From Gammaproteobacteria bacterium (GTDB lineage: Bacteria > Pseudomonadota > Gammaproteobacteria > Ga0077536): a stretch of 64,000 nt of DNA. The notes beneath the pieces were generated by a model. That model was not told the origin of the DNA, made no database searches, and saw nothing but the letters and a program-made list of their open reading frames with translations. Below are positions 1-64,000 of this stretch, piece by piece (within the stretch, counting starts at the first letter, position 1; every line of letters begins with the position of its first letter). The position numbers and the translations under genes are program-made. The stretch is from contig JBLFWZ010000001.1 in assembly GCA_047611905.1 (NCBI GenBank), positions 15,455-79,454 of the forward strand, in the 5' to 3' direction.

Positions 1-26
1 ACTGTGACGCAACGGCTTTCGCGAAT

Positions 27-512
27 CTATAAATACCCGAGCGCTTCTTTAACGCGTTCGCTATGATTAATTTCCTCTTTACCGTTCTGTCGTAGCCAGC
101 CGGCACATTCTTCGTCGCTAACACTACTCGCCCATGTTTCGTAGAGGTTGTCGCCGCTAACTTCTGCCTCTATCAAGAAGTTCAAAAAATCCTTGTCGAC
201 AACGATGCCTTCCGGTTGGACGTAGTAGGGGTTTTCCGCAGGACTCGGAACAGTAAATGTGTCACCACTTAATTTTTCAATGACCTTTTTTAAGCGGTGG
301 GCGTGAGCGCGTTCTTCACGTCCATTCTTGTTGAGCAAGTCTTTGATTTTTTGATTGGATGTTCCGTTCGCTATGCCCGCGTAGAATGCTTCGCCGCCAG
401 TTTCCACGTACGCCATTAACTTGAAATCGTTGACGCTCGGCGCGCTCACCCCGCCCAGGTATTGGAACGCGGCTTCGAAATCTGCAGGCATATTTTCGGG
501 TTGGCTGGCCAT
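27..512 (-). CDS. ferritin-like (rubrerythrin/DUF-type) domain protein
   Basis: ORF 27..581 trimmed to ATG at 512 (MASQPEN...), GGAGAG RBS 8 nt upstream; ferritin-like helical composition with E/H-rich motifs (ERAHAHRL). Family call tentative. Confidence 0.45.
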   Translation of the reverse strand: MASQPENMPADFEAAFQYLGGVSAPSVNDFKLMAYVETGGEAFYAGIANGTSNQKIKDLLNKNGREERAHAHRLKKVIEKLSGDTFTVPSPAENPYYVQPEGIVVDKDFLNFLIEAEVSGDNLYETWASSVSDEECAGWLRQNGKEEINHSERVKEALGYL

Positions 513-925
513 GTTAGTGTCTCTCCATTTCATTGGTAAGGGTTGGATTCGCGAGCTAGGTTGGTGTGCCCAGCATCGCATTTTTGTGTGTAGGGCTTAG
601 GCCCATACAACTGGTCATTTTAGCTTGAAAAGCGCTCGAGTGGTTGCCGCTAGGGGGCAATTGTCCGATTTCAATTGGTCGGTCTAAGGCCAGAAAATTT
701 GGCGAATTCCACTAAGAAATTCGCCAAACGCTCCAATTATCTCAATGCATTCGGCGCGCGGCCAGTGCTAAGGCCGAGGCGAGAGGTGATGTGAACCGAC
801 GTCAGGTACAGGTTTTTGTTGTCGTTGCCAGAATTAGGCTTGGACGCAACAGCGGTGCAACCGACCGCGGCTTATTAGGATTTAAGAATCGCCTTTACAA
901 TGACGATTCTTAAACCCGGTCGAGT

Positions 926-2656
926 TTACGCAGCGGCTTTCCGTTTGGGTCGTTCTTTGCCGCGTCCGTGGCGGAGCAACTCTCCAGAAAAGACGTCTGT
1001 TTGCTGGTCGTCTTTAATCGTGACTTCGCCATTAATCATAATGTAGCGGTAGCCTTTGGCTTTTTGCACTCGGCGCCATTCGTCGCCAGGCATGTCGTAG
1101 ACGACTTCTGGCGGAGTGATTTCAAGATTCTCGAAGTCGTAAACTAATATGTCGGCCGGCGCGCCGATTTTGATTACACCACGATCGGGACAACCAGCAA
1201 CTTGTGCTGGCAAGGCCGATAAGCGCCAGTGGGCATCTTCCAACGTAAGCATTTCGTGTTCACGCACGCATTTAATTAAGGCCTCGGTGGGATAGCGGCC
1301 AGCAGTAAGGAATTTCGTATGCGCGCCGCCGTCGGACACGCCGAATAAAACGTACGGGTTGTTGACGATTTCTTTCAGTAAATCAATGCGCGTGTTCGGT
1401 GGCAGTGAGAAGAATTCAGTTTCTAGGTTGTCCTCGACCACGATGTCGAGCATCGCATCCACTACGTGTTTGCCGGTCTTCTCAGCGACCAGACCAACCG
1501 TGTGGTCTAACCATTGTTGGGTTCCTGGTGTTGCTGGCTTCGTGATCACGATTTCGGCAAACGGTCCGACGACAAAGGCTGGAACTTGTTGGCGAAGCAG
1601 TTTGCGACGTTCTGGATCGGCTAGTTTTGCGAGTCTTTCTTCTCTCGTGCCGATTGTCGCTTCACGCCAAGCGGGCATTTCATCGAACAGATTCCAATCT
1701 TCAAACGTAAATGTGAAGCCAGCATCCGTCGTGACCCCTTGGCCGTATACGCGGATCCCGTCTTGACGACATCGATCCAGCCAGTCCAATACTTTTCGAT
1801 GGACATGCGGCAAACCGTCTTGTGCTTGTACAACATTGAAGATCATGGGTCGGCCACTCACTTTGGCGAGTTCGGCGAGATGCGCCTGATCGGCTTTCGG
1901 ATTACCGGTGACCATCGTGCACTGCATGTGACCTGCGTTGCGATCGCGTAATACTTTGGCGAACTCCAATGCGGTGTCGTTGTGCATCACGTCGGTGGGC
2001 ATCGCAGTGCCGTCGTAATCGAGTTGCGCTGCGCCTGGGCCGGAAGGCGGTAGCCGCTGCATCGACCAACCACAACCACCTGCGTCCATCGATTCGTGTA
2101 AGACTCGGCACATCTCCGTGTGTTCGGCGTCGGTCGGCAAGCGACCCGCTTTCGCGTCTTCTAAACCCATCACTGAGATCATCAATGGGCTGATCGGTAC
2201 ATAGGGCACGATGTTCATCGCCTTCGGCGCCCGGTCTACGCTATCGAGAAATTCTGGGAACGTTTCCCAATCCCATGGCATGCCTTCTTGCATCGATGCT
2301 AAGGGGATCGCTTCGACCCGCGTCATGGTGAGCATGGCGCGTTCGCGAGATTCTGGCGCAACTGGCGCAAAACCAAAGCCACAATTACCAATAACGACCG
2401 TGGTAATGCCGTGCCAGCTAGAAATGCTGCAGTACGGATCCCAAAAAAGCTGGGCGTCGTAATGCGTGTGGAGATCGACGAAACCGGGTGCGACGATCAT
2501 GCCTTCAGCATCGAGCACCTCGTCGGCGCGTTTCGCGTCGATATAGCCAATTTCCGCAATCACGCCGTCTTTTATGGCGATATCGCCGCGATAACGTGGT
2601 GTGCGTGAACCGTCAATCACCATACCGCCTTTGATCAATTTGTCGAATTCAGCCAT
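926..2656 (-). CDS. N-acyl-D-amino-acid deacylase (D-aminoacylase) family amidohydrolase
   Basis: 576 aa; N-terminus MAEFDKLIKGGMVIDGSRTP...APGFVDLHTHYD matches D-aminoacylase/amidohydrolase-3 metal-binding HxH start; length typical. Confidence 0.8.
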   Translation of the reverse strand: MAEFDKLIKGGMVIDGSRTPRYRGDIAIKDGVIAEIGYIDAKRADEVLDAEGMIVAPGFVDLHTHYDAQLFWDPYCSISSWHGITTVVIGNCGFGFAPVAPESRERAMLTMTRVEAIPLASMQEGMPWDWETFPEFLDSVDRAPKAMNIVPYVPISPLMISVMGLEDAKAGRLPTDAEHTEMCRVLHESMDAGGCGWSMQRLPPSGPGAAQLDYDGTAMPTDVMHNDTALEFAKVLRDRNAGHMQCTMVTGNPKADQAHLAELAKVSGRPMIFNVVQAQDGLPHVHRKVLDWLDRCRQDGIRVYGQGVTTDAGFTFTFEDWNLFDEMPAWREATIGTREERLAKLADPERRKLLRQQVPAFVVGPFAEIVITKPATPGTQQWLDHTVGLVAEKTGKHVVDAMLDIVVEDNLETEFFSLPPNTRIDLLKEIVNNPYVLFGVSDGGAHTKFLTAGRYPTEALIKCVREHEMLTLEDAHWRLSALPAQVAGCPDRGVIKIGAPADILVYDFENLEITPPEVVYDMPGDEWRRVQKAKGYRYIMINGEVTIKDDQQTDVFSGELLRHGRGKERPKRKAAA

Positions 2657-2868
2657 TGGGCGCTCCTGATACCTTTGGGTATTAATTGTTACTGGTCAGT
2701 ATTATCGCATACAACTCTGGCCAAGCAAGCTGTCGATTCGGGGATTGGGAGCGAAATCCATGCGAACAGCAGTAAGCGTGACTCTTCGAGTTTGCGCCCA
2801 GACTGGGGTGGGTGGATTACGGCAGTGGGTCAAAATTATCGCGAAGATGAAGCGTCTCTGAGCCGAGC

Positions 2869-3489
2869 CTATTGTTGGGCGCTTGCCACGCCAAGCGTGG
2901 CAACGCTTTGATAGCCGACAATTCGCAGCGCCTGTTCCGAGAAATAAGCGGCGATTTCGTCAACTTCGAATTCGCCGTCAGGTCGATACCATCGCGGTAT
3001 CCACTGAGCCAGACCAATTAACGCGAATGCCGCGAGGCGCGGATTATCCACATTAAATTCGCCGCTTTTAACCCCGCTTTCAATTAGGTCGGTCAAACGA
3101 AGATTAAATATCTTATGTAGATTGCGATTCTCTTCCTGTGTTTCTGGAGCGAAATGATGCTGCTCTTGCCAGAAGATCATCGCGATCATCCGAAACTCAA
3201 TGTTCTCTCGCACCCAGGCACTAACAAAACTTCGTAGACGGGCCGGCGCTTTGGTTTCGCGCTGGTAGGTGAGACTAAGGAGATCGATGGTTCGCCGAAT
3301 TTCTTGCTCAACCACGGCGGCGAGAATTTCATGCTTGCTAGCAAAAAACTGGTAAATAAATGGTTTGTTTACTTCGAGCTTGTCCGCGACTGCGTCCAAA
3401 GTTGTACCGACGAAACCGCGTTCGTAAAACAACTCGCTCGCGACTTCGACGAGACGAGCACGTTTATATTTGTTTAATTCGTCTTTCAT
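2869..3489 (-). CDS. TetR/AcrR family transcriptional regulator
   Basis: N-terminal HTH (RARLVEVASELFYERGFVGTTLDAVADKLEVNKPFIYQFF) typical of TetR; 206 aa. Confidence 0.8.
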   Translation of the reverse strand: MKDELNKYKRARLVEVASELFYERGFVGTTLDAVADKLEVNKPFIYQFFASKHEILAAVVEQEIRRTIDLLSLTYQRETKAPARLRSFVSAWVRENIEFRMIAMIFWQEQHHFAPETQEENRNLHKIFNLRLTDLIESGVKSGEFNVDNPRLAAFALIGLAQWIPRWYRPDGEFEVDEIAAYFSEQALRIVGYQSVATLGVASAQQ

Positions 3490-3607
3490 AGGCCCGGTAT
3501 TATTCTTATATTTGCGCCATTGTTAACTTTCGACGTTGGCGGATACAGGAATCATCTCCCAAGATGACAATGCATGCTCACATGGAGTTCGAAGTAGCGA
3601 CAAAGTT

Positions 3608-4510
3608 TTACGAGTTTGTACCAAACGGAACCGGCATCTCGTCACTACTTGTATCGACGAGGGGTAGCACTTCGCCTGCAGGCCATCGTGCGTGGCCTGC
3701 GACCCAATCAAGCATCCATTTCGGATCGTCTTCGCAGCGCGGGTTGTGCCACGGAAGCAGGGAGCGCAAAAGATACGGCCCCACATTGAACAGCAACGCA
3801 GAAATTTCGCGAACGAGTCCAATGACATTGCGCGGTTTGCGCAGCGCGCGATCTTTTTTCAAGGCTGTCCACATGCCGATCAATCCCCATCCCACTAAGT
3901 GGAAGGATCCGTGAAATACGCCGATCGCCCGCGGCAAATATTTGCCGCTGTAAGCCATGTAAGCGTCAAACGCGACTGTTTTGTGTTCCGTTTCTTCGAC
4001 CATATGCATCAACCAGAAAGAGGTGATGTGCGGTGAGGCGTTATGAAAAAGTTTGTACCGTTTATTAATCAACCAATTCGTAATGCCATTCGTCATGGTT
4101 TCGAACCCGGCGTTGTAGGCAAGCTGAGTACGCAAACTCGTTTTCGACAAACGATCAAAGGACGCGGCCATACGGTTCTCGACGTCGGCAAGTTCCGGAT
4201 AGCCGTTGGACTTTAATAGTTCATTGAGTCGACGATGACACTGATAGTGGCGCGCTTCTTGACCATTGAAACCGCGCATGTCGCTCAGCAGTTCGGGCTC
4301 GTCAATGAATGACATCGCCTTTTGAGTACTCTTTATTAGGTAGGGCTCGAGATAAGGCATCGTCAACGACAAGCCATTGAACAGGTGCGAACGAACCGGG
4401 TTATCGGGTACCCATAAAGGATCGAGATCGTCTGGGAATTCAAACGCGAATGCGCGAATGACTATCTCATCGGCTTGTTTCGGCACGTACTTGTAATTTG
4501 GCTGTGACAT
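3608..4510 (-). CDS. predicted metal-dependent hydrolase (PF10118-like)
   Basis: 300 aa; H/E-rich motifs (HMVEETEHKTVAFD, HYQCHRRL); sits downstream of a TetR regulator as this family often does. Family assignment by recollection only. Confidence 0.5.
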   Translation of the reverse strand: MSQPNYKYVPKQADEIVIRAFAFEFPDDLDPLWVPDNPVRSHLFNGLSLTMPYLEPYLIKSTQKAMSFIDEPELLSDMRGFNGQEARHYQCHRRLNELLKSNGYPELADVENRMAASFDRLSKTSLRTQLAYNAGFETMTNGITNWLINKRYKLFHNASPHITSFWLMHMVEETEHKTVAFDAYMAYSGKYLPRAIGVFHGSFHLVGWGLIGMWTALKKDRALRKPRNVIGLVREISALLFNVGPYLLRSLLPWHNPRCEDDPKWMLDWVAGHARWPAGEVLPLVDTSSDEMPVPFGTNS

Positions 4511-4956
4511 AGGTGACGCCTATTTCCCCAGCGATATCGTTAATGAGAATATTGTCATTATGAGTATGGCACAGAACCCGGATAATTGGTCATGCCGGGT
4601 CACGCACTGTGGGGTCGATGATCTAGGGGGTGTAGGCAGGGTTGTCTGCCGGGATTTCAGAATAATCGGGCGTCGTGTCCTCTGTCAGACGCGCTTGTAA
4701 TGATTGATGGTTTCTTGTCGCGATGGGATAGTCAGTCCGATATTCGTTACCCGACAGCGCGTTTCTTGATGCGCCGGATGTCGGATCTTTGCGCTATTGA
4801 GATTGTGCTGACTCGCCGCTCGCTCGAGCACCACAAATCCGAAACCTGAGGCCGAAGTATCAGTGTTGGTTCTATTAGTAGGGGTTGCGATTCAACGCGA
4901 AAGGGAACAGGTGTCCAGCTCGCTTGCCAGACACCTGTCGGTTCGGATTGCGCCGA

Positions 4957-5607
4957 CTATTTCTGCTGCGCTTGAAACGCAGCCATCGCGACTTGCATCG
5001 CGGCATCGACAGATTTCGTGGTCTCGCGCGAAGCGACTTTTTCTAGGCTTGCACCAAGGCCCGGGACTTCTGCGACGATGTCCCATTGGTAGGTGGCTTG
5101 GCACAGCATGTTAGCTAAACCAAACGTGTAGTAGCCGAAGATGTCTGCGTAGGTCAGTTTGTCACCGGCAAAATGCGGATCGAAACTCGCAAGACCTTTG
5201 AGCGCATCTAAGCCCTGTTCGATCAGCGGGCGTACTTCGGTCACCGCTGCTTCGTTGCTGGGTGCACCAAAAAATACGGTCCCCAGGTGGCGTCGGGCTG
5301 CCAATTCGATGTACAGCTCGAGCACTTTGTTCATTTCGCGTACTTTAGCGCGCGCATACGTATCAGTCGGAAACAAGGGATTCTGCGGATGGCTTTCTTC
5401 TAGAAAATCCATTATCGCACTCGATTCGGCCAGAAAGCCGTCTTTCGTTTCTATGCACGGCACTTTACCCATCGGGCTTTTCGAAAGGTAGCCGGCCTCT
5501 TGTGACGGTGGATTTGCGACTTCTTCAAACTCGATGCCTTTCTCGAGCATGCAGAGTTTAATGGTGTTGTAGTAATTGCTCAGGGGAAACCCATATAACT
5601 TAATCAC
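4957..5607 (-). CDS. glutathione S-transferase
   Basis: ORF 4957..5715 trimmed to GTG at 5607 (VIKLYGFPLSNYYN...) with AAAGAGGAG RBS; GST N-terminal thioredoxin-like motif and C-terminal helical domain. Confidence 0.7.
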   Translation of the reverse strand: MIKLYGFPLSNYYNTIKLCMLEKGIEFEEVANPPSQEAGYLSKSPMGKVPCIETKDGFLAESSAIMDFLEESHPQNPLFPTDTYARAKVREMNKVLELYIELAARRHLGTVFFGAPSNEAAVTEVRPLIEQGLDALKGLASFDPHFAGDKLTYADIFGYYTFGLANMLCQATYQWDIVAEVPGLGASLEKVASRETTKSVDAAMQVAMAAFQAQQK

Positions 5608-5840
5608 TATCTTATTCTCCTCTTTGGAATTCTCATGCCGCTGGGGCAGGGCGTTTGGATGAAGCGCGAGGGTACCGCGCTGCACTGACCTCGTATATGT
5701 CCGATCGCGGCCCATTATTGTCCAATCGTATTCACCGTGTTGAAACTACTGAGTGGTTGTCGCTAGGCATTGGGCAGTTTGGTGGAATCGCATTAAATTG
5801 CAGATTGCTTCGGCGTCTGTGGGCGCGCCGCAGCGCCGCG

Positions 5841-5869
5841 TTGACATTAGGCGAGCGATTCCTTAAGTT
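5841..5869 (+). promoter_or_regulatory. putative sigma70 promoter for riboswitch-btuB transcript
   Basis: TTGACA at 5841-5846, 17-nt spacer, TAAGTT -10-like at 5864-5869, just upstream of riboswitch start. Weak -10. Confidence 0.3.
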
Positions 5870-5885
5870 GCCGCCCTCATTAAAC

Positions 5886-6083
5886 GAGTTGGTTCCCTAG
5901 CGTCTATCGACAATAGGGTGAAACGGGAAGTCGGTGAATTCGCCAAGCGATTAAAACCCGCTAGCAATAATTCCGACACTGCCCCCGCAACGGTAAGTGA
6001 GCCGCTAAATCAATCAGCCACTGTGCATGCATGGGAAGGCGATTTGGCATCGACAAATGCTCACGAGTCCGGAGACCGGCCCA
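5886..6083 (+). promoter_or_regulatory. cobalamin (AdoCbl) riboswitch
   Basis: Hallmark conserved segments read directly: AATAGGGTGAAACGGGAAG, GGTGAATTCGCC, CCGACACTGCCCCCGCAACGGTAAGTGAGCC, GCCACTG and B12-box-like GAGTCCGGAGACCGGCC; located in 5' leader of a TonB-dependent btuB. Confidence 0.85.
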
Positions 6084-6096
6084 CTCGCTTTTTTCC
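6064..6096 (+). terminator. riboswitch expression-platform intrinsic terminator
   Basis: Hairpin CGAGTCCGG-AGA-CCGGCCCACTCG (includes the B12 box) followed by CTTTTTTCC; about 110 nt before the btuB start codon. Confidence 0.55.
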
Positions 6097-6202
6097 GATG
6101 ATTCGCGGGGCGCGAAATTACCGGTCGTCTACTATTGTGGCGATCTCCCCCTGTGAATCGAACCCGATGATCGCCCGCGGGTGTGCGGCGAAGGGGAGTA
6201 TT

Positions 6203-8008
6203 GTGTTAATTCAAACCGTCCTGTTGTCGGCGCTTGCCGCCGTTTTATCCGTTGCTGTTTTGGCCGCCGAGTACGAGGATGAAGTTCTCGTCACCGCAAC
6301 CCGCCAACCACTTGCACTGAAAGACGCATTGCCATCTTCGCAAGTGTTTACGCAAGACGATATCGAAAGGCTCCAGCCGAAAGATTTACCCAGCCTGCTC
6401 GGGCGCATGAGTGGCGTCAGTTACCGTGCCTCAGGTGGCCGGGGGTCCGTGAGTGGCGTGTTCATTCGTGGCGCATCGACGTCGCAATCGATTATTTTGG
6501 TCGACGGCGTGCGAACGAGTAGTGCCACGATTGGTGCCACGGCGCTGGAAGGCATTCCTCTTGAGTCAATCGAGCGTATCGAGTTAGTCAAAGGACCATT
6601 GTCTGGCTTGTACGGCGCAGATGCGATCGGTGGGGTCATCCAGATATTCACCAAGCAAGGTAAGCAGCAGCGCCTCACCCCAGAAATTCATGCGAGTTAT
6701 CGCACGGACGATACACAAGAATACTCAATCGAAGCTGGTGCGGGTAACGAGCGCGGTAGGGTTCATGCGACTTTTGCTTTCGAGAATTCTCAAGGCATCG
6801 ACCACACGTCGATCAAGACAGAAGGTAATGCGGATCGCGATGGCTTTGATGAGTTTGCCCTGAATGTGTCTGCAAGCTATCGAATCCTCGATGAACTTAA
6901 CGCTCAAGTTAATTTCCTGCGTACTGACGCCTACAGCGAGTTCGATAACCTATTCGGAGACGGCACGGGTTTCGATGCCGATACTCAGGTCGAGACTAAC
7001 GCCTTGAAGCTCACCTACACGCCGAGCGAAAAATTGCGTTTGAGTTTCGGCGCAAGTCATTTCGTCGATGAGGCCGTGACACCGGCATTTTTTTCCGATA
7101 TTACCACTCGTCGGACGACTTACAATCTGCAAATCGATTACCAAGTTCACGATAAGCATTCAATTACCCTCGGAGCAGAATACTACGACGACAAGGTCGA
7201 TACCTTGGATAATTTCGTCGAAACCTCGCGAGATAACATCGGTGGTTTCTTCCTGTGGCAGCGACGTTATGGAAAATTATCGGCCGTTGGCAGCGTGCGC
7301 TACGACGACAATGAAGCCTATGGCGATGAGACAAACGGTAGTGTCGCACTGAAGTATGACGTTTTTGAAAGTTTAGCCGCAGTGGTTAGTTACGGCACCG
7401 CGTTTCGCGCGCCGAGCTTTAACGAATTGTTTTTTCCTGGTTTTGGCAACGTGAATGTCAGGCCGGAAGAATCGGAATCGTTAGAAGTTAGTCTGAAAGG
7501 TAACCACAGGGATGTTCATTGGCGGATCAGCGGGTACTACACGGACGTGAAAGATCTGATCGGATTCGATTTTGCGACGTTCACGGCAAACAACACATCT
7601 GAGGCGACCTTGAAAGGGGTCGAAGCGGAAGTGTCCTATTCCTACGCCGACTGGTTTTTTAGCGCGAATATGAACTATTTGAATGCACGAGACGATCGAC
7701 TTGATGTGTTCCTGGACGACCGCGCCGAATTTACAACCAACGTCGACGTTGGTTGTAAATTCGGTCGGCTGGATCTCTCTATGGACCTGCAAGCAGAAAG
7801 TGGACGCCACGACCGAAGTGGTACCGAGATCGATGGATTCGTTGTTCTAGGAACCGGCATCAACTATCGTTTTAGCGAGCGGTTTCGTATCGCCGCACGC
7901 CTCGACAATATTTTCGATGAGGACTACACCTTGAACTTAGCCACAGCGCGCGATGTATTTCGCACCTATGGCCGCACCGGTCTCATCAGCCTGCACGCAG
8001 CATATTGA
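6203..8008 (+). CDS. btuB: TonB-dependent vitamin B12/corrinoid outer-membrane receptor
   Basis: ORF 5918..8008; start placed at in-frame GTG 6203 after AAGGGGAG RBS so that the riboswitch is leader; signal peptide then TonB box DEVLVTATR, plug domain (IERIELVKGPLSGLYGADAIGGVIQIFT) and beta-barrel; about 600 aa like BtuB. Confidence 0.85.
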   Translation: MLIQTVLLSALAAVLSVAVLAAEYEDEVLVTATRQPLALKDALPSSQVFTQDDIERLQPKDLPSLLGRMSGVSYRASGGRGSVSGVFIRGASTSQSIILVDGVRTSSATIGATALEGIPLESIERIELVKGPLSGLYGADAIGGVIQIFTKQGKQQRLTPEIHASYRTDDTQEYSIEAGAGNERGRVHATFAFENSQGIDHTSIKTEGNADRDGFDEFALNVSASYRILDELNAQVNFLRTDAYSEFDNLFGDGTGFDADTQVETNALKLTYTPSEKLRLSFGASHFVDEAVTPAFFSDITTRRTTYNLQIDYQVHDKHSITLGAEYYDDKVDTLDNFVETSRDNIGGFFLWQRRYGKLSAVGSVRYDDNEAYGDETNGSVALKYDVFESLAAVVSYGTAFRAPSFNELFFPGFGNVNVRPEESESLEVSLKGNHRDVHWRISGYYTDVKDLIGFDFATFTANNTSEATLKGVEAEVSYSYADWFFSANMNYLNARDDRLDVFLDDRAEFTTNVDVGCKFGRLDLSMDLQAESGRHDRSGTEIDGFVVLGTGINYRFSERFRIAARLDNIFDEDYTLNLATARDVFRTYGRTGLISLHAAY

Positions 8009-8106
8009 CCGTCCTAGTTCGGAAATAGTGAGAACCGCTGGATAATGCCCGTCGGCAAGCGAACGCGACTAAGCAGCTATTAGCTGTTCTATCGCTAGGA
8101 GTTGAA

Positions 8107-9618
8107 ATGACCGATTGTCTGATGATTCAAGGAACGACTTCAGATGCGGGCAAAACGACCTTAGTCGCTGGCCTAGGCCGTGTGCTCGCCAGACGCGGTA
8201 TCAAGGTTGCACCGTTCAAGCCACAAAATATGGCGCTCAATAGTGCCGTTGCAATCGACGGCGGAGAGATCGGGCGCGCCCAGGCGCTACAAGCCATTGC
8301 TTGTCAAACTGAACCGTTGACCGATATGAATCCGATCTTGCTCAAACCTTCCAGCGACATCGGCGCGCAAGTTATCGTGCGAGGTCGATCGATCGGCAAC
8401 ATGGACGCGCGCGCGTTTCATGAATACAAACCGCAGGCTTTGCGCGAAGCGTTGCGGGCCTACGCGAATCTGGCCAAGCGTTACGACTTCATCTTGGTTG
8501 AAGGTGCTGGAAGCCCGGCCGAGATTAATCTTCGTGACGGCGATCTCGCGAATATGGGCTTCGCCGAAGCCGTCGACTGTCCGGTGGTATTAATTGCCGA
8601 CATCGATAAAGGTGGGGTATTTGCGCATTTGGTCGGTACCTTGGCGTGCTTATCGCTGAGCGAGCGTGCACGCGTGTGCGGTTTTGTCATCAATAAATTT
8701 CGTGGTGATGAATCGCTGTTGCAACCCGGCATCGATTGGTTAGAACGTGAAACGGGTAAACCCGTCTTCGGGGTGCTGCCATACTGGCAAGGTCTATATC
8801 TGGATGGAGAAGATGCGATCGATCAAGCGCAAGAGCTGGCGAGCGATCGCGATAGGATAAAAATTGTTGTTCCGGTGTTGCCGCGCATCAGCAATCACAC
8901 AGATTTCGACACCTTGCGTCGGCATCCGCAGGCAGAAGTGTGTTTTGTCGGTCCGAACCAGCCGATTCCAGCAGCTGATCTCATTATTCTGCCTGGCAGT
9001 AAGAACGTGCGGGCGGATTTGGATTGGCTTAAGCACTATGGTTGGGAATCTGCGATTAAACGTCACTTGCGTTACGCAGGACGTGTGCTCGGGATCTGCG
9101 GAGGTTTCCAGATGTTGGGGACTCGCATCCAAGACCCGTACGGGATTGAAGGTGCTCCGGGAGAGAGTGTTGGGCTCGGTCTTCTCGACATGCAAACAGT
9201 GTTCCACGAGGAGAAAATTTTAACGCGCGTAAAGGGCAAGTTGGTGTGCCTGGCATCGCAGCCCAACGTCGACGGCTACGAAATTCATTGTGGTCGGAGC
9301 CATGGCGCGGCATTGCGTTCGCCGGCGATAATATTCGATGATGGCACGTCCGATGGAGCGGTATCCGATGACGGGCAGATTATCGGCACTTATCTTCACG
9401 GCGTTGTTGATCATAGCGATGCAAACCATGCGCTGCTTGGTTGGGCCGGGGTTAAGGATCCGACTTCGCTTGATTTGAATGAGCAGCGGGAAATGGATCT
9501 CGAGCGCATAGCACGGGATATCGAATCATTACTCGATTTAGATCGGCTGCTACCTAAACGTAGTAGCCCTGCGCATCGCGATGCAAACCATGCGCCAAAA
9601 GCCGGTACCCACTTATGA
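8107..9618 (+). CDS. cobQ: cobyric acid synthase
   Basis: 503 aa; N-terminal [37 protein letters not shown] (CobQ/CbiP ATP-binding domain) plus C-terminal glutamine amidotransferase region; AGGAG RBS. Confidence 0.9.
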
Positions 9619-9628
9619 CTAGAGCTCC

Positions 9629-10672
9629 GTGTTAGTGGCAAACGGTCGGTATAGACCGCGCAACCTCTTTATCGGCCTTGCGGTCGCCTTACCGTTCGCG
9701 TTATTAATCGCGCTGCTCAGTGGGCCGGTATTCATATCTCCGCTAGAGCTGTCAGCTATTTTTTTCGATTCTAGTTCGACTTCGCACGAACAAGAATTTC
9801 TCATCCTGTCTTCAATCCGCCTACCGCGTTTACTGCTCGGTTGTTTTATTGGTATTAATCTGGCCGTTTGCGGCGCCGCGATGCAGGGCTTGTTTCGCAA
9901 CCCCTTAGCCGATCCGTCGCTCATTGGCGTAACAAGCGGCGCTTCGGCCGGCGCCAGCTGCGTTATCGTGCTCGGCGGAGGGTGGCTTGAAACGGCGGCC
10001 GCTGGACTACCCTTGGTCGCCTGCGGCGCAAGTATTGGAGGTTTGATAGCGGTGGTGATCGTCTATCGAATAGCAACGTCGGCCTCAGGGACCGCCGTTG
10101 CCACGATGTTGCTCGCAGGTATCGCTATTAGCGCGGTCGCTGGTGCGATGAATAACCTATTTAGTTATTTCGCCGACAACGACATGCTTCGTCGCATAAG
10201 CCTGTGGCAAATGGGCAGTCTAGACGGCGCGAATTGGCACAGGGTAACGATCGCGTTCGTCGTGGCGACCGTACTCATTGCTGTGTTACCGCGCTGGTGC
10301 GCGGGGTTGAACGCACTGTTGCTCGGAGAATCGGAGGCACGCCATCTCGGCATCGACGTCGAACGATTGAAGCGCCGATTGATCGTGCTAACTGCCATAG
10401 GTGTCGGCAGCGCAGTCGCACTAGCCGGGGTAATCGCGTTTGTCGGCTTAGTTATTCCGCACGTCATTCGATTACTGGTTGGACCCGATCATCGCTACGT
10501 GATCCCGGGCTCCGCATTAGCGGGCGGTATTTTGCTGCTTCTGGCCGACAGTCTTGCGCGAGTGATCGTCTCACCTGCAGAACTACCCACCGGGATATTG
10601 ACGGCCCTACTCGGTGCGCCGGTGTTCTTCTCCTTGCTCTGGCAGCAGCGGGCCAGGGGTTCGTCGTCGTGA
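9629..10672 (+). CDS. btuC: FecCD-family ABC permease, vitamin B12 import
   Basis: 347 aa, about 9 TM helices, FecCD motifs; in operon with btuD/btuF. Confidence 0.85.
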   Translation: MLVANGRYRPRNLFIGLAVALPFALLIALLSGPVFISPLELSAIFFDSSSTSHEQEFLILSSIRLPRLLLGCFIGINLAVCGAAMQGLFRNPLADPSLIGVTSGASAGASCVIVLGGGWLETAAAGLPLVACGASIGGLIAVVIVYRIATSASGTAVATMLLAGIAISAVAGAMNNLFSYFADNDMLRRISLWQMGSLDGANWHRVTIAFVVATVLIAVLPRWCAGLNALLLGESEARHLGIDVERLKRRLIVLTAIGVGSAVALAGVIAFVGLVIPHVIRLLVGPDHRYVIPGSALAGGILLLLADSLARVIVSPAELPTGILTALLGAPVFFSLLWQQRARGSSS

Positions 10673-11442
10673 CCCTAAGTGCTGCGAACGTCTCTTTACG
10701 ATTCACCGATGTGCCCATCATCGATGGGGTCGATATTGTTATCGAACCCGGGAAAATCGTCGCGGTACTAGGTCCCAATGGCGCGGGTAAATCAAGTCTC
10801 CTTCGGATCCTTTGCGGACAATGGAAACCGAGTGCGGGTCAGGTGCATCTAGATGATAAACCGATGACGGCTTATTCGATCCAAGAGCTCGCGCGAACAA
10901 TCGCTGTGATGCCGCAACACTCGACGTTAAATTTTGCATTTAGCTGCGCGGAAGTCGTAGCGCTTGGGCGCACGCCTCATTCAAGCGGCCGACAAATCGA
11001 TCGCGAGATCACCCTTGCCGCGCTGAGTTTGGTCGATGCCACGCATTTGGGGGCTAGGCTTTATACGGAACTATCCGGTGGCGAGAAGCAGCGGGTCCAG
11101 CTGGCAAGAATTCTTGCGCAAATTTGGATACCGCGAGTGCAAAAATCGCGCTACCTATTGCTTGATGAGCCGACCGCGTCGTTCGATCTCGCACACCAAC
11201 AAATGATGATAAATATTTTGCGTCGCTTTGCTGCTGACGACGTCGGCATCCTCGTCGTGATGCACGATCTCAACCTCGCAGCACAGCTAGCCGACCGAAT
11301 GGTATTAATGAAGGACGGGCGGATTGCCGCGGCAGATTGCCCTGCGCAGGTAATGCAGCCGTCGGTGATCAGTCGAGTGTTTGATGTTGATGTAGCGATC
11401 ATCAATCACCCGCGAACGGGCAATCCACTGGCGTTGCTATGA
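10669..11442 (+). CDS. btuD: ABC transporter ATP-binding protein (B12/iron-siderophore type)
   Basis: Walker A GPNGAGKSSLL, signature LSGGEKQRV, Walker B LLLDEPT; real start taken as GTG 10669 overlapping the btuC stop (GTGA); the 412-aa ORF 10204..11442 is an upstream extension running inside btuC. Confidence 0.85.
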   Translation: MTLSAANVSLRFTDVPIIDGVDIVIEPGKIVAVLGPNGAGKSSLLRILCGQWKPSAGQVHLDDKPMTAYSIQELARTIAVMPQHSTLNFAFSCAEVVALGRTPHSSGRQIDREITLAALSLVDATHLGARLYTELSGGEKQRVQLARILAQIWIPRVQKSRYLLLDEPTASFDLAHQQMMINILRRFAADDVGILVVMHDLNLAAQLADRMVLMKDGRIAAADCPAQVMQPSVISRVFDVDVAIINHPRTGNPLALL

Positions 11443-11463
11443 CAAGTCGAATACCAGCGCCGA

Positions 11464-12447
11464 ATGCGTTCGGTCGGACAGTCCATGAGCATTCGAGAGC
11501 TTAGCGCACAGCGCAGAATATCTGTTCCCACGTTCGTCCGAATCGGCGGCTTATTTCTGATAGTGTTGATGATGCAGGCGAGCTTCGCGGAGCTGTCCGC
11601 GATCGACGATCGAGGCACGCGCATTGCGCTTAGCGCGCCTGCGAAGCGGATCGTCAGTTTGGCTCCGCATTTAACCGAATTACTATTTGCCGCAGGTGCC
11701 GGCGGCCAAATCGTGGGAGTCGTCGAGCATAGCGACTATCCTCCAGAGGCCGCCCGCATTAGGCAAGTCGGGGCATCAAAATCCGTAAGCCACGAAGCCT
11801 TAATCGCGCTCAAGCCCGATCTCGTAGTGGCCTGGTATAGTGGTAACGGGGCGCATCTCATCACCCGCCTGCGCCAACTCGGACTCACGGTCTACGCCAA
11901 TGAACCGCAAAAACTGCCAGATGTTGCACGTTCTCTTCGAGACTTTGGACTGTTGTCTGGGCACGCTGAGATTGGCAACGCGGCCGCCGAAGACTTTATG
12001 GGTACCTACACGCAGTTGCTTCGGACATTCGCGGATCGCAAACCCGTCAAGGTATTTTATCAAGTCTGGAATCAACCGCTAATTACTATGAATGGGAAAC
12101 ACTTGATTTCCGCCGTGATCGATTTATGCGGTGGTCGCAATGTATTCGCCGATGCGATTCCGATCGCACCTCGAATTAATGTCGAATCGGTCCTACGTCT
12201 CGACCCCGATGCGATTGTTGCGAGTGGCATGGCCGATGCACGCCCGGACTGGTTGGATATGTGGAAATTGTGGCCAACGCTTAAAGCCGTTCGTAATCAA
12301 CAACTTTATTTTGTACCGCCCGATTTGTTGCAACGTCACACGCCGCGTTTGCTCGATGGAGCGAAGATGCTTTGCGAGCAACTTCAAGGCACCCGTGCGC
12401 AGATGCTCAACCGCGCGAACGCCGATCCGCGCTCAGCTGCGGATTAG
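11464..12447 (+). CDS. btuF: periplasmic cobalamin-binding protein
   Basis: 327 aa with signal peptide; BtuF/FhuD-type class III SBP motifs (RIVSLAPHLTELLFAAGAGGQIVGV, KPDLVVAW). Confidence 0.8.
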   Translation: MRSVGQSMSIRELSAQRRISVPTFVRIGGLFLIVLMMQASFAELSAIDDRGTRIALSAPAKRIVSLAPHLTELLFAAGAGGQIVGVVEHSDYPPEAARIRQVGASKSVSHEALIALKPDLVVAWYSGNGAHLITRLRQLGLTVYANEPQKLPDVARSLRDFGLLSGHAEIGNAAAEDFMGTYTQLLRTFADRKPVKVFYQVWNQPLITMNGKHLISAVIDLCGGRNVFADAIPIAPRINVESVLRLDPDAIVASGMADARPDWLDMWKLWPTLKAVRNQQLYFVPPDLLQRHTPRLLDGAKMLCEQLQGTRAQMLNRANADPRSAAD

Positions 12448-12486
12448 CTGTGTCACTTGGCGCGCGGCAGACTATTTTTCCGCCAA

Positions 12487-12969
12487 TTACAAATTCGCAT
12501 TTATGGAAATTTTCGCGCGCTCTAGGCCGTCGAGTAGCGTTTTGATCTCTGTGCCATTGAGCTGACCAAAAAGCTGTGTGATCCAGTCCTCGTGGGCGGC
12601 AGCCATTTCTCTAAACGATTCGATGCCTCGATCTGTTAGCGCGATAAACTGAACGCGACGATCAGTGGTAGACGGTTTTCGACGTACGTGTCCATCGCGT
12701 TCTAAACGATCGACAACCCCCGTAACGTTGCCGTTGGACACCATCAATTTGTCCGATAACTGCGACATCGTTAATGCTTCGCCGGCGTTTTCAAGTTCCG
12801 CCAGTACGTCGAATTGCGGCAGAGTAATATCAAAACGTTTACGTAGTTGAGTGCGGACGTGTTGTTCTATCAAGTTTTCACAGGCCAGCAGTCGCAGCCA
12901 CAAACGTAATGATTGTTTGCCGCGCGCCGTTGGCGATTTACTGACGCCGCTGGTTTTTTTCGTGGTCAC
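12487..12969 (-). CDS. MarR family transcriptional regulator
   Basis: Winged-helix core (LTMSQLSDKLMVSNGNVTGVVDRLERDGHVRRKPSTTDRRV); start placed at GTG whose GTGA overlaps the upstream SDR stop (ATGTGACC). Start uncertain. Confidence 0.65.
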   Translation of the reverse strand: MTTKKTSGVSKSPTARGKQSLRLWLRLLACENLIEQHVRTQLRKRFDITLPQFDVLAELENAGEALTMSQLSDKLMVSNGNVTGVVDRLERDGHVRRKPSTTDRRVQFIALTDRGIESFREMAAAHEDWITQLFGQLNGTEIKTLLDGLERAKISINANL

Positions 12970-13751
12970 ATGACTTCCCCGCCAGCGATTGCAATCGACT
13001 GCCCGGTGACGCTTTCGGATCCCGATGAGCACAGCCATGCAACGGTTGCGGCAATTTCCGATGGCTGGATGAAGCGCCGTTGCGGGTTAACGGCCTTGAG
13101 TGATTTTTCCGCTTCCTCGCGAGTTCGTCCGGTCGTCGTGATGATGTTTTGAATGGACTCCTCGAGTAGATCGGTCTCGGTAAAGCCCGGACAGATTGCG
13201 TTAACCGTAATACCCGAACGCGCTGTTTCTAGCGCAAGTGCGCGGGTGAGCCCGATCGCGCCGTGCTTTGCGGCGCAATATGCGGCGACGTAAGCGTAGC
13301 CAATCAACCCTGCTGTGCTCACGATGTTAATGATACGTCCCCATCGGGCGCTACGCATGCCCGGAAGTACCTGCTGCTGACAAAGGAATTGCCCAGTCAG
13401 GTTAACCGCAAGCATGCGGTCCCAAAGCGCCTCTGTCGTTTTATCAAAAGGCGCACTTTCCGCAGCCCCTGCGTTATTGATGAGGACCTCAACGGGTCCA
13501 AATTGGTCTGCTGCGGCGGCGAAGGCGGCATTTACCGAGGCCGCATTTGTTACATCGACAATTTGATATGCGCTACCCGGCAGTTTCTCTATCACCTCGC
13601 TCAATGCGCGTTCGTTACGGCCCATGAGCGTTAATCTTGCGCCCATAGTATTCAGTTTTTCTGCTGCTGCTGCGCCGATGCCACGCGCACCGCCAGTTAC
13701 TACGGCGTGGCGGCCGCTGATTAGTTCGCCAGGGCTTGTATCGTCATTCAT
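12966..13751 (-). CDS. SDR family NAD(P)-dependent oxidoreductase
   Basis: 261 aa; TGGARGIG Rossmann motif, NNAG, catalytic YxxxK (YCAAKHG). Confidence 0.85.
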   Translation of the reverse strand: MNDDTSPGELISGRHAVVTGGARGIGAAAAEKLNTMGARLTLMGRNERALSEVIEKLPGSAYQIVDVTNAASVNAAFAAAADQFGPVEVLINNAGAAESAPFDKTTEALWDRMLAVNLTGQFLCQQQVLPGMRSARWGRIINIVSTAGLIGYAYVAAYCAAKHGAIGLTRALALETARSGITVNAICPGFTETDLLEESIQNIITTTGRTREEAEKSLKAVNPQRRFIQPSEIAATVAWLCSSGSESVTGQSIAIAGGEVM

Positions 13752-13965
13752 CTCGATGTTCCGACAGTTAATTCAACTTAAATGATATTAGATTAAATAT
13801 TTTAATCTTGAAACAATACAAGTTAAAATAAATTCCCATCAACGTTGCAACTATTCGCAAGGCGAATTGGTCGGTGCTTCCCGCACAGAGAAAATTCATG
13901 AATTTCGCTAACGCAATGATGCTCTCAAAACGATCGAATATCCGAGCTATTAAAGGATCAAAACT

Positions 13966-14391
13966 ATGGCGTCGCCGAAACAGCTGAGAGCCTCGAATCT
14001 GCAATTTTTGCAACCAGACGGTTGGGTGAAACCAAAAGGGTACTCCAACGGAATTGTCGCCACTGGTCGTCAAGTTTTCGTCGGTGGCATGATTGGGTGG
14101 AACGAAGCAGAGGAGTTCGTAAGCGATGAGCTCGGCGAACAAACCCGTCAAACGTTGCAAAATATTATCGCCGTTCTATCGGAAGCCAACGCCGGCCCGG
14201 AGCACGTCGTACGGATGACGTGGTACGTTACCGATAAGCAAGAATACTTGGCTAATGCGAAAGCAATCGGCGCGGCCTATCGATCGGTCATGGGTTACCA
14301 TTTCCCTGTGATGGCTTTAGTTCAAGTCGTTGCACTCGTTGAAGATCGGGCCAAGGTGGAAATAGAAGCGACCGCGGTTATCCCTGAATAA
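13966..14391 (+). CDS. RidA family protein (YjgF/enamine-imine deaminase-like)
   Basis: 141 aa; RidA fold motifs, AAAGGA RBS. Confidence 0.75.
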   Translation: MASPKQLRASNLQFLQPDGWVKPKGYSNGIVATGRQVFVGGMIGWNEAEEFVSDELGEQTRQTLQNIIAVLSEANAGPEHVVRMTWYVTDKQEYLANAKAIGAAYRSVMGYHFPVMALVQVVALVEDRAKVEIEATAVIPE

Positions 14392-14410
14392 TTTTTGAGC
14401 GTTAATTCTT

Positions 14411-14878
14411 ATGATGATGTACTGGCGCGAGTTAACCGTTAATTGGGGCGAGTCCGATCCATTTGGCTTAGTGTATTACCCACGCATGTTGTCTTGGTTT
14501 AACGATACTGAGCACGAGTTGTTTCGGCGTATTGGTTACCCAATTGATGCCATGATCGCGAACAATCGAACGACTTTCGTGATGGGCGAAGTGCACTTCC
14601 GGTTTATCGGTCCGGCGGCTTACGGCGAATCCGTATTGAGTATTATCAAACTGCAAAAAATGGGCGCGAGTACCTTGCATTGGAAGACGCGTTGCGTGAA
14701 TGCCATCACCGGTGCGCCAGTTTGCGAAGGGCTTGGGACGCGCGTCTACGCGCGAATTAACGAAGACGGTAGTTTGGCATCCGCCGTCATCCCGGATGAC
14801 ATGCGCCAGGCTTTGAGTAGCTTCGACGATTTCGAAAACCTTAAACCTGTCGATTTTGAGAGTGCGTTCGACCTGTAA
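14411..14878 (+). CDS. hotdog-fold acyl-CoA thioesterase (YbgC/4HBT-like)
   Basis: 155 aa; N-terminal Y..R...WGE.D..G.VYY motif typical of 4HBT thioesterases. Confidence 0.6.
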   Translation: MMMYWRELTVNWGESDPFGLVYYPRMLSWFNDTEHELFRRIGYPIDAMIANNRTTFVMGEVHFRFIGPAAYGESVLSIIKLQKMGASTLHWKTRCVNAITGAPVCEGLGTRVYARINEDGSLASAVIPDDMRQALSSFDDFENLKPVDFESAFDL

Positions 14879-15024
14879 CCCGCGAAACGGAAAGTTGGCT
14901 GCGACGCTAGATCCCGGATCGTGTCGGGTGGTCGCGACGCGCAACCGAGAATGTTGATGATCAATTAATTGAGCTACTATTTAAGCTCATCGAACTCATT
15001 ACGTAACGAACTGGAAGAATCATT

Positions 15025-16071
15025 ATGGCGAGCGCAAAAATAGAATCTGGATCGGTCAAAACTTCTCGGCACACGAGCCATTATCTTGCGACGGGCCCGG
15101 CCGATGGTCCTTTGATCATTTTCGTGCACGGCTGGCCAGAATTATCATTGAGTTGGCGTCACCAGCTGCCGGTGTTTGGCGATCTCGGATTTCGTGCGAT
15201 CGCGCCTGACATGCGGGGTTACGGCGAATCGTCTGTGTACGATACACATGACGCCTACGCACAAAGCGAAGTCGTAGCCGACATGCTTGAACTGCTCGAT
15301 TCTCTTGGGCACGAGTCCGCCGTGTGGGTTGGCCACGACTGGGGTAGTCCAACGGTCTGGAATATTGCTCGCCTACATCCCGAACGTTGCCGCGGGGTGG
15401 CAAGTCTTTGCGTACCGTACTTTTCGGTTAATGACGGCCCCGAAGGTATGTTGGCATTGGTCGATCGCAATATTTATCCGCAAGCCGAATATCCTTATGG
15501 GCAGTGGGACTATATGGTTTATTACCAGGAGAATTTTGAGCGTGCCACCAAGGTTTTCGACGCCGACCCGTATCTCACGATGAAATTACTACTGCGCAAG
15601 GGCGATCCGTCTTCCGTTGGCGCGCCAGCAATGACGGCCAGCGTGCGGCGTAATGGCGGGTGGTTTGGTCCGCTTGATGCGGCGCCAGATATGTCCATGG
15701 ATAGCGATGTCGTTAGCGAAGAGGATCTGCAAACCTATGCGCAGAGTCTGCGCAAAAACTCTTTCTTTGGTCCGGATTCCTACTATATGAATACTGAATC
15801 AAATTCGGCGTTCGTTGCCGATGCGCCAGAGGATCTCGAATTACCGACATTGTTTTTGCACGGCCGCTATGACTCGGTATGTGAAACCGTTGAGTCACGA
15901 TTGGCCGAACCGATGCGCAAGCGCTGCAAAAATTTAACCGAAGTGGTTGTAGAAAGCGGTCACTGGATGGCGCAGGAACAACCGCGCGCTGTGAATGCGG
16001 CCTTAGCGAATTGGTTAGTGACCCAGCTTGGCGATAGCTGGCCGCAGCCGGCGAGTTCGCTGCGCAAATAG
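15025..16071 (+). CDS. alpha/beta hydrolase (epoxide hydrolase-like)
   Basis: 348 aa; HGWP oxyanion motif, nucleophile elbow GHDWGS, C-terminal His (SGHWMAQEQP). Confidence 0.8.
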   Translation: MASAKIESGSVKTSRHTSHYLATGPADGPLIIFVHGWPELSLSWRHQLPVFGDLGFRAIAPDMRGYGESSVYDTHDAYAQSEVVADMLELLDSLGHESAVWVGHDWGSPTVWNIARLHPERCRGVASLCVPYFSVNDGPEGMLALVDRNIYPQAEYPYGQWDYMVYYQENFERATKVFDADPYLTMKLLLRKGDPSSVGAPAMTASVRRNGGWFGPLDAAPDMSMDSDVVSEEDLQTYAQSLRKNSFFGPDSYYMNTESNSAFVADAPEDLELPTLFLHGRYDSVCETVESRLAEPMRKRCKNLTEVVVESGHWMAQEQPRAVNAALANWLVTQLGDSWPQPASSLRK

Positions 16072-16220
16072 ACTTGGGAAGAGACCGATAAGTTGCGCGA
16101 AGTTGACGACATCGTCGAGCGCGCCTTGCGTGGACCAAAGCGCAGGTGAGAAGGTGCCGACCCTGCGCGCAAGGTTCACTGCCTGGCTAAAGCGGGACCT
16201 GGCGCGCACCTCGCGCAAGG

Positions 16221-18338
16221 TTAATGCGCGAGCGGATCAGGACGGATTTGAACCTTCGCAACGTATGAGCGTTGCTGTTCAGAATGGATGATCGGATCCG
16301 ATCCATTCGTAAACCATAATCCACGTCCTTTCCAGCCGGTATTCGGATCGTCGATGCGCCCGTCTAGCCCACGTGTGTAAGTATTGAGCGGGTAGGGTAC
16401 GCGGATAACGACAAACTTTTCTGTTGCGGGTATAAACGCGATGAGCGAATCGGAGTTTGTTCCGTTCACAACCACAACGTCCTTGCCTAGGCCCAGGATA
16501 TCGAACTGGTCTACCCACAAGTAGTAATGCATGTCCGTTGATCCTTCAGCGAGCGCGCGATCGTAGCCTTTAAATGTCGGCGCGGGGATCCGCCAGTACG
16601 TCCAAGCTTCGGCACACTGTTCGCCAGTGCCCCACGTTTGCTTGCATTGGCTGCGGTCGAATTTAGCCAGTTGCCCACTTCCGGCGAGTGCTGTCCAAAT
16701 AATTCCCTGGCCGTCTATGTCGATTCCGCGCGGGCCCATCCCGGGGCTTCGCGGAGCGTAAGCTTCGTGGCTATCGGCTGCCGGATCGTAGCGCAATATA
16801 TAGCCCGCTTCGCCGGCCGGGCTGGTGATCCCTGGAGTGACTGCGCTCCAGATACTGCCGTCAACGGGATTGGCGATCACGCCATAATGGAACCCGACCA
16901 GCGGCGTGTCGGGGCTTAGGTCGCCATTAGTATCGATGCGGACTTCCGAATAACCGTGCGCGGCCTGAAGAGTCGTCGGGTCTGTCGGATCGTATTTGGC
17001 CGGGTCAAACCAACCGATGAGGTAGTCGTCGCCGCTGGTCCACAGCACGCCTTTATCGTCGAACTGCAAATGATGGGTGCCATAACACGTATCGATAAGT
17101 TCGAACGCCTTGGCGGCCGGGTCATAGTATCCGAGCTGGCGGTGGTGGCGAAAATTTGCGATGACTGGATCGTTTTTGCAAAATTCAGGCGCATCCTCTG
17201 CCCACTGGCGGCGGATTTGAGTTGTTAACCAAACTCGACCTTGCGCATCCATCATTGGGTTATGCGGGTTTGCTGGGTTTTGATAACGACCTGCATGCGC
17301 GGTCGGCCCGCCAGGCCATGGGCAACCCAGGGTGCCGAATCCGAAAGGGACAATGTCTTCATTATCGAGAGATTTATAGGTTTGTTCACACCAATCGGTG
17401 CTAAACCCATCGCGCGTCGGAACCTTCAAGCGTGTGGCAGTGTGCTTGTTTGGATCGACAATAAGTAAATAATCGTTAGCGAGATCAACCCCATACACGG
17501 GTCCACCGGCGTTGACTGTCGGGTCGCGCTTGTCGGTTACGATCTCGTCGTGGGCATAGGTATAGTTGTCTCCCCAGGCCCATTGGGTGATCACAATATT
17601 ACGTTCTATTCCAACCGGCCGCGGCGGTGCCAGAGGTGACTCCCCATCGCGGATCGCTTGACCCCATGCGGCGAGCGAATCGGTCAGGCGTGGTTGACCT
17701 AATCGATCGGCGAAATACTTCATTGCCCCGGCTTTTAGAAAGCCATGATCAAAACTTGCCGCATTCGGCAAGCGTGTGACCGCCGAACCCAGTTGGTGGC
17801 ACAACACGCAATCGAGTTTGAATTGTGCTGTCCACTCGCGAGACGATTTGAAAGGATCGTTTGCTATCTCGTCGCTAGTGCCAGTGAATACATCGCTCTC
17901 GCCGGCAGACTTTCCCCCTCGGAATGCGTTCGCGGACGGCGGCTCGAACAACGAAAGCCAATAACTTGCTGGATACACTAGCGCAGCCTGGGCCGGGTCG
18001 CGCGCGCGCTCGACGTTTAGCGTTAACGGCGTACCGGCTCGCGCTTTTACCGGAGCAGAGTCAACGAGTCCGTAGCCGCGCACCCACACGTCGAACTCCG
18101 CCTCGGGCAATTCTGGAACGGTAAAGCGACCGGCTTCATCGGTAGTCACTATTTTCCGATACGGCGTGCCAAGTGTTTGCGTTTGTGTGATCACCCAAAC
18201 GCCGGCTTCGGCAGCACCGCCATCGGAGTGCACGATCCCGGTGATGAAATCGTCCGACGCATTGGCGGCGCACATCATTAAAGCTGACACGCCCCAGATG
18301 ATTCTATTGAGCACTTTCGTTACCGTGACTTTCTGCAT
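16221..18338 (-). CDS. secreted carboxypeptidase-regulatory-like domain / beta-propeller protein with one CxxCH motif
   Basis: ORF 16221..18371 trimmed to ATG 18338 (MQKVTVTKVLNRIIWGVSALMMCAANA signal peptide, GAGGAAGG RBS); N-terminal CarbopepD_reg-like region, CVLCH haem-c-type motif, Vgb/NHL-like repeats (GPRGIDIDGQGIIWTA). Confidence 0.6.
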   Translation of the reverse strand: MQKVTVTKVLNRIIWGVSALMMCAANASDDFITGIVHSDGGAAEAGVWVITQTQTLGTPYRKIVTTDEAGRFTVPELPEAEFDVWVRGYGLVDSAPVKARAGTPLTLNVERARDPAQAALVYPASYWLSLFEPPSANAFRGGKSAGESDVFTGTSDEIANDPFKSSREWTAQFKLDCVLCHQLGSAVTRLPNAASFDHGFLKAGAMKYFADRLGQPRLTDSLAAWGQAIRDGESPLAPPRPVGIERNIVITQWAWGDNYTYAHDEIVTDKRDPTVNAGGPVYGVDLANDYLLIVDPNKHTATRLKVPTRDGFSTDWCEQTYKSLDNEDIVPFGFGTLGCPWPGGPTAHAGRYQNPANPHNPMMDAQGRVWLTTQIRRQWAEDAPEFCKNDPVIANFRHHRQLGYYDPAAKAFELIDTCYGTHHLQFDDKGVLWTSGDDYLIGWFDPAKYDPTDPTTLQAAHGYSEVRIDTNGDLSPDTPLVGFHYGVIANPVDGSIWSAVTPGITSPAGEAGYILRYDPAADSHEAYAPRSPGMGPRGIDIDGQGIIWTALAGSGQLAKFDRSQCKQTWGTGEQCAEAWTYWRIPAPTFKGYDRALAEGSTDMHYYLWVDQFDILGLGKDVVVVNGTNSDSLIAFIPATEKFVVIRVPYPLNTYTRGLDGRIDDPNTGWKGRGLWFTNGSDPIIHSEQQRSYVAKVQIRPDPLAH

Positions 18339-19208
18339 GAACCTTCCTCGGGGTTGCGGTAGTTTGTACATGTTAGGCAGCGCAAGGAGGAGAGTCGAGT
18401 GTTGATTAATAGGCTTGCTCTTGGGTACCCGAACCGCCCGCCGTCCCGGCCTTAAACTCGGTGCAAGTTGTGTCGTTGTGATTATTTTTCTTACTACGAA
18501 TGGTTATGCGGACCGCGTTTAGGATGCGCGAGCGCGGTTATCCGACCATCGGAAATTTCCTCGCGGAAGGTTATGGGTACGGGATCGAATGTCTCGGTTT
18601 GCTGATGCCAACTCAGCGGGTGGTGACATGGGTTGGCGAACATCGGCCCACCTTCGGCAATATTGTGGAATCAATAATCAGAATCGAACCAATTGTTGGT
18701 ATCACCAGTGGCGCGATCGCGGCCGTGGTCTATACGCGTCTTAGTGGATTGCTTGACGACATATGCACCGACCCGACTCAAGGGTCGGTTGTCATCATCG
18801 GTATGTCATTCTGTTTGCGACGGTGGTTCAGTCGCCTACTGGACCCTGTCCTTTCTATGACAACGCGATCTATGCAGCCGAGTTAAGCGTGCCGTCGAAT
18901 GACGCGGCGGCACTATTGGCTTCGTCAACCGCGTGATTGCCGTTTCGAGTTTCAAAGGGAATGTTATTTCTCGCGCGATTGAAGGCGGGCACATTTGCAC
19001 CCCGCCGACGAACCAAATTGTGCTGCAACGCAACAATATTCATTCTCCTTTAGTACTCACCTAAGAGGCAAACAACGACCGCGTTGCTCTTCAGGTCACA
19101 ACAACGGCGTTACAGTTTTATGAGGGAGATGGAAGGACTTAGGTTTGTTGACGAAACCTTCACATCACGTCGTGTAGTCTCGCGCGTGCAATTAATAATC
19201 TGGGAGAA

Positions 19209-20588
19209 GTGAACATGTTGAAATCGATGCAGTACGCGCTCGCTGCGATATTGGCTGTTGGGCCAGTAGCTGGCAGTGCTTATACGCGCGATGACCATCT
19301 GGCCTGGTTAAAAGAGAACCAAGCCGCCACGCCGCAGTTTGCTGCGGGTGACACAATTACGTATGACAATGCCGATTTAATTCGACCTTTCATTCCGAAA
19401 GAACAGCAAGATTCGCTGATCTTCGAAGGAATGGAGATGAAGATCGTAGCGCCGACGGATTTAACCCCGCGCGCTGATTATCTCGAGGCGACAAAAAAGT
19501 TCGCCGGACAAGCAGGCCTTGCAGCAGACGGCGCGCTTGAAAATTACACGGCTGGTCGTCCATTCGATCCGGAGAAGTTCGTCGCCGGTAGCGCCGAAGA
19601 CGGTTGGCGCGCAATCTGGAACTATATGTTCAGATGGCAACATGCAGGTGTTAGCGTCGCCGACGTGCAGTGGGTCTGGGTACGTCCCGGCGGTACGCAC
19701 GAAAATCACGAAGCGGTAACAGCAGATGGTGGAAAATTTAAGGACAACTACCTCGGCGGTGGCGGATTCGAACGCCTACTACGTGGACCGTACCAAAGAG
19801 TTCTCATGTCACACCGTTCGGACTTGCCAGCTTCTGATTACAAGTTTAACGAAGGTAAAGGATTCGCGAAGAACACAAACTTCCGTGAATACACAGGCTT
19901 TGTTTCGCCATTTGATATTGCTGGCACAGCGTTCTTAATCTTGCGCTACGACGATCCGCGTAAAGCCGATGACTCGTGGGCCTATATCCCGAGCCTGCGC
20001 AGAGTGCGTCGAATCTCGGTCGAAGTGAAATCGGATTCATTACTAGGCACCGATCACACTTTGGAAGATTTCTATGGGTTCAACGGTCGTCCGATGGAGC
20101 ACACGTGGATCCATATGGGTGATGCGAGAATCCTGGCGATTAATAGTTCGCGCAACGTCACCGCGGTCTACTACGGACCGAATGGTTGGTCGATGCTAGA
20201 CGATTGGCAGCTTCGCGATTACTGGGTACTCAATCAAATCCCGGTCGACTCAGGTCATCCGTATGGTGAGAAGTTCCTGTATAACGAAAAGCAGACTGGC
20301 ATGAGCTTTTTTGCTAATGCGTTCGATAAAGCGGGTGAATTGTGGAAGACCTGGCAGATGTCGAAAAACTGGACGGAAGATCCGGCTTACAGTGAAACAG
20401 AGCAAACGTATGGTGGTAAGCCAACACCCCCAGGTGTAAGGGTACCGAGCTTTCAAAGTATCAACGTGATCGATCATCAAAACGGTCGTGGAACATTGGT
20501 ACCCTGCTTTGGAAACAGCTATCCGTTCCCAGAGTTTAAGAAAGTTAAACGTACGATGGACGTGAACTACTTGACTGAGGGTCGTTAA
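19209..20588 (+). CDS. DUF1329 domain protein (LolA-like outer-membrane lipoprotein-sorting fold)
   Basis: 459 aa with signal peptide; composition and motifs recalled from DUF1329 family; GGGAGAAG RBS. Confidence 0.6.
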   Translation: MNMLKSMQYALAAILAVGPVAGSAYTRDDHLAWLKENQAATPQFAAGDTITYDNADLIRPFIPKEQQDSLIFEGMEMKIVAPTDLTPRADYLEATKKFAGQAGLAADGALENYTAGRPFDPEKFVAGSAEDGWRAIWNYMFRWQHAGVSVADVQWVWVRPGGTHENHEAVTADGGKFKDNYLGGGGFERLLRGPYQRVLMSHRSDLPASDYKFNEGKGFAKNTNFREYTGFVSPFDIAGTAFLILRYDDPRKADDSWAYIPSLRRVRRISVEVKSDSLLGTDHTLEDFYGFNGRPMEHTWIHMGDARILAINSSRNVTAVYYGPNGWSMLDDWQLRDYWVLNQIPVDSGHPYGEKFLYNEKQTGMSFFANAFDKAGELWKTWQMSKNWTEDPAYSETEQTYGGKPTPPGVRVPSFQSINVIDHQNGRGTLVPCFGNSYPFPEFKKVKRTMDVNYLTEGR

Positions 20589-20629
20589 GCTAATCGCTTA
20601 ATTTATTCCTAGGTAGGATGTCTATCTAT

Positions 20630-20660
20630 AAAAAGGGTCGCGCAAGCGGCCCTTTTTTGT
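20630..20660. terminator. bidirectional rho-independent terminator
   Basis: AAAAAGGGTCGC-GCAA-GCGGCCCTTTTTTG hairpin between convergent DUF1329 and wrbA genes. Confidence 0.7.
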
Positions 20661-20878
20661 CTGAGTCGAAAACAGCTGGCCAAACACTCCGCGACAACGG
20701 GGATTGCCCGCTGCGGAATAATAAGGCGCTTAGTCTCGCGAATTGACCGAATTCTTTAAGCCCAGCCTTGATCAGTCACTGTCATTTCGCTTCGCGATGC
20801 GTCTCCTCTAGCGGTTCGTATTAGCAACGGAGTTGAATCACGGATCCCGGCTTGAAACACCGTGAACGTTCAGGTAGC

Positions 20879-21544
20879 TCACGCCATTAAATCCGGCAAG
20901 CTCAACGGCGAGTCCGATGCATCAGGGGGCTGGTTCGCGTATTCATCATATTGGGCGGGCAACGCTTGGCGACCGTGCTTAAACTGGCGCGTGACGTTCG
21001 CAATATGATTGCCATGTAATTCTGCCGTTTCGATATCACTAGGGGGTGGTGCAAGTTCAGCTGGTTCATCGATATTTGCCTGCGCCATGACACCAAGATA
21101 ACCTGCCATGCGGTTCAGGTCGCGTTCGCTACCTTGGCTCGAATAATTGCCCCCTGTGATCCGCACAGGCACCCAGATCATGCCCATTTGGCTAGCGAAA
21201 GTGACGAGTTGCTGCAGGCAGGCAAGTTTGTCGCCGCTGCGCCCGGCAGAGACCGTGAAGCCACCAGAGATTTTGTTCATCCACAAGCGTTTTAACCACA
21301 CTTCGCCAGCGAGCTTCTCAATAAATTCTTTAAACTTTGCCGCTACGCTTCCAATGTAGGTTGGCGTGCCAAATATGATCGCGTCTGCGCTATGTAAGGT
21401 TTGCCAATGATCGTCAACGTCGTCGGTGTGGATCAACGCGACTTCGGTATCCGGAACGGATTGCGCACCGCGCTTTACCGCATGGGCAAGAGACTCCGTG
21501 TTGCCTTTGAAATTGCTAAAGTAGACGATTGCGATCTTGGTCAT
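20879..21544 (-). CDS. wrbA: NAD(P)H:quinone oxidoreductase, flavodoxin-like fold
   Basis: 221 aa; MTKIAIVYFS..., FGTPTYIG FMN-binding motif. Confidence 0.8.
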   Translation of the reverse strand: MTKIAIVYFSNFKGNTESLAHAVKRGAQSVPDTEVALIHTDDVDDHWQTLHSADAIIFGTPTYIGSVAAKFKEFIEKLAGEVWLKRLWMNKISGGFTVSAGRSGDKLACLQQLVTFASQMGMIWVPVRITGGNYSSQGSERDLNRMAGYLGVMAQANIDEPAELAPPPSDIETAELHGNHIANVTRQFKHGRQALPAQYDEYANQPPDASDSPLSLPDLMA

Positions 21545-22007
21545 TGGGTGACGCCTATTGGTTAGTAAATGAGGTCTCTACCCTATAGCTTTTTGGATAG
21601 CGATCGGAATTAATATGGTCGAGTTGTTTTTCGTCGTCGTAGGGCGCGAGAACGGAAACTATCCGGTTAGGATACAAGAAAGACAAGCACACTGGCGTCA
21701 GCCGGGGCACACGCTGGAAGCTCTTCAACTAATAAATAGCTTATGGATATTTTTAGTGCGAACATTTATTGCGCCGCTAGAAATTCAGCCCGCGTAGTAT
21801 TTGGTTCGGTTAACAACGTATTTGAAAACCACACGGCGTGCGCTATTTTTATGTGTGAAATTTTACCGCTTAAAGGCCTACGCAAGAAAAATGGCAGTGT
21901 TATAGTCGCCGTCGAAAGTGAGAAAATTTAAACGCGGCCGGTGGTGTTCTGTGTATCCCTACGGGGGCCGGTCTCTATGATAATAAATTGCCAGGGGAAA
22001 CTAAACT

Positions 22008-23474
22008 ATGCACGGAAGCCGATTCCTGAGCACACTCGGCTTGAGTATTTTTATCGCCACTCAAGCTTACGCAGCAACCGACGAGACAGAGTCGACCGGC
22101 AACAACACGCCGTTCAATAACCTCCAACCGTCGCTCGCGATTAACTACTTCGTTCAAGACGAAGGAGTTTTTCCATCACGAGGGGAGCCTAGCGATAGCT
22201 CGGGCAACGAGCTTAACTTGGGATTCGTGCGCGCTTTTGCGGGAAATTTTGCGCCGGGCAGGCAACTAGCTGATGGTCGAACAAAACCGATCCAAGACGA
22301 TACTGCCCTTTTTTCAATTTACGGCGCGGAGTTTGGCGGCGACGGGCGGACAGTTTTCAATCTACCTGATTTGCGCGGTAATGCCCCGCGTGGTTCGAGC
22401 GGCGACAGTGCTGAACTCGGTCTCAAGCGTGGCCAGAACAATACCGTTCTCAGATCGGCACAGCTCTATCCGCATAGCCACGAGATTTCGTAAAGTTCTT
22501 CTCCGACGACGAGTCCGGTTGGCCTAGGGCAAGGTTTTTCGAATGCCCAACAAACGACTGGTTTAAGTTACATCATCAACGCCACCGGCGAATTCCCGGC
22601 ACGAAGTGGAAATGGGTCGCCGCCTAGCAGACCGTTCATTGGCGAAGTCGCACTTTTCGGTGGCAATTTCGCACCGCGAGGATGGGCGCTCGCAGATGGT
22701 GCGTTGTTCCAAATATCCCAATTCGATGCGTTATTTTCAATTCTTGGGGCAACCTTCGGTGGCAATGGGCGGACGACGTTCGCATTGCCGGATCTAGATG
22801 GTCGGGTCGCGGTCGGCGCCGGTAGCGGGCCCGGTCTGTCGAATTGGCGCTTAGCAGAGAAGCGCGACTTGGTCGCGCAAACCCTCACATTGGCACAGCA
22901 ACCGAGTCATGATCATGATGTAGCGGACGTTCGTGATTCGACCAGCACATCGGGTAGCGAAAATCCGAGTGCTATCTCGACGACACAAGATGCGTTGGGT
23001 TTGAATTACCTTATCTAGCTTGGCGGACTGTATCCTTCAAGAGACCAAATCGATGGCAGATTTGTCGCCGGCGAGATAACCTTATTTACTGGTAATTTTG
23101 CGCCGGAACGCTGGGCAATCGCGGACGGTCAACTGCTAAATATTAGAGATAACGAGGCACTGTTTTCTCTGATCGGATCGATTTACGGGGGAGATGGGAG
23201 AAATACGTTTGCCTTGCCTGATTTGCGCGGACGTACGGCGATTGGCGCAGGTCTTGGCAGTGATGGAACCGTCTATCGACTTGGCGGGGAGTATGGCGCC
23301 GAGGAAATCTTCTTAACTGAGGAAAATCTTGCCGCACATTCACACGGCGTTCCTGCCATTGTACCGCTACCGGCCGCTTTTCCGTTGCTTCTTGTGGCAT
23401 GCACAGTGCTCGGATTACGCCGCCGGGGCGCGGGCAGCGCGAGCCTTCATGATGGTGTGCTAATTAAGGTCTAA
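22008..23474 (+). pseudogene. secreted triple phage-tail-collar-domain protein with PEP-CTERM-like anchor, interrupted by two in-frame stops
   Basis: One continuous frame: signal peptide (22008-22076), three tail-collar (MdpB-like) units (FIGEVALFGGNFAPRGW...ALPDL.GR motifs), TAA at 22491-22493 and TAG at 23016-23018, C-terminal VPAIVPLPAAFPLLLVACTVLGLRRR at 23349-23474. Track ORFs 22704.. and 23214.. start inside domains so are not independent genes. Confidence 0.7.
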
Positions 23475-23700
23475 GTCATGAGCTTGGGCTGACCGAGCAG
23501 CTCGCTTGTGTCGTGCTAGGGTGTGCGGGCCAACGATAGGTGCGCAACATTGCTACATGACAGATAGTGCGTGACTCGAGCTTATCCCGTGCGTCTACAC
23601 GCAAACGCGGCGTTCATGCTTGTTGATCGATTTATTTTGGCGAAAATATCGGAGTCGCCGATGATGACATTTCATTGAGTGTCGGCTTGAACTGCGGAAA

Positions 23701-24348
23701 TTAGCCACCACCGCTATTCATCCATTCTAATGTCGCTTCGCGACTTGCATCCGTCACGCTCTTTACAGCAGGATGGCGATAAACAATCTCACGCCACGCC
23801 TGCACTTTCGGACCGAATAGGGGCTTTCGATCAAAGACAGGCAAGAGCAATTCGGCGAGCGTAAACGTTGCGGGAAATGCGCAGTCCGCAATACTAAGTT
23901 TATTACCACATAGATACGGACTCGGTTCGATTAGCGACTCCATCTTGTCAATCCGATCCTGGAATTTATCTAAGTGACCGATTAGTTCGACCTCGTCTCG
24001 CGTTGTCGGATCGACATGCGCAAACGTACGACGCAGATGAGGTTCCAGCCAAATATCGTGGTAGCGTGCCATAAAGCGTTGTTGGGCTCGCTCTGCTGGC
24101 GTTCCGTATACCAGCGCCGGTTCGGGATATGTCTCGTCGAGATATTCGATTAACACATCAGATTCGCTGGACCGGAATTCACCATCGACTAATGCAGGAA
24201 TGGTCCCTAATGGCACGAGCTGCATATATTCTGGTGTGCTGTAGCCTCCAGGTGGTGGCTCCACGCGGTAATCGAGTCCTTTCGCCTCGAGTGCGATTCT
24301 TACTTTGGCGCTGTATGTGCTGATCGGAATTGCGTAGAGGATCATCAT
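23701..24348 (-). CDS. glutathione S-transferase family protein
   Basis: About 215 aa; GST N-terminal (ILYAIPISTYSAKVRIALEAKGL) and C-terminal domains; start (TTG 24354, ATG 24348 or 24345) uncertain. Confidence 0.7.
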   Translation of the reverse strand: MMILYAIPISTYSAKVRIALEAKGLDYRVEPPPGGYSTPEYMQLVPLGTIPALVDGEFRSSESDVLIEYLDETYPEPALVYGTPAERAQQRFMARYHDIWLEPHLRRTFAHVDPTTRDEVELIGHLDKFQDRIDKMESLIEPSPYLCGNKLSIADCAFPATFTLAELLLPVFDRKPLFGPKVQAWREIVYRHPAVKSVTDASREATLEWMNSGGG

Positions 24349-24405
24349 ATTCAATTCTTTTAAAAAAATTGCCGCATCGGCCCTTGGTAATGGACGATTG
24401 GCGAC

Positions 24406-25764
24406 TTATCGATAGCGTTGTGTCAATGCGCTAGCGCTAGCGCTCTCGTCTGCATCCGGTACGACGTCGCCCAGTTCTGCTATAGCTTGTTCAACTAAGG
24501 CGGAGAGGTTTTCTGGATCATCAAACTTCGTTTGGCGCCCGTCGTTTAGCGCAGCATTCATCATCGCACGCATTTTTCCATGCAAGGCCGAATTGTGGCT
24601 AATGTCATGTTCGTAACCAAGCTCCGCAAGACGTCGTTGCAGCACATAGGCCGGCGCCCAACTCGGCATGATTTGATAGCCGGCTTTGCGTCCGATCAAT
24701 TTAGGATCGAGATCGCGCGGTTCGTCAGTTTGCTCGAAGTACTTGTCGACATACAAATAGGCCCGTTCACCAACAACGGGCGTGTTTGGAGGTATGTCGA
24801 TCTGATCATGAATCCGCCACATTCGCTCCGCGACTTCTTGAAATTTCTCAGTATTAAATAGACGTTGTACATGCGGATTCCGCGCGCGCATCAAGTTGGT
24901 CAAAAACATGAGCGCAGAGCCGTGCCCACCTTGGGCTGCTTGCGGTGTAAAGCCCGACCAGACGCCATCACCACCGGCAAGAATACATTCCAAAGTGGCA
25001 GCGTCTTCCGTGCCGTTGGCAGTATGTGGATGAGCCAGAATCTTGCGTGGTTTCGGATGATAGTGACGCATCATTTTGACCAAGGCATAAGTCTCGAACG
25101 GAAACCGTGTGCCTTTTACATCCTCAAAAAGAATGCCCGTGATCTCTTCTTCGCCGAGCATTTTAATAATTTGTAAGAGGTAGCTAGGATCTTCATCGTA
25201 GGTGTCGAACGGATCGGCGAGACGCACATAAATGCGGCCCCGACGATCAGTTTGCGATGGTAAAAGTCTTCGGTATTCGCGAATGTGTTCACATAAATCG
25301 GCCAGCATTTTCCGATTGTCGGTACCAATCGCGGCTAGGGTCGCCGGCCGGGTTTCAACTAACAAAATGGTATTTGGAATGCCGTAATGAACGGTTTGGG
25401 TTGCCGCCGGCCCCATCGGAAAAGGCTGGCCGTCAGTTAATGGTTCCACCGCGACGGTGGTGAAAAATGGGTCTAGAGAGTGCCCGCCGTTGACGAGATA
25501 TTCCATAAATCCGTCCGATGCTGACGGAAAGCCGAAAAAATTTGATAATCCGAAGTCATGAAATCCTATATCTTGAGCCATCTCGTATAAGGCGATTTTG
25601 TCGTCCAAGGTGTGGCCGAGATAGGATGATAAGGTCGCCTCGCGAGCCGACATATCAATTAAATAGGGTTCTGCGTTTCGAAGAATGTCGATTCTTTCTT
25701 CGATGTGAGAGACCGTTGCATCGAGCACCGCTTGATCAGTGCTGTCGATGTCCGGATCTAGCAT
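24406..25764 (-). CDS. DRE-TIM metallolyase (HMGL-like, isopropylmalate/homocitrate-synthase-like) family protein
   Basis: Start set at ATG 25764 (MLDPD...) with GAGGGAG RBS; HPHTANGTEDAATLECILAGGDGVWSGFTPQAAQGGHGS resembles the HxH...G.G.RAGN metal-site region of HMGL-like enzymes. Function unknown. Confidence 0.5.
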   Translation of the reverse strand: MLDPDIDSTDQAVLDATVSHIEERIDILRNAEPYLIDMSAREATLSSYLGHTLDDKIALYEMAQDIGFHDFGLSNFFGFPSASDGFMEYLVNGGHSLDPFFTTVAVEPLTDGQPFPMGPAATQTVHYGIPNTILLVETRPATLAAIGTDNRKMLADLCEHIREYRRLLPSQTDRRGRIYVRLADPFDTYDEDPSYLLQIIKMLGEEEITGILFEDVKGTRFPFETYALVKMMRHYHPKPRKILAHPHTANGTEDAATLECILAGGDGVWSGFTPQAAQGGHGSALMFLTNLMRARNPHVQRLFNTEKFQEVAERMWRIHDQIDIPPNTPVVGERAYLYVDKYFEQTDEPRDLDPKLIGRKAGYQIMPSWAPAYVLQRRLAELGYEHDISHNSALHGKMRAMMNAALNDGRQTKFDDPENLSALVEQAIAELGDVVPDADESASASALTQRYR

Positions 25765-25912
25765 TCCAATATCTCCCTCAAATCTCGGCAATCAAATTCT
25801 AGCAGCGCCAGGAGACGCTGCTGAGATGATGATAGCGCTTTTTTTCGGGAAAAGTACGCTGCTTCGAACCTGGTGTGGACCGCCTGGAACGAGGGCTTGG
25901 TTTAGCTTACGA

Positions 25913-27094
25913 CTAGTTATCAGATGCCGATGGCGGTAAGAAGTCGAATAAACCTTCGGAGTGAAAATAGAACGTACAAGGTTCTTCCGACACGCAGGCT
26001 GTAACGTGATCCACGCCGGCCGGAACGAACCAATAGTCTCCGGCGCTAAGTTGTCGGGCTTGCGCGACTGGTTGGCCGAGGAAAGGGTTAACCATCGTTC
26101 CGGTAAGAACAACGCCATGATAGGAAAACGAATGCGTATGCAACGGCGACGCACCCCCAGCGATAAACTGACCAACGGTCCCGTGCGCGCCCGTTTCACG
26201 ATTTCCCCATAAGGTGACCATGCGCGCGAAAGGACTAACCACGGCTTCCGGTTTGGCGAGTTCAGCTGCGATTTCGTCGGCCGAAATTTCCTGCGCGCTG
26301 GCATCGTTCGCTTCGCCGTGTGTTAAGTCAGTATTAAAATCAAATGCGCTACGTGAATGGAAATAGAAAACACAGTTGGTATCGGGACCTGCGTCACACG
26401 CGGTCGTATGAATCGCATTCGCGGGAACGCTCCAAAATGAGCCCGCGGCGAGCGGTTTCGCCCCTACTACATCACTGTTCGGCGATTCGCCAAATGGGTT
26501 TTTTACAATCCCGCTGATCACAATTCCATAATATGTTCCGCTATGGACATGATCAGGCGCAGCGCTCTCCGGTTTGAAATCTCCAAAGGTTCCGTGCGCA
26601 CTCGAATATAGCGTCCCCCAGCCTGGCGCAAAATCGACGAACGGCGCTGTCGGTATGGAGTACTCGATGTCTTGGGCTTGCGTTAACGTTGCCCCTGTAT
26701 CACAGCCATCGAAATAACCGAGAAAATCCTCGATGTTTGAGATTGTCGCGTCGGCAAAATCGGCTAGCGCATCAAGCTCGGCGCTGGAGGTGCTAACGTC
26801 GGTCAAAGATACTTGGTACTGGTAAAGTTTCTGCAGAGCGCTTTCTAATCTTTTTTCCACACCGCGAGGCTTGTTTGGACACCGCGTATAGGCTTTAAGA
26901 GTCTTAATGTTCGCTTTGGTCGCCAGTCGTTTCGCTTTGCGTTCCGCGCGCGTCGCATTAGATAAGACATTGTCCGTTGTTACCTTAATTCCCGCGGTCG
27001 CGGTTTTTACTTCGAATATCTCGTTGGTTCCAGCGACGCTTGATAATGCCATGGCACTGGTCAGAATCGCGGCGCTGAGTAAGTATTGAATTCG
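25913..27094 (-). CDS. secreted bicupin domain protein
   Basis: Start ATG 27094 (MRIQYLLSAAILTSAMALSSVAG signal peptide, AGGAG RBS); two cupin-like halves (HxH...E...H patterns, e.g. HTHSFSYHGVVLTG). Confidence 0.55.
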   Translation of the reverse strand, partial: RIQYLLSAAILTSAMALSSVAGTNEIFEVKTATAGIKVTTDNVLSNATRAERKAKRLATKANIKTLKAYTRCPNKPRGVEKRLESALQKLYQYQVSLTDVSTSSAELDALADFADATISNIEDFLGYFDGCDTGATLTQAQDIEYSIPTAPFVDFAPGWGTLYSSAHGTFGDFKPESAAPDHVHSGTYYGIVISGIVKNPFGESPNSDVVGAKPLAAGSFWSVPANAIHTTACDAGPDTNCVFYFHSRSAFDFNTDLTHGEANDASAQEISADEIAAELAKPEAVVSPFARMVTLWGNRETGAHGTVGQFIAGGASPLHTHSFSYHGVVLTGTMVNPFLGQPVAQARQLSAGDYWFVPAGVDHVTACVSEEPCTFYFHSEGLFDFLPPSASDN

Positions 27095-27718
27095 CATCAA
27101 ATTTGCTCCTAGATGAATAGGCTGATCGGCACGCACAAGACGTTGGATCTGTCGCGCCGGGTTGTTGGCGGATCAGAGATCGCAATGACTGGTCCGTTGT
27201 TCGATTGTGGAAGTTATCGTTTGACGACCAGTCGGAACATGTTTCGTCGTCGGAGATTAATGTCCAATCGTACGCGGCGGTTGCCCGATCTAGCTTATTC
27301 AGAGCAGTAAGCGTACTGAATTACGTTACTTCGAAGTAACAGGTCTGACGAGGCACGGCGAAGGTCGGTTGAGTTTTTCATAGGAAAACAGATGGCGAAA
27401 ACTAGCGACAGTTTTTCGTTCGTATTCGACAGGCGGTAGATAATTGGCCGCGACTTGTCGCTGTAGCCGGGATTCGCTACGGCCGAACTACCGCCTTTAG
27501 GCAAGCTGCAAAAAAATCAGCACAAACCAATTTGGCGTTGCTCATTGACATGATAGGAAGGGGAGGGGATTGCTATAACACTTACGGCTACCATGTCCGT
27601 GCGGGTCGGGGCTTATCCGCTAACATCTAGGTTTTGCATGCACGGAAATCGCTCGGCCCAGACATTCCTGATTCGGGTGAGACTCTTGCGCCGAACAGTT
27701 TAGACGAACACCTCGCGT

Positions 27719-29233
27719 TTATGCGGCTACACGCAGCGCGTCGCGAAGATGATCGCCGTTTTCATCAGCTAATGCGGCTGCCCTCAACGTTGCAATCTCG
27801 TTTGCCGTGCTCGGGCTAATGCTCATGCCGTCGAGTGTGTCCATGATCAGCCCGAAATTTTTAATGCCACGCGCGTGCGTGTCACCGTAACCTTTGATGA
27901 GGTTTTGGCATAAGCTAACTTCCACTGCCAGGTCGTAATGCTGGCCAGCCAATCGATTAATTCGTTGCAACCATTGCTGTATGCGATCGTCTTCGGTCGC
28001 AAAGCGCAAAGTATGGCGGCGAAACCGTTGTAATGATGCGATCGCATACAAGAGTAAGAACCCACCCAGTTTCGATGAATGAATTTTGCGCTCGCGCAGA
28101 ACGAATCTTGTTAGAAACTGCTGCGCCCAATCCGTGTTCGTTAACCACCGACCGAGCAGCCTCGGTAAAGTATCGGCGATTTCCTCGACCCTCGGATGCA
28201 TGAATTCCGTGAGGTAGACGATTTCATCGTCACCGGCCAGCACTTCGGTATGTGCGCGATCGAATCGTTCTCGACGTATTTTGAGATCGGCGACGCGGAT
28301 AGTGTCTTCATAGCTCATCCATAATGCGAGATGTTGAGCCACCGTTCGAGTAAGACGGCGGTCATCTTCGTTGTCGTATTTCTGAATCTCGACGACGCGA
28401 TCAATGTAGCTCGCTGCATACGCGGGATCTTGATAATCAATGAGCCGGCGAACGCCGATTAGTAGCATTTCGCGTGCCGTTGGCGTTACCTCGTTCGCGA
28501 TTCGATTCAACAGGGCTGCTACTTCCGGATGAGTAGCCGTGGACTCTTGCGGCCGAATAGCCGTGGTGGCCACAACAGGCGCCGTGTCGCCCGCTTGCGC
28601 AATATCAAACGCAGCGCCAAAAGCTGCCAGGTTGTTCGCAACGGATTTTCCGCTCGCCGTAATCGCAGATTCAAAGTGCTGTCGCTCGAACGGCAGTCGC
28701 GCACTGGCGGCCAAGGCGCCAAATAGAGTCGCACTGATCACCGTATTGTGGGTCTCGGCCAGCGCGTGCATGTCGAAGCAGACAAGATGTTTCGAAGCGT
28801 CGCTGATCGTTTGCTTGATTTCCATGGACGAAACCCGCCCATCGCCCAGAGCGCTTTTCTCGGTTAGCGCGTAGTAGCGGTGATCGGAGGCAATCAAAGT
28901 CGTTCGATCGGGTGTGACGATACCGCGTTGTACAGCACGTCCCGCTTCTGCGAGTTCGGCGGCAACGACGATGTCGACGTCTCCCGCGACGGGCATCAAG
29001 GCCATTACCGGTATGCCTGGCGCATCTCCTTCGGGAAACATTTCCAGGTAGTAAATGGTTGTTCCGGTGCGCTGGGCTACTCCCGGGACAGACGTCGACT
29101 GCACAAAGTAGCCATTCGATTCACCGATTGCGACTAGCCAATCAGCAAGTACCGCGCCACCCTGACCGCCGATAGCGGCGACGGCTATCGTTATCCGTTT
29201 GCGATCGTCTTGGAGCATGGCTTCGATCAGCAC
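27719..29233 (-). CDS. iorB: indolepyruvate ferredoxin oxidoreductase subunit beta family protein
   Basis: 504 aa; IAVAAIGGQGG start, paired immediately with iorA; GTG start overlaps iorA stop (GTGCTGA). Confidence 0.8.
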   Translation of the reverse strand: MLIEAMLQDDRKRITIAVAAIGGQGGAVLADWLVAIGESNGYFVQSTSVPGVAQRTGTTIYYLEMFPEGDAPGIPVMALMPVAGDVDIVVAAELAEAGRAVQRGIVTPDRTTLIASDHRYYALTEKSALGDGRVSSMEIKQTISDASKHLVCFDMHALAETHNTVISATLFGALAASARLPFERQHFESAITASGKSVANNLAAFGAAFDIAQAGDTAPVVATTAIRPQESTATHPEVAALLNRIANEVTPTAREMLLIGVRRLIDYQDPAYAASYIDRVVEIQKYDNEDDRRLTRTVAQHLALWMSYEDTIRVADLKIRRERFDRAHTEVLAGDDEIVYLTEFMHPRVEEIADTLPRLLGRWLTNTDWAQQFLTRFVLRERKIHSSKLGGFLLLYAIASLQRFRRHTLRFATEDDRIQQWLQRINRLAGQHYDLAVEVSLCQNLIKGYGDTHARGIKNFGLIMDTLDGMSISPSTANEIATLRAAALADENGDHLRDALRVAA

Positions 29234-31383
29234 GCATAACGCGCGAGTTGTCGCGCGTGCCGATCTTGTAAGTAACGAATGACCCCTGAGCGCACTTTTT
29301 CAACTAAGCGATCCCATTTCGATGGGTTGTAAATCACCTCGGCGCGATAGAAAGACGGACATAGGGCCGCCGCATGTGCGATTTCGCCACATACGCCGCA
29401 GCCCACGCAAGTATTGTCGACGAACGCGACGGGATCGCTGCGTAGGGGATCAGGGTTGTCTTTAATCGTCAGTGAAGGGCAGCCAGATAGGCGAATGCAT
29501 GAATGATCACCTGTGCACGTTTCGGGATCGACCCCGAAGCGTTCTTTGACGACTCGTTTGCCCGCGCTGCGTTCGGCGTTGAAGATCGGTTTTTCTCGAC
29601 GTTGCCGATTGAGCATGCACTCGGAGCGAGCAACTATGACTTTCGGTCCTGCGGTTTTTGTCGTCATGGCTGTGCGCAAGGTTCGAGTCATTTTCGCTAG
29701 ATCGTAGGTATGTACCGTTTTCACCCACTTCGCACCGACCCCTTTCACCGCTTTGGCGATCGGGTTTTTCGTACTACGTAAGGGATGATCGCCAAGCGAA
29801 GACAAAATATCCTGCCCGCCGGTGGCGGCGGCGTAACCGTTATCGACAATCACAACGACATTGTCATTTTCATTGAACACCGCGTTTCCGATGCCACTGG
29901 TTAGGCCGTTGTGCCAAAAACCCCCGTCGCCCATTACGCTGATTGTTCTACGATTGGATTGGACGTTGAACGCGGCGCCACCTGCGGCGCCCAGGCCGTA
30001 GCCCATCGTGGTGTTGCCAATATTGAAAGGCGGCAGAATCGAAAATAAATGACAACCGATATCGCACGAAACATGGAACTCGCCAAGTTCGCGTTGGAGC
30101 AATTTCATTGCCGTGAAAACTGGACGTTCCGGGCAGCCCGTACAAAACCCTGGCGGGCGAGGCGGGATTGAATTTGCGAGGTCTCTGGCGAGTTCGTTAC
30201 TGGTCGCAAGCGCTTGGTCACGATCTGCGAGATTAGAATCCAGCAGGTGGCTTGCTTCGATACGCAAGAATTTTTGGATCCCGGCAAGTAGCACATCGCC
30301 GGTGTACTCGCCGGCCTTCGGCAAGACGTCCTTGCCGTGTACGCGGGTATTTAGGTCGGCGTGACGTAACACGGTGTTTAGCGCTTGCTCAATATACTCC
30401 GGTTGCCCTTCTTCGATGAGTAACACGGATTTTTTATTGGCACAAAATGCGGTCAATTCGTCTTCGATTAGCGGGTAGGTCACGTTCATGACATAGGTCG
30501 AAATTATGGCAACGCCAAAGCTATCCGCCAAGCCAAGAATTTCAAGCGCGCGCGAAGCGCCGTTGAACATTCCGCCTTGCAAGATAATACCGATACCCTC
30601 GATATCGCCCTCCATGATCTCGTTAAGCCGATGCGATTTAATGTATGCCACCGCGGCCGGCCAGCGCTCATTCACTTTTTCATGTTCGTGAGCAAAGCTT
30701 GCCGGCGGTAGTACGATGCGGCTCGTATCGCGTACCGGGTTCTCCATGGCGTCGCGCAAGCTTGGGTTCGGCTGACGATTGGTACTCGCCACAAAACGTC
30801 CGTGCACGTGACACGCACGGACTCTAAGCTCCAGCATGACCGGTGTGTGGCTCGCTTCCGACAAGGCGAAGCCGTGTTCCACCATCGATACGATACTTTC
30901 GAGATTCGGGCGCGGATCGAGTAACCAGATCTGGGATTTCATTGCGAACGCGTGGGAGCGCTCTTGCATGATCGACGATCCCTCGCCGTAGTCTTCGCCG
31001 ACGATCACTAAAGCACCACCAGTGACGCCGCCCGAGGCGAGGTTTGCTAACGCGTCTGAAGCAACGTTAGTACCGACTGTCGATTTCCATGCAACCGCGC
31101 CACGCAGTGGGTAATTAACGGATGCCGCGAGCATCGCCGCTGCTGCGGCTTCGGAAGCGCTCGATTCAAAATGCACGCCGAGCTCATCCAAAATTCCCTG
31201 CTGTTGCGCATCGCCCAGAACATCCATCAAATGTGAGATGGGTGCGCCTTGATAGCCACCAATGTAGGCGACTCCGGATTGCAACAAGGCTTTGGTGACG
31301 GCGAGTATGCCTTCACCGTGGAAAGGTTCGCCCGCGCCTAGACGCAGTTTCTTAACTTCCTCAGTAAATGAACGTTCGGCCAT
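29227..31383 (-). CDS. iorA: indolepyruvate ferredoxin oxidoreductase subunit alpha (TPP and 4Fe-4S)
   Basis: 718 aa; TPP-binding GDGG region, ferredoxin motif CVGCGVCGE, N-terminal IorA-like domain. Confidence 0.85.
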   Translation of the reverse strand: MAERSFTEEVKKLRLGAGEPFHGEGILAVTKALLQSGVAYIGGYQGAPISHLMDVLGDAQQQGILDELGVHFESSASEAAAAAMLAASVNYPLRGAVAWKSTVGTNVASDALANLASGGVTGGALVIVGEDYGEGSSIMQERSHAFAMKSQIWLLDPRPNLESIVSMVEHGFALSEASHTPVMLELRVRACHVHGRFVASTNRQPNPSLRDAMENPVRDTSRIVLPPASFAHEHEKVNERWPAAVAYIKSHRLNEIMEGDIEGIGIILQGGMFNGASRALEILGLADSFGVAIISTYVMNVTYPLIEDELTAFCANKKSVLLIEEGQPEYIEQALNTVLRHADLNTRVHGKDVLPKAGEYTGDVLLAGIQKFLRIEASHLLDSNLADRDQALATSNELARDLANSIPPRPPGFCTGCPERPVFTAMKLLQRELGEFHVSCDIGCHLFSILPPFNIGNTTMGYGLGAAGGAAFNVQSNRRTISVMGDGGFWHNGLTSGIGNAVFNENDNVVVIVDNGYAAATGGQDILSSLGDHPLRSTKNPIAKAVKGVGAKWVKTVHTYDLAKMTRTLRTAMTTKTAGPKVIVARSECMLNRQRREKPIFNAERSAGKRVVKERFGVDPETCTGDHSCIRLSGCPSLTIKDNPDPLRSDPVAFVDNTCVGCGVCGEIAHAAALCPSFYRAEVIYNPSKWDRLVEKVRSGVIRYLQDRHARQLARYAC

Positions 31384-31407
31384 GGCTGCTAATTATCCTA
31401 GCGACCT

Positions 31408-32190
31408 TTAGGCTGGGACTAGAGCGAGTGCGCGACACGGACTCCCTGAACCATTCTCGATTTTTAGCGGTGCCGCGATCACTACCGCGCCGGTCGCCGG
31501 CAGCTGGTCCAAATTACATAACGCGGCGAGACCATATTTGTTCGCGCCATGCATTAAGTTGTGACACGGGAACTGCGGGTCTTGGCCGAAACTTTGCCCG
31601 GCGTCCGTGCCGACGGTCTCGACGCCTGCGCCTTTCACGTTGCGTTCTTCGGCCAGAAATCGAATCGCGTCCGGTTGCCAACCGGGTGTGTGACTACCAT
31701 CTTCTCGCACATTCAAAAAATCATCAGAATCAAATTTCTTTGACCAATCGGTACGGAAAAGCACCCATGCGTCCGCAGGAATTGTACCGTTCACCGCTTC
31801 CCAGTTCTTTAAGTAATCCACGCTCACCAGGAAATCTGGATTTGCTTGGCAGTCGGCTGCGGCGTCAATAACGCAGGCGGCGCCGATAAATGCTTCATTA
31901 GGCACCGTATCCGTCGCGTTCTGTTTGTGATCTTTGCCCGTTACCCAATGGATAGGGACATCGAAATGAGTGCCCGTGTGCTCGCCGCAAGAGAAATTAT
32001 TCCAATACCATCCTGGCCCGCGATCGTCGTATTTTGAGATCTCCTCCATCTTGAACGGCCAGGACTGTCCAAATTCAGGCGGAATGGATAATAAAGGCGT
32101 GCGCGCATGTAAAGGCTGCGTGAGATCGACGATTCGAATGGAACCAGCGCTTATGCCGGTAATGAGATCCAGTAGGGTATTGGCGGCCAT
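31408..32190 (-). CDS. cyclase family protein (kynurenine formamidase/arylformamidase-like)
   Basis: 260 aa; HxGTHxDxPxH motif present as EHTGTHFDVPIHW; GACGAGGAA RBS. Confidence 0.8.
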   Translation of the reverse strand: MAANTLLDLITGISAGSIRIVDLTQPLHARTPLLSIPPEFGQSWPFKMEEISKYDDRGPGWYWNNFSCGEHTGTHFDVPIHWVTGKDHKQNATDTVPNEAFIGAACVIDAAADCQANPDFLVSVDYLKNWEAVNGTIPADAWVLFRTDWSKKFDSDDFLNVREDGSHTPGWQPDAIRFLAEERNVKGAGVETVGTDAGQSFGQDPQFPCHNLMHGANKYGLAALCNLDQLPATGAVVIAAPLKIENGSGSPCRALALVPA

Positions 32191-32263
32191 CGGATTCCTC
32201 GTCTGTTAGTAATTAATCAACAGTATAAGGTCTTGGTTCGAGCGGTACACCTGGCTCGACCGA

Positions 32264-34585
32264 CTACTCGTGATCTTTTATTTGGTGGCTCGGCGGCTTC
32301 AAGGCAATCTGAATGTCGCGTTGCTCCTCAGCCTCGCGCTCGCCAATTAAATACGCTTGCGCTTGGCCGGACAAATACGGCTTCGGCCAGAATTGACCTC
32401 GATATCCGTAGCGCGCAGCCGCTTCTAGTACAAAGTACGGGTTGCTTAAGTGGGGACGTGCGAGCGCCACAAGATCGGCCCTTCCCGACAGCAATATCGT
32501 GTTTACTTGATCGGCGGTCGTGATGTTGCCAGCGACGATAACTGGTATCTTAACTCGATGCTTAACTTTGTCGGCGAACGACACTTGGAACATACGCCCG
32601 TACACCGGTTTGTCATCGCTAACCGTCTGCCCGGTCGACACGTTAATCGCGTCCACTCCAGCTTCTTTTAGAAGTTCGCAAGCGCGCACCAATTCGTCCT
32701 CGGTGATCCCGCCCGGCGACCAATCTGCCGCAGAGAGCCGCACCGACATGGGTTTGGCCGCAGGAAACACCGCACGCATCGCGCGGAATACTTCAAGGGG
32801 GAAGCGCATCCGGGCATCGATGTCACCACCGAAGCGGTCGCTGCGCCGATTCGTCAACGGCGAGATGAAACTCGCCAACAAATAACCGTGGGCAGCGTGC
32901 AGTTCCACCATATCGAAGTTTGCCTGTTCGGCAAATTTCGTTGTTTGTACGAATTGCTCGACGATGATTGCCATTTGGTCCTGCGTGAGTTCGGCAGGCA
33001 GCGCACTTTGCGGCCTATAGCGCAGGGCCGATGCCGACACCAACGGCCAATTGTCCCCCTTGAGCGGGAGATCCATTCCGTCCCAGCCGAGGCCCGTCGA
33101 TCCTTTACGTCCGGCGTGGCCAATTTGCATGCACACTTTCGCCGGTGATTGCTCATGAACAAAGTTGGTTATCTCGCGCCAGGCATCTTTTTGTTGAACG
33201 TTCCACATGCCGGTACATCCCGGCGTGATGCGGGCGTCGGCTGATGGGCAGGTCATCTCCGTGTAAATTAAACCGGCTCCACCGATTGCGCGACTGCCGT
33301 AATGGACTAAATGCCATCTGTCTGGCAATCCATCACTCGCCGAGTACTGCGCCATGGGTGACAACACGACTCTATTGACCAGTTGCATATCGCGCAGTCG
33401 ATAGGGCGCGAACATGGGCGGCGTGCCAGGCTCAAGTGCGTAGCCCTCTAAGTTTTGCGCGCGGGTAAACCCGGCCTCAACTTTTGCGACAAAATCTCGA
33501 TCGCGCAGGCGGAGGTTTTCGGAGGTAATCTGTTTCGATCGAGACATCACTTGGAATGCGAATTTCTCGGGTTCGACGTTCCAGTGTTCATCCATGGTTT
33601 CAAACCACGCGAGCGACACGTCGGCTGCGTGCTGAGTAATTTCGACGTCCGCTCGACGCTCAGTGTCAAAGGTGGCCAGTGCCGCGCTGATGTCGTCTTG
33701 CTGCTTGAGTGACTCGAACAGTGCGATTGCGCTTTCCATCGCGAGTTTCGTGCCAGATCCAATAGAAAAATGCGCAGTATGTTGGGCATCACCGAGTAGT
33801 ACTAAATTGTTCCGCACCCAAGTTTTGTTTTTAACTTCCGGAAATTGTCGCCACAAAGATCGGTTGACGACAAATCCATGGCCATCGAGTTCTTCAGCGA
33901 ATATTGTTTCTAGATCGCGCGCATACTCATGCTCCTGCATGTCCCCAAATCCAAACCCTTCCCACGTACTGGGCTGCATTTCGCAAACCCAAGTACTCTT
34001 TGCGGGTTCGTACTGGTAGGCGTGCATGACAATGATGCCGTGCGCAGTTTCGCGAAAAAAATACTTGAATGCATCTAAGGGTCGAGTCGATCCCAGCCAA
34101 CAAAAATAATTTCTTCGAGTGACGATTTCTGTACCAAAGCTATCTGCGTATTTCGAACGGATAACACTAGCCAAACCATCGGCCGCTACGACGAGATCGC
34201 TCTCGGCGAATTCACTCTCGTCGGTTACCTCGTGGTCGAAATGTAGATTAACCCCGAGAGATGCGGCGCGAGCATGCAAAATCTGTAATAGCGTGAGACG
34301 CGAACAACCGCAAAACCCATTGCCAGCGCAGCGCAGGACGGTACCGTGATAGTGGACGTCGACATCGTCCCAGTACGCGAAAGACCGACGAATCGATTCG
34401 TAAGACGGATTGTCGTATTCGTCGAGAAAACCCAAAGTTTGATCCGAGAACACCACACCAAAGCCGAACGTATCGTCAGCGCGATTGCGTTCGAACACAT
34501 CGATTGTCCAGTCGGGCCAGGCCTTTTTTACAAGGATTGCGAAATATAATCCGCCGGGGCCGCCGCCAATTACAGAAATTTTCAT
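32264..34585 (-). CDS. bifunctional FAD-dependent aromatic hydroxylase / old-yellow-enzyme oxidoreductase (salicylyl-CoA 5-hydroxylase-like)
   Basis: About 770 aa; N-terminal GxGxxG (MKISVIGGGPGG) FAD monooxygenase fused to C-terminal OYE/NADH:flavin oxidoreductase TIM barrel (VLSPMAQYSA..., HAAHGYLL). Confidence 0.75.
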   Translation of the reverse strand: MKISVIGGGPGGLYFAILVKKAWPDWTIDVFERNRADDTFGFGVVFSDQTLGFLDEYDNPSYESIRRSFAYWDDVDVHYHGTVLRCAGNGFCGCSRLTLLQILHARAASLGVNLHFDHEVTDESEFAESDLVVAADGLASVIRSKYADSFGTEIVTRRNYFCWLGSTRPLDAFKYFFRETAHGIIVMHAYQYEPAKSTWVCEMQPSTWEGFGFGDMQEHEYARDLETIFAEELDGHGFVVNRSLWRQFPEVKNKTWVRNNLVLLGDAQHTAHFSIGSGTKLAMESAIALFESLKQQDDISAALATFDTERRADVEITQHAADVSLAWFETMDEHWNVEPEKFAFQVMSRSKQITSENLRLRDRDFVAKVEAGFTRAQNLEGYALEPGTPPMFAPYRLRDMQLVNRVVLSPMAQYSASDGLPDRWHLVHYGSRAIGGAGLIYTEMTCPSADARITPGCTGMWNVQQKDAWREITNFVHEQSPAKVCMQIGHAGRKGSTGLGWDGMDLPLKGDNWPLVSASALRYRPQSALPAELTQDQMAIIVEQFVQTTKFAEQANFDMVELHAAHGYLLASFISPLTNRRSDRFGGDIDARMRFPLEVFRAMRAVFPAAKPMSVRLSAADWSPGGITEDELVRACELLKEAGVDAINVSTGQTVSDDKPVYGRMFQVSFADKVKHRVKIPVIVAGNITTADQVNTILLSGRADLVALARPHLSNPYFVLEAAARYGYRGQFWPKPYLSGQAQAYLIGEREAEEQRDIQIALKPPSHQIKDHE

Positions 34586-34752
34586 TGATGTCTTTTTAAG
34601 CCTGTTCGTGACCCAACGCTCGGTTGTGATCACCCGCTTGAAAAGTATTTTAAGTTGAAAATATTCTAGCTTGAAATGAATATTTTGTCATGCGGCGAAC
34701 AGGGTGATGCGTCTGCGGGCCGGATGTCGAGACGGGTCCAACATGCGGGCGC

Positions 34753-35205
34753 TTATGGCGTGGCTGAGAATGCTTGTTTAAAACAGCGCAACGTTAAACT
34801 TGAGCGAGTGTTCTTGATACCGCGCAATTTGTAGAGTTTGTTAAGTAGAAAGTCCTCGTAACCCTTAGTTCCGGCGACCGCTACTTTCATAAAACAGTCG
34901 TACTCACCGGTTAGGAGATACGCTTCTATCACTTCGGGCATGCCTGCAACGGAGTTCTCGAATTCGGTAAAAATTGCCGCATCGTGACGTTCGAACATAA
35001 TTTCAATTATTGCAGTGTCAGGCAGGCCAATTTTCTCTTGATTGATCACCGTCACGTATCGTTGGATGACGCCGTCCTTTTCCATGCGCCGAACTCGCGA
35101 CCAGCACGGGCTAGTCGACAAGCCTACTTTTTCCGCCAACAAAGGGTTTGTGATGCGAGCATTGCTATGCAAAGTCTGCAAGATCTTTCGATCTACCTTA
35201 TCCAT
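34753..35205 (-). CDS. Lrp/AsnC family transcriptional regulator
   Basis: 150 aa; HTH_AsnC (DRKILQTLHSNARITNPLLAEKVGLSTSPCWSRVRRMEKDGVI) plus RAM domain; GGAGAG RBS. Confidence 0.85.
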   Translation of the reverse strand: MDKVDRKILQTLHSNARITNPLLAEKVGLSTSPCWSRVRRMEKDGVIQRYVTVINQEKIGLPDTAIIEIMFERHDAAIFTEFENSVAGMPEVIEAYLLTGEYDCFMKVAVAGTKGYEDFLLNKLYKLRGIKNTRSSLTLRCFKQAFSATP

Positions 35206-35381
35206 ACCGAGCTCTCCGCTACTGATATTAAATCAAGAATAGAATTATATTTTGAATATATAGAAAATAACGGAAATATATCCTTAAAATACATTCTATT
35301 GACGTATATAGAGAATAATAATCCTTAATTACTAGTTTATTATGCTTGCAGCGATTCTGCGGTGTGAACGAGGCAAGACAA

Positions 35382-37055
35382 ATGACCGATTCTGCACAAC
35401 GAAGCGGCGCCAATATTTTGCTCGAAGTACTCGAAACAGAGGGCGTTGAGTACATTTTTGGTAATCCGGGCACGACCGAGTTGCCGTTGATGGACGCGCT
35501 TATCGACAGACCTGGCATTCACTACGTGCTTGGACTCCAAGAAGCCACCGTCGTCGCAATGGCGGATGGTTACGCCCAAGCTTCGGGCAAACCAGGCTTC
35601 ATTAATTTACATACCGCGGGAGGCTTGGGGCACGGTATGGGCAATTTGCTGAACGCCTATACGTCCGGTACGCCGCTTGTGGTGACCGCCGGTCAACAAG
35701 ATTCTCGCCATTCAATTACTGATCCTTTACTGCAAGGCGACTTGGTCTCAATCGCGAAACCAAGCTGTAAGTGGGCCGCCGAAATTACCTCGCCCGAGCA
35801 AATACCAATCTTGACCCATCGTGCGTTTCAAGACAGCCAGGCGACACCGTCAGGCCCGGTATTTCTCTCGTTACCCATGAATGTCATGGAAGAGTCGAGC
35901 GCCATTCAGATGTCTGAGGTGTCACACGTAGACCGGCGTCCCGTCGCTCATTCGCTACCCGAACTTGCCCAAGAATTGGTGGCAGTGATGCCAGGTAAGT
36001 TAGCGATCATTGCAGGTGACGAGATCTCAGCGAATGACGCTTACAAAGAAGTCGTCGAACTTGCCGAAATTTTAGCGGCTCCGGTATTTGGATCTTCTTG
36101 GCCCGCACATATTCCTTACCCGACCAGCCACTACTTGTGGCAAGGAAATTTGCCGACAAAAGCCGCCGACATCGCGATCGCCATGGAGGGTTTCGATTGC
36201 GTGTTCGCGCTCGGAGGAAAATCGTTTATCACGATCCTCTATTCCGAAGAGTCTGCCTTACCTGAGGGTTGCGATTTATTTCAACTTTCGGTGGATGGCC
36301 GCGATCTGGGTAGAACCTATCCGTCGAAACTTTCCGTGGTCGGAGATATCGAGTATTCGCTGAACGAACTGAACGCCCATCTCAAAGAAAAGATCGGTGC
36401 AAGGGACGAAGCATACGCGGTGGAACGGCTGCGCAATGAAAGGGTATTCGAAGACCGTAAAAAAGCCCTGCACGATCAAGCCGAAGGGCTGGAAGACAGG
36501 CTCGTTATTCACCCCCTTGTTGCGGCTCGAGAATTAGTCGCCGCGATCGGGCAAACTCCAATCGTGGACGAAGCGATCGCCACAGCCGCCCACGTACGCA
36601 AATTTCTACATAACAATTACACGCGGCAATATTCGTTCTTGCGCGGCGGCGCCTTGGGATGGGGCATGCCTGCTGCAGTCGGCTTTTCGTTAGGGATCGG
36701 ACGCAAACCGGTTGTTGCGTTAGTTGGCGATGGTGCGGCGATGTATTCTCCGCAGGCATTGTGGACGGCGGCGAACGAAAAGCTGCCTGTTACTTTTATC
36801 GTCATCAACAATCTCGAATACAATGTGCTGAAGAATTTTATGCGCTCGCAGCCGCACTACAATTCGACTCGCACGGGAAAATTTATCGCGATGGATATTA
36901 TTGATCCCATGATTGATTTTCAGGCATTGGCGAAATCAATGGGTGTCGTGGCACAACGAGTCATCGACGCGCAGGAGATTCAATCGACGGTTGCGAGTGC
37001 CATCGGTTCAGGCAAACCGAATTTGATTGAAATCGTGGTTAGCGCAGAGCAGTAA
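35382..37055 (+). CDS. thiamine-pyrophosphate-dependent enzyme (benzoylformate decarboxylase/acetolactate synthase-like)
   Basis: About 557 aa; TPP N-terminal pyrimidine-binding domain (IFGNPGTTELPLMDAL), central domain, C-terminal GDG...NN TPP/Mg motif (VGDGAAMYSPQALWTAANEKLPVTFIVINN). Confidence 0.8.
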   Translation: MTDSAQRSGANILLEVLETEGVEYIFGNPGTTELPLMDALIDRPGIHYVLGLQEATVVAMADGYAQASGKPGFINLHTAGGLGHGMGNLLNAYTSGTPLVVTAGQQDSRHSITDPLLQGDLVSIAKPSCKWAAEITSPEQIPILTHRAFQDSQATPSGPVFLSLPMNVMEESSAIQMSEVSHVDRRPVAHSLPELAQELVAVMPGKLAIIAGDEISANDAYKEVVELAEILAAPVFGSSWPAHIPYPTSHYLWQGNLPTKAADIAIAMEGFDCVFALGGKSFITILYSEESALPEGCDLFQLSVDGRDLGRTYPSKLSVVGDIEYSLNELNAHLKEKIGARDEAYAVERLRNERVFEDRKKALHDQAEGLEDRLVIHPLVAARELVAAIGQTPIVDEAIATAAHVRKFLHNNYTRQYSFLRGGALGWGMPAAVGFSLGIGRKPVVALVGDGAAMYSPQALWTAANEKLPVTFIVINNLEYNVLKNFMRSQPHYNSTRTGKFIAMDIIDPMIDFQALAKSMGVVAQRVIDAQEIQSTVASAIGSGKPNLIEIVVSAEQ

Positions 37056-37213
37056 TGCTCGTCGATACCACGACTAGGTTGACCGCGAAATTCGATATCG
37101 CTATAACGCTAAATCGACGTTAGTTCGAGACCGATTCGTGCCCACTTTGTCGGCCATGTCGGATTCCACGATTTCAGTTAAACAATAGCCGGGTGCGGTT
37201 CAATAGCGCTTAG

Positions 37214-38101
37214 TTATTTGTTGTGCGCGACGCTTTCGGCCAGTGCAATCAATTCTTTTGCCGTCGTGACCATCGCGTAATCAACCATGTCACCGTCGTA
37301 GATAACTGCCGCGTTGCCTTCAGCTTCGGCAGCTACCATCGCAGCGAGTAGGCCCCGTGCGTGTTCTATTTCTTCTTCGCGAGGGCTGAAGATTTCGTTC
37401 ACGATCGGGACGTGACTGGGATGCATGACACACATCCCGCGCATGCCTAGCCGCCGGTTACGCCCGGCATCGAGACGCAGTCCGTCGAGATCTCGGATGT
37501 CCCACCACGAGCTGGTCATCGGGTAGGGTACGCCGGCTGCGCGGGAATCAAGTACCGCTTTCGAGCGCAGATAAGCCGTTTCCTCGCCGTGTTTTGTCCA
37601 TTGATATCCGACCGCACGCGCCGCGTCGCCGCCCGGTCCGCATGCGAGCATGATCTGATGGACTCTGCGACCTGCCCTAGCGATTTCGCAAGCGTCGTGC
37701 ATCGCGGCCGCCGTCTCTAGGGCAAGCGTCGTGGCGATGGAACCGTCAGGGATACCGGCGGACCGTTCGAGGTGCGACAGCAGCGTGTCTAGCGACATAA
37801 TATCTTCGATATTTTCGATCTTCGGCAACATCACTGCACGTAGCTCAGGACAAACAATGCTCTGCAAATCGTCCAATGTGCGACCCGTCGCGTAGCCATT
37901 GACCCGTACGGAGCAGTATTGTCCGTCCTGGAAGAGTTTTTGCACGCTTTCTCGCACCAACGGCCGCGCCGCGGATTTGTGTTCTTCGGGCACAGCGTCC
38001 TCGAGATCGAGGATCAGTTCGTCCGCCCCAGAGGCTTGTGCTTTTGGTACCCAGTCGGGTTTATGTCCAGGCACGAATAAAGATGAACGCACGAGATGCA
38101 T
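37214..38101 (-). CDS. HpcH/HpaI aldolase / citrate lyase beta-like CoA-ester lyase
   Basis: 295 aa; SLFVPGHKPDW..DELILDLEDAV motif of CitE/malyl-CoA lyase family; TAGGAG RBS. Confidence 0.8.
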   Translation of the reverse strand: MHLVRSSLFVPGHKPDWVPKAQASGADELILDLEDAVPEEHKSAARPLVRESVQKLFQDGQYCSVRVNGYATGRTLDDLQSIVCPELRAVMLPKIENIEDIMSLDTLLSHLERSAGIPDGSIATTLALETAAAMHDACEIARAGRRVHQIMLACGPGGDAARAVGYQWTKHGEETAYLRSKAVLDSRAAGVPYPMTSSWWDIRDLDGLRLDAGRNRRLGMRGMCVMHPSHVPIVNEIFSPREEEIEHARGLLAAMVAAEAEGNAAVIYDGDMVDYAMVTTAKELIALAESVAHNK

Positions 38102-38298
38102 GTTGTGGTCTCCTAGTAGTCGATTTTCGGGCGCGGCGATCGCATGGCGGGGATTCTATGGTCCCGCCTAGATTAGCGCCAATTAAAAATTTCGAGCAAG
38201 GAATTGCAGCTAAGCGCTGCGGCGCGCTCTCCGAACAAACGTATAATCGGATCGTGTCGTAATTTCGATTGAAACAAGAAATTTAAGGAGAACAAGTT

Positions 38299-39465
38299 TT
38301 GGACTTTGATTATTCAGACGACCAACGTGCAATCCGTGAAGCAGTCGCTGCTGTGGTGAGTCAGTTCGATGCCGATTATTGGTTAGAACGCGATGACGAC
38401 GGTGAATTCCCGCGCGCCTTCCATAAGGAGATGGCCGCAGCCGGTTGGCTCGGCATTACCATGCCCGAAGAATATGGCGGCTCCGGACTTGGTGTCACAG
38501 AGGCCGCGATCATGATGCGCGAAGTCTGTAGTCACGGCGGCGGTTACGCGGCGGCATCAACCATCCACATCAATCTATTCGGCCCCCATCCGATCGTCGT
38601 TTTCGGCACCGACGAACAGAAAGCGCGTTGGGTACCACGTCTTGTTAGCGGCGAAGATCAATGCTGCTTCGGAGTGACCGAGCCAGACGCAGGTCTCAAT
38701 ACAACCCAAATTAAAACATTCGCGCAAAAAATCGATGGCGGATATCTCGTCAACGGACAAAAAGTGTGGACCTCGACCGCACAAGTCGCGAACAAAATAA
38801 TGCTGCTCGCACGCACAACCCGTTTTGAAGACGGCAAACGTCCAACCGACGGCATGAGTGTTTTCTACACCGACATCGATCGCGACAGAATGGAGATCAC
38901 CCGCATTCCAAAAATGGGCCGTAAGGCAGTTGACTCGAATACGGTGTTCATCGACAACTTGTTCATTCCCGATGGAGACCTAATTGGCGAAGTGGGGAAG
39001 GGGTTCTCCTACATTTTGCACAGCTTAAATCCCGAGCGGATTCTGGTTGCGTGCGAAGCCATCGGCGTTGGTCAAGATGCGCTCCGCCGCGCTGCGAAGT
39101 ATGCCGGTGAGCGAGTCGTCTTTAATCGCCCGATTGGCATGAACCAAGGCATTCAGCATCCGCTCGCCGAAAATTGGATGCATCTCGAAGCGGCCTACAC
39201 GATTGCGATGAAGGCTGCATGGCTGTACGACAATCATCGCCCTTGCGGCGCGGAAGCAAACACGGCGAAATACCTCGGCGGCAAAGCGGGATACGACGCC
39301 TGTTTGAATGCCGTGCTGACTCACGGCGGATTCGGATACGCGAAGGAATATCACGTAGAGCGTCTTCTGCGCGAAGTCACCGTGACGCGGATCGCTCCGG
39401 TATCCGAACAATTGATTAAGTGTTTTATCGCCGAGAAGGTTCTGGATTTGCCGCGTAGTTACTGA
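38299..39465 (+). CDS. acyl-CoA dehydrogenase family protein
   Basis: 388 aa; ACAD N, middle and C domains; TTG start with AAGGAG RBS. Confidence 0.8.
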   Translation: MDFDYSDDQRAIREAVAAVVSQFDADYWLERDDDGEFPRAFHKEMAAAGWLGITMPEEYGGSGLGVTEAAIMMREVCSHGGGYAAASTIHINLFGPHPIVVFGTDEQKARWVPRLVSGEDQCCFGVTEPDAGLNTTQIKTFAQKIDGGYLVNGQKVWTSTAQVANKIMLLARTTRFEDGKRPTDGMSVFYTDIDRDRMEITRIPKMGRKAVDSNTVFIDNLFIPDGDLIGEVGKGFSYILHSLNPERILVACEAIGVGQDALRRAAKYAGERVVFNRPIGMNQGIQHPLAENWMHLEAAYTIAMKAAWLYDNHRPCGAEANTAKYLGGKAGYDACLNAVLTHGGFGYAKEYHVERLLREVTVTRIAPVSEQLIKCFIAEKVLDLPRSY

Positions 39466-40220
39466 TCAATACTTTGCCTGTAGCCAGTGCCAGCTGTAGC
39501 CGGCACAACCGGCCGCGTAGGAATTTGTCCTCGCATCTTTGGAATATAACTCACGACGCAGTGGACTTAAGCGGCGGGCAACTGCCGCAGCTTCCGCGAA
39601 GAATCGGGCTGCGGGGCCGGTCTCATGGTCACCTTCGCTTCCCAAGCTATTAGTAGACCGGGGAGGTTTGAAGCTGGGGCGGGCTTTGCTCTACCCATAG
39701 GACAAATCAGCCTCACCTTAGGACGAGTTCGAGCGCGAGGAGTCATTCCGATGAGCGTATTCGATGATGATATCGAACGTATTGGTCGAGGGTGGGTCGA
39801 TATCGGGTTTTAACTTTGCGATGTTAATTTACGCGTCCGATTAATCCACCGGTTGTATCGAGGCTTGAACTGGCGCTTGATCCTTGACGGCCGGAATATA
39901 GACGTACACCGCGGCTCAAATATTAAATGCAGGTACCCTCGAAATCGGATCAATCGAACGTGCAAATCAACAGCTTCAAGTCCTGTCGCCACTCCCATCC
40001 CGCGTTTACGATCTAACCCACGTCAATTACACTGCCGGAAATAGTAGTTACCGGTGGTCCTAAGTAAGTGTTAAGCAGTCGAGGCCCGGATGGAAAAGCG
40101 GACTGTCGTTTGCATTACTCGCGACCGTCGCATAACGACCGAGGCGGTGTGAAAAGAGGATCGTCAGCGTATCGTTGATGTGAGATCATGTCGTGGTAGC
40201 AACGCACGAGAAAATAGCGG

Positions 40221-41234
40221 ATGAAACGGTTTATCGAAGGTGACCACCGAGATCAGAAAACGCTGTTACCGGATTGTCTCGAAGATTTCGTATCCGAAGA
40301 TAATCCTGTGCGGCTAGTTGATGTCTTTACCGATGGTCTGAACCTGGAGCAACTGGGTTTTGAAAGTGCGTCGCCGGCGGCAACGGGTAGACCGGGCTGT
40401 CATGCTGCCACACTGCTGAAGCTTTACGTCTATGGTTATCTCAATCGGATCCAATCAAGCAGACGCCTAGAGCGCGAAGCGCAACGTAACCTGGAGTTGA
40501 TGTGGTTGCTACGACGCTTGGCACCCGACTGAAAGAAAAACTCGTAACGGCGAAGGCGCAGGCCGAGAAGCTCCAGGACATTGGCGAGCAACTGAAAGGC
40601 ATTCCTGGTGGTCAACTATCGTTGACTGATCCGGACGCTCGCTCGATGGCAACCAGTGGGCGCGGCAGTGGTGTGGTGGGTTACAACGTTCAGATAGCAG
40701 TAGACAGTAAACATCACATGATAGTTGCCCATGAAGTCGCCAATGTGGGCCATGACCGTGCATCGCTTCATACGATGTCGGAACAGGCGCGTGACGCGAT
40801 CGGCGAACCCGGCTTAATCGCAATCGCTGATGGGGGGTTACTACAGCGGCAAAGAGATCGTCGCCGGTGACGCGGCCGGCAGTTAGACACTAACTACCGA
40901 AGACTCACACCTCCTGTAATCGATCAAAGGGACGCTTTGAGAAACAAGATTTTCGTTATCTCTCGGAAGTGGATGGATACGAATGCCCGGCGGGCGGGCG
41001 CGCGATCTATCGATATGCAAGTGAGGAGAAAGGTCAGGCCGTTCGCAGGTACTGGTCACCGGCTCTGGCTCCTGCTTCGCTCTACCTCCCCCATCCATGG
41101 GGTCGACGCACTTTCCGACTAAGACGCTACCGAAGGTCAGTACTGAGATGAGTTTGCATGTCTTGACGTATAACTTGAAACGTACGATGAAGATCTTCGG
41201 AATTGGAACCCTGATAGGGGTGGTCGGGGCTTGA
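40221..41234 (+). mobile_element. degraded IS1182-family insertion sequence (transposase pseudogene)
   Basis: N-terminal MKRFIEGDHRDQKTLLPD...YLNRIQSSRRLEREAQRNLELMWLL, frameshifted middle (DPDARSMATSGRGSGVVGYNVQIAVD), out-of-frame CPAGGRAIYRYASEEKG piece and C-terminal EMSLHVLTYNLKRTMKIFGIGT tail; about 1 kb, i.e. internally deleted relative to a typical IS of this family. Confidence 0.7.
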
Positions 41235-41578
41235 GTCCCGATCTATTTTCTGGTTGGCGACGTTGTATTAGCGAAATATTACTCGCTAAGATATTTGCGC
41301 GAAGTTACGATCGTCTGCGACGGGACCAAATCTCTCTTTTCACACAGCCTCGACCCGTAACGGACCGTCGCATACCGACAAAGTTATCTTGCCGCAAACT
41401 CTAAAGCCGTGTCCCAGGACAGCGACAAAAGAGCCTGTTAGGATGAGCTGCAAGATGATTTCGCAAGGGTGCGAACATGTTGCCAGTCGCCTATTGGCAG
41501 GGAAGCCAGTGCCGGTGTTGCTGCGTCGCACTATGTCTTGAGTACGTAACCCACCTTACGAGTGAGTCACTGAGTAAA

Positions 41579-42457
41579 ATGACCACCACTATCCTTTTTT
41601 ACAACACCCATCTGTTCCTCGACACCCACCCGGTGCGACGTACGATTCTTGACGATGAGGAGAGAACGGACGCGATCGTCAGATCGATTCTTCGCCGGCG
41701 ACCCGAGATTGTCGCGCTGTGCGAAGTGTGGGCGGAGGCGCGTGCGTCCCGCGTGGCCCGAGGGTTGGAACGAGACTATCCGTTCCACTTCCGACCCGAG
41801 ACCCGGGCGGGATTTGCACTCTCTTCGGGGTTGCTGCTGATGAGCCGGCTCCCGATACGGAAGGCGGAGTTCACCCCGTACTACGACTCCCCCGATCACC
41901 GTCGCGCCGATATGGGGTTCGTCACCGCGGCTCTCTCCAGACCCGATACCGACGAACTCACTTGCCGCTTGATCATGACCCACGACCAGGCAACCTTTGA
42001 CGACGATGTCGAACGATACGCCAAGATCCGTTCTCAAAACCGCACTCGAATTATCCAACGAGCCAACGAATTCCCACCCGACAATGTGCCGCTCATCGTG
42101 ACCGGGGATTTGAACGTTATCGGTGAGACGACGGAGTATGAATCCATGCGCGAGCAGTACGAGGACCTCGGTCTGATCGACATGTGGATGACCCATCACA
42201 GCGAGTCGCCTTCCGCCCCGACAGCGCCTGAAGGATTGACGTACAGCGGCTCCGCCAATCCTTTGATCGAGGCGTTCGACGGCAAAGAAATGGCGCGCTC
42301 GGAAGAACGCCTCGACTACGTTTGGGTGTCGGCGTCGACCCGGCCCGGCTGGCGCAAGTGTTCGGTTGAACGTCACGCCTACGAGTACCGGCATTCGGCA
42401 ACCGAAATCTGGCCGGCTTCCGATCACTACCCGCTGGAGGCCTCGCTGGACCTTTGA
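41579..42457 (+). CDS. endonuclease/exonuclease/phosphatase (EEP) family phosphoesterase (sphingomyelinase-C-like fold)
   Basis: Start at MTTTILFYNTHLF; catalytic motifs LCEVW, TGDLN, SDHYPL; lies in the GC-rich block. Confidence 0.65.
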   Translation: MTTTILFYNTHLFLDTHPVRRTILDDEERTDAIVRSILRRRPEIVALCEVWAEARASRVARGLERDYPFHFRPETRAGFALSSGLLLMSRLPIRKAEFTPYYDSPDHRRADMGFVTAALSRPDTDELTCRLIMTHDQATFDDDVERYAKIRSQNRTRIIQRANEFPPDNVPLIVTGDLNVIGETTEYESMREQYEDLGLIDMWMTHHSESPSAPTAPEGLTYSGSANPLIEAFDGKEMARSEERLDYVWVSASTRPGWRKCSVERHAYEYRHSATEIWPASDHYPLEASLDL

Positions 42458-42785
42458 GAACTGCCGCCCAGCCCGTCGGATCGGGTGAAGAGTTCTGAAA
42501 AGCGGGGTGAGTTGGTGCTGATTGGTCACTAAGGTGCACTCGAAACCCGCACCGCCGAGCAACATCGGTTACCCTATCGACTCGCGATCGCACACATGCA
42601 TGGTTGCATGGTCGAGGATCGCGCTGGCTGCGAGGCCAGCTGTGCTGAATCCAGAGCGCAATGTGGCGCTTTCCCTTGATTCTAGGTACTAAGACCTACT
42701 CGGGACGCCCGAGGACGACTGATCTCGTCCGGTCTCCGGCCGACGGTTTTTATTTTTACGAACGACAATTCGCAAGGAGCCGCAG

Positions 42786-44027
42786 ATGCCGCGACAGATT
42801 AGGGATTTCATGCCGGAGGAGCTCGAATTTCAGATGTTCGTGCTGGACGAGCTGGCCGACGAGCTCGCAGCCCAAGGCGCTGACGTGCTCAAGCTCACGA
42901 TTGGCGTGGCGGACCTCCCTACGCCGAAGGTGGTTCTCGATCGCATCATGGAAAAACTGGTCGATCCGGACTTCGTGCGTCGCGTATACCCCGAGGGACT
43001 TCCCGAGCTTCGTGAGGCAATTGCCGCCCACTATCATCGCCGCTATCGCGCAGACGTCTCGATGGACAACGTCATCGTCAATACCGGCACCTCACCGCTA
43101 TTCCGTAACATCTTCCAACTTGTCGCCTCGCCCGGTCAGGAAATCTTGCTGCCGCGTCCGTATTACGCGCTCTATGCATACTGCGCTACCCTCGCCGGAG
43201 CGACGGTAAAATTCTACGGCATCGACCTCGACACGAAGCGCGTCGACATGGACTCGTTTCGGCGTAACTTCTCTGCGGAACGAACCGCCCTGGTCGTCAT
43301 TAACTCGCCAGGCAATCCCATTGGGAACGTTGTCACCGAGGACGAATACCGCGAGATTTATCGCATCGTCGACCGCCAGGCCTATGTGCTGAACGACGAG
43401 ATCTACAACAACACGATGTTCTACGACGAGTTCCGCACCCCCTTGGAATTCCTGCCCGAGTACAACGAGGAGGTGACGATCGTCACTAACAGCTTCTCCA
43501 AAGGTTTTCGCCTCTATACGAAACGCGTCGGCTTCGCGATCGTGCCGAAGGATCTGCAACGCAACCTACGCGTAATGCAGCAACATACCTTGCTCTGCAC
43601 TGATCCTTGCTACCAATATGCGATGATCGGCGCCCTGGAAGACGACGCTAGCCCCGAAGAGCTAAACCGGGTATTCCGCAGCCGGGCCGAATATACGACG
43701 AGCCAACTCGCTGATACGGGGTGCACCCCCATCGCCGCAGATGGCGGGTTCTACGCAATGCTGCGGTGCGAGGACTGGAACAATTCGCTGGGCTTTGCCT
43801 CCTCGAAGGAGCTTGCCCGGGATATATTGGAGAAAGCCCATGTCGCGGTCGTCCCCGGCACCGATTTCGGGGTGCCGCACGATCTGCGGTTGTCGTTTTG
43901 CTGCGACCGATACACGGTCGCAATCGACCGGTTGAAAAAATACTTCAGCTCTCAACGCGCGGTTGGAGGAGCAACGCGGTCCAACAGTGAGCCAAGTATA
44001 CTCACCTCGGAAGCAACCCAGAGATGA
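42786..44027 (+). CDS. class I/II PLP-dependent aminotransferase
   Basis: 413 aa; PLP-lysine motif SFSKGF, NSPGNPIG; AAGGAG RBS; stop overlaps the next ORF start (ATGA). Confidence 0.8.
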   Translation: MPRQIRDFMPEELEFQMFVLDELADELAAQGADVLKLTIGVADLPTPKVVLDRIMEKLVDPDFVRRVYPEGLPELREAIAAHYHRRYRADVSMDNVIVNTGTSPLFRNIFQLVASPGQEILLPRPYYALYAYCATLAGATVKFYGIDLDTKRVDMDSFRRNFSAERTALVVINSPGNPIGNVVTEDEYREIYRIVDRQAYVLNDEIYNNTMFYDEFRTPLEFLPEYNEEVTIVTNSFSKGFRLYTKRVGFAIVPKDLQRNLRVMQQHTLLCTDPCYQYAMIGALEDDASPEELNRVFRSRAEYTTSQLADTGCTPIAADGGFYAMLRCEDWNNSLGFASSKELARDILEKAHVAVVPGTDFGVPHDLRLSFCCDRYTVAIDRLKKYFSSQRAVGGATRSNSEPSILTSEATQR

Positions 44028-44338
44028 AGGCAGCCGTGGTCGCGGCTGGAATTGGCGCTGCATTCGGAAATTCGCGGACTCTCAACCTAACCGATATCCT
44101 CTTGCATTTTGATGGCCGATCGCTCTGCTGTCGCTACGTCGATGCGCTGAATCATAGCGGTATTGAGGAACCAGTGCGCGGCGTCGGATTCAACCTGGAC
44201 GGGATCGATTACTCATTGGACGTCGTGCGGACAAAAGCCGAAATCCTGCCGCGTCTCCGCGGCTCGATCCGCCCCGCCTGCCCCAACGAGGTGACCGATG
44301 TCGTGACAGGCCGAATGCACAAACACGAACGATGTTAG
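44024..44338 (+). CDS. hypothetical protein (104 aa), translationally coupled
   Basis: ATGA overlap with the aminotransferase stop and ATGTTAG overlap with the LicD-like start; GC-rich codon usage like its neighbours; no recognisable domain. Confidence 0.45.
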   Translation: MKAAVVAAGIGAAFGNSRTLNLTDILLHFDGRSLCCRYVDALNHSGIEEPVRGVGFNLDGIDYSLDVVRTKAEILPRLRGSIRPACPNEVTDVVTGRMHKHERC

Positions 44339-45624
44339 ACATCCAGGCCGATGGGCTTGTCGGCATCGCTATCGGCGTTGTCCTCTACGCGGCGACCTAT
44401 CTGTCGTTCGTTCGGATTCTGCGATTTCCTAGAAACTGGCTGCGTCCCGATCTCTCGGCATTGCTTCCCACGGGTGGGCTCGCCGCAATGCTGCTCGCGC
44501 ACGTGGCGCTGAGCGAAGGGACCGACATGGTCGCCCTGGGGGTGGCGGCCGGCTTGCTTGGCCTCTTGTTCTACACTATCGCGGCCCCGGCGATGGCCTT
44601 CCGACCGGCTTCCCGCCCCATCGAGTTCCTGGCCCGACACGGGGACGCGGCGGCTCTTTTTATCCTCGCACCAGCGGCCATCGCCGGGTATTTCATCTCG
44701 AATTTGCCACTGCGGGGGGCGCTCGCTGCCGCCGCGACCATCGAGCTAGCGTGGTATCTACAGCGCCTCCGGGCCGACTGGCAGCGTCCGCTATTTCAGA
44801 TTCTGGGTCCCGACCTGGTGGTTCTCGAGACCCAGGCCAAGGGGGATATTGAGGGCTTCGCAAAACGCCACGGCATCGGCGAGCTGGTGCTGTCACACGG
44901 TGCGGTCGGTTGGCGCGGCTGCGATAGGTCTACGTCGCCATGTCCGTTCAATCTCTATGTCAATCGCCTGGGACTGAATACCGCGCCCTGCTGCCGCGAG
45001 CGTATGAAAGATATCTGCCACGCAGTTGGAGGCTGGCTCGAGGACATGGGAATCGTCTATTGGCTCGAAGGCGGCACGTTGCTCGGGGCAGTGCGCGAGA
45101 ATGGCACTCTTCTCCAGTGGGAGGATGACGTGGACGTATCCGTTGTCCTCGACGACGACCGCGCTTGGGATGCACTGGTGACGGGGGTTGCCAAGCGTGG
45201 TGCTCGCGATGGGTATTTTGTGGACGTCTTCAAGCGAGGGGGGCTGATCGCGATTTCCCACGCCTTCCCCCGGCGCGCGCCCCTGCGCTGGGAGAACTAT
45301 CGACTGCGCGGAGAGATCCGGCTCGATCTGGCCGTATACCGCCCCGCGCTTAGCCAAGGGGAACCCGTGCTCGAGAGACGCTCGTCGAAGGGCTCCATGC
45401 CCGCCACCGACAGTGGGGGCTTCGGGGTGGCACGCGAACTCGTCTTGCCAACCTCGACCATTAGTCTGCTTGGCCGTGATTTCGCCGCCCCGGGGCGGCC
45501 CGAGGATTATCTGCGTGTCCTATATGGTGACTTCAACCGAATCGCGTACTCCTACGTAGACGCCGGACCTGCCGAGGCCCGCCGCGATCTCGACAGTGCC
45601 GCGCCTCCGGGGTCAGGCGGCTGA
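44332..45624 (+). CDS. membrane-anchored LicD-family phosphotransferase
   Basis: 430 aa; four N-terminal hydrophobic helices then LicD nucleotidyltransferase-fold motif YWLEGGTLLGAVRENGTLLQWEDDVDV. Confidence 0.7.
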   Translation: MLDIQADGLVGIAIGVVLYAATYLSFVRILRFPRNWLRPDLSALLPTGGLAAMLLAHVALSEGTDMVALGVAAGLLGLLFYTIAAPAMAFRPASRPIEFLARHGDAAALFILAPAAIAGYFISNLPLRGALAAAATIELAWYLQRLRADWQRPLFQILGPDLVVLETQAKGDIEGFAKRHGIGELVLSHGAVGWRGCDRSTSPCPFNLYVNRLGLNTAPCCRERMKDICHAVGGWLEDMGIVYWLEGGTLLGAVRENGTLLQWEDDVDVSVVLDDDRAWDALVTGVAKRGARDGYFVDVFKRGGLIAISHAFPRRAPLRWENYRLRGEIRLDLAVYRPALSQGEPVLERRSSKGSMPATDSGGFGVARELVLPTSTISLLGRDFAAPGRPEDYLRVLYGDFNRIAYSYVDAGPAEARRDLDSAAPPGSGG

Positions 45625-45752
45625 AGTCGTCAGTACGCAATCCGATAAAGCAGAACTGCAGGACACGCATGAATTGATGCAGCGCCGATCTTCGTAGCCT
45701 CGCGCAGTGGCAGCAGCAGATAAATCTAACGGGTTGATTCTAAAAATCGTAA

Positions 45753-45983
45753 CTTTTTTTATTTACGATGAGATCATCACGAGATTTCAGCGATGCTGAG
45801 GCCGCGCTGTCCTTGCTCATCGAAACGTTGGGCGAAGAGAGAATACTGTTTGGCACGGATTATCCTTTTCCTTCGGGCGACACGACACCAGGTAAATTAA
45901 TCGCAAATCATGGGGCTTTGAACGACGAGCAAAAAGACCGCCTACTGAAAGGGAATGCTAAAGCGTTTTCTCGGTTGGGTTAG
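45753..45983 (+). pseudogene. C-terminal fragment of amidohydrolase-2 (PF04909-like) gene
   Basis: Only about 75 codons open after a TAA; FGTDYPFP motif typical of amidohydrolase-2 C-terminus; no N-terminal part present. Confidence 0.55.
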
Positions 45984-46744
45984 TAGAGAGGAACACGATG
46001 CGGTTCGTATTTGTACACCGCGGCTAGCACTCGAGAATGTCAAACCGCCTCGGACTTTGGCGCTTGATGCGAATGCCAAGTGATCACGAGGCGCGCGTAA
46101 CTAACTGTGGTCGCAAAGTCCCGAGCCGACAGACAGCGTCAGAGAACGCCGAGGCCTAGATAGGTTAAGAATTGTTGGATACGTGCCCTCTGTTAGGGGT
46201 CTATCCGTTTGGCGCGGTATCTCCCGGCAGGTGTCTAACAAAGCACGAGGTAGGAAACCGCGGAGTCGAGCTTCTCCGCAAGCGCTGTGGAGCCAAGATC
46301 ACAAAACATGACCGTAATTTGACGGCGCTTGGCTTCAGGTGGTAACGATTGCATGGCCTGCTTCGTAGCAGATTGCTCTACAGGTCGCCCAGCGTCTCAT
46401 CGTCAAGTTCAAACTCCCGCTTGAGCGCTCGACACGACATACGCCCAGACTGTTGGAGCAATGCGGTGGCTTGTTTGGCGATTTCGGAAAACTTCACCGA
46501 CTCGACCCCCTCTCACTCGGTCGGGACATAAAAGCAGGAAAGTCGCTTCAAGACAATCATATGACGGGTTAGGACGCGAACACTGAAATTGAGCGTCCGA
46601 TTGTATATATCTGTACTCAATGACTGGCGTCGCGATGGCGTCCGCCTAATAACATTAAACAATCATCATCCATCGGGGATAAAACCACGCCTACCGGAAA
46701 CGGAATGGAGATATTTTCGCTTACAGCAACGTCATTTATAAACT

Positions 46745-46818
46745 TCCCGAGCGAAGGCGACGTTATGTCTGCGACAAGTAATCCCGAGCGAAGGCGACGT
46801 TATGTCTGCGACAAGTAA
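46745..46818 (+). repeat. perfect 37-bp tandem duplication (2 copies)
   Basis: CCCGAGCGAAGGCGACGTTATGTCTGCGACAAGTAAT at 46745-46781 and 46782-46818; duplicates RBS, start and first six codons of ORF 46802. Confidence 0.9.
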
Positions 46819-47194
46819 TTTAGAGGATGAGGTGACGCGCGAAATAACCGGCGCGGTCTTGCTTACGATGAACTTCAAAACGACTCGCATGAAAATCGGA
46901 ATTTATACCAGCGCCGCTAGTGTATTTTCGGAACAGGGTGACTACTTAAACGGTGAAGGCAGTGGATGTTCTGAAAACACTGGCGATCACAAATGGCGAG
47001 TGCGCGGCCACGACATATTGTCCGATGGAAGCATTATTGCGGCGGGAGGCGAAATGCGTCTTGCAACCCGGACCTATAGCGCCATTGAACATACCGAGAA
47101 TGTCTCTTGTTGGCCGATTTGCGTCCGTCCAAACATCATTTCCTTGTTGCTTGAACTTCCGTTTAGCGGAAGCGGGTTGAAGAGCCTATGGTAA
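46802..47194 (+). CDS. hypothetical protein (130 aa)
   Basis: ATG preceded by AAGGCGA; no recognisable domain; lies in a region of gene debris, so may be a decaying gene. Confidence 0.25.
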   Translation: MSATSNLEDEVTREITGAVLLTMNFKTTRMKIGIYTSAASVFSEQGDYLNGEGSGCSENTGDHKWRVRGHDILSDGSIIAAGGEMRLATRTYSAIEHTENVSCWPICVRPNIISLLLELPFSGSGLKSLW

Positions 47195-47481
47195 ATTAAT
47201 ATCCATCCGTCAGCATTGCCGGAAATGATAATTATCGGCAATGTTGACGGATGGAACAAATCCACGCCAGTCGACCAAAACATCTCTCAAGATTTCAGAT
47301 ATCTCCGTCCCATGATGAATTAGCAGCGCACCTAACAATGGGATCAAGACGACGTGTTAAAGTCGAGATCCTTCGGGAGACTTCGCTCTTTCCCCTCGGG
47401 AAAGGCCACGATGACCGGCGGGTTCTGAGACTTACATCGAACCCCGCTCACTGGCGTTATGAAACTTCGAGGGACGTTCGC

Positions 47482-48464
47482 GTGAACCTCGGTTTACTGC
47501 TACCCAATCAGGGTGTCGTTTTCGGCGCAACCACGGTTTCCGAACTCCTCGAACTTGCAGAGCAAGCGGAAAGCTCAGGTGCGTTTGAAAGTCCTTGGGT
47601 CGGCGACAACCTACTCGCAAAGCCTCGGTTAGAATCGGTGACGTTGCTCTCAGCGCTTGCCGCGCGTACCAAACATTGTCGACTCGGTACGGCGTGTATG
47701 GCGAGTTTCCCGCTTCGCCATCCGGTGGTGCTCGCCGCGCAGTGGGGCGCGCTCGATTGTCTTGCCGAAGGTAGGACGGTACTAACCGCCTGTATCGGCG
47801 GAGGTAGTGCGAAAGGCAATATCGCGGGCGCGTTCAATTCGGAATACGCTGCGATGCAAATCGATCCGCGCGAGCGTACTGCCCGAATGGAAGAGGGTAT
47901 CGATGTGCTTCGCATTTTGTGGACCGAAGATCCGGCAAGTTTCGAGGGACGCTTCTATCGTTTCGAGGATATCGCAGTACGCCCCCAACCCGCTACGTGC
48001 CCATCGATTTGGATCGCGAACAACCCGTGGGTATTCGGGGATATAGAGTCGGGCCCGAACCGCAAGCAGGTAGAGCGCGTGGCTAGGCTTGCTGATGGTT
48101 GGATGACAGTCGGCGCAACGCCGAAGCAATTCGCTACGGCTTGGCAAGCGATTGTCACGGCCGCTGGTGAGCATGGCAGAGACGCGACTAGATTGGAAAA
48201 TTCGATGTACTTCAATCTTAATATCAACGACGACCGGGAAGTCGCGTATACGGAAAGTAAGCGGTTCCTCGATGAGTACTAGCTCCACTCTGGCCAGAGT
48301 GGAAAGTTAATGTGTGGACGGGTTACGGATCACCAACGGAGTGCGTCGAGCGCTTACGTGCCTTTGACAAGGTGGGAGTGCAAAACATGATCATTCGTTT
48401 CCCTTCCTACGACCAGAAACATCAGCTCAAACGGTTCCTTGCCGAGGTCGTTCCGCAGCTTTAA
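47482..48464 (+). pseudogene. LLM-class (luciferase-like) flavin-dependent oxidoreductase, frameshifted near 48275-48300
   Basis: N-terminal 266 codons in one frame end at 48282; the conserved LLM C-terminus (WTGYGSPTECVERLRAFDKVGVQNMIIRFPSYDQKHQLKRFLAEVVPQL) continues in another frame to 48464. Confidence 0.65.
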
Positions 48465-48693
48465 TAGCTTTCACCGCCGCGATGATCGTTCACGTTATGA
48501 GCTTAGACGTTTGCGCCGGGACTAATCTATAGGTGAGTTCGAGCTAGTCGATTTATTTGTTCGTCAATGGAAGCGTGCCCAACGATCTTTATGGCGTTCA
48601 CTTCTACGCCGCCAGAATCTCTTGTGTTGACATCCTTGGCGCCGAAATAATTTGCGGTACGATATAAATCTCAATTATTGATGAGACGAATCT

Positions 48694-49674
48694 ATGAATG
48701 CCGTGCTATGCAAAGAATACTGTACGCCGAGCGAGCTAGTCGTTGAAAATAGACCACCGCCGAGCGCCGGACCCGGGCAGGTGCTAGTAACCATGCAGGC
48801 GGCGGGTGTTAATTTCGCCGACTCACTCATCATTCAAGGCAAATACCAGTTCAAGCCTGAGTTTCCGTTTTCGCCGGGGCTTGAAGGCGCGGGTGTCATC
48901 CGCGAGCTAGGGCCTCAGGTTAGCCAATTTAAGGAAGGAGATCGGGTGATGGTGCATCCGATGGCTGCCGGCGCTTTTGCCGAGGAGTTGGTTAGCGATG
49001 CGATCACAACATGGAAAATCCCTTCGCAATTGGATTTCGCAACCGCAGCTGGATTCTGCGTTTCCCACGGCACTTCCTATCATGCACTGAAAGATCGTGC
49101 CCAATTGGTTTCCGGCGAGACGTTACTCGTGTTGGGAGCCGCGGGTGGTGTCGGGCTTGCCGCCGTGGAACTTGGCAAGGTGATGGGCGCTAACGTCATT
49201 GCCGCGGCATCCACGCCGGAAAAGCTTGCGCTGTGTAAGCGCTACGGTGCTGATGAAACCATCAATTACACCTCCGAAGATCTGCGCGCAAGAGTCAAGG
49301 AAATTACTGGCGGGCAGGGTGTTGATGTCGTATACGATCCTGTCGGTGGGGAGAGCGGCGTGGCAGCATTTCGAAGTCTACGGCCGGGTGGACGATTCCT
49401 CGTTGTAGGCTTTGCCGGTGGTGAGGTGCCGGCGATCCCCATTAATCTCGTCTTGATCAAGCGTTCGAACTTGCTTGGCGTTTTTCTCGGTAACTGGATC
49501 CTTGCTCACGAAGCAGCTGCGCGATCGACTATGCAGGAGCTCTGCACTTTCGCAATCGAGGGCCGTATCCGTCCGCATATATCGGCACGTTATCCGCTCG
49601 AACGCGCTGGTGAGGCAATCGACCATGTGGCGCAGCGTAAAGTCGAGGGTAAAGTAGTGATCGACATAGGGTAA
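48694..49674 (+). CDS. NADPH:quinone oxidoreductase / zinc-type MDR dehydrogenase family
   Basis: 326 aa; GroES-like N-terminus, Rossmann LVLGAAGGVGLAAV. Confidence 0.8.
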   Translation: MNAVLCKEYCTPSELVVENRPPPSAGPGQVLVTMQAAGVNFADSLIIQGKYQFKPEFPFSPGLEGAGVIRELGPQVSQFKEGDRVMVHPMAAGAFAEELVSDAITTWKIPSQLDFATAAGFCVSHGTSYHALKDRAQLVSGETLLVLGAAGGVGLAAVELGKVMGANVIAAASTPEKLALCKRYGADETINYTSEDLRARVKEITGGQGVDVVYDPVGGESGVAAFRSLRPGGRFLVVGFAGGEVPAIPINLVLIKRSNLLGVFLGNWILAHEAAARSTMQELCTFAIEGRIRPHISARYPLERAGEAIDHVAQRKVEGKVVIDIG

Positions 49675-49940
49675 GGTTCAACGCTACTGAGCATGCAGGT
49701 CGACGTTGACGACCCTCGAGAGTTGCCGGAGAGCTGCGGGGCTCGCGCCATCGAACCCGTTAGTTGAACCGGACAGAAGCTATACCCTTTCGGCGTAGGG
49801 CAATGAATAGGGAAGCAACCAGTGCGATTTCTGAATCGCTTGGCGCGATCTTCATCGCGATCTCGCTAAATTAGGCAGCCACTTAGATCAGATAGAATTC
49901 GCTATGCTGAACGCGAGCTCGCGGTAGGGGCCGGCGGCGA

Positions 49941-50756
49941 CTATTCCGAGGCTATGCGGCGAATGATGTAACCGCCCGAACGTTCGTCGAGTTCGAGATC
50001 GAGATAACCGCGGCTTTGTGCTTCTTCGAGGAGTTTATTGAAAGATCGAACACCATAAGAGCTTTCGCTAAAGCCTGGACGGCGGCGTTTCAAAGCTTGC
50101 TTAATCATCGAACCCCACAAGCGGTCCTCGTCGCCACGTTCGTTGTGCAGTGCGTCTGCCGTCTCGATGACTAAGTCGATAGCTTCCTGCAATGGGTCTT
50201 CCGTCTGCGATTTAGTTTGATCTTTCGTCGCCGGCTTCTTCGTTTTAGGTTTTTGTCGGGCTTTGTCCGCGGCTTGCTCTTGGCTCACAAGATCGTCATA
50301 GAAAATGAACTCGTCGCAATTGCTCATTAGCAAATCAGACGTCGAGTTTTTAACGCCAACTCCTATGACGGTTTTCGCGTTTTCTCGCAACTTGCTCACG
50401 AGCGGCGAAAAGTCCGAGTCGCCGCTTATTATCACGAACGTATCCACATGAGACTTTGTGTAGCATAAGTCCAGTGCATCCACGACCATGCGAATATCGG
50501 CCGAGTTTTTGCCTGATTGGCGCACATGCGGTATCTCGATTAACTCGAAAGCCGCCTCGTGCATTGCTTCTTTGAAGTCTTTATAGCGATCCCAATCGCA
50601 GTAAGCTTTCTTTACCACGATGCTGCCTTTTACCAAGAGACGTTCGAGAACGCGCTTGATATTGAATTTCGCGTACTTCGCGTCGCGGACGCCGAGCGCA
50701 ATGTTCTCGAAATCACAAAACACTGCTAGATTTAAATTCTCGAGTTGATTCGCCAT
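49941..50756 (-). CDS. NYN (LabA-like PIN-type nuclease) domain protein with C-terminal OST-HTH/LOTUS domain
   Basis: 271 aa; NYN motifs (LAVFCDFENI, ISGDSDFSPLV), Lys-rich linker, C-terminal helical domain; AGGAA RBS. Confidence 0.65.
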   Translation of the reverse strand: MANQLENLNLAVFCDFENIALGVRDAKYAKFNIKRVLERLLVKGSIVVKKAYCDWDRYKDFKEAMHEAAFELIEIPHVRQSGKNSADIRMVVDALDLCYTKSHVDTFVIISGDSDFSPLVSKLRENAKTVIGVGVKNSTSDLLMSNCDEFIFYDDLVSQEQAADKARQKPKTKKPATKDQTKSQTEDPLQEAIDLVIETADALHNERGDEDRLWGSMIKQALKRRRPGFSESSYGVRSFNKLLEEAQSRGYLDLELDERSGGYIIRRIASE

Positions 50757-51076
50757 GGTCAGTTCCTAAGTTAGAATGCGGTGGTCTTAATATGAACGAC
50801 TGGCACATTGGCAGCGGATCCTTTCCGTGGCCGTGCCGGTCGGCTCAATTAATCGTGCCGTGGATGCGGAAAACGATGAGGCCCCCTTTGGATAATATAG
50901 CTGAGATAGTCCGGTCGTGTTTTGATATCGTGATACAGGCGATCGATGCGTCTAGATTCGAGTACAAAAGCGCAGCAAAGACGATAGATCCGATTTCTCG
51001 ATCTTTTTCGGATGCATAGTAATACCACCCGATTAGCGTTATCTTCAGTGGCAAATTCGACAAGAGAGACACCGCG

Positions 51077-51589
51077 ATGGATACGGAGTTGAAAGACTTA
51101 ATCACTGACGTGCAGCAGATGTATCGCGCTGACGCAGAAAAAGCAAAACTGACATTCAAGACTTCGTCGAATCTGGGCGGTCGCTTTCGTTCGGACGTAC
51201 GGATCCGTGAGCATGAGATGGTTATCGATGAACCGGCCGCGATTGGCGGTACCGATATGGGTCCTAGTCCTGTGGAAGTCATTCTCGCCGCGCTCGGCAG
51301 CTGTCAAGAAATTACTTACCGGGCGTATGCGACGGCGATGGGAATCGAAATTGATGACGTATCGGTAACCCTCGAAGGCGATATCGATTTCAGAGGCTTT
51401 TTTGCCGTGGACGAATCCGTGCGACCGGGTTTCAATAAAATTCGTGCGTGCGTCGCAATTGAATCGAACGCATCGGCTGCGGATCTCGAGAAACTCCGAG
51501 ATGCGGTCGATGGACATTGCCCGGTGTTGGATATTTTAAGTAACCCCGTGCCGGTGGAATTAGACGTCGTAATCAACTCAAGTCAGTAA
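51077..51589 (+). CDS. OsmC family peroxiredoxin-like protein
   Basis: 170 aa; OsmC/Ohr fold motifs (GPSPVEVILAALGSCQEIT, GHCPV). Confidence 0.8.
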   Translation: MDTELKDLITDVQQMYRADAEKAKLTFKTSSNLGGRFRSDVRIREHEMVIDEPAAIGGTDMGPSPVEVILAALGSCQEITYRAYATAMGIEIDDVSVTLEGDIDFRGFFAVDESVRPGFNKIRACVAIESNASAADLEKLRDAVDGHCPVLDILSNPVPVELDVVINSSQ

Positions 51590-51621
51590 CGTGATCAACG
51601 GGCAGTTCGATTTAGCCGTGC

Positions 51622-52203
51622 GTGCAGGTTTTTAGCATCGCGAGAAAAATACCGAGTCATCATGCGACACGACGACCCATGAATTCTACTTCCGATCCGA
51701 TTGTTTACCGCCAATGTCTTGATGATGACTTCGACTCCGTCTATTTCATCATTAACGAAGCCGCGAGCGCCTATCGCGGTTTGTTACCGAGCGAGCACTT
51801 AACCGACCCTTACATGTCACGTCAGGAGTTCCGTAGCGAAATCGCAGCGGGCGTGGAATTCTGGGGTTACGAAGTGCACGGCTCTTTACGTGGTGTGATG
51901 GGTATCCAGCGCTCGCAAGACGTCATGTTGATCCGGCATGCGTACACCCGATCGGAATTTCAGGGCCTCGGTATTGGTAGCGGACTGCTGAATTTTTTGT
52001 TGGCTAAAACACAGAGACCCGTACTGGTCGGGACCTGGTCCGCCTTGACCCGTTCGATAAACTTCTACGAACGTCACGGATTTGCATTGGTCGAGCGGAA
52101 CTCGATAAAACCGCTCCTGGAGAAATATTGGCAGGTACCAGCTTCGCAAATGGATAGCTCTGTCGTACTTGTAAATGTTCCGGTTGAGAAGCTCCGGCTT
52201 TAG
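51622..52203 (+). CDS. GNAT family N-acetyltransferase
   Basis: Acetyl-CoA motif QGLGIGSGLL; start (GTG 51622 or ATG 51679) uncertain. Confidence 0.65.
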   Translation: MQVFSIARKIPSHHATRRPMNSTSDPIVYRQCLDDDFDSVYFIINEAASAYRGLLPSEHLTDPYMSRQEFRSEIAAGVEFWGYEVHGSLRGVMGIQRSQDVMLIRHAYTRSEFQGLGIGSGLLNFLLAKTQRPVLVGTWSALTRSINFYERHGFALVERNSIKPLLEKYWQVPASQMDSSVVLVNVPVEKLRL

Positions 52204-52238
52204 CGTAGCGTTTACAAAACCAGTTTTCGATAACGAGA

Positions 52239-52868
52239 CTATTGTTCTCGCCAACTAGTGTCATCCTCGGTTTCAGTTTCTTCGTCGTCCCAGCTGTAGC
52301 GTTTTTCGATCGGCGGAGGATCTAAGTGTCGGCAGTAGATGGCCAGCAACACGCCCAAGCCCGCGCCACACAGATGCGTTTCAAACGAAATCGTCGGGTC
52401 GTGCGGGAACAGTCCCCAAATCATGCTGCCATAGAGGAAAAATACGATCATCGACAAGGCGATCGCTTGCCGATCCCAACGCAGCGCACCAATCGCGAAA
52501 ACGAAAAACATCATGCCGAAGCTTAAGCCGCTCGCTCCGTAATGCGACGTCTCGCGCGCAAACAGCCATACGCCGATCTCTGTCCCGAAATACAGCATCG
52601 GTAAAGCAATTTTTGCCGATCGAGGGTAACCGTAAAGTAGAGCCGTGCCGAGGACCACAATGGGTGGCGTGTTCGAAGCTAAGTGCGACCACGATCCATG
52701 AATTAACGGCGCAAATAAAATGCCGTCGAGTCCGTCGAACTGGCCGGGTGCAACGCCGAATCGACCGAGATCTAATCCAAAGGCGGCCTCGATCGCTTTG
52801 ATCAACCACAACAATACGGCAAACGAGACAGCCCTATGGAAAGCTGTACTGAGGTTCCGTTCGCGCAT
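52239..52868 (-). CDS. rhomboid family intramembrane serine protease
   Basis: Multi-TM; GASGLSFGMM (GxSG) and downstream His in TM helix; start uncertain (52868, 52910 or 52997). Confidence 0.65.
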   Translation of the reverse strand: MRERNLSTAFHRAVSFAVLLWLIKAIEAAFGLDLGRFGVAPGQFDGLDGILFAPLIHGSWSHLASNTPPIVVLGTALLYGYPRSAKIALPMLYFGTEIGVWLFARETSHYGASGLSFGMMFFVFAIGALRWDRQAIALSMIVFFLYGSMIWGLFPHDPTISFETHLCGAGLGVLLAIYCRHLDPPPIEKRYSWDDEETETEDDTSWREQ

Positions 52869-53293
52869 GGTTTGATCCGAATTTGAATAGCTCACGATGC
52901 TTACCAACATGGGGTTTGGACGTTTTATTTTCAAGCACCGACGAGGGAGCGGCGCTATCCATGGCCCATTGAGCGTTAATGGCACACTTTGCACCAAACT
53001 TAGCGGGATCTCCCGGGTCTTGGGTCCACCACTTGAAGCGCCCGTCTGCCAGGAGTCGTTTGTAAATGCAGGTGTGCCGCGCTAAGGCTCCCGTTGCATA
53101 CACTCATGGCCGAAACACAAACGACAACCGACGATTCGATCGAATTGACTATCTACGGTTTGCTAGGTTTCTACTTCAATTTATCCATCGTTCGGCGACA
53201 AACTAATAAATTTGCCAGTCGTGCACGCAGGCCAGCTTAGATAGGTTAAATTGGTCCCCTCCAGCGAAACTAACAACGACGGGAGGAGGGGAC

Positions 53294-54127
53294 GTGAAAC
53301 TAGGAATGAACATCCGCAATTGGGGTCCAACGGCAACGCCGGAATTTTTGCGCGCTTGCGCAGAAGCAGCGGACCGCTCGAATTTAGATGCCATTTGGTT
53401 TAACGATCATCTCGGCTTTCCACCCGTTATCGCAAACAACGAGTACGGCGTCTCCGTGGAGATGGGCGACATTGTGGACCCGCTGGCGTTCGGTGCATTT
53501 CTCGCCGCCTGTACTAAGCGCATTAATTTCGGTACGGGTGTATTGATTTTGCCGTACCGACCACAAATTTTGACCTCGAAACTCTTGTCCGCGATTCAAG
53601 TGTTGTCCGGCAACCGCTTTTTACTAGGTGTTGGTCCCGGTTATCTGGAAGAAGAGTTTCGCGCGCTTGGGGTGCCGCGAACGAAGCGCGGTCAACTAAC
53701 CGATTCAATGATCGATTTCTTGCACGAGTGCGCTAACTCCGAACTGATCGAGCAGCATGGCCAGCCAATTTTGTTAAAGCCGCGACTTAATTGCCCGCCT
53801 ATTTACATAGGCGGTAGTGCGGCCATCGCGATCCCGCGTGCCGTGCGTTGTGGCGATGGCTGGATGCCGGTCAGCGCGACGCCGGCCGAACTGGCACCAC
53901 AGATCGCCGAGATGCATCAACGTGCGGCCGACATCGGTCGTGATGGTCTGGAAGTTGTGGCAATGAAAACCTTACCGTTGGAAGACAAGGCAGCTGCCAT
54001 CGAGATGGCGCAAGGCTATCGAGACGCTGGGGTAACCCATCTAGTGCACACGCAAGGCTACGCCAGCTCGCAACAGTACGCGGACGTTGTCGAGCAGGTG
54101 GATGGCGAAATACGGAACGCACTGTAG
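53294..54127 (+). CDS. LLM-class flavin/F420-type luciferase-like oxidoreductase
   Basis: 277 aa; GTG start after GGGAGGAGGGGAC RBS; LLM TIM-barrel motifs. Confidence 0.8.
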   Translation: MKLGMNIRNWGPTATPEFLRACAEAADRSNLDAIWFNDHLGFPPVIANNEYGVSVEMGDIVDPLAFGAFLAACTKRINFGTGVLILPYRPQILTSKLLSAIQVLSGNRFLLGVGPGYLEEEFRALGVPRTKRGQLTDSMIDFLHECANSELIEQHGQPILLKPRLNCPPIYIGGSAAIAIPRAVRCGDGWMPVSATPAELAPQIAEMHQRAADIGRDGLEVVAMKTLPLEDKAAAIEMAQGYRDAGVTHLVHTQGYASSQQYADVVEQVDGEIRNAL

Positions 54128-54227
54128 GATTTCCGGTGCTAAGGATCAAGTTGAAGGATGTAGGCAAATTTTTCTGTGTGAGCAACGACAAGATCGCGCG
54201 ATGCTCACTAACTGCGGAGATTAGAAA

Positions 54228-55439
54228 ATGAATAAGCAAGAATTTTACGCGAACGCACGCAGCGATCTTAAAGGGCCGCTTGACGGTGTAGTCGTTGTTG
54301 AAGCGACCACGACTTGGGCTGGACCAATGGCCGCTTGCGTGCTGGCCGACTTCGGCGCAACGGTCATAAAAGTAGAGCACCCGGAAGGGGAGGTCGCACG
54401 CCGGCTACCGCCGTTTTTGCCAGACTCCGATCTGACGATATTCAATGAAACCGTCAATCGGAATAAGCAAAACCTATCTTTGGATTTGCGGAACGATCAA
54501 GGCCGTGAAATATTTCTCAAATTATGTGCTACCGCGGACATCGTTATCGAAAATTTCCGACCCGGTACGATGGCAAAATGGGGTGTTGGCTATGCAGACG
54601 TCTCGGCCGCCAAGCCCGACATCGTGTATATCTCGATCAGTGGATTCGGACAGTTTGGCGAATTGTCTGATCGGGTTGGTTACGATCCCCTCGCGCAGAA
54701 TTATTGTGGCTGGACGTCGATCAATGGCGAACCAGATGGTGCCTCGGTCAAAGCGCCAACGTTTTTGGGCGATGATCTGGGCGGGCTAAACGGGGCACTC
54801 AGTGCCATGGCTGCGTTGCGTCACCGTGACCAAACGGGCGAAGGCCAGCATGTCGATGTTGCGCTCGTTGATGGTTTAATTTTCCAAAGCAACGGTAATC
54901 TGACTGCCGGCGCGCTTGATATCCCTATTCCTCGGATGGGCAATCAATTTGCACTCGCCGCGCCCGTGAATCGCTTTGCCTGCACGGATGGAAACGTCTT
55001 CGCCGGCGTACTACTGGACAGCCATTGGAAATCGCTGTGTCAGTTATTAGAACGACCAGATTTATCCAGCTTATCCGGCGCCGATCGGATCACGCAGCGC
55101 GATCTTGTTAACGATCTGGTCGCCGTATGGTGCGCAAGTCGAACGACCACCGAGGTTGTAGATGCATTTGCAGAATTGAGTTTGCCCGCAACCCGGGTGA
55201 ATACCTTCGCCGAATGCGCAAAGCTCGACCACATTGCGTCGCGCGACATGCTCCAGGACACAAAGTTGGTCGACGGCACCACCGTTCCTTTGACCGGCCC
55301 AGCAGCAAAGTTTTCACGTACACCTACCCGGATCCGCGAGGCTGCGGCTGCGCTCGGTAGGGATAACGATGAGATCTTGCGCACTCTGGGATACGACGAG
55401 CAAGCGCGACAGCGTCTGCAGCGTGAAGGGATTATTTAG
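54228..55439 (+). CDS. CaiB/BaiF family III CoA-transferase
   Basis: 403 aa; N-terminal VVVVEATTTWAGPMAACVLADFGATVIKVE, catalytic Asp region; GGAG RBS. Confidence 0.85.
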   Translation: MNKQEFYANARSDLKGPLDGVVVVEATTTWAGPMAACVLADFGATVIKVEHPEGEVARRLPPFLPDSDLTIFNETVNRNKQNLSLDLRNDQGREIFLKLCATADIVIENFRPGTMAKWGVGYADVSAAKPDIVYISISGFGQFGELSDRVGYDPLAQNYCGWTSINGEPDGASVKAPTFLGDDLGGLNGALSAMAALRHRDQTGEGQHVDVALVDGLIFQSNGNLTAGALDIPIPRMGNQFALAAPVNRFACTDGNVFAGVLLDSHWKSLCQLLERPDLSSLSGADRITQRDLVNDLVAVWCASRTTTEVVDAFAELSLPATRVNTFAECAKLDHIASRDMLQDTKLVDGTTVPLTGPAAKFSRTPTRIREAAAALGRDNDEILRTLGYDEQARQRLQREGII

Positions 55440-55454
55440 CGCACGTCGAAATTC

Positions 55455-55739
55455 GTGACCGTTGGCACCGACAGCAAAGCGTGGACCGTCTACATGGTGC
55501 GTTGCGCCGATGAGTCGCTATACACCGGAGTGACCACCGAGCTCGAGCAGCGCGTTGCTAAGCACAACGCCGGCAAAGGCGCTAAATACACGCGCTCACG
55601 TCGCCCTGTCGTTGTCATATATACGGAACCGGCAGTGGATCGAAGCGCGGCGTTACGTCGCGAGCGTGCAATTAAGCGCATGTCGGCCGCCTCCAAGCGG
55701 CGCCTAGCTGGGATCACGATTAGCGTGCAAACGCAGTGA
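55455..55739 (+). CDS. GIY-YIG nuclease superfamily small protein (UPF0213-like)
   Basis: 94 aa; VYMVRCADESLYTGVT...ELEQRVAKHNAGKGAKYTRSRRPVVVIY matches GIY-YIG core. Confidence 0.75.
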   Translation: MTVGTDSKAWTVYMVRCADESLYTGVTTELEQRVAKHNAGKGAKYTRSRRPVVVIYTEPAVDRSAALRRERAIKRMSAASKRRLAGITISVQTQ

Positions 55740-55807
55740 TTTGAGCTGATGCGGTCGCAATTATTTGCTGGTTCGTAGGATGACAATCGTTCGGCTGTGG
55801 GTATGCC

Positions 55808-56290
55808 CTATTTGGATTGACGAGATTGTTGCTGCGCACGGCATATCGTTAACGCGGCTGTTGTAGCTTGCCCAAGACGCTTGAAATCACCTAATTGCAA
55901 CGCCGTAATGGGCTGCGCATCCTTTGGTCGACAAGCCAGTAGTATCGCGAACGCGTTGCCCGCGACGTGCACGGAGTAGAACAAGCCTTCATCATCTCCT
56001 AGTAGCTTTCGAGGCAGGCCTTCTAAGCCGCTCGTGCGATCGTTGGACCGCCAATGAACCACTGATGGTACTTCCAAGAGACGTTGCAGCAAGGGGTTGC
56101 TGGCCGCGGAGATCGCAGACTGCATCGCCGACTCGGGCAATTTCAGGCCACGATGCAATCGCGCGCTCAAGATGCCTTTCGATTTGTCATAGATGAGCAA
56201 GACCGCGAGTTTTACGTTCACATCATCGCAGATTGCTTGCAGTATGGACGGCAAGAGTTTTGCCGCCAGGCTGACCCTGGTTGGCCGCAT
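55808..56290 (-). CDS. hypothetical protein
   Basis: 160 aa ORF downstream of HDOD-like gene on same strand; no recognisable motif. Confidence 0.35.
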   Translation of the reverse strand: MRPTRVSLAAKLLPSILQAICDDVNVKLAVLLIYDKSKGILSARLHRGLKLPESAMQSAISAASNPLLQRLLEVPSVVHWRSNDRTSGLEGLPRKLLGDDEGLFYSVHVAGNAFAILLACRPKDAQPITALQLGDFKRLGQATTAALTICRAQQQSRQSK

Positions 56291-56357
56291 CCGCGAGCCG
56301 CTTGAGCAATCTCGTCCAGAGTCACGATTTCAGCAGCGGCTTGCGAATTATTTTTGT

Positions 56358-57272
56358 TTACCGCAGGCGGTCTCGTTTCGCACTCGCGGTTACCGGACTA
56401 GGTTTTTCGACCATCGGTGCTTGTTTCGTCTGGTTCTGTTTCCGACTCGGACTGTTGGCGACGCGCTGTTTGCCGCCGGGCATCGTCGGGAGCCCAAGTG
56501 CCATCAAATGGGGGATAGGTGCATAGCTCCCGAAATGCACGCCCATGCGCGCGGCGTCAATCGTGGTGCGCAGCATCGAGGATGCGACGTTGTCCGGGTC
56601 GCGGCGGATCAGTTCACCGACTCGTGCAAAAATCGCATTGAGGCTCGCATCGTTCCAACTGCTATCGGTCGCTGCTGCATAGTCGCAAGCCACCTCGACA
56701 CAGGTTCGGAAAACTGGACTAACAGCCGGATCGTCGGCGGTTCCTGGCAAGAGTTTACGCACCTCGGTGGCCGCAGAGGGCTTACCTTGATGCTGGTTGA
56801 ATGCGTCCATGTAGGCCAGCGCTTGCGTTGTTAAGGTCGTCGCGACAATTTCGTCGCAATTAACCCCACCGACCAATCGACCCATGGCAAAGCCTTGCCG
56901 CGATGCGTGGTGAGCGCTTGCTAACATTTGAATCATCGGCCCACAATCTTGCGGTTCTATCACATCTTCGAGGGCAATAGATGTTTCAACGTCGGTAATA
57001 AAGTCTTGGATGCCGAGAAATAAAATTGCGCGCGAAACGTCAGGAACAACGTCATGGCCGGCGCGTTTAAGCATTGAATTGACGCGCGCAAACAAATTCA
57101 GCGTAACCGCGGGATCGGCCTCAGCGGCTTCCTTTAAGTGGACAATCGACGTTGACGGCCGCCGCGCTAAATCTCTAATTAATTGCTTGCTAATACGGAG
57201 TATAGGCGTGTGCAACGAGCGATCGTCGCCAACCGGCGATGCAGACGGTGTGGCCCGCGCGGCTGAGGTCAT
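56358..57272 (-). CDS. HDOD-like domain protein (putative signalling)
   Basis: 304 aa; segment LKEAAEADPAVTLNLFARVNSMLKRAGHDVVPDVSRAILFLGIQ resembles HDOD core; no convincing RBS at the annotated start. Confidence 0.4.
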   Translation of the reverse strand: MTSAARATPSASPVGDDRSLHTPILRISKQLIRDLARRPSTSIVHLKEAAEADPAVTLNLFARVNSMLKRAGHDVVPDVSRAILFLGIQDFITDVETSIALEDVIEPQDCGPMIQMLASAHHASRQGFAMGRLVGGVNCDEIVATTLTTQALAYMDAFNQHQGKPSAATEVRKLLPGTADDPAVSPVFRTCVEVACDYAAATDSSWNDASLNAIFARVGELIRRDPDNVASSMLRTTIDAARMGVHFGSYAPIPHLMALGLPTMPGGKQRVANSPSRKQNQTKQAPMVEKPSPVTASAKRDRLR

Positions 57273-57389
57273 AAATGAAGTCCAGTGAAGTTTGTTCGAA
57301 CTGTTAATCGGCCGAAACCGCGGGGCCTTGAACGCTTGGCTGAGTGGGGCTGTTAATCCGGTCCTGGTATCTTCGCTGCTACGTTTTTG

Positions 57390-57998
57390 TCAGGTTGGGG
57401 AATGCTGGTTCCGAGACAAGGCGAATTGCAGGGACTGGCGGACCGCAGGCCACTCGACCGCGATGATCGAAAACACCACCGTATCCCTAAAAGTACCGTC
57501 AATACCGCGTTGATGATGCCGCAACACGCCATCTTGTTTGGCACCGAGTCGCGCAATGGCTTTGCGCGACGCTTGGTTGTGCCAATGGGTGCGAAACTCC
57601 ACAGCGATCGCATCCAACTGGTCAAACGCGTGCTGCAATAGAAGCAGTTTACTTTCGCTGTTGACGGCCGTGCGTTGCGCACGCTTCGCATACCAAGTGT
57701 GGCCTATCTCCAGGCGCCGATTCGGTTCATCGACGTTGAAAAAGCGGGTGCAGCCGACGATATCAAGGGAGCGCCGATCTCTAACCACGAATGGCATGGC
57801 GCCGTTATGCTCGCGCATGTTGAGCGCGACCGATAGGTAGTCGTCGACTGCGTGTGGGGCTGGTATTGCCGTATACCACAAATGCCACAGTTCACCGTCG
57901 CGCACTGCCTCGGCGAGGCCCGCTGCATGTTCGGGTGACAGCGGCTCCAGCAAGACATGAGTGCCGGTTAGGACAACAGGCTCGATCCACCGTGACAT
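57390..57998 (-). CDS. GNAT family N-acetyltransferase (RimJ/RimL-like)
   Basis: 202 aa; acetyltransferase_3 pattern with conserved ...HWHNQASRKAIARLGAKQDG. Confidence 0.75.
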   Translation of the reverse strand: MSRWIEPVVLTGTHVLLEPLSPEHAAGLAEAVRDGELWHLWYTAIPAPHAVDDYLSVALNMREHNGAMPFVVRDRRSLDIVGCTRFFNVDEPNRRLEIGHTWYAKRAQRTAVNSESKLLLLQHAFDQLDAIAVEFRTHWHNQASRKAIARLGAKQDGVLRHHQRGIDGTFRDTVVFSIIAVEWPAVRQSLQFALSRNQHSPT

Positions 57999-58018
57999 CG
58001 ATTGTGTGCGCCTCAGAG

Positions 58019-58282
58019 TTATCGCTTTTTAGTTAATTCTGCGAGCTTAGCTTGGAGTCCCTCATGCGACGGATTTAACTCCAAACCGTGCTCGATCAAA
58101 TCAATCGCGGATTGTGTGCGACCATATTTCATGTAGATATTGGCCGCCGTCAGAATTTCGTCTGGTTCGGTAAAATTCGTCTCGACTCTGCGTCGCGAAA
58201 AATAGTTGCTGAGCCCGTAGGTGGCGCCAAGCACCACCGCGACTAGTACACCGATGGCAATCAACTCGATCCCGTTTGTCAT
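58019..58282 (-). CDS. small membrane-anchored protein with TPR-like tail
   Basis: ATG 58282 with GGAGTAGAG RBS; one TM helix (IELIAIGVLVAVVLGA) then helical soluble domain. Confidence 0.45.
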   Translation of the reverse strand: MTNGIELIAIGVLVAVVLGATYGLSNYFSRRRVETNFTEPDEILTAANIYMKYGRTQSAIDLIEHGLELNPSHEGLQAKLAELTKKR

Positions 58283-58405
58283 AATCTCTACTCCACACTT
58301 AATCGAATTGCATGTTCTCGGGTAGCATATTACCAATCGGCTATGAATCGCGTAACCTCGCTGATTAGGCCAACGTGCATTTGCGAATATTCAAGGGGGT
58401 TCCAC

Positions 58406-58858
58406 ATGATTAACATCAACGGCGTCGCGCATACGAACATCGCGGTCAGCAATTGGGGGTCGTGTCTCGATTTCTATAAGCAATTGTTGCCGTTCCTGGG
58501 GATGACGAAAGTATTCGAAGGTGAGGATTTCATTTACCACGTGGGTGGACGGACGGGATTTGGCGTAGGTCGTTGCGATCCGCAATTTGAGAATCAGCGA
58601 TTTGTACAAAATAGCATTGGACTACATCACCATTGCTTTCGCGCCCGAAGTCGTGAGGATGTGGATCAGGTGCATCAATTATTGGCGGATATGGGCGCCG
58701 AAATTGTACATTCGCCGGAATCGGGCGGTTGGGCACCTGGGTACTATTCGGTTTTGTTCGAGGATCCGGCCGGCACTCGATTGGAAGTAAATTTTGTGCC
58801 TGGCCACGGTGTTTTGGCGGACGGAGCCGGGTTTAACCCGTCCGGGGACTACGAATAA
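58406..58858 (+). CDS. VOC (glyoxalase/bleomycin-resistance/dioxygenase) family protein
   Basis: ATG 58406 (MININGVAHTNIAV) with AAGGGGG RBS; paired beta-alpha-beta-beta-beta VOC modules. Confidence 0.75.
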   Translation: MININGVAHTNIAVSNWGSCLDFYKQLLPFLGMTKVFEGEDFIYHVGGRTGFGVGRCDPQFENQRFVQNSIGLHHHCFRARSREDVDQVHQLLADMGAEIVHSPESGGWAPGYYSVLFEDPAGTRLEVNFVPGHGVLADGAGFNPSGDYE

Positions 58859-58900
58859 TGCCAGCCGGGCGATCGCGCGGTCGACCATGGAAATTATGAT

Positions 58901-59287
58901 ATGACCCAGCATTCGGCTGAGTTTGGGCAAACGCGCTACGTGAGTTTGGAGACCTTTCGGCGATCCGGCGTAGCCGTAGCCACGCCAGTTTGGATCGCGC
59001 AGAGCGGTAACCGTTTTTATGTTTTCAGCGATGGCAAAGCCGGCAAAGTAAAGCGACTTAAGCACAACTCGAAAATTCGCCTCGCGGTGTGCGATTTGCG
59101 CGGCAAGGTCTCCGCCCCCTGGGTTGACGGCACGGCGCGAGTTATCAACGAAGCCCTCGCTATCGCAGATGCGAATCGCGCACTGCGTTCGAAATACGGT
59201 TGGCAGATGAAGTTCGGCGACTTCTTTTCGAAGCTGAGCGGTCGCTACACGCGCCGCGCGATGCTCGAGATTCATTTGGCATCATAA
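58901..59287 (+). CDS. PPOX-class (pyridoxamine 5'-phosphate oxidase-like / F420-dependent-type) split-barrel protein
   Basis: 128 aa; pattern ..YVSLETFRRSGVAVATPVWIA..GNRFYVFSD..K..NL..NP resembles PPOX class FMN/F420 binding proteins. Confidence 0.6.
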   Translation: MTQHSAEFGQTRYVSLETFRRSGVAVATPVWIAQSGNRFYVFSDGKAGKVKRLKHNSKIRLAVCDLRGKVSAPWVDGTARVINEALAIADANRALRSKYGWQMKFGDFFSKLSGRYTRRAMLEIHLAS

Positions 59288-59363
59288 ATCCGACTGGATT
59301 CAGATATCATGTTGGCCGAACAAGGAACAAAGCATTCATCGAAATCGAGGCGAAGTATCTAAC

Positions 59364-60854
59364 ATGAGCGAATCGCAAGAAAACGCCAATGACAACGGCA
59401 ATCAAGGGCCGATAGATATCAAGGCACTGCACCACAATTCATTTAAAACCATGATGAATGACGTCGTCGATGCGGGAAGTTGCTGCGAATGCGGCAGCTG
59501 CGTGCTCGTTTGCCCGCACAATGTGATCAAATATATCGACGGCAAGCCGAAGCAGACCGCGAAAGAAAGTGCCGCGTTCGATTTTTGCGGAATCAGCGAA
59601 GGTGTTGGTTGCGACGTCTGTGCAACGGTCTGTCCACGGCTATGGCCGCGCGAAACCCATTTGCACGATGCCATATTTGCCGATGAGCGACCCTACCAGG
59701 ATATTTTCGGAGTCTACCGCCATATCTTCGTGGCGCGCACTAAACGTCTCGAACTGATGGAACGCGCGCAAGACGGCGGCGTCGTCACAGCGTTGCTCTC
59801 GTGGGCGAAAGCGAACGGCGTGATCGACGGGGCTGTGGTGTCGGCAGTTGGGGAAGAAGACAAGCCGTGTTTCCCAACACCGAAAGTTGTTACCACAGAG
59901 GAAGAGATAAAGGCGAGCGCTAGCAGTTGGTATACGTATTGCGAAAATAATATGGCGTTACAAGAAGTTAAAGAGCGAGATTTGAAAAACGTCGCGTTCG
60001 TCGGTGTGCCTTGTCAGATCACGCCGCTGAGGAAAATGGCTGCAATGGATCCCGGATTTCTTGTAACTGAGAAAAAGCGTCCCAAGCCACTCACCCGACA
60101 GCGCGAGTTTCTGCGCGGTTATTCGGACCGAGTGGGTTTTAGCGTCGGACTGTTCTGTACGGAGGTTTTCTCGCCCGCACTGATGACGGACAAAATCGAA
60201 AAGCAAATGAATATTCCACTAACCGAGGTGACGAAATTTAACGTCAAAGGTGAAGTGCTCATTTACAAACGGGACAAAACAATCGCGACGATTCCGCTGC
60301 AAGAAGCGATGGACGAATACCAACGCCCGGAATGCCGTCATTGTGGAGATTTTTCTGCCGAGATGGCGGATATCGCCTGCGGCGGCGTTGGCACGGACGC
60401 CGCAACTATTGTTGTTATCCGCACGCTCAAAGGGGCCGAGATTTGGAAGCAATTTGAAAACAGCGGCGATGTGGAAGTGATGCCAATCAACGAGAACAAG
60501 CGCGCCTGGAATATATTGCAACGCCTGGCTCGCCGGCAACGCGAGCGCATTCCCGTGGGCGCAGTGCGCAGCGGTACAGCGGAGAATTTACCGCAGTATT
60601 CGACTAAACAGGCGGCGGATTTAAACGCCGAGAAATTAAGCTCAACGAAGCTAGAGGCAGCAGCCCTAGCTGAAGTGACGGCGACAGCGTACGGCACGGC
60701 AGCGCGACCGCAAGAAACGGTCGCCTACATGGCCGGCAATCCCATTCCGGGCGATCCCGGCGCGCCGGCCGAAGGTGGAAAGCGAAAACTACCGCCGCCG
60801 CCTAGTCCCGCCGAGGGCGGCGCATCACCTTGTTGGTCACCAAGCCAAGCGTAG
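59364..60854 (+). CDS. FrhB/FdhB-family (coenzyme F420 hydrogenase/dehydrogenase beta-like) Fe-S flavoprotein
   Basis: 496 aa; two ferredoxin-type clusters (CCECGSCVLVCP, CDVCATVCP), FrhB_N/FrhB_C-like core, C-terminal Cys cluster (CRHCGDF..CGG), Pro/Gly/Ala-rich low-complexity tail. Confidence 0.7.
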   Translation: MSESQENANDNGNQGPIDIKALHHNSFKTMMNDVVDAGSCCECGSCVLVCPHNVIKYIDGKPKQTAKESAAFDFCGISEGVGCDVCATVCPRLWPRETHLHDAIFADERPYQDIFGVYRHIFVARTKRLELMERAQDGGVVTALLSWAKANGVIDGAVVSAVGEEDKPCFPTPKVVTTEEEIKASASSWYTYCENNMALQEVKERDLKNVAFVGVPCQITPLRKMAAMDPGFLVTEKKRPKPLTRQREFLRGYSDRVGFSVGLFCTEVFSPALMTDKIEKQMNIPLTEVTKFNVKGEVLIYKRDKTIATIPLQEAMDEYQRPECRHCGDFSAEMADIACGGVGTDAATIVVIRTLKGAEIWKQFENSGDVEVMPINENKRAWNILQRLARRQRERIPVGAVRSGTAENLPQYSTKQAADLNAEKLSSTKLEAAALAEVTATAYGTAARPQETVAYMAGNPIPGDPGAPAEGGKRKLPPPPSPAEGGASPCWSPSQA

Positions 60855-60996
60855 TGCAAGGGGGCTCACGGCAGCGCCCCAGGGCCAACCGCGATTGTCA
60901 GGTTTCGAATATGCTGCCGCTAAGAACGACTCAGTGTTTGGCAACACATAGGCGCAGGTGGCATAAGAATTATCATTGCATTGACAGGAGTAACAC

Positions 60997-61335
60997 ATGA
61001 ACAAAGCGACCAACCGACGTAAATTTCTATTCCGAACAAGTTCTACAGGCGTGGCCGTTCTGGCCGCACAAGTCCTGCCGATCAGTATGGTCAGTGCCGC
61101 AGACGTACCGGCTGTTGATCCCGCCGGACCCCAAGCGATGGCATTAGGCTACGTTACGGATGCCGCTAACACGGACACAGAAAAATTCGCGCGCTTCCGG
61201 CCGGACCAAACCTGTGCCAACTGCCAGCTCTATCAAGGTGTGGACGGCGCAAGCCTGGGTCCGTGTTTGTTGTTCTCAGGCCGATCAGTAACGGCGGCGG
61301 GATGGTGCAATGCATGGGCACAGAAAGCTGGCTAG
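60997..61335 (+). CDS. high-potential iron-sulfur protein (HiPIP), Tat-secreted
   Basis: Twin-arginine signal NRRKFLF; HiPIP Cys pattern C.NC..Y....C..F.G..V...GWC..W; CAGGAG RBS. Confidence 0.85.
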   Translation: MNKATNRRKFLFRTSSTGVAVLAAQVLPISMVSAADVPAVDPAGPQAMALGYVTDAANTDTEKFARFRPDQTCANCQLYQGVDGASLGPCLLFSGRSVTAAGWCNAWAQKAG

Positions 61336-61447
61336 CGAGTTTCTGCCGAGGCAGTGCGGCGCGTTTTCGTTCTATCGCTTCGGAACAAGTATGCGATTCG
61401 GTTGTTAAACCGTTCGATCCGTTTAATTCGAGAAAAAGGAAAACGAG

Positions 61448-61636
61448 ATGAGCCGATTTTTGTTGATTATTTTGAGCGTAGTATTAGTAAGCGCCTGCAG
61501 CAAAGAGCAAGGTGGCGTAACCGGAAGCGAGCCGAAAGAAATGTTGACGGATGTCCAAAAGCAGTTGGATCAGGCGGCGGCAACGGCTGAGAAACGTTTA
61601 GAAGACGGCATGAAAAAGATCGACGGCGATCATTGA
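61448..61636 (+). CDS. small lipoprotein (62 aa)
   Basis: Signal peptide with lipobox LVSAC; AAAAGGAAA RBS. Confidence 0.5.
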   Translation: MSRFLLIILSVVLVSACSKEQGGVTGSEPKEMLTDVQKQLDQAAATAEKRLEDGMKKIDGDH

Positions 61637-61667
61637 GGAGTGCCTTTTATCTCGTGATGGCTCGCAA

Positions 61668-62732
61668 CTACTGCGGGCCACTCGGCCTCGATTCCGTATC
61701 GTATTCTGTGAACGGCGATTCAATCGCTTGTATGTCGCTGATTAAGTCGGCTGGCAAATCGGACTGTATTTCGGAGCTCGTGCTCGCGTAAATGGTATCG
61801 CTGGCGCCACCAAAACGCTGTTTAATTGCGCCGGCAATTTCATCGTGTCGGCCGATGGCCGCAAAAAGACGCACCATGTCGTCCGATATTTCCGCTGCGA
61901 TTTTGTCCCATTGCCCGGCCTTGGTCATTTGATTTAATTTTCGCCCGAGATCGCCTTCGTCGTGTGCCTCTAGCACTGGCCAATACGCGGGGGTCGAGCC
62001 ATAAAACGCAATTCTGTAGCGAACCCATTCGATAGACTTAGCCACTGATTCGTCGTCTGAACCGGTTGCCAAAAACCCGCCGCCACCAATTTCAAAATTC
62101 TCGCGTTTGCGTTCCGCTTTGCTCAGGCCCGCAGCGAGGCGCGGCAATACAATGTCGTCCAAGTATTTCCTTGTGCAAAAAGGATGCAGCCGCACACCGT
62201 CGGCGACTTCTGCGCTCAGGCTTAACATCGCAGGTCCGACTGCGGCCAAGGTAACTGCCGGGAGTTTGAGTCCGGATTTCTCGGGCACGAAATTTGGGAT
62301 CATCAAAGTGAACCGATAATGCTTACCGACGAAACCCAGCGGTTCGTCGTACTTCCAAGTACGCCAAATCGCGCGCAATGCTTGGACGTATTCGCGCATC
62401 CTTGGTGCAGGAGCAGTCCACGGAACGCTGAAGCGCTTCTCGTTGTGCGCTCTAATCTGGGTGCCGAGGCCAAGTACGAACCGTCCGCCTGAGGCTTCGT
62501 TTAAATCCCAGGTGAGATTGGCGGTCGACATTGGCGATCGTAAAAACGATATCGCAATGCCAGTAGATAACTCGACCTTATTCGTACAGGTGGCGGCCAC
62601 CGCCAGCGGTAAAAATGGATCATGGCGATTTTCCAATGTCATGATGCCGTCATAACCAGCATGCTCGATCGCCGTCGCGGCGGGAAAAACGGCACGTAAA
62701 TTGTGTTGCGGGATGGTCGTGGTTATTCGCAT
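61668..62732 (-). CDS. LLM-class flavin/F420-type luciferase-like oxidoreductase
   Basis: Start ATG 62732 (MRITTTIPQHN...), which avoids overlap with the upstream gene; LLM TIM-barrel motifs. Confidence 0.75.
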   Translation of the reverse strand: MRITTTIPQHNLRAVFPAATAIEHAGYDGIMTLENRHDPFLPLAVAATCTNKVELSTGIAISFLRSPMSTANLTWDLNEASGGRFVLGLGTQIRAHNEKRFSVPWTAPAPRMREYVQALRAIWRTWKYDEPLGFVGKHYRFTLMIPNFVPEKSGLKLPAVTLAAVGPAMLSLSAEVADGVRLHPFCTRKYLDDIVLPRLAAGLSKAERKRENFEIGGGGFLATGSDDESVAKSIEWVRYRIAFYGSTPAYWPVLEAHDEGDLGRKLNQMTKAGQWDKIAAEISDDMVRLFAAIGRHDEIAGAIKQRFGGASDTIYASTSSEIQSDLPADLISDIQAIESPFTEYDTESRPSGPQ

Positions 62733-62844
62733 TGTCTGTCCACTCGATGATGTGTCTAAAGTATTGTGACGAGTCTCCGGGTCGTGCGCAATTTCCAACG
62801 TACTTCGAACACTGGTCGCTATTGTTTCGTCGAATTCGCGGCCG

Positions 62845-64000
62845 TTATTGGGACAAGTTTTCGACACTATCCGCTTCGATAATTTCTTGTTTCGCGTTGT
62901 CGATTTTTGCATCTGAACCAAACCAGCGATGCTTTACGTTGCCGATCAATCCCGAAATTGGACGCGTAATTCCGCCCTTAATGGTTGCATCGCTAGCACG
63001 CTGGATAATCTCGGCGAAATTGGATTCAGGTGCCGCCGCGGATCCTGTGATCTTGATTTCCGGACCTTTCCAATAGTCGAATTTGTCCTGTTCGTCGCGT
63101 AAAAGATTTAGGCTGTACAAAATCGCCGCGCCTTTTCCAGTCATGTTTAAACTTGCTTCGAGATCCATTGGACTGTCGACGATATCTTTTCCGTCAGCAT
63201 GTTCGATGGTCCCCGTTGCCGCGATGCGGATATCCGGACTCAACATTTCGACTCGTTCAATGACCAGATCGAGGGAAGTGTCTCGTTTTATTCGAATGTC
63301 TACGGAATCGTAATCGATTTCCGCTATGTAATTGACCAGGCGTGAGACAGCGCCGGCACCAAAGCCACCCGTTGGTAAGTACGATAATCCCTCCCCGACG
63401 AATCCCAACGCGTCGGATGCGCCAATCATCAAGACACTATCGAGCGGCAACGGGCGAAACAATCCGTCCCGGCTATTCATACTCAGGTCCAGCAACAACT
63501 GATTTCGGAATTGTGCCGCATTCGGAGAATTTCCTCCGATCTTGATATCGACGCCAAACAAGCCTTCGATACGCGATTTCTTCGTTGGCAAAAGCTCACT
63601 AAAAAACTGGTTAAGATCGAAATCCTCGATTTTCCCAACGACATCGGCATCGTACGGGTTCGGCTGTTCAGGGCTAAAAGATAATCCGCCATTGATGGTT
63701 ATCGGGCTCTCGTGAAAATATGCCGCGAAGTTTATGAGTTCCAACACCTCGTCCCGCAGATTTGCTTGACCTGCAATTTCCGTTAACGCGACGTATTCGC
63801 TGTAGAACACGCGGTCGAATTCGAAGCTAAACCGTGTGTCATAGGGCAAGACATCCCAAAAGGCATTCTTGTCGGCCGCTTCGTCCAGTATCACAGGTCC
63901 CGATTGCGCATCAGATTCTGAAACGTTGTCCGGCTGGGTCGGAGATATGCTATCGATGGTCGCCAAGATATCGTTCAGATAGAAAACTGGACTGGTGGTT
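62845..64000 (-). CDS. AsmA-like / DUF748-like outer-membrane-associated protein, C-terminal part (gene continues beyond window)
   Basis: Open frame to the window edge; repetitive beta-rich composition resembling AsmA-family C-terminal regions; assignment weak. Confidence 0.4.
   Translation of the reverse strand, partial: TTSPVFYLNDILATIDSISPTQPDNVSESDAQSGPVILDEAADKNAFWDVLPYDTRFSFEFDRVFYSEYVALTEIAGQANLRDEVLELINFAAYFHESPITINGGLSFSPEQPNPYDADVVGKIEDFDLNQFFSELLPTKKSRIEGLFGVDIKIGGNSPNAAQFRNQLLLDLSMNSRDGLFRPLPLDSVLMIGASDALGFVGEGLSYLPTGGFGAGAVSRLVNYIAEIDYDSVDIRIKRDTSLDLVIERVEMLSPDIRIAATGTIEHADGKDIVDSPMDLEASLNMTGKGAAILYSLNLLRDEQDKFDYWKGPEIKITGSAAAPESNFAEIIQRASDATIKGGITRPISGLIGNVKHRWFGSDAKIDNAKQEIIEADSVENLSQ

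Follow-up and report, generated by a model that had tools for sequence, protein, structure and literature searches.

The locus lies at positions 22008-23474 on the forward strand of the window, i.e., the whole stretch of DNA of 64 kb that was analysed. Translation of the whole locus in one frame yielded 488 codons and a terminal TAA. It revealed exactly two internal stops, a TAA at 22491-22493 (codon 162) and a TAG at 23016-23018 (codon 337), and neither a frameshift nor an indel, which confirmed the description given in an earlier note on this DNA. The open stretches of the frame comprise 163, 175 and 152 codons, and they are the sole such coding triple within the 64-kb window. Hundreds of intact proteins can be aligned with the read-through translation from one end to the other, a collinearity that is far beyond chance. 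The features of the locus are listed below. Alignment A2 comprises 85 homologues and the window sequence (86 sequences), P0001 and P0077 are close relatives of the read-through, and L001 and L006 are Logan contigs.

21822-21849: weak sigma-70-like site, a promoter match no better than the shuffle expectation.
21993-21998, forward strand: Shine-Dalgarno-like AGGGGA, 9 nt 5' of the ATG at 22008, read from the sequence.
22008-22073, forward strand: signal peptide, residues 1-22 (MHGSRFLSTLGLSIFIATQAYA), predicted by inspection; the N-termini of the homologues are equivalent.
22107-22181, forward strand: C0, an N-terminal copy of the C-terminal strand motif of a unit (TPFNNLQPSLAINYFVQDEGVFPSR), conserved throughout the fused family.
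22221-22379, forward strand: Collar unit 1, residues 72-124, degenerate (without GW..DGQ), a Pfam Collar stretch.
22473-22481, forward strand: HxH motif 1, H156-S-H158; H156 is invariant and H158 at least 90% conserved (86 sequences).
22491-22493, forward strand: in-frame TAA, codon 162; Q at this position in P0001 and P0077, stop shared by Logan contigs L001 and L006.
22530-22607, forward strand: C1 strand motif (QGFSNAQQTTGLSYIINATGEFPARS), from alignments A2 and A3.
22632-22802, forward strand: Collar unit 2, residues 209-265, a Pfam Collar stretch.
22908-22916, forward strand: HxH motif 2, H301-D-H303, invariant (86 sequences).
22968-23042, forward strand: C2 strand motif (SAISTTQDALGLNYLI-stop-LGGLYPSR), which holds the second stop, from alignments A2 and A3.
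23016-23018, forward strand: in-frame TAG, codon 337; Ala, Ser or Asp in the homologues, stop shared by Logan contig L006.
23061-23231, forward strand: Collar unit 3, residues 352-408, with the best Pfam Collar stretch (residues 355-410).
23337-23345, forward strand: HxH motif 3, H444-S-H446, invariant (86 sequences).
23361-23426, forward strand: VPLPA-CTERM-like sorting tail (VPLPA, hydrophobic helix, RRR), a match to TIGR03370 below the cut-off.
23427-23474, forward strand: 15 extra residues after RRR (GAGSASLHDGVLIKV) and the terminal TAA, by comparison with the homologues.

The three tail-collar units that had been proposed from the sequence were recovered by a Pfam search, in which Collar (PF07484) matched the read-through in three stretches (E=1.1e-64, 214.7 bits versus a cut-off of 24). 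The N-terminus (MHGSRFLSTLGLSIFIATQAYA, followed by A) combines a basic n-region with a hydrophobic core and closes with A-x-A, and thus looks like a Sec signal peptide. The AlphaFold2 (AF2) model contains a helix at residues 4-19 in this region, and both inspection and model agree with the signal peptide claimed before. C0 matches the C-terminal ends of single-domain relatives. The earlier note had called an N-terminal motif, LAINYFVQDEGVFPSR, stray; this view did not hold, because the motif is a conserved element of the family, with Q40, P41, L43 and G53 each conserved to at least 90% in the 86-sequence alignment. At the DNA level the units share only short repeats of 14-22 nt. Recent tandem duplication or recombination was considered as the source of the stops, and it was rejected because the repeats between the units are only this short.

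The C-terminal tail was also compared with curated families. Residues 452-473 (VPLPAAFPLLLVACTVLGLRRR) gave the only NCBIfam match of the read-through, i.e., VPLPA-CTERM (TIGR03370). The whole protein scored 13.8 bits and the tail by itself 18.1 bits, both below the curated cut-off of 25.35. The tail of the window, VPLPA-AFPLLLVACTVLGL-RRR, is at the same position as the tails of homologues that do pass, e.g., P0016 with 39.1 bits and P0085 with 30.3 bits (VPLPA-CTERM) and P0007 with 25.2 bits (PEP-CTERM), all above the curated cut-offs. The AF2 model shows a helix at residues 454-475. In the window 15 residues follow the basic cluster, versus 0-11 in most homologues, and the pLDDT drops below 50 at residues 483-488. 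The parts of a PEP-CTERM-like tail are thus present in homologous position, but the window sequence itself does not reach the curated score and continues beyond the basic cluster.

The read-through was searched against 5.8 billion clustered proteins, and 8,000 candidates were scored. At least 1,429 of these candidates are homologues at E≤1e-5. Most of the best 120 are intact, with a length of 456-515 aa; the identity is 39-57%, the query coverage is 88-98% for most, and many of them carry a precomputed PEP-CTERM Pfam match. A tail of the PEP-CTERM type was present in 85 of the 85 aligned homologues, and the complete plan in all 84 full-length ones. The family consensus starts with a signal peptide and TGxTGGGQPxxNxQPSLxxNYxIxLxGxFPSR, continues with three repeats of Collar, HxH and NMQPSLxLNYxIAxxGxFPSR, of which the last ends at HxH, and closes with VPEP, IPAP or VPLPA, a hydrophobic stretch and an arginine cluster. 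The alignment of 86 sequences has 23 invariant columns, all of which are retained by the window. Of the six HxH columns, five never vary and the sixth is conserved to at least 90%, and the window has all three pairs. By its end-to-end collinear alignment, from the signal peptide and C0 over the three Collar units to the tail, the window sequence is a member of this family; the uninterrupted frame of a functional member is lacking, due to the TAA at codon 162 and the TAG at codon 337. None of the fused homologues examined from genomes has an internal stop.

The distribution of the family is broad. A GTDB scan with one genome per species revealed relatives in at least 593 of the 600 stretches listed, and the taxa include Gammaproteobacteria, Alphaproteobacteria, Planctomycetota, Acidobacteriota, Bacteroidota, Cyanobacteria and even Bacillota. 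The source annotations read "tail fiber protein" or "microcystin-dependent protein", and there is no family name. Therefore, the fused triple-Collar plan with a PEP-CTERM-type tail is common and belongs to a large, unnamed family, and its earlier description as an unusual architecture has to be given up in view of the at least 1,429 matches. In a literature search no paper was found that combines "tail collar" with PEP-CTERM, and the fused family seems to have been characterised by nobody.

The closest protein, P0001, has 477 aa and is 57% identical over 93% of the length; it is encoded on a 50.7-kb Logan contig (SRR23287150). The partial protein P0077 is 55% identical to the read-through, and the nearest relatives, at 57%, 55% and 50% identity, are all fused. 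P0001 and P0077 have in common with the window a degenerate unit 1 without the GW..DGQ core, an LYPH.H motif and a VPLPA tail in which an A-C pair is conserved, and the intact P0016 likewise has no GW..DGQ core in unit 1. The loss of this core had been taken as a sign of decay; since intact close relatives have lost it as well, the degenerate unit 1 is a trait of the subfamily.

The codons at the positions of both stops could be compared with the same relatives. At the TAA, P0001 and P0077 have Gln, and the P0001 gene has CAA, which is one base (C>T) away from the stop. In place of the TAG both relatives have Ser, encoded by TCG in the P0001 gene, again one base (C>A) away from the stop. In the 85 homologues this column contains Ala in 76 cases, Ser in eight, among them the closest ones, and Asp in one.

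An allele without the stops was searched for in several collections. No near-identical intact allele was found among the 5.8 billion clustered proteins, with 57% identity as the best match. A GTDB genome scan with window-specific peptides revealed neither an intact allele nor an orthologous locus, and a JGI metagenome scan for intact alleles yielded only relatives at 40% identity. Look-ups of the exact protein led to the source MAG, to one Logan run and to a short JGI contig ending before the gene, and to nothing else. The locus of P0001 (L002) shows no synteny with the window. Thus, the comparison of orthologous loci that the earlier note had proposed did not yield an intact version.

Taken together, these results indicate that the locus is most probably a recently nonsense-inactivated pseudogene of a widespread, uncharacterised envelope family with three Collar units and a PEP-CTERM-type tail. 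The earlier note had ranked recent pseudogenisation first and programmed read-through last, and the evidence agrees with this order. The simplest changes would be CAA to TAA at codon 162 and TCG to TAG at codon 337, after which translation would end after 161 residues and the remaining two thirds would not be independently translatable. The public annotation lists two "microcystin-dependent proteins" of 161 aa and 104 aa (MFT4560302.1 and MFT4560303.1); these are fragments of one pseudogene, and the annotation needs to be corrected.

An alternative is that the stops are artefacts of sequencing, of assembly or of the MAG consensus, and that the real gene is intact. The source is indeed a metagenome-assembled genome, and apart from the stops the frame is perfect and all family-invariant columns are kept. 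However, contigs of a different assembler (Logan, SRR28416755) have the same bases: they are 100% identical to the window at 20912-22497 and 22473-25657, L001 carries the TAA, and L006 carries both stops. An assembler-specific artefact is thereby excluded, while the reads of SRR28416755 are possibly not independent of those of the MAG. In addition, some 50 further long ORFs in the window run without interruption, and substitution errors in a short-read consensus are rare, so two errors that both create a stop in one gene would be a strange coincidence. Taken as a whole, an artefact is unlikely.

It is also conceivable that the first ORF (22008-22493, 161 aa) is in use as a secreted, functional single-unit protein, perhaps as a homotrimer like the single-domain MdpB. 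This ORF retains the ribosome-binding site, the signal peptide and one Collar unit with HxH, and single-domain Collar proteins are numerous. Yet it ends before C1, which is present in every single-domain relative (...NMQPYLAINF.IALQGLFPSRN), its unit is the degenerate one, and it has no sorting tail. No homologue of such a truncated shape was found among the best matches. Overall, this possibility is regarded as quite improbable.

Programmed read-through or recoding of the TAA and the TAG would yield the full-length protein, and it would account for a frame that is kept over 1.46 kb and for downstream units that hold the family-invariant residues. The stop codon usage of the window speaks against it. 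Long ORFs in the window end with TAA in 22 cases, with TAG in 17 and with TGA in 11, so the two codons in question terminate 39 of 50. A reassignment of the genetic code was also rejected, because TAA, TAG and TGA each serve as the terminator of ordinary long ORFs in this window. Two different stop codons would have to be suppressed, no tRNA gene, and hence no suppressor tRNA, was seen in the 64-kb window, no outstanding repeat or structure is located near the stops, and the fused homologues examined have no in-frame stop. Read-through is thus very improbable.

Three separate genes at the homologous place in related genomes had been named by the earlier note as an argument against one broken gene. 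Three-gene arrangements do exist, but only among distant relatives (35-40% identity). These are encoded as three tandem genes of about 172-200 aa at no fewer than 44 loci among those returned by the GTDB scan; examples are the cluster of Sulfidibacter corallicola (8010-8531, 8553-9071 and 9081-9593 on L012) and that of Stappia taiwanensis (L016). The clusters encode single-domain MdpB-like proteins, with COG4675-type naming. Every gene opens with an ATG of its own (MSEPF[LVI].E[IV]R...) and closes after FPSR[NHG], and none has a signal peptide or a sorting tail. In 20 of 26 clusters the three genes are in one frame, a figure that is not trusted because the 80 loci were ranked by tblastn score, which favours in-frame clusters. 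A one-to-one match of the units of the window to the three cluster genes was rejected, because every unit is closest to the middle gene.

The clusters are cut elsewhere than at the stops of the window. The frame of the window is open across all three junctions between FPSR and the next unit, whereas the stops are four residues past HxH motif 1 and in the middle of the LNYLI-x-LGG strand. After the TAA the first ATG, GTG or TTG is a TTG at 22704, 70 codons further on and inside Collar unit 2, and after the TAG it is a TTG at 23214, 65 codons further on and near the end of Collar unit 3. The lack of a start for 65-70 codons after either stop shows that the pieces are not separate genes. As the frame is open at the cluster boundaries, is interrupted elsewhere, and has starts only inside Collar domains, the window contains a disrupted fused gene. 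A gene fission into three separately translated pieces that assemble as a heterotrimer, for which the three-gene loci and a demonstrated three-gene heterotrimer of a virophage (PMC12724248) could be put forward, is hardly credible with stops away from the natural boundaries, with first starts inside Collar domains, with pieces 2 and 3 lacking a signal peptide, and with the nearest relatives being fused. The chance that the gene is still alive, be it that both stops are suppressed at useful levels or that a fused gene has been caught while splitting into reassembling subunits, is very small; if true, the locus would be a naturally occurring transition from one form of the family to the other, fused and three-gene.

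The preferred reading, a recently inactivated fused gene, was further compared with the pattern of sequence conservation. At columns that are at least 85% conserved, the three segments of the window have 7, 10 and 4 departures, versus 8, 9 and 4 in the intact P0001, so the two are similar in this respect. When only the 75 columns with at least 95% conservation are considered, however, the window has seven departures, the most of the 85 full-length sequences (versus a mean of 1.2, a maximum of 5, and 3 in P0001). Three of the four window-specific departures, G283A, G287D and P328D, lie between the two stops, and G287 is invariant in every sequence but that of the window. This is a weak sign of relaxed constraint on the window copy, which would be consistent with a recent loss of function.

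The neighbouring genes encode a DUF1329/LolA-like protein, an FMN-dependent NAD(P)H dehydrogenase, a GST, a cupin, an SDR, a MarR protein and an indolepyruvate oxidoreductase; the locus lies between the FMN reductase and GST genes. Only one Collar gene is present in the window, and no phage genes were found among the window ORFs scanned, so that the gene does not lie in a phage structural neighbourhood. Further decayed genes elsewhere in the window are in line with the inactivation: transposase (IS) fragments were observed in two frames at 40221-40870, as well as a remnant of an amidohydrolase at 45768-45983, of which only the last 64 positions are left. No exosortase was found among the ORFs examined in the 64 kb. 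The polytopic proteins of the window are FecCD, a LicD-domain protein and a rhomboid protein; the latter (52239-52997) was considered as a sorting enzyme and rejected, because it is not a rhombosortase (29.9 bits versus a cut-off of 84).

The possible function of an intact family member was approached by profile searches and structural modelling. The family profile matched the long tail fibre of cyanophage A-1(L) (8kec, E=4e-11) and the short tail fibre gp12 of T4 (1ocy, E=4e-6), and in the former match LPSHQHGIP of 8kec aligns to HxH motif 2. The AF2 model of the read-through has a mean pLDDT of 91.3 and a pTM of 0.85 and fits one compact body. Among the viral proteins of BFVD none matched the whole fused fold (TM at most 0.22). 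In the tips of the tail fibres gp37 and gp12, three chains contribute their HxH motifs to an octahedral Fe or Zn site (PMC6116203). In the virophage DSLV2, three consecutive PF07484 proteins co-purify as a 1:1:1 heterotrimer, which binds to Synechococcus cells, with LPS as the modelled receptor (PMC12724248). Based on the profile matches, the gp12/gp37 site, the DSLV2 heterotrimer, the presence of three HxH motifs and the single body of the model, members of the family probably fold such that a single chain mimics the trimeric tip of a tail fibre.

According to this proposal, the intact protein would be exported by Sec, and its three units would fold together and mimic the interwoven trimer of the tail-fibre tip within one chain. 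The three HxH pairs could then form one six-histidine metal site, comparable to that of T4 gp12 and gp37. The order of the parts, C0-N1-C1-N2-C2-N3, would represent a circular permutation, in which the N-terminal C0 strand completes the last unit. An exosortase-type system would sort the protein or anchor it at the cell surface, where it may serve as a glycan-binding or adhesin module and would probably bind a glycan such as LPS.

Taken alone, the locus is of minor importance, being yet another gene hit by nonsense mutations in an environmental Gammaproteobacteria MAG. Its family is the more worthwhile subject. An exported single chain with three Collar units and an exosortase-type tail is encoded by thousands of bacteria from many phyla, and caution is needed not to take the architecture as rare.

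A comparison with known systems shows which features are shared and which are not. With PEP-CTERM and VPLPA-CTERM signals (TIGR02595 and TIGR03370), the window shares VPLPA, the hydrophobic helix and RRR in homologous position, but the score of its tail stays under the cut-off, and 15 further residues come after it. With the fused family, represented by P0001, it shares the same order of parts from end to end, including the degenerate unit 1 and the VPLPA-type tail; it differs by two nonsense codons and by the 15 extra residues after RRR. The three-gene MdpB-like clusters consist of the same unit of Collar, HxH and NxQP...FPSR, with 35-62% identity per unit, and they also occur in sets of three. 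In contrast to the window, they are separate genes with their own starts, and signal peptide, sorting tail and permuted C0 are all absent from them.

The phage tips (T4 gp12, 1ocy and 5lye; 8kec; T4 gp37) resemble the window in their Collar homology and the HxH metal motif, and in the virophage DSLV2 three Collar chains likewise form one binding module with LPS as the proposed receptor. The difference is that these are three chains at the ends of long virion fibres, whereas the window encodes one chain, a cellular exported protein, in a chromosomal neighbourhood of metabolic genes. The fused family appears to be a permuted counterpart, made of one chain, to the three-gene clusters and to the trimeric tips with which phages bind their receptors.

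Two contigs of the Logan assembly of SRR28416755, L001 and L006, meet at window positions 22473-22497, directly at the TAA stop codon of the broken triple-Collar gene. One contig ends and the other begins within 25 nt, and the overlap has a length of 25 nt rather than k-1. The junction is probably a low-coverage break, but there may also be a local polymorphism near the stop codon.

The following features were found elsewhere in the window:

40221-40870, + strand, DUF772 / DDE_Tnp_1 transposase ORF pair
45768-45983, + strand, 71-aa ORF, C-terminal piece of an Amidohydro_2 protein (E=1e-11)
24406-25791, - strand, 461-aa ORF without a Pfam match
52239-52997, - strand, rhomboid-family membrane protein, NCBIfam best match rhombosortase, far below the cut-off
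5873-6098, + strand, cobalamin riboswitch RF00174 (109.5 bits)

The transposase ORF pair is located in an ORF-poor stretch (39466-41476). The two ORFs overlap in different frames. DUF772, a domain of transposase N-termini, was matched with E=4e-11, and a part of DDE_Tnp_1 with E=2e-4. The pair looks like a frameshifted and truncated IS transposase, a second decayed gene of the window. A further ORF-poor stretch (45625-47250) contains the 71-aa ORF. Its match is limited to the final 64 of the 289 Amidohydro_2 positions, and therefore it is the C-terminal remnant of a gene. A Pfam search with the next ORF (46802-47194, 130 aa) gave no match, and the same was true for the 461-aa ORF, which is located directly downstream of the GST gene.

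The rhomboid-family protein reached only 29.9 bits for rhombosortase versus a cut-off of 84 bits, and therefore it is not the enzyme that would sort the Collar protein. A 696-aa ORF (5918-8008) is listed with a GTG start that overlaps the cobalamin riboswitch, and thus its real start is probably located further downstream. The next genes encode an adenosylcobyric acid synthase and a FecCD permease.

Many distant relatives of the Collar gene are organized in three-gene MdpB-like clusters, in which short spacers separate the genes (L012 8010-9593, L016 7959-9629, and about 20 other loci). All three genes share one reading frame in 20 of the 26 parsed clusters, a count drawn from 80 loci ranked by tblastn score; as this ranking favours in-frame clusters, the excess may be an ascertainment effect. 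The common frame and the short spacers explain that a single tblastn alignment crosses two stop codons. The L012 cluster is from Sulfidibacter (Acidobacteriota) and the L016 cluster from Stappia (Alphaproteobacteria), i.e., from distant phyla. The N-terminal sequences of corresponding genes are nearly identical, e.g., MSEPFLAEVR[IM]VGFNF.PRGW.FCDGQILPINQNQSLYSLLGTTYGGDGRT, which suggests that the whole cluster was transferred horizontally. A real prevalence of the in-frame organization would be a hint that genes of the Collar family have fused and split repeatedly.

Follow-up and report, generated by a model that had tools for sequence, protein, structure and literature searches.

The Lic1 pathway of Haemophilus and Streptococcus pneumoniae, which comprises the LicA kinase, LicB permease, LicC cytidylyltransferase, and LicD transferase, follows the same activate-then-transfer logic that we propose for the locus described here. 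The Pnt pathway proceeds through Ppm, Ppd, and AEPT, after which PntC yields CMP-AEP (Rice et al. 2019, PMC6697681); our literature search found no report characterizing its transferase step. The LicD-type cholinephosphotransferase Mf1 of Mycoplasma fermentans uses CDP donors to attach P-Cho and P-Etn to a membrane glycolipid, and its closest structure is FKRP (PMC11982090). FKRP and fukutin are themselves eukaryotic LicD-family ribitol-phosphate transferases. In Campylobacter jejuni, the PLP enzymes Cj1437 and Cj1436, a transaminase and a decarboxylase, make small amino-alcohol phosphates that decorate the cell surface: serinol phosphate and, by way of serine phosphate, ethanolamine phosphate (PMC12409886). 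Enzymes of the sphingomyelinase C type (Bacillus cereus SMase, SmcL, and Staphylococcus aureus beta-toxin) cleave the phospho-head group of a lipid.

We compared these systems with a 4.1-kb gene block in the window, that is, the whole 64-kb stretch of DNA analyzed. The features of the block and its flanks are as follows.

40121..41371, strand not assigned: decayed insertion sequence (IS1182 family) bounded by terminal inverted repeats, left of the block, specific to this context and outside the shared unit
41359..41578, + strand: upstream leader of the block, common only to copy L094 (blastn, alignments)
41579..42457, + strand: EEP-superfamily phosphodiesterase (EEP), sphingomyelinase-C-like, 292 aa (PF03372, 56.9 bits)
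42458..42785, + strand: spacer between EEP and AT, conserved less than the genes
42786..44027, + strand: class I/II PLP aminotransferase (AT), AspAT-Ib-like (PF00155, 189 bits)
44024..44338, + strand: cytidylyltransferase pseudogene remnant (PntC/LicC-like; NTP_transf_3) whose ORF remains open as a spacer and overlaps AT at its stop (ATGA) and LicD at its start (ATGTTAG)
44332..45624, + strand: membrane-anchored LicD-family phosphotransferase (LicD), 430 aa (PF04991, 32.4 bits; cut-off, 22.6)
45625..45650, + strand: short 3′ tail of homology forming the right edge of the block
45768..45983, + strand: C-terminal Amidohydro_2 gene fragment in the right flank, outside the unit

GC content peaks in the block (41562 to 45650; 0.600 versus 0.529 for the remainder of the window), at a value that no other of 599 sliding 4.1-kb windows reached (mean, 0.535; SD, 0.018). 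GC3 was 0.65 to 0.72 in the block genes versus 0.50 to 0.62 in flanking genes, bearing out the GC-rich segment at 41.5 to 45.6 kb described in the initial annotation. The elements said to bound the block were also recovered. On the left, two 38-nt inverted repeats (40121 to 40158 and 41334 to 41371; 76% complementary) bracket frame-broken transposase fragments (DUF772, 40221 to 40532; DDE_Tnp_1, 40502 to 40870), and the flanking DNA weakly matches plasmid DNA that carries an IS1182 family transposase annotation. On the right, a 71-aa ORF (45768 to 45983) matches just positions 223 to 286 of the 289-position Amidohydro_2 profile. No trace of the IS1182-type element, and no Amidohydro_2 fragment, was found beside other copies of the block. 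The surroundings of the block form a scrambled zone of insertion sequence and gene fragments.

Four ORFs were found in the block, at 41477 to 42457 (EEP), 42786 to 44027 (AT), 44024 to 44338 (104 aa), and 44332 to 45624 (LicD). The last three are co-oriented, and the ATGA and ATGTTAG overlaps of their stop and start codons are legible in the sequence, in agreement with the coupling noted previously and with a putative single operon. Copies sharing the edges of the block lie in no fewer than four unrelated contexts at 84 to 90% nucleotide identity, which indicates horizontal movement, as had been suspected. In L002/L003, L094, L126, L093, and L142, homology does not extend from the block (81 to 90% nucleotide identity) into the unrelated flanks; block GC is 0.58 to 0.615 across all contexts, whereas flank GC varies from 0.52 to 0.61. 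At the right edge, homology to L002 stops approximately 27 nt past the LicD stop codon and homology to L094 stops at the stop codon itself. The EEP-AT spacer shares 69% identity with L002, compared with 88 to 90% over the whole block; promoter and terminator scans gave scores at the level of shuffled sequence, and no promoter in this spacer scored above chance. Gene order is kept in at least five copies from different genomes. Thus, the 4.1-kb block is a discrete unit that has been horizontally transferred between marine bacterial genomes.

The 104-aa ORF, for which no known domain had been recognized and which is named "choline kinase" in the public record, is an internally deleted, catalytically dead, neutrally evolving cytidylyltransferase remnant. 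It aligns to a profile of 54 full-length LicD-partner nucleotidyltransferases (NTPs) at positions 6 to 66 (E = 5e−13) and, weakly, at positions 235 to 255, and it matches a full-length partner by blastp with an E value of 7e−12. The ancestral deletion junction is visible in copy L142 at about residue 47|198, and other copies carry secondary in-frame deletions after this single event; the remnant in the window lost approximately 150 core codons and later 45 nt more. The catalytic residues of cytidylyltransferases lie in the motif GXG(T/S)RX4-8PK (PMC6697681); in the remnant GxGxR...PK has become GIGAAF...LTD, and the catalytic Arg and Lys are gone. The profile match, the L142 junction, and a dN/dS of 0.98 to 1.20 led us to reject a novel microprotein. 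The internal gaps are all multiples of 3, and no nonsense event was observed where approximately five were expected on the five-copy tree (P = 0.007). The frame probably stays open because ribosomes that finish the remnant reinitiate at the overlapping LicD start. The remnant is frameshifted in copy L095; therefore, the frame need not strictly stay open.

None of the block copies retains a functional activating enzyme. Without a working nucleotidyltransferase, the block cannot be self-sufficient and would depend on an enzyme encoded elsewhere. The window contains no working nucleotidyltransferase, decarboxylase, kinase, or PEP mutase, and the pathway is therefore incomplete here. We assign a probability of roughly 0.55 to the reading that the block is a degenerate, mosaic pathway of the Lic/Pnt type, one that activates a small head group with CTP before transferring it, the activating enzyme being encoded elsewhere. 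Relative to Lic1, the LicD Pfam domain and acidic motif are present, but LicA and LicB are missing, the LicC-type gene is dead, and the block brings an aminotransferase and a sphingomyelinase-like enzyme instead.

The LicD protein consists of five N-terminal helices predicted from hydropathy, a Cys-cluster linker, and an FKRP-like catalytic domain. W263-E-D-D-x-D268 and C197, C204, C220, and C221 are invariant among 46 LicD sequences, and the significant PDB matches of the structural model (pLDDT, 80.9) are to FKRP only (E ∼2e−9), so that the assignment to LicD and the catalytic DxD both stand. The matched FKRP entries, which include CDP-ribitol and CMP complexes, align over approximately 252 columns at 21 to 24% identity; FKRP is, however, eukaryotic and differs in donor, acceptor, and N-terminal domain. 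The Mf1 family (NF045866) is the only NCBIfam family to match the short LicDs as well as the block LicD, although the block LicD scores 22 bits against an equivalog cut-off of 225 and the 240-position Mf1 profile has no counterpart of its membrane domain. That polytopic domain of approximately 150 aa is likewise absent from short LicDs (∼300 aa; L089 and L127). LicD has a dN/dS of 0.20 to 0.25 since the NTP deletion, and it therefore works without a cis-encoded NTP.

Elsewhere, a full-length NTP lies directly upstream of the membrane LicD, overlapping its start, in 59/83 loci. Its best solved relative is the AEP-specific Tde-PntC (6PD1; E = 2e−13, full-length alignment), followed by the LicC structure 1JYK (1e−9). 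Its specificity residues are a mixture of PntC-like and LicC-like, and the equivalent of Tde-PntC Glu104 is Asp, as in LicC. In five loci (L017, L050, L053, L066, and L074), genes for NTP, LicD, a PehA-like protein, PhnW, and a PepM∼NTP fusion are consecutive and form complete 2-aminoethylphosphonate clusters, in which PEP mutase and PhnW exceed the curated cut-offs; L053, the sole locus of the five checked, also carries a Ppd-type TPP enzyme. Approximately 12 loci encode, downstream of LicD, an ester hydrolase resembling PehA (NF045661; 587 bits, under the cut-off of 900).

These contexts, together with Tde-PntC as the best solved relative of the partner and the LicD-like phosphotransferases known from pnt neighborhoods (PMC6697681), raise the possibility that the membrane LicD family uses CMP-AEP to build phosphonolipids or phosphonoglycans. 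AT would then act on phosphonoacetaldehyde or phosphonopyruvate, and EEP would cut a phosphonate ester; for AspAT-like enzymes of the PalB type, a role in forming phosphonoalanine from phosphonopyruvate has been proposed (PMC8942020). If the donor came from a PepM-fused nucleotidyltransferase elsewhere, a stand-alone PntC-like gene could decay. Consistent with this, L084 lacks a stand-alone NTP and has a PepM∼NTP fusion downstream; L011 holds an NTP remnant, and its PEP-mutase-family ORFs are only distant (30 to 32% identity to PepM). However, the window contains no pepM, phnW, or pehA, a PEP-mutase-family gene occurs within 5 kb in only 7/83 LicD loci (including the distant relative in L011), pepM is absent from all AT operons within flanks of up to 8 kb, and the Asp at the Glu104 position is LicC-like. 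The block also differs from the Pnt pathway in that Ppm, Ppd, and a class V AEPT are missing from the window, the PntC-like gene is dead, and the aminotransferase is of class I. We consider this phosphonate-specific version, which narrows the mosaic Lic/Pnt reading rather than competing with it, rather unlikely.

AT had been likened to HisC/CobD; it instead resembles class Ib AspAT (PDB 1o4s, 1.5e−45, versus only 2.5e−13 for HisC). Its best NCBIfam match scores 196 bits (cut-off, 550), and an SFSK motif in its translation is read as the putative PLP-lysine motif. In the canonical operon of this strongly conserved family, AT is followed by an NTP∼CobD-like decarboxylase fusion, found in 18 AT-family loci, and then by a short LicD. 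The CobD-like enzyme is thus a separate protein of that operon and is absent from the window. A LicD-family gene adjoins AT in 16/24 informative loci (short LicD downstream in 14, membrane LicD in 2). In L150, a dead NTP remnant, AT, and a PehA-like gene stand in sequence. The canonical operon looks like a route that would make, activate, and transfer an amino-alcohol phosphate, and this context supports a putative head-group synthesis role for AT. Cj1437/Cj1436 may be an analogous precedent for AT and the CobD-like decarboxylase, but the C. jejuni products are amide linked to glucuronate, not via LicD, and the decarboxylase is missing here.

Conservation across copies (L002 and L126) begins approximately 20 nt before an ATG that lies within the ORF (41579), for which reason the EEP start was placed there. 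A 1-nt indel relative to L094 also throws the annotated 5′ extension out of frame; the gene is most likely 41579 to 42457 (292 aa), not the 326-aa ORF from 41477. Because no signal peptide is predicted from the conserved start, the enzyme is probably cytoplasmic. Its sole NCBIfam match is a weak one to sphingomyelin phosphodiesterase (22 bits; equivalog cut-off, 248). The top 16 PDB matches of its AlphaFold model (pLDDT, 85.7) are all SMase C (E ∼3e−15; TM, 0.66 to 0.75), from which EEP differs by its identity of 16 to 22% and its missing signal peptide. The family is small (36 proteins at E ≤ 1e−10). In L145/L146, EEP is convergent with and adjoins an intact NTP-LicD pair, a second, different arrangement. 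This arrangement and the AT-LicD linkage favor the general idea, already put forward, that aminotransferase, LicD, and phosphodiesterase share a single phospho(no)-amino head-group pathway. A conserved co-occurrence of the whole set was not borne out: neither AT nor EEP was found near the membrane LicD in any of 80 species-representative loci (flanks of up to 10 kb on each side), and the EEP/AT/LicD combination is restricted to one block lineage.

An alternative view is that the block is the decaying leftover of a once-complete pathway, in which adjacency reflects shared descent and hitchhiking rather than shared function and the three intact genes are kept for unrelated reasons, AT, for example, as a general transaminase. 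The universal loss of the activating enzyme and the scrambled surroundings fit this view, as do the 8/24 informative loci in which AT occurs without LicD and locus L113, which has an NTP fragment and AT but no LicD; an 88%-identical AT in L088 also has no LicD nearby. AT is, moreover, far more constrained (dN/dS, 0.08 to 0.15) than its neighbors (0.2 to 0.3; EEP, 0.18 to 0.30 in four copies). However, EEP, AT, and LicD have all remained under purifying selection throughout the dS of ∼0.25 to 0.47 accumulated since the NTP deletion, with their order kept; the AT-LicD-family and EEP-LicD linkages each recur independently in other arrangements; and the open frame of the remnant, like its LicD-start overlap, has survived better than neutral evolution predicts. 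We regard a mere relic as improbable.

Far less probable still is the model of the initial annotation, a self-contained LPS or capsule decoration module for phospho-amino-alcohols with a HisC/CobD-like aminotransferase and a functional microprotein of unknown fold. Its LicD assignment, its ORF coupling, and its horizontal acquisition of the block were confirmed, but the model is already contradicted on the microprotein, the aminotransferase class, and self-sufficiency. The flanks that were inspected showed no glycan-synthesis genes, and the polytopic membrane domain of LicD and a phosphodiesterase of the lipid-cleaving sphingomyelinase type also count against it. An LPS or capsule target is not indicated; the evidence leans toward a membrane-embedded acceptor and a head group that is possibly a phosphonate.

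The gene identities, the pseudogene status of the remnant, the selection regimes, the mobility of the block, and the gene-neighbor statistics are established by the data. Under the preferred reading of a degenerate, mosaic Lic/Pnt-type pathway, we infer the donor, the acceptor, the direction of the reactions, the translational coupling, and the provision of the donor in trans. The activated donor would be made by a nucleotidyltransferase whose gene lies elsewhere in the genome, and AT would feed or drain the pool of amino head groups. LicD, probably translated by reinitiation after the remnant, would move a small amino-phospho(no) head group (phosphoethanolamine or 2-aminoethylphosphonate type) from the CDP- or CMP-activated donor to a membrane-held lipid, glycolipid, or lipid-linked glycan, and the EEP phosphodiesterase may take the head group off again, allowing its turnover or remodeling.

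The GC-rich block contains four ORFs, whose positions and overlaps agree with those reported in the initial annotation:

41477-42457, EEP ORF, encoding a sphingomyelinase-C-like phosphodiesterase
42786-44027, AT ORF, encoding an AspAT-like aminotransferase
44024-44338, 104-aa ORF
44332-45624, LicD ORF, encoding a membrane-anchored LicD-family phosphotransferase

The AT stop codon and the start of the 104-aa ORF overlap in ATGA, and the end of the 104-aa ORF and the start of LicD overlap in ATGTTAG. When GC content was computed, the block proved to be the maximum of the window (0.600 versus 0.529 in the remainder), matched by none of the other 4.1-kb sliding windows (599 windows), and GC3 was likewise raised (0.65-0.72 in block genes versus 0.50-0.62 in flanking genes). 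As had been proposed, the block lies between a decayed transposable element and an amidohydrolase remnant. The remnant, on the right, is a 71-aa C-terminal piece of an Amidohydro_2 gene. On the left are two transposase fragments (DUF772 and DDE_Tnp_1) with broken frames, and inverted repeats of 38 nt (40121-40158 and 41334-41371) enclose them. The DNA of the left flank resembles sequence with an IS1182 family transposase annotation, and the element shows the features of that family, a DDE transposase with a DUF772 region at the N-terminus and inverted repeats at both ends; it is decayed and non-functional.

The block was compared to other copies. Two metagenomic contigs of 2.4-2.9 Mb (L002/L003) bear the same gene order, with a LicD 89% identical to that of the window. 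At the nucleotide level, only 41562-45650 is homologous to these contigs (88-90% identity), and the flanks gave no match, at the protein level included. Additional copies were identified in L093, L094 (a 1.0-Mb contig), L095, L126, and L142, and the block alone is common to all pairwise comparisons. The left edge of homology is located approximately 20 nt 5′ of the ATG at 41579 and the right edge 0-27 nt past the LicD stop codon; between the window and L094 only, homology continues through the leader for a further 200 nt, to 41359. Because homology is restricted to the block, the flanks are unrelated, and block GC is steady across contexts (0.58-0.615) while flank GC varies (0.52-0.61), horizontal movement of the block, as originally suggested, is well supported by these sequence comparisons. 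The three-gene combination is limited to this one mobile block.

The means of movement was also considered. Movement driven by the IS was rejected because the IS remnant occurs in the window only, with no trace of it beside the other copies, and short direct repeats at the block edges occurred at chance level. No tRNA was found in the window, and a plasmid search with the block returned only weak IS-related matches and no plasmid containing it. Promoter and terminator scans gave no signal beyond shuffle level. The luciferase-like and amidohydrolase genes in the flanks were compared to those of L002 and L145 for shared synteny, which was discarded since these genes are non-orthologous (identity ≤31%).

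Several other features of the flanks were observed. The region 45984-47250, from the amidohydrolase fragment to the next intact gene, comprises ∼1.3 kb without an ORF of >130 aa (GC ∼0.49-0.54) and is probably further decayed DNA. Within this ORF-poor stretch, a perfect 37-nt tandem duplication at 46745-46818 (two copies of TCCCGAGCGAAGGCGACGTTATGTCTGCGACAAGTAA) overlaps the start of an ORF at 46802-47194. A 25-nt hairpin (47202-47255, 88% complementary, 4-nt loop) extends over the luciferase-like monooxygenase start codon (47251), and a 25-mer 80% identical to it is located at 40030-40054, just left of the IS remnant. Between the two lie ∼7.2 kb that include the IS, the block, and the gene fragments; the arrangement could be coincidental or could mark the ends of a larger island. 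A low-GC trough (0.42, versus a window mean of 0.53) is present at 34800-35400.

The 104-aa ORF had been described as a microprotein without a known domain; comparison to related loci identified it instead as the remnant of a nucleotidyltransferase. In distant LicD loci, the gene overlapping the LicD start encodes a 265-270-aa NTP_transf_3 protein, and an intact copy of this PntC/LicC-like cytidylyltransferase gene (the partner NTP) is located directly upstream of LicD in 59/83 loci. Against a full-length NTP, the 104-aa ORF aligns with the N-terminus (E 7e-12) and with residues 228-245; against a profile of 54 full-length partners, it matches positions 6-66 (E 5e-13) and, weakly, 235-255. Alignment of all block copies revealed a single ancestral deletion joining residue ∼47 to ∼198, with L142 retaining "...GIEEPHRDLIVTSGREKFRFEDVTRFPGIEIDYAVDIERANAEFLP" at the junction. 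Later deletions removed 45 nt in the lineage of the window and a longer stretch in L002, and L095 is frameshifted. Independent deletions in the window and L002 remnants, which had been considered, were superseded by this history when the alignment was extended to L142 and the other copies. At the catalytic consensus GXG(T/S)RX4-8PK (PMC6697681), full-length partners have GVGARLG...PPK and the window has GIGAAFG...LTD, where the catalytic Arg and Lys are both absent. The remnant is classified, from its sequence, as a pseudogene because its dN/dS over the full length is 0.98-1.20, versus 0.18-0.30 for EEP, 0.08-0.15 for AT, and 0.20-0.25 for LicD. Similar decay of the NTP beside an intact LicD recurs in L008, L011, L015, L025, and L041. 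Since the ORF derives from a LicC/PntC-like nucleotidyltransferase, of which it is a fragment, its label "choline kinase" in the public record (MFT4560319.1, 44024-44338) is misleading.

The reading frame of the remnant has nonetheless remained open in most copies. On a five-copy tree, which left out L095 as the sole frame-broken copy, ∼5 nonsense substitutions were expected and 0 were seen (P about 0.007), and the internal gaps (39, 6, 3, and 144 nt) are all multiples of three. The ORF may have survived as a spacer by which ribosomes are brought to the LicD start that it overlaps. A stricter version, in which the open frame is conserved without exception, was weakened by the frameshifted L095.

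The LicD assignment, including the DxD-type residues, was upheld. The protein matches PF04991 above the cut-off (32.4 versus 22.6 bits), with residues 239-272 alone aligning, and W263-E264-D265-D266-x-D268 is invariant among 46 family members, the window protein included. This alignment contains 70 invariant columns, among them C197, C204, C220, and C221 in the linker before the catalytic domain; the four cysteines may form a metal site. The AlphaFold model (pLDDT 80.9) comprises five long N-terminal helices (3-4 strongly hydrophobic), then the linker, then an alpha/beta domain. Its only PDB matches with E < 1e-3 are chains of FKRP (E about 2e-9, probability 1.00), a CDP-ribitol complex among them. 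Profile, motif, and predicted fold thus place the window protein in the LicD family. A zinc-peak data entry (6l7s) exists for FKRP. The homologues form a large family of ∼433-aa proteins with roughly 60% identity, found in marine MAGs, mostly of Alpha- and Gammaproteobacteria. Because the NTP deletion is common to all block copies, the LicD dN/dS of ∼0.22 built up after the NTP was lost, and LicD therefore functions in the absence of an activator encoded in cis. The window proteins are listed in NCBI as MFT4560317-20, with LicD as "hypothetical protein"; it is a well-defined membrane protein of the LicD phosphotransferase family, and its donor would be CDP- or CMP-activated.

The partner NTP was used to relate the block to known pathways. 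Its closest solved relative is Tde-PntC (6PD1; full-length alignment, 2e-13), followed by LicC (1e-9); Tde-PntC is a cytidylyltransferase specific for 2-aminoethylphosphonate (AEP) (PMC6697681). In the partner pocket, the equivalent of Glu196 is Glu and that of Glu104 is Asp, as in LicC, a mixture of both types that does not single out one head group; the window copy is dead. Unlike a complete Lic1 system (LicA, LicB, LicC, and LicD), the window has, in place of the LicC-type gene, a deleted remnant without the catalytic Arg/Lys, and no choline kinase or choline permease domains were found among the scanned block ORFs. It also differs from a Pnt cluster, as the combination of PEP mutase, Ppd, and AEP transaminase is absent from the window, and tblastn queries with PEP mutase fused to NTP (PepM~NTP), PhnW, and PehA had no match in the 64 kb.

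Other loci place the membrane LicD close to phosphonate genes. A PehA-like sulfatase-family ester hydrolase is located 3′ of LicD in ∼12 loci (NF045661, 587 bits, below the cut-off of 900), and PhnW and PepM~NTP, both above curated cut-offs, are 3′ of LicD in five loci (L017, L050, L053, L066, and L074). The order in L053:8204-17450 is polyprenyl synthase, PntC-like NTP, LicD, PehA-like hydrolase, PhnW, PepM~NTP, and a Ppd-type TPP enzyme, which was confirmed in L053 only. In the genomes of these five loci, LicD sits within a complete AEP synthesis and activation cluster having two nucleotidyltransferases, a redundancy that would explain why the stand-alone NTP is dispensable. LicD-like phosphotransferases near pnt genes were already noted by Rice et al. 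(PMC6697681), and our literature search found no later paper characterizing the transfer step or a CMP-AEP transferase.

The aminotransferase was assigned to a different class than initially proposed. It matches PF00155 at 189 bits (profile positions 2-351 of 361) and contains SFSK, read as the PLP-lysine motif, which places it in the class I/II PLP aminotransferase fold. The HisC/CobD-like assignment was not sustained: among PDB matches, AspAT 1o4s (1.5e-45) is far ahead of HisC 3hdo (2.5e-13), and the best 25 NCBIfam matches include neither a HisC nor a CobD model. All 25 of these listed models are far below their cut-offs, the best being NF041091 (196 bits versus 550). By sequence, the protein is AspAT-class-Ib-like, yet beneath every listed equivalog cut-off. 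Rather than falling within the housekeeping AspAT family, it belongs to a tight family of its own (about 75% identity) that extends into Chloroflexi MAGs.

The genomic context of this family points to a head-group pathway. The canonical operon consists of AT, a ∼638-aa fusion of NTP_transf_3 to a CobD-like decarboxylase (NTP~CobD-like; best match TIGR01140, 177 bits, below cut-off), and a ∼305-aa short LicD; carriers include L100, L104, L118, L127 (L127:8001-12080), and L131, and some variants have a SAM methyltransferase in place of canonical genes. In total, 24 non-redundant loci had at least 2.4 kb downstream of AT, where a short LicD was present in 14/24, a membrane LicD in 2/24, and neither in 8/24; the fusion is present in 18 AT loci. 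In L150:6617-9836, AT is preceded by a separate NTP remnant, which joins profile positions 5-70 to 240-275 and keeps the Arg, and is followed by a hydrolase 74-78% identical to the LicD-associated PehA-like genes. L113 (about 7740-7935) likewise bears an NTP-family remnant upstream of AT, with the same 70|240 junction and the catalytic Arg kept. The L150/L113 remnants are independent of the block remnant and have another deletion junction, so AT and pieces of the NTP-LicD-PehA module have recombined more than once. On the evidence of these gene contexts, AT is truly tied to LicD-type pathways. Most plausibly, AT makes an amino-acid phosphate or phosphonate, which a decarboxylase would then turn into the head group; precedents are the Cj1437/Cj1436 pair (PMC12409886) and PalB-type enzymes (PMC8942020). 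A SerA-like dehydrogenase was dropped as support for a phosphoserine route since it is a neighbor in L104 only. The operon looks like a pathway for making a CDP-activated amino alcohol de novo; no description of it was found in the literature searched, and the route may be a new one.

EEP has a small family, numbering 36 proteins at E ≤ 1e-10. The top 16 PDB matches of the EEP model (pLDDT 85.7) are all sphingomyelinases C (E about 3e-15), and the sole NCBIfam match is also sphingomyelinase C (TIGR03395), weakly, at 22 bits versus a cut-off of 248. The protein therefore resembles sphingomyelinase C in predicted fold but, being below the equivalog cut-off, is not a demonstrated member. No signal peptide was found from the conserved start. 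In L145/L146, where AT is absent, a 57%-identical EEP is convergent with an intact NTP-LicD pair and separated from it by 39 nt; other EEP homologues occur alone.

Together, LicD, an aminotransferase, and a phosphodiesterase had been interpreted as a phospho-amino head-group pathway. Comparative genomics supports this general idea, whereas the microprotein, the aminotransferase class, and the self-sufficiency of the locus did not stand: the EEP/AT/LicD set is not self-sufficient. For the target, LPS or capsule had been favored; the evidence leans instead to an acceptor in the membrane, and the head group is possibly a phosphonate. A C. difficile type A flagellin glycan cluster was set aside as an analogue, as the paper gives no usable gene functions. 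A speculative reading, to which we assign a probability of roughly one in five, is that membrane LicD makes up, with its PntC-like partner, a two-gene module that is widespread in marine Alpha- and Gammaproteobacteria and moves AEP from CMP-AEP onto membrane lipids or lipid-linked glycans. The window block would then be a mobile derivative to which an aminotransferase and a sphingomyelinase-like esterase were added, and it would need a PepM-fused nucleotidyltransferase encoded elsewhere.

A major part of marine organic phosphorus consists of phosphonates. In the literature searched, no characterized enzyme was found for the step after CMP-AEP, nor any report naming enzymes that attach activated phosphonates to cell-surface molecules; the membrane LicD family is therefore a concrete candidate. 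The analysis corrects three annotations in the window, those of the 104-aa ORF, LicD, and AT, the last labeled "aspartate aminotransferase" publicly and here assigned to a dedicated head-group pathway family. The remnant may exemplify a dead gene held open only for translational coupling to the following gene. Two conserved and apparently uncharacterized marine modules are exposed: AT/NTP~CobD-like/short LicD, and the PntC-like NTP with membrane LicD, which is sometimes located inside complete AEP clusters.
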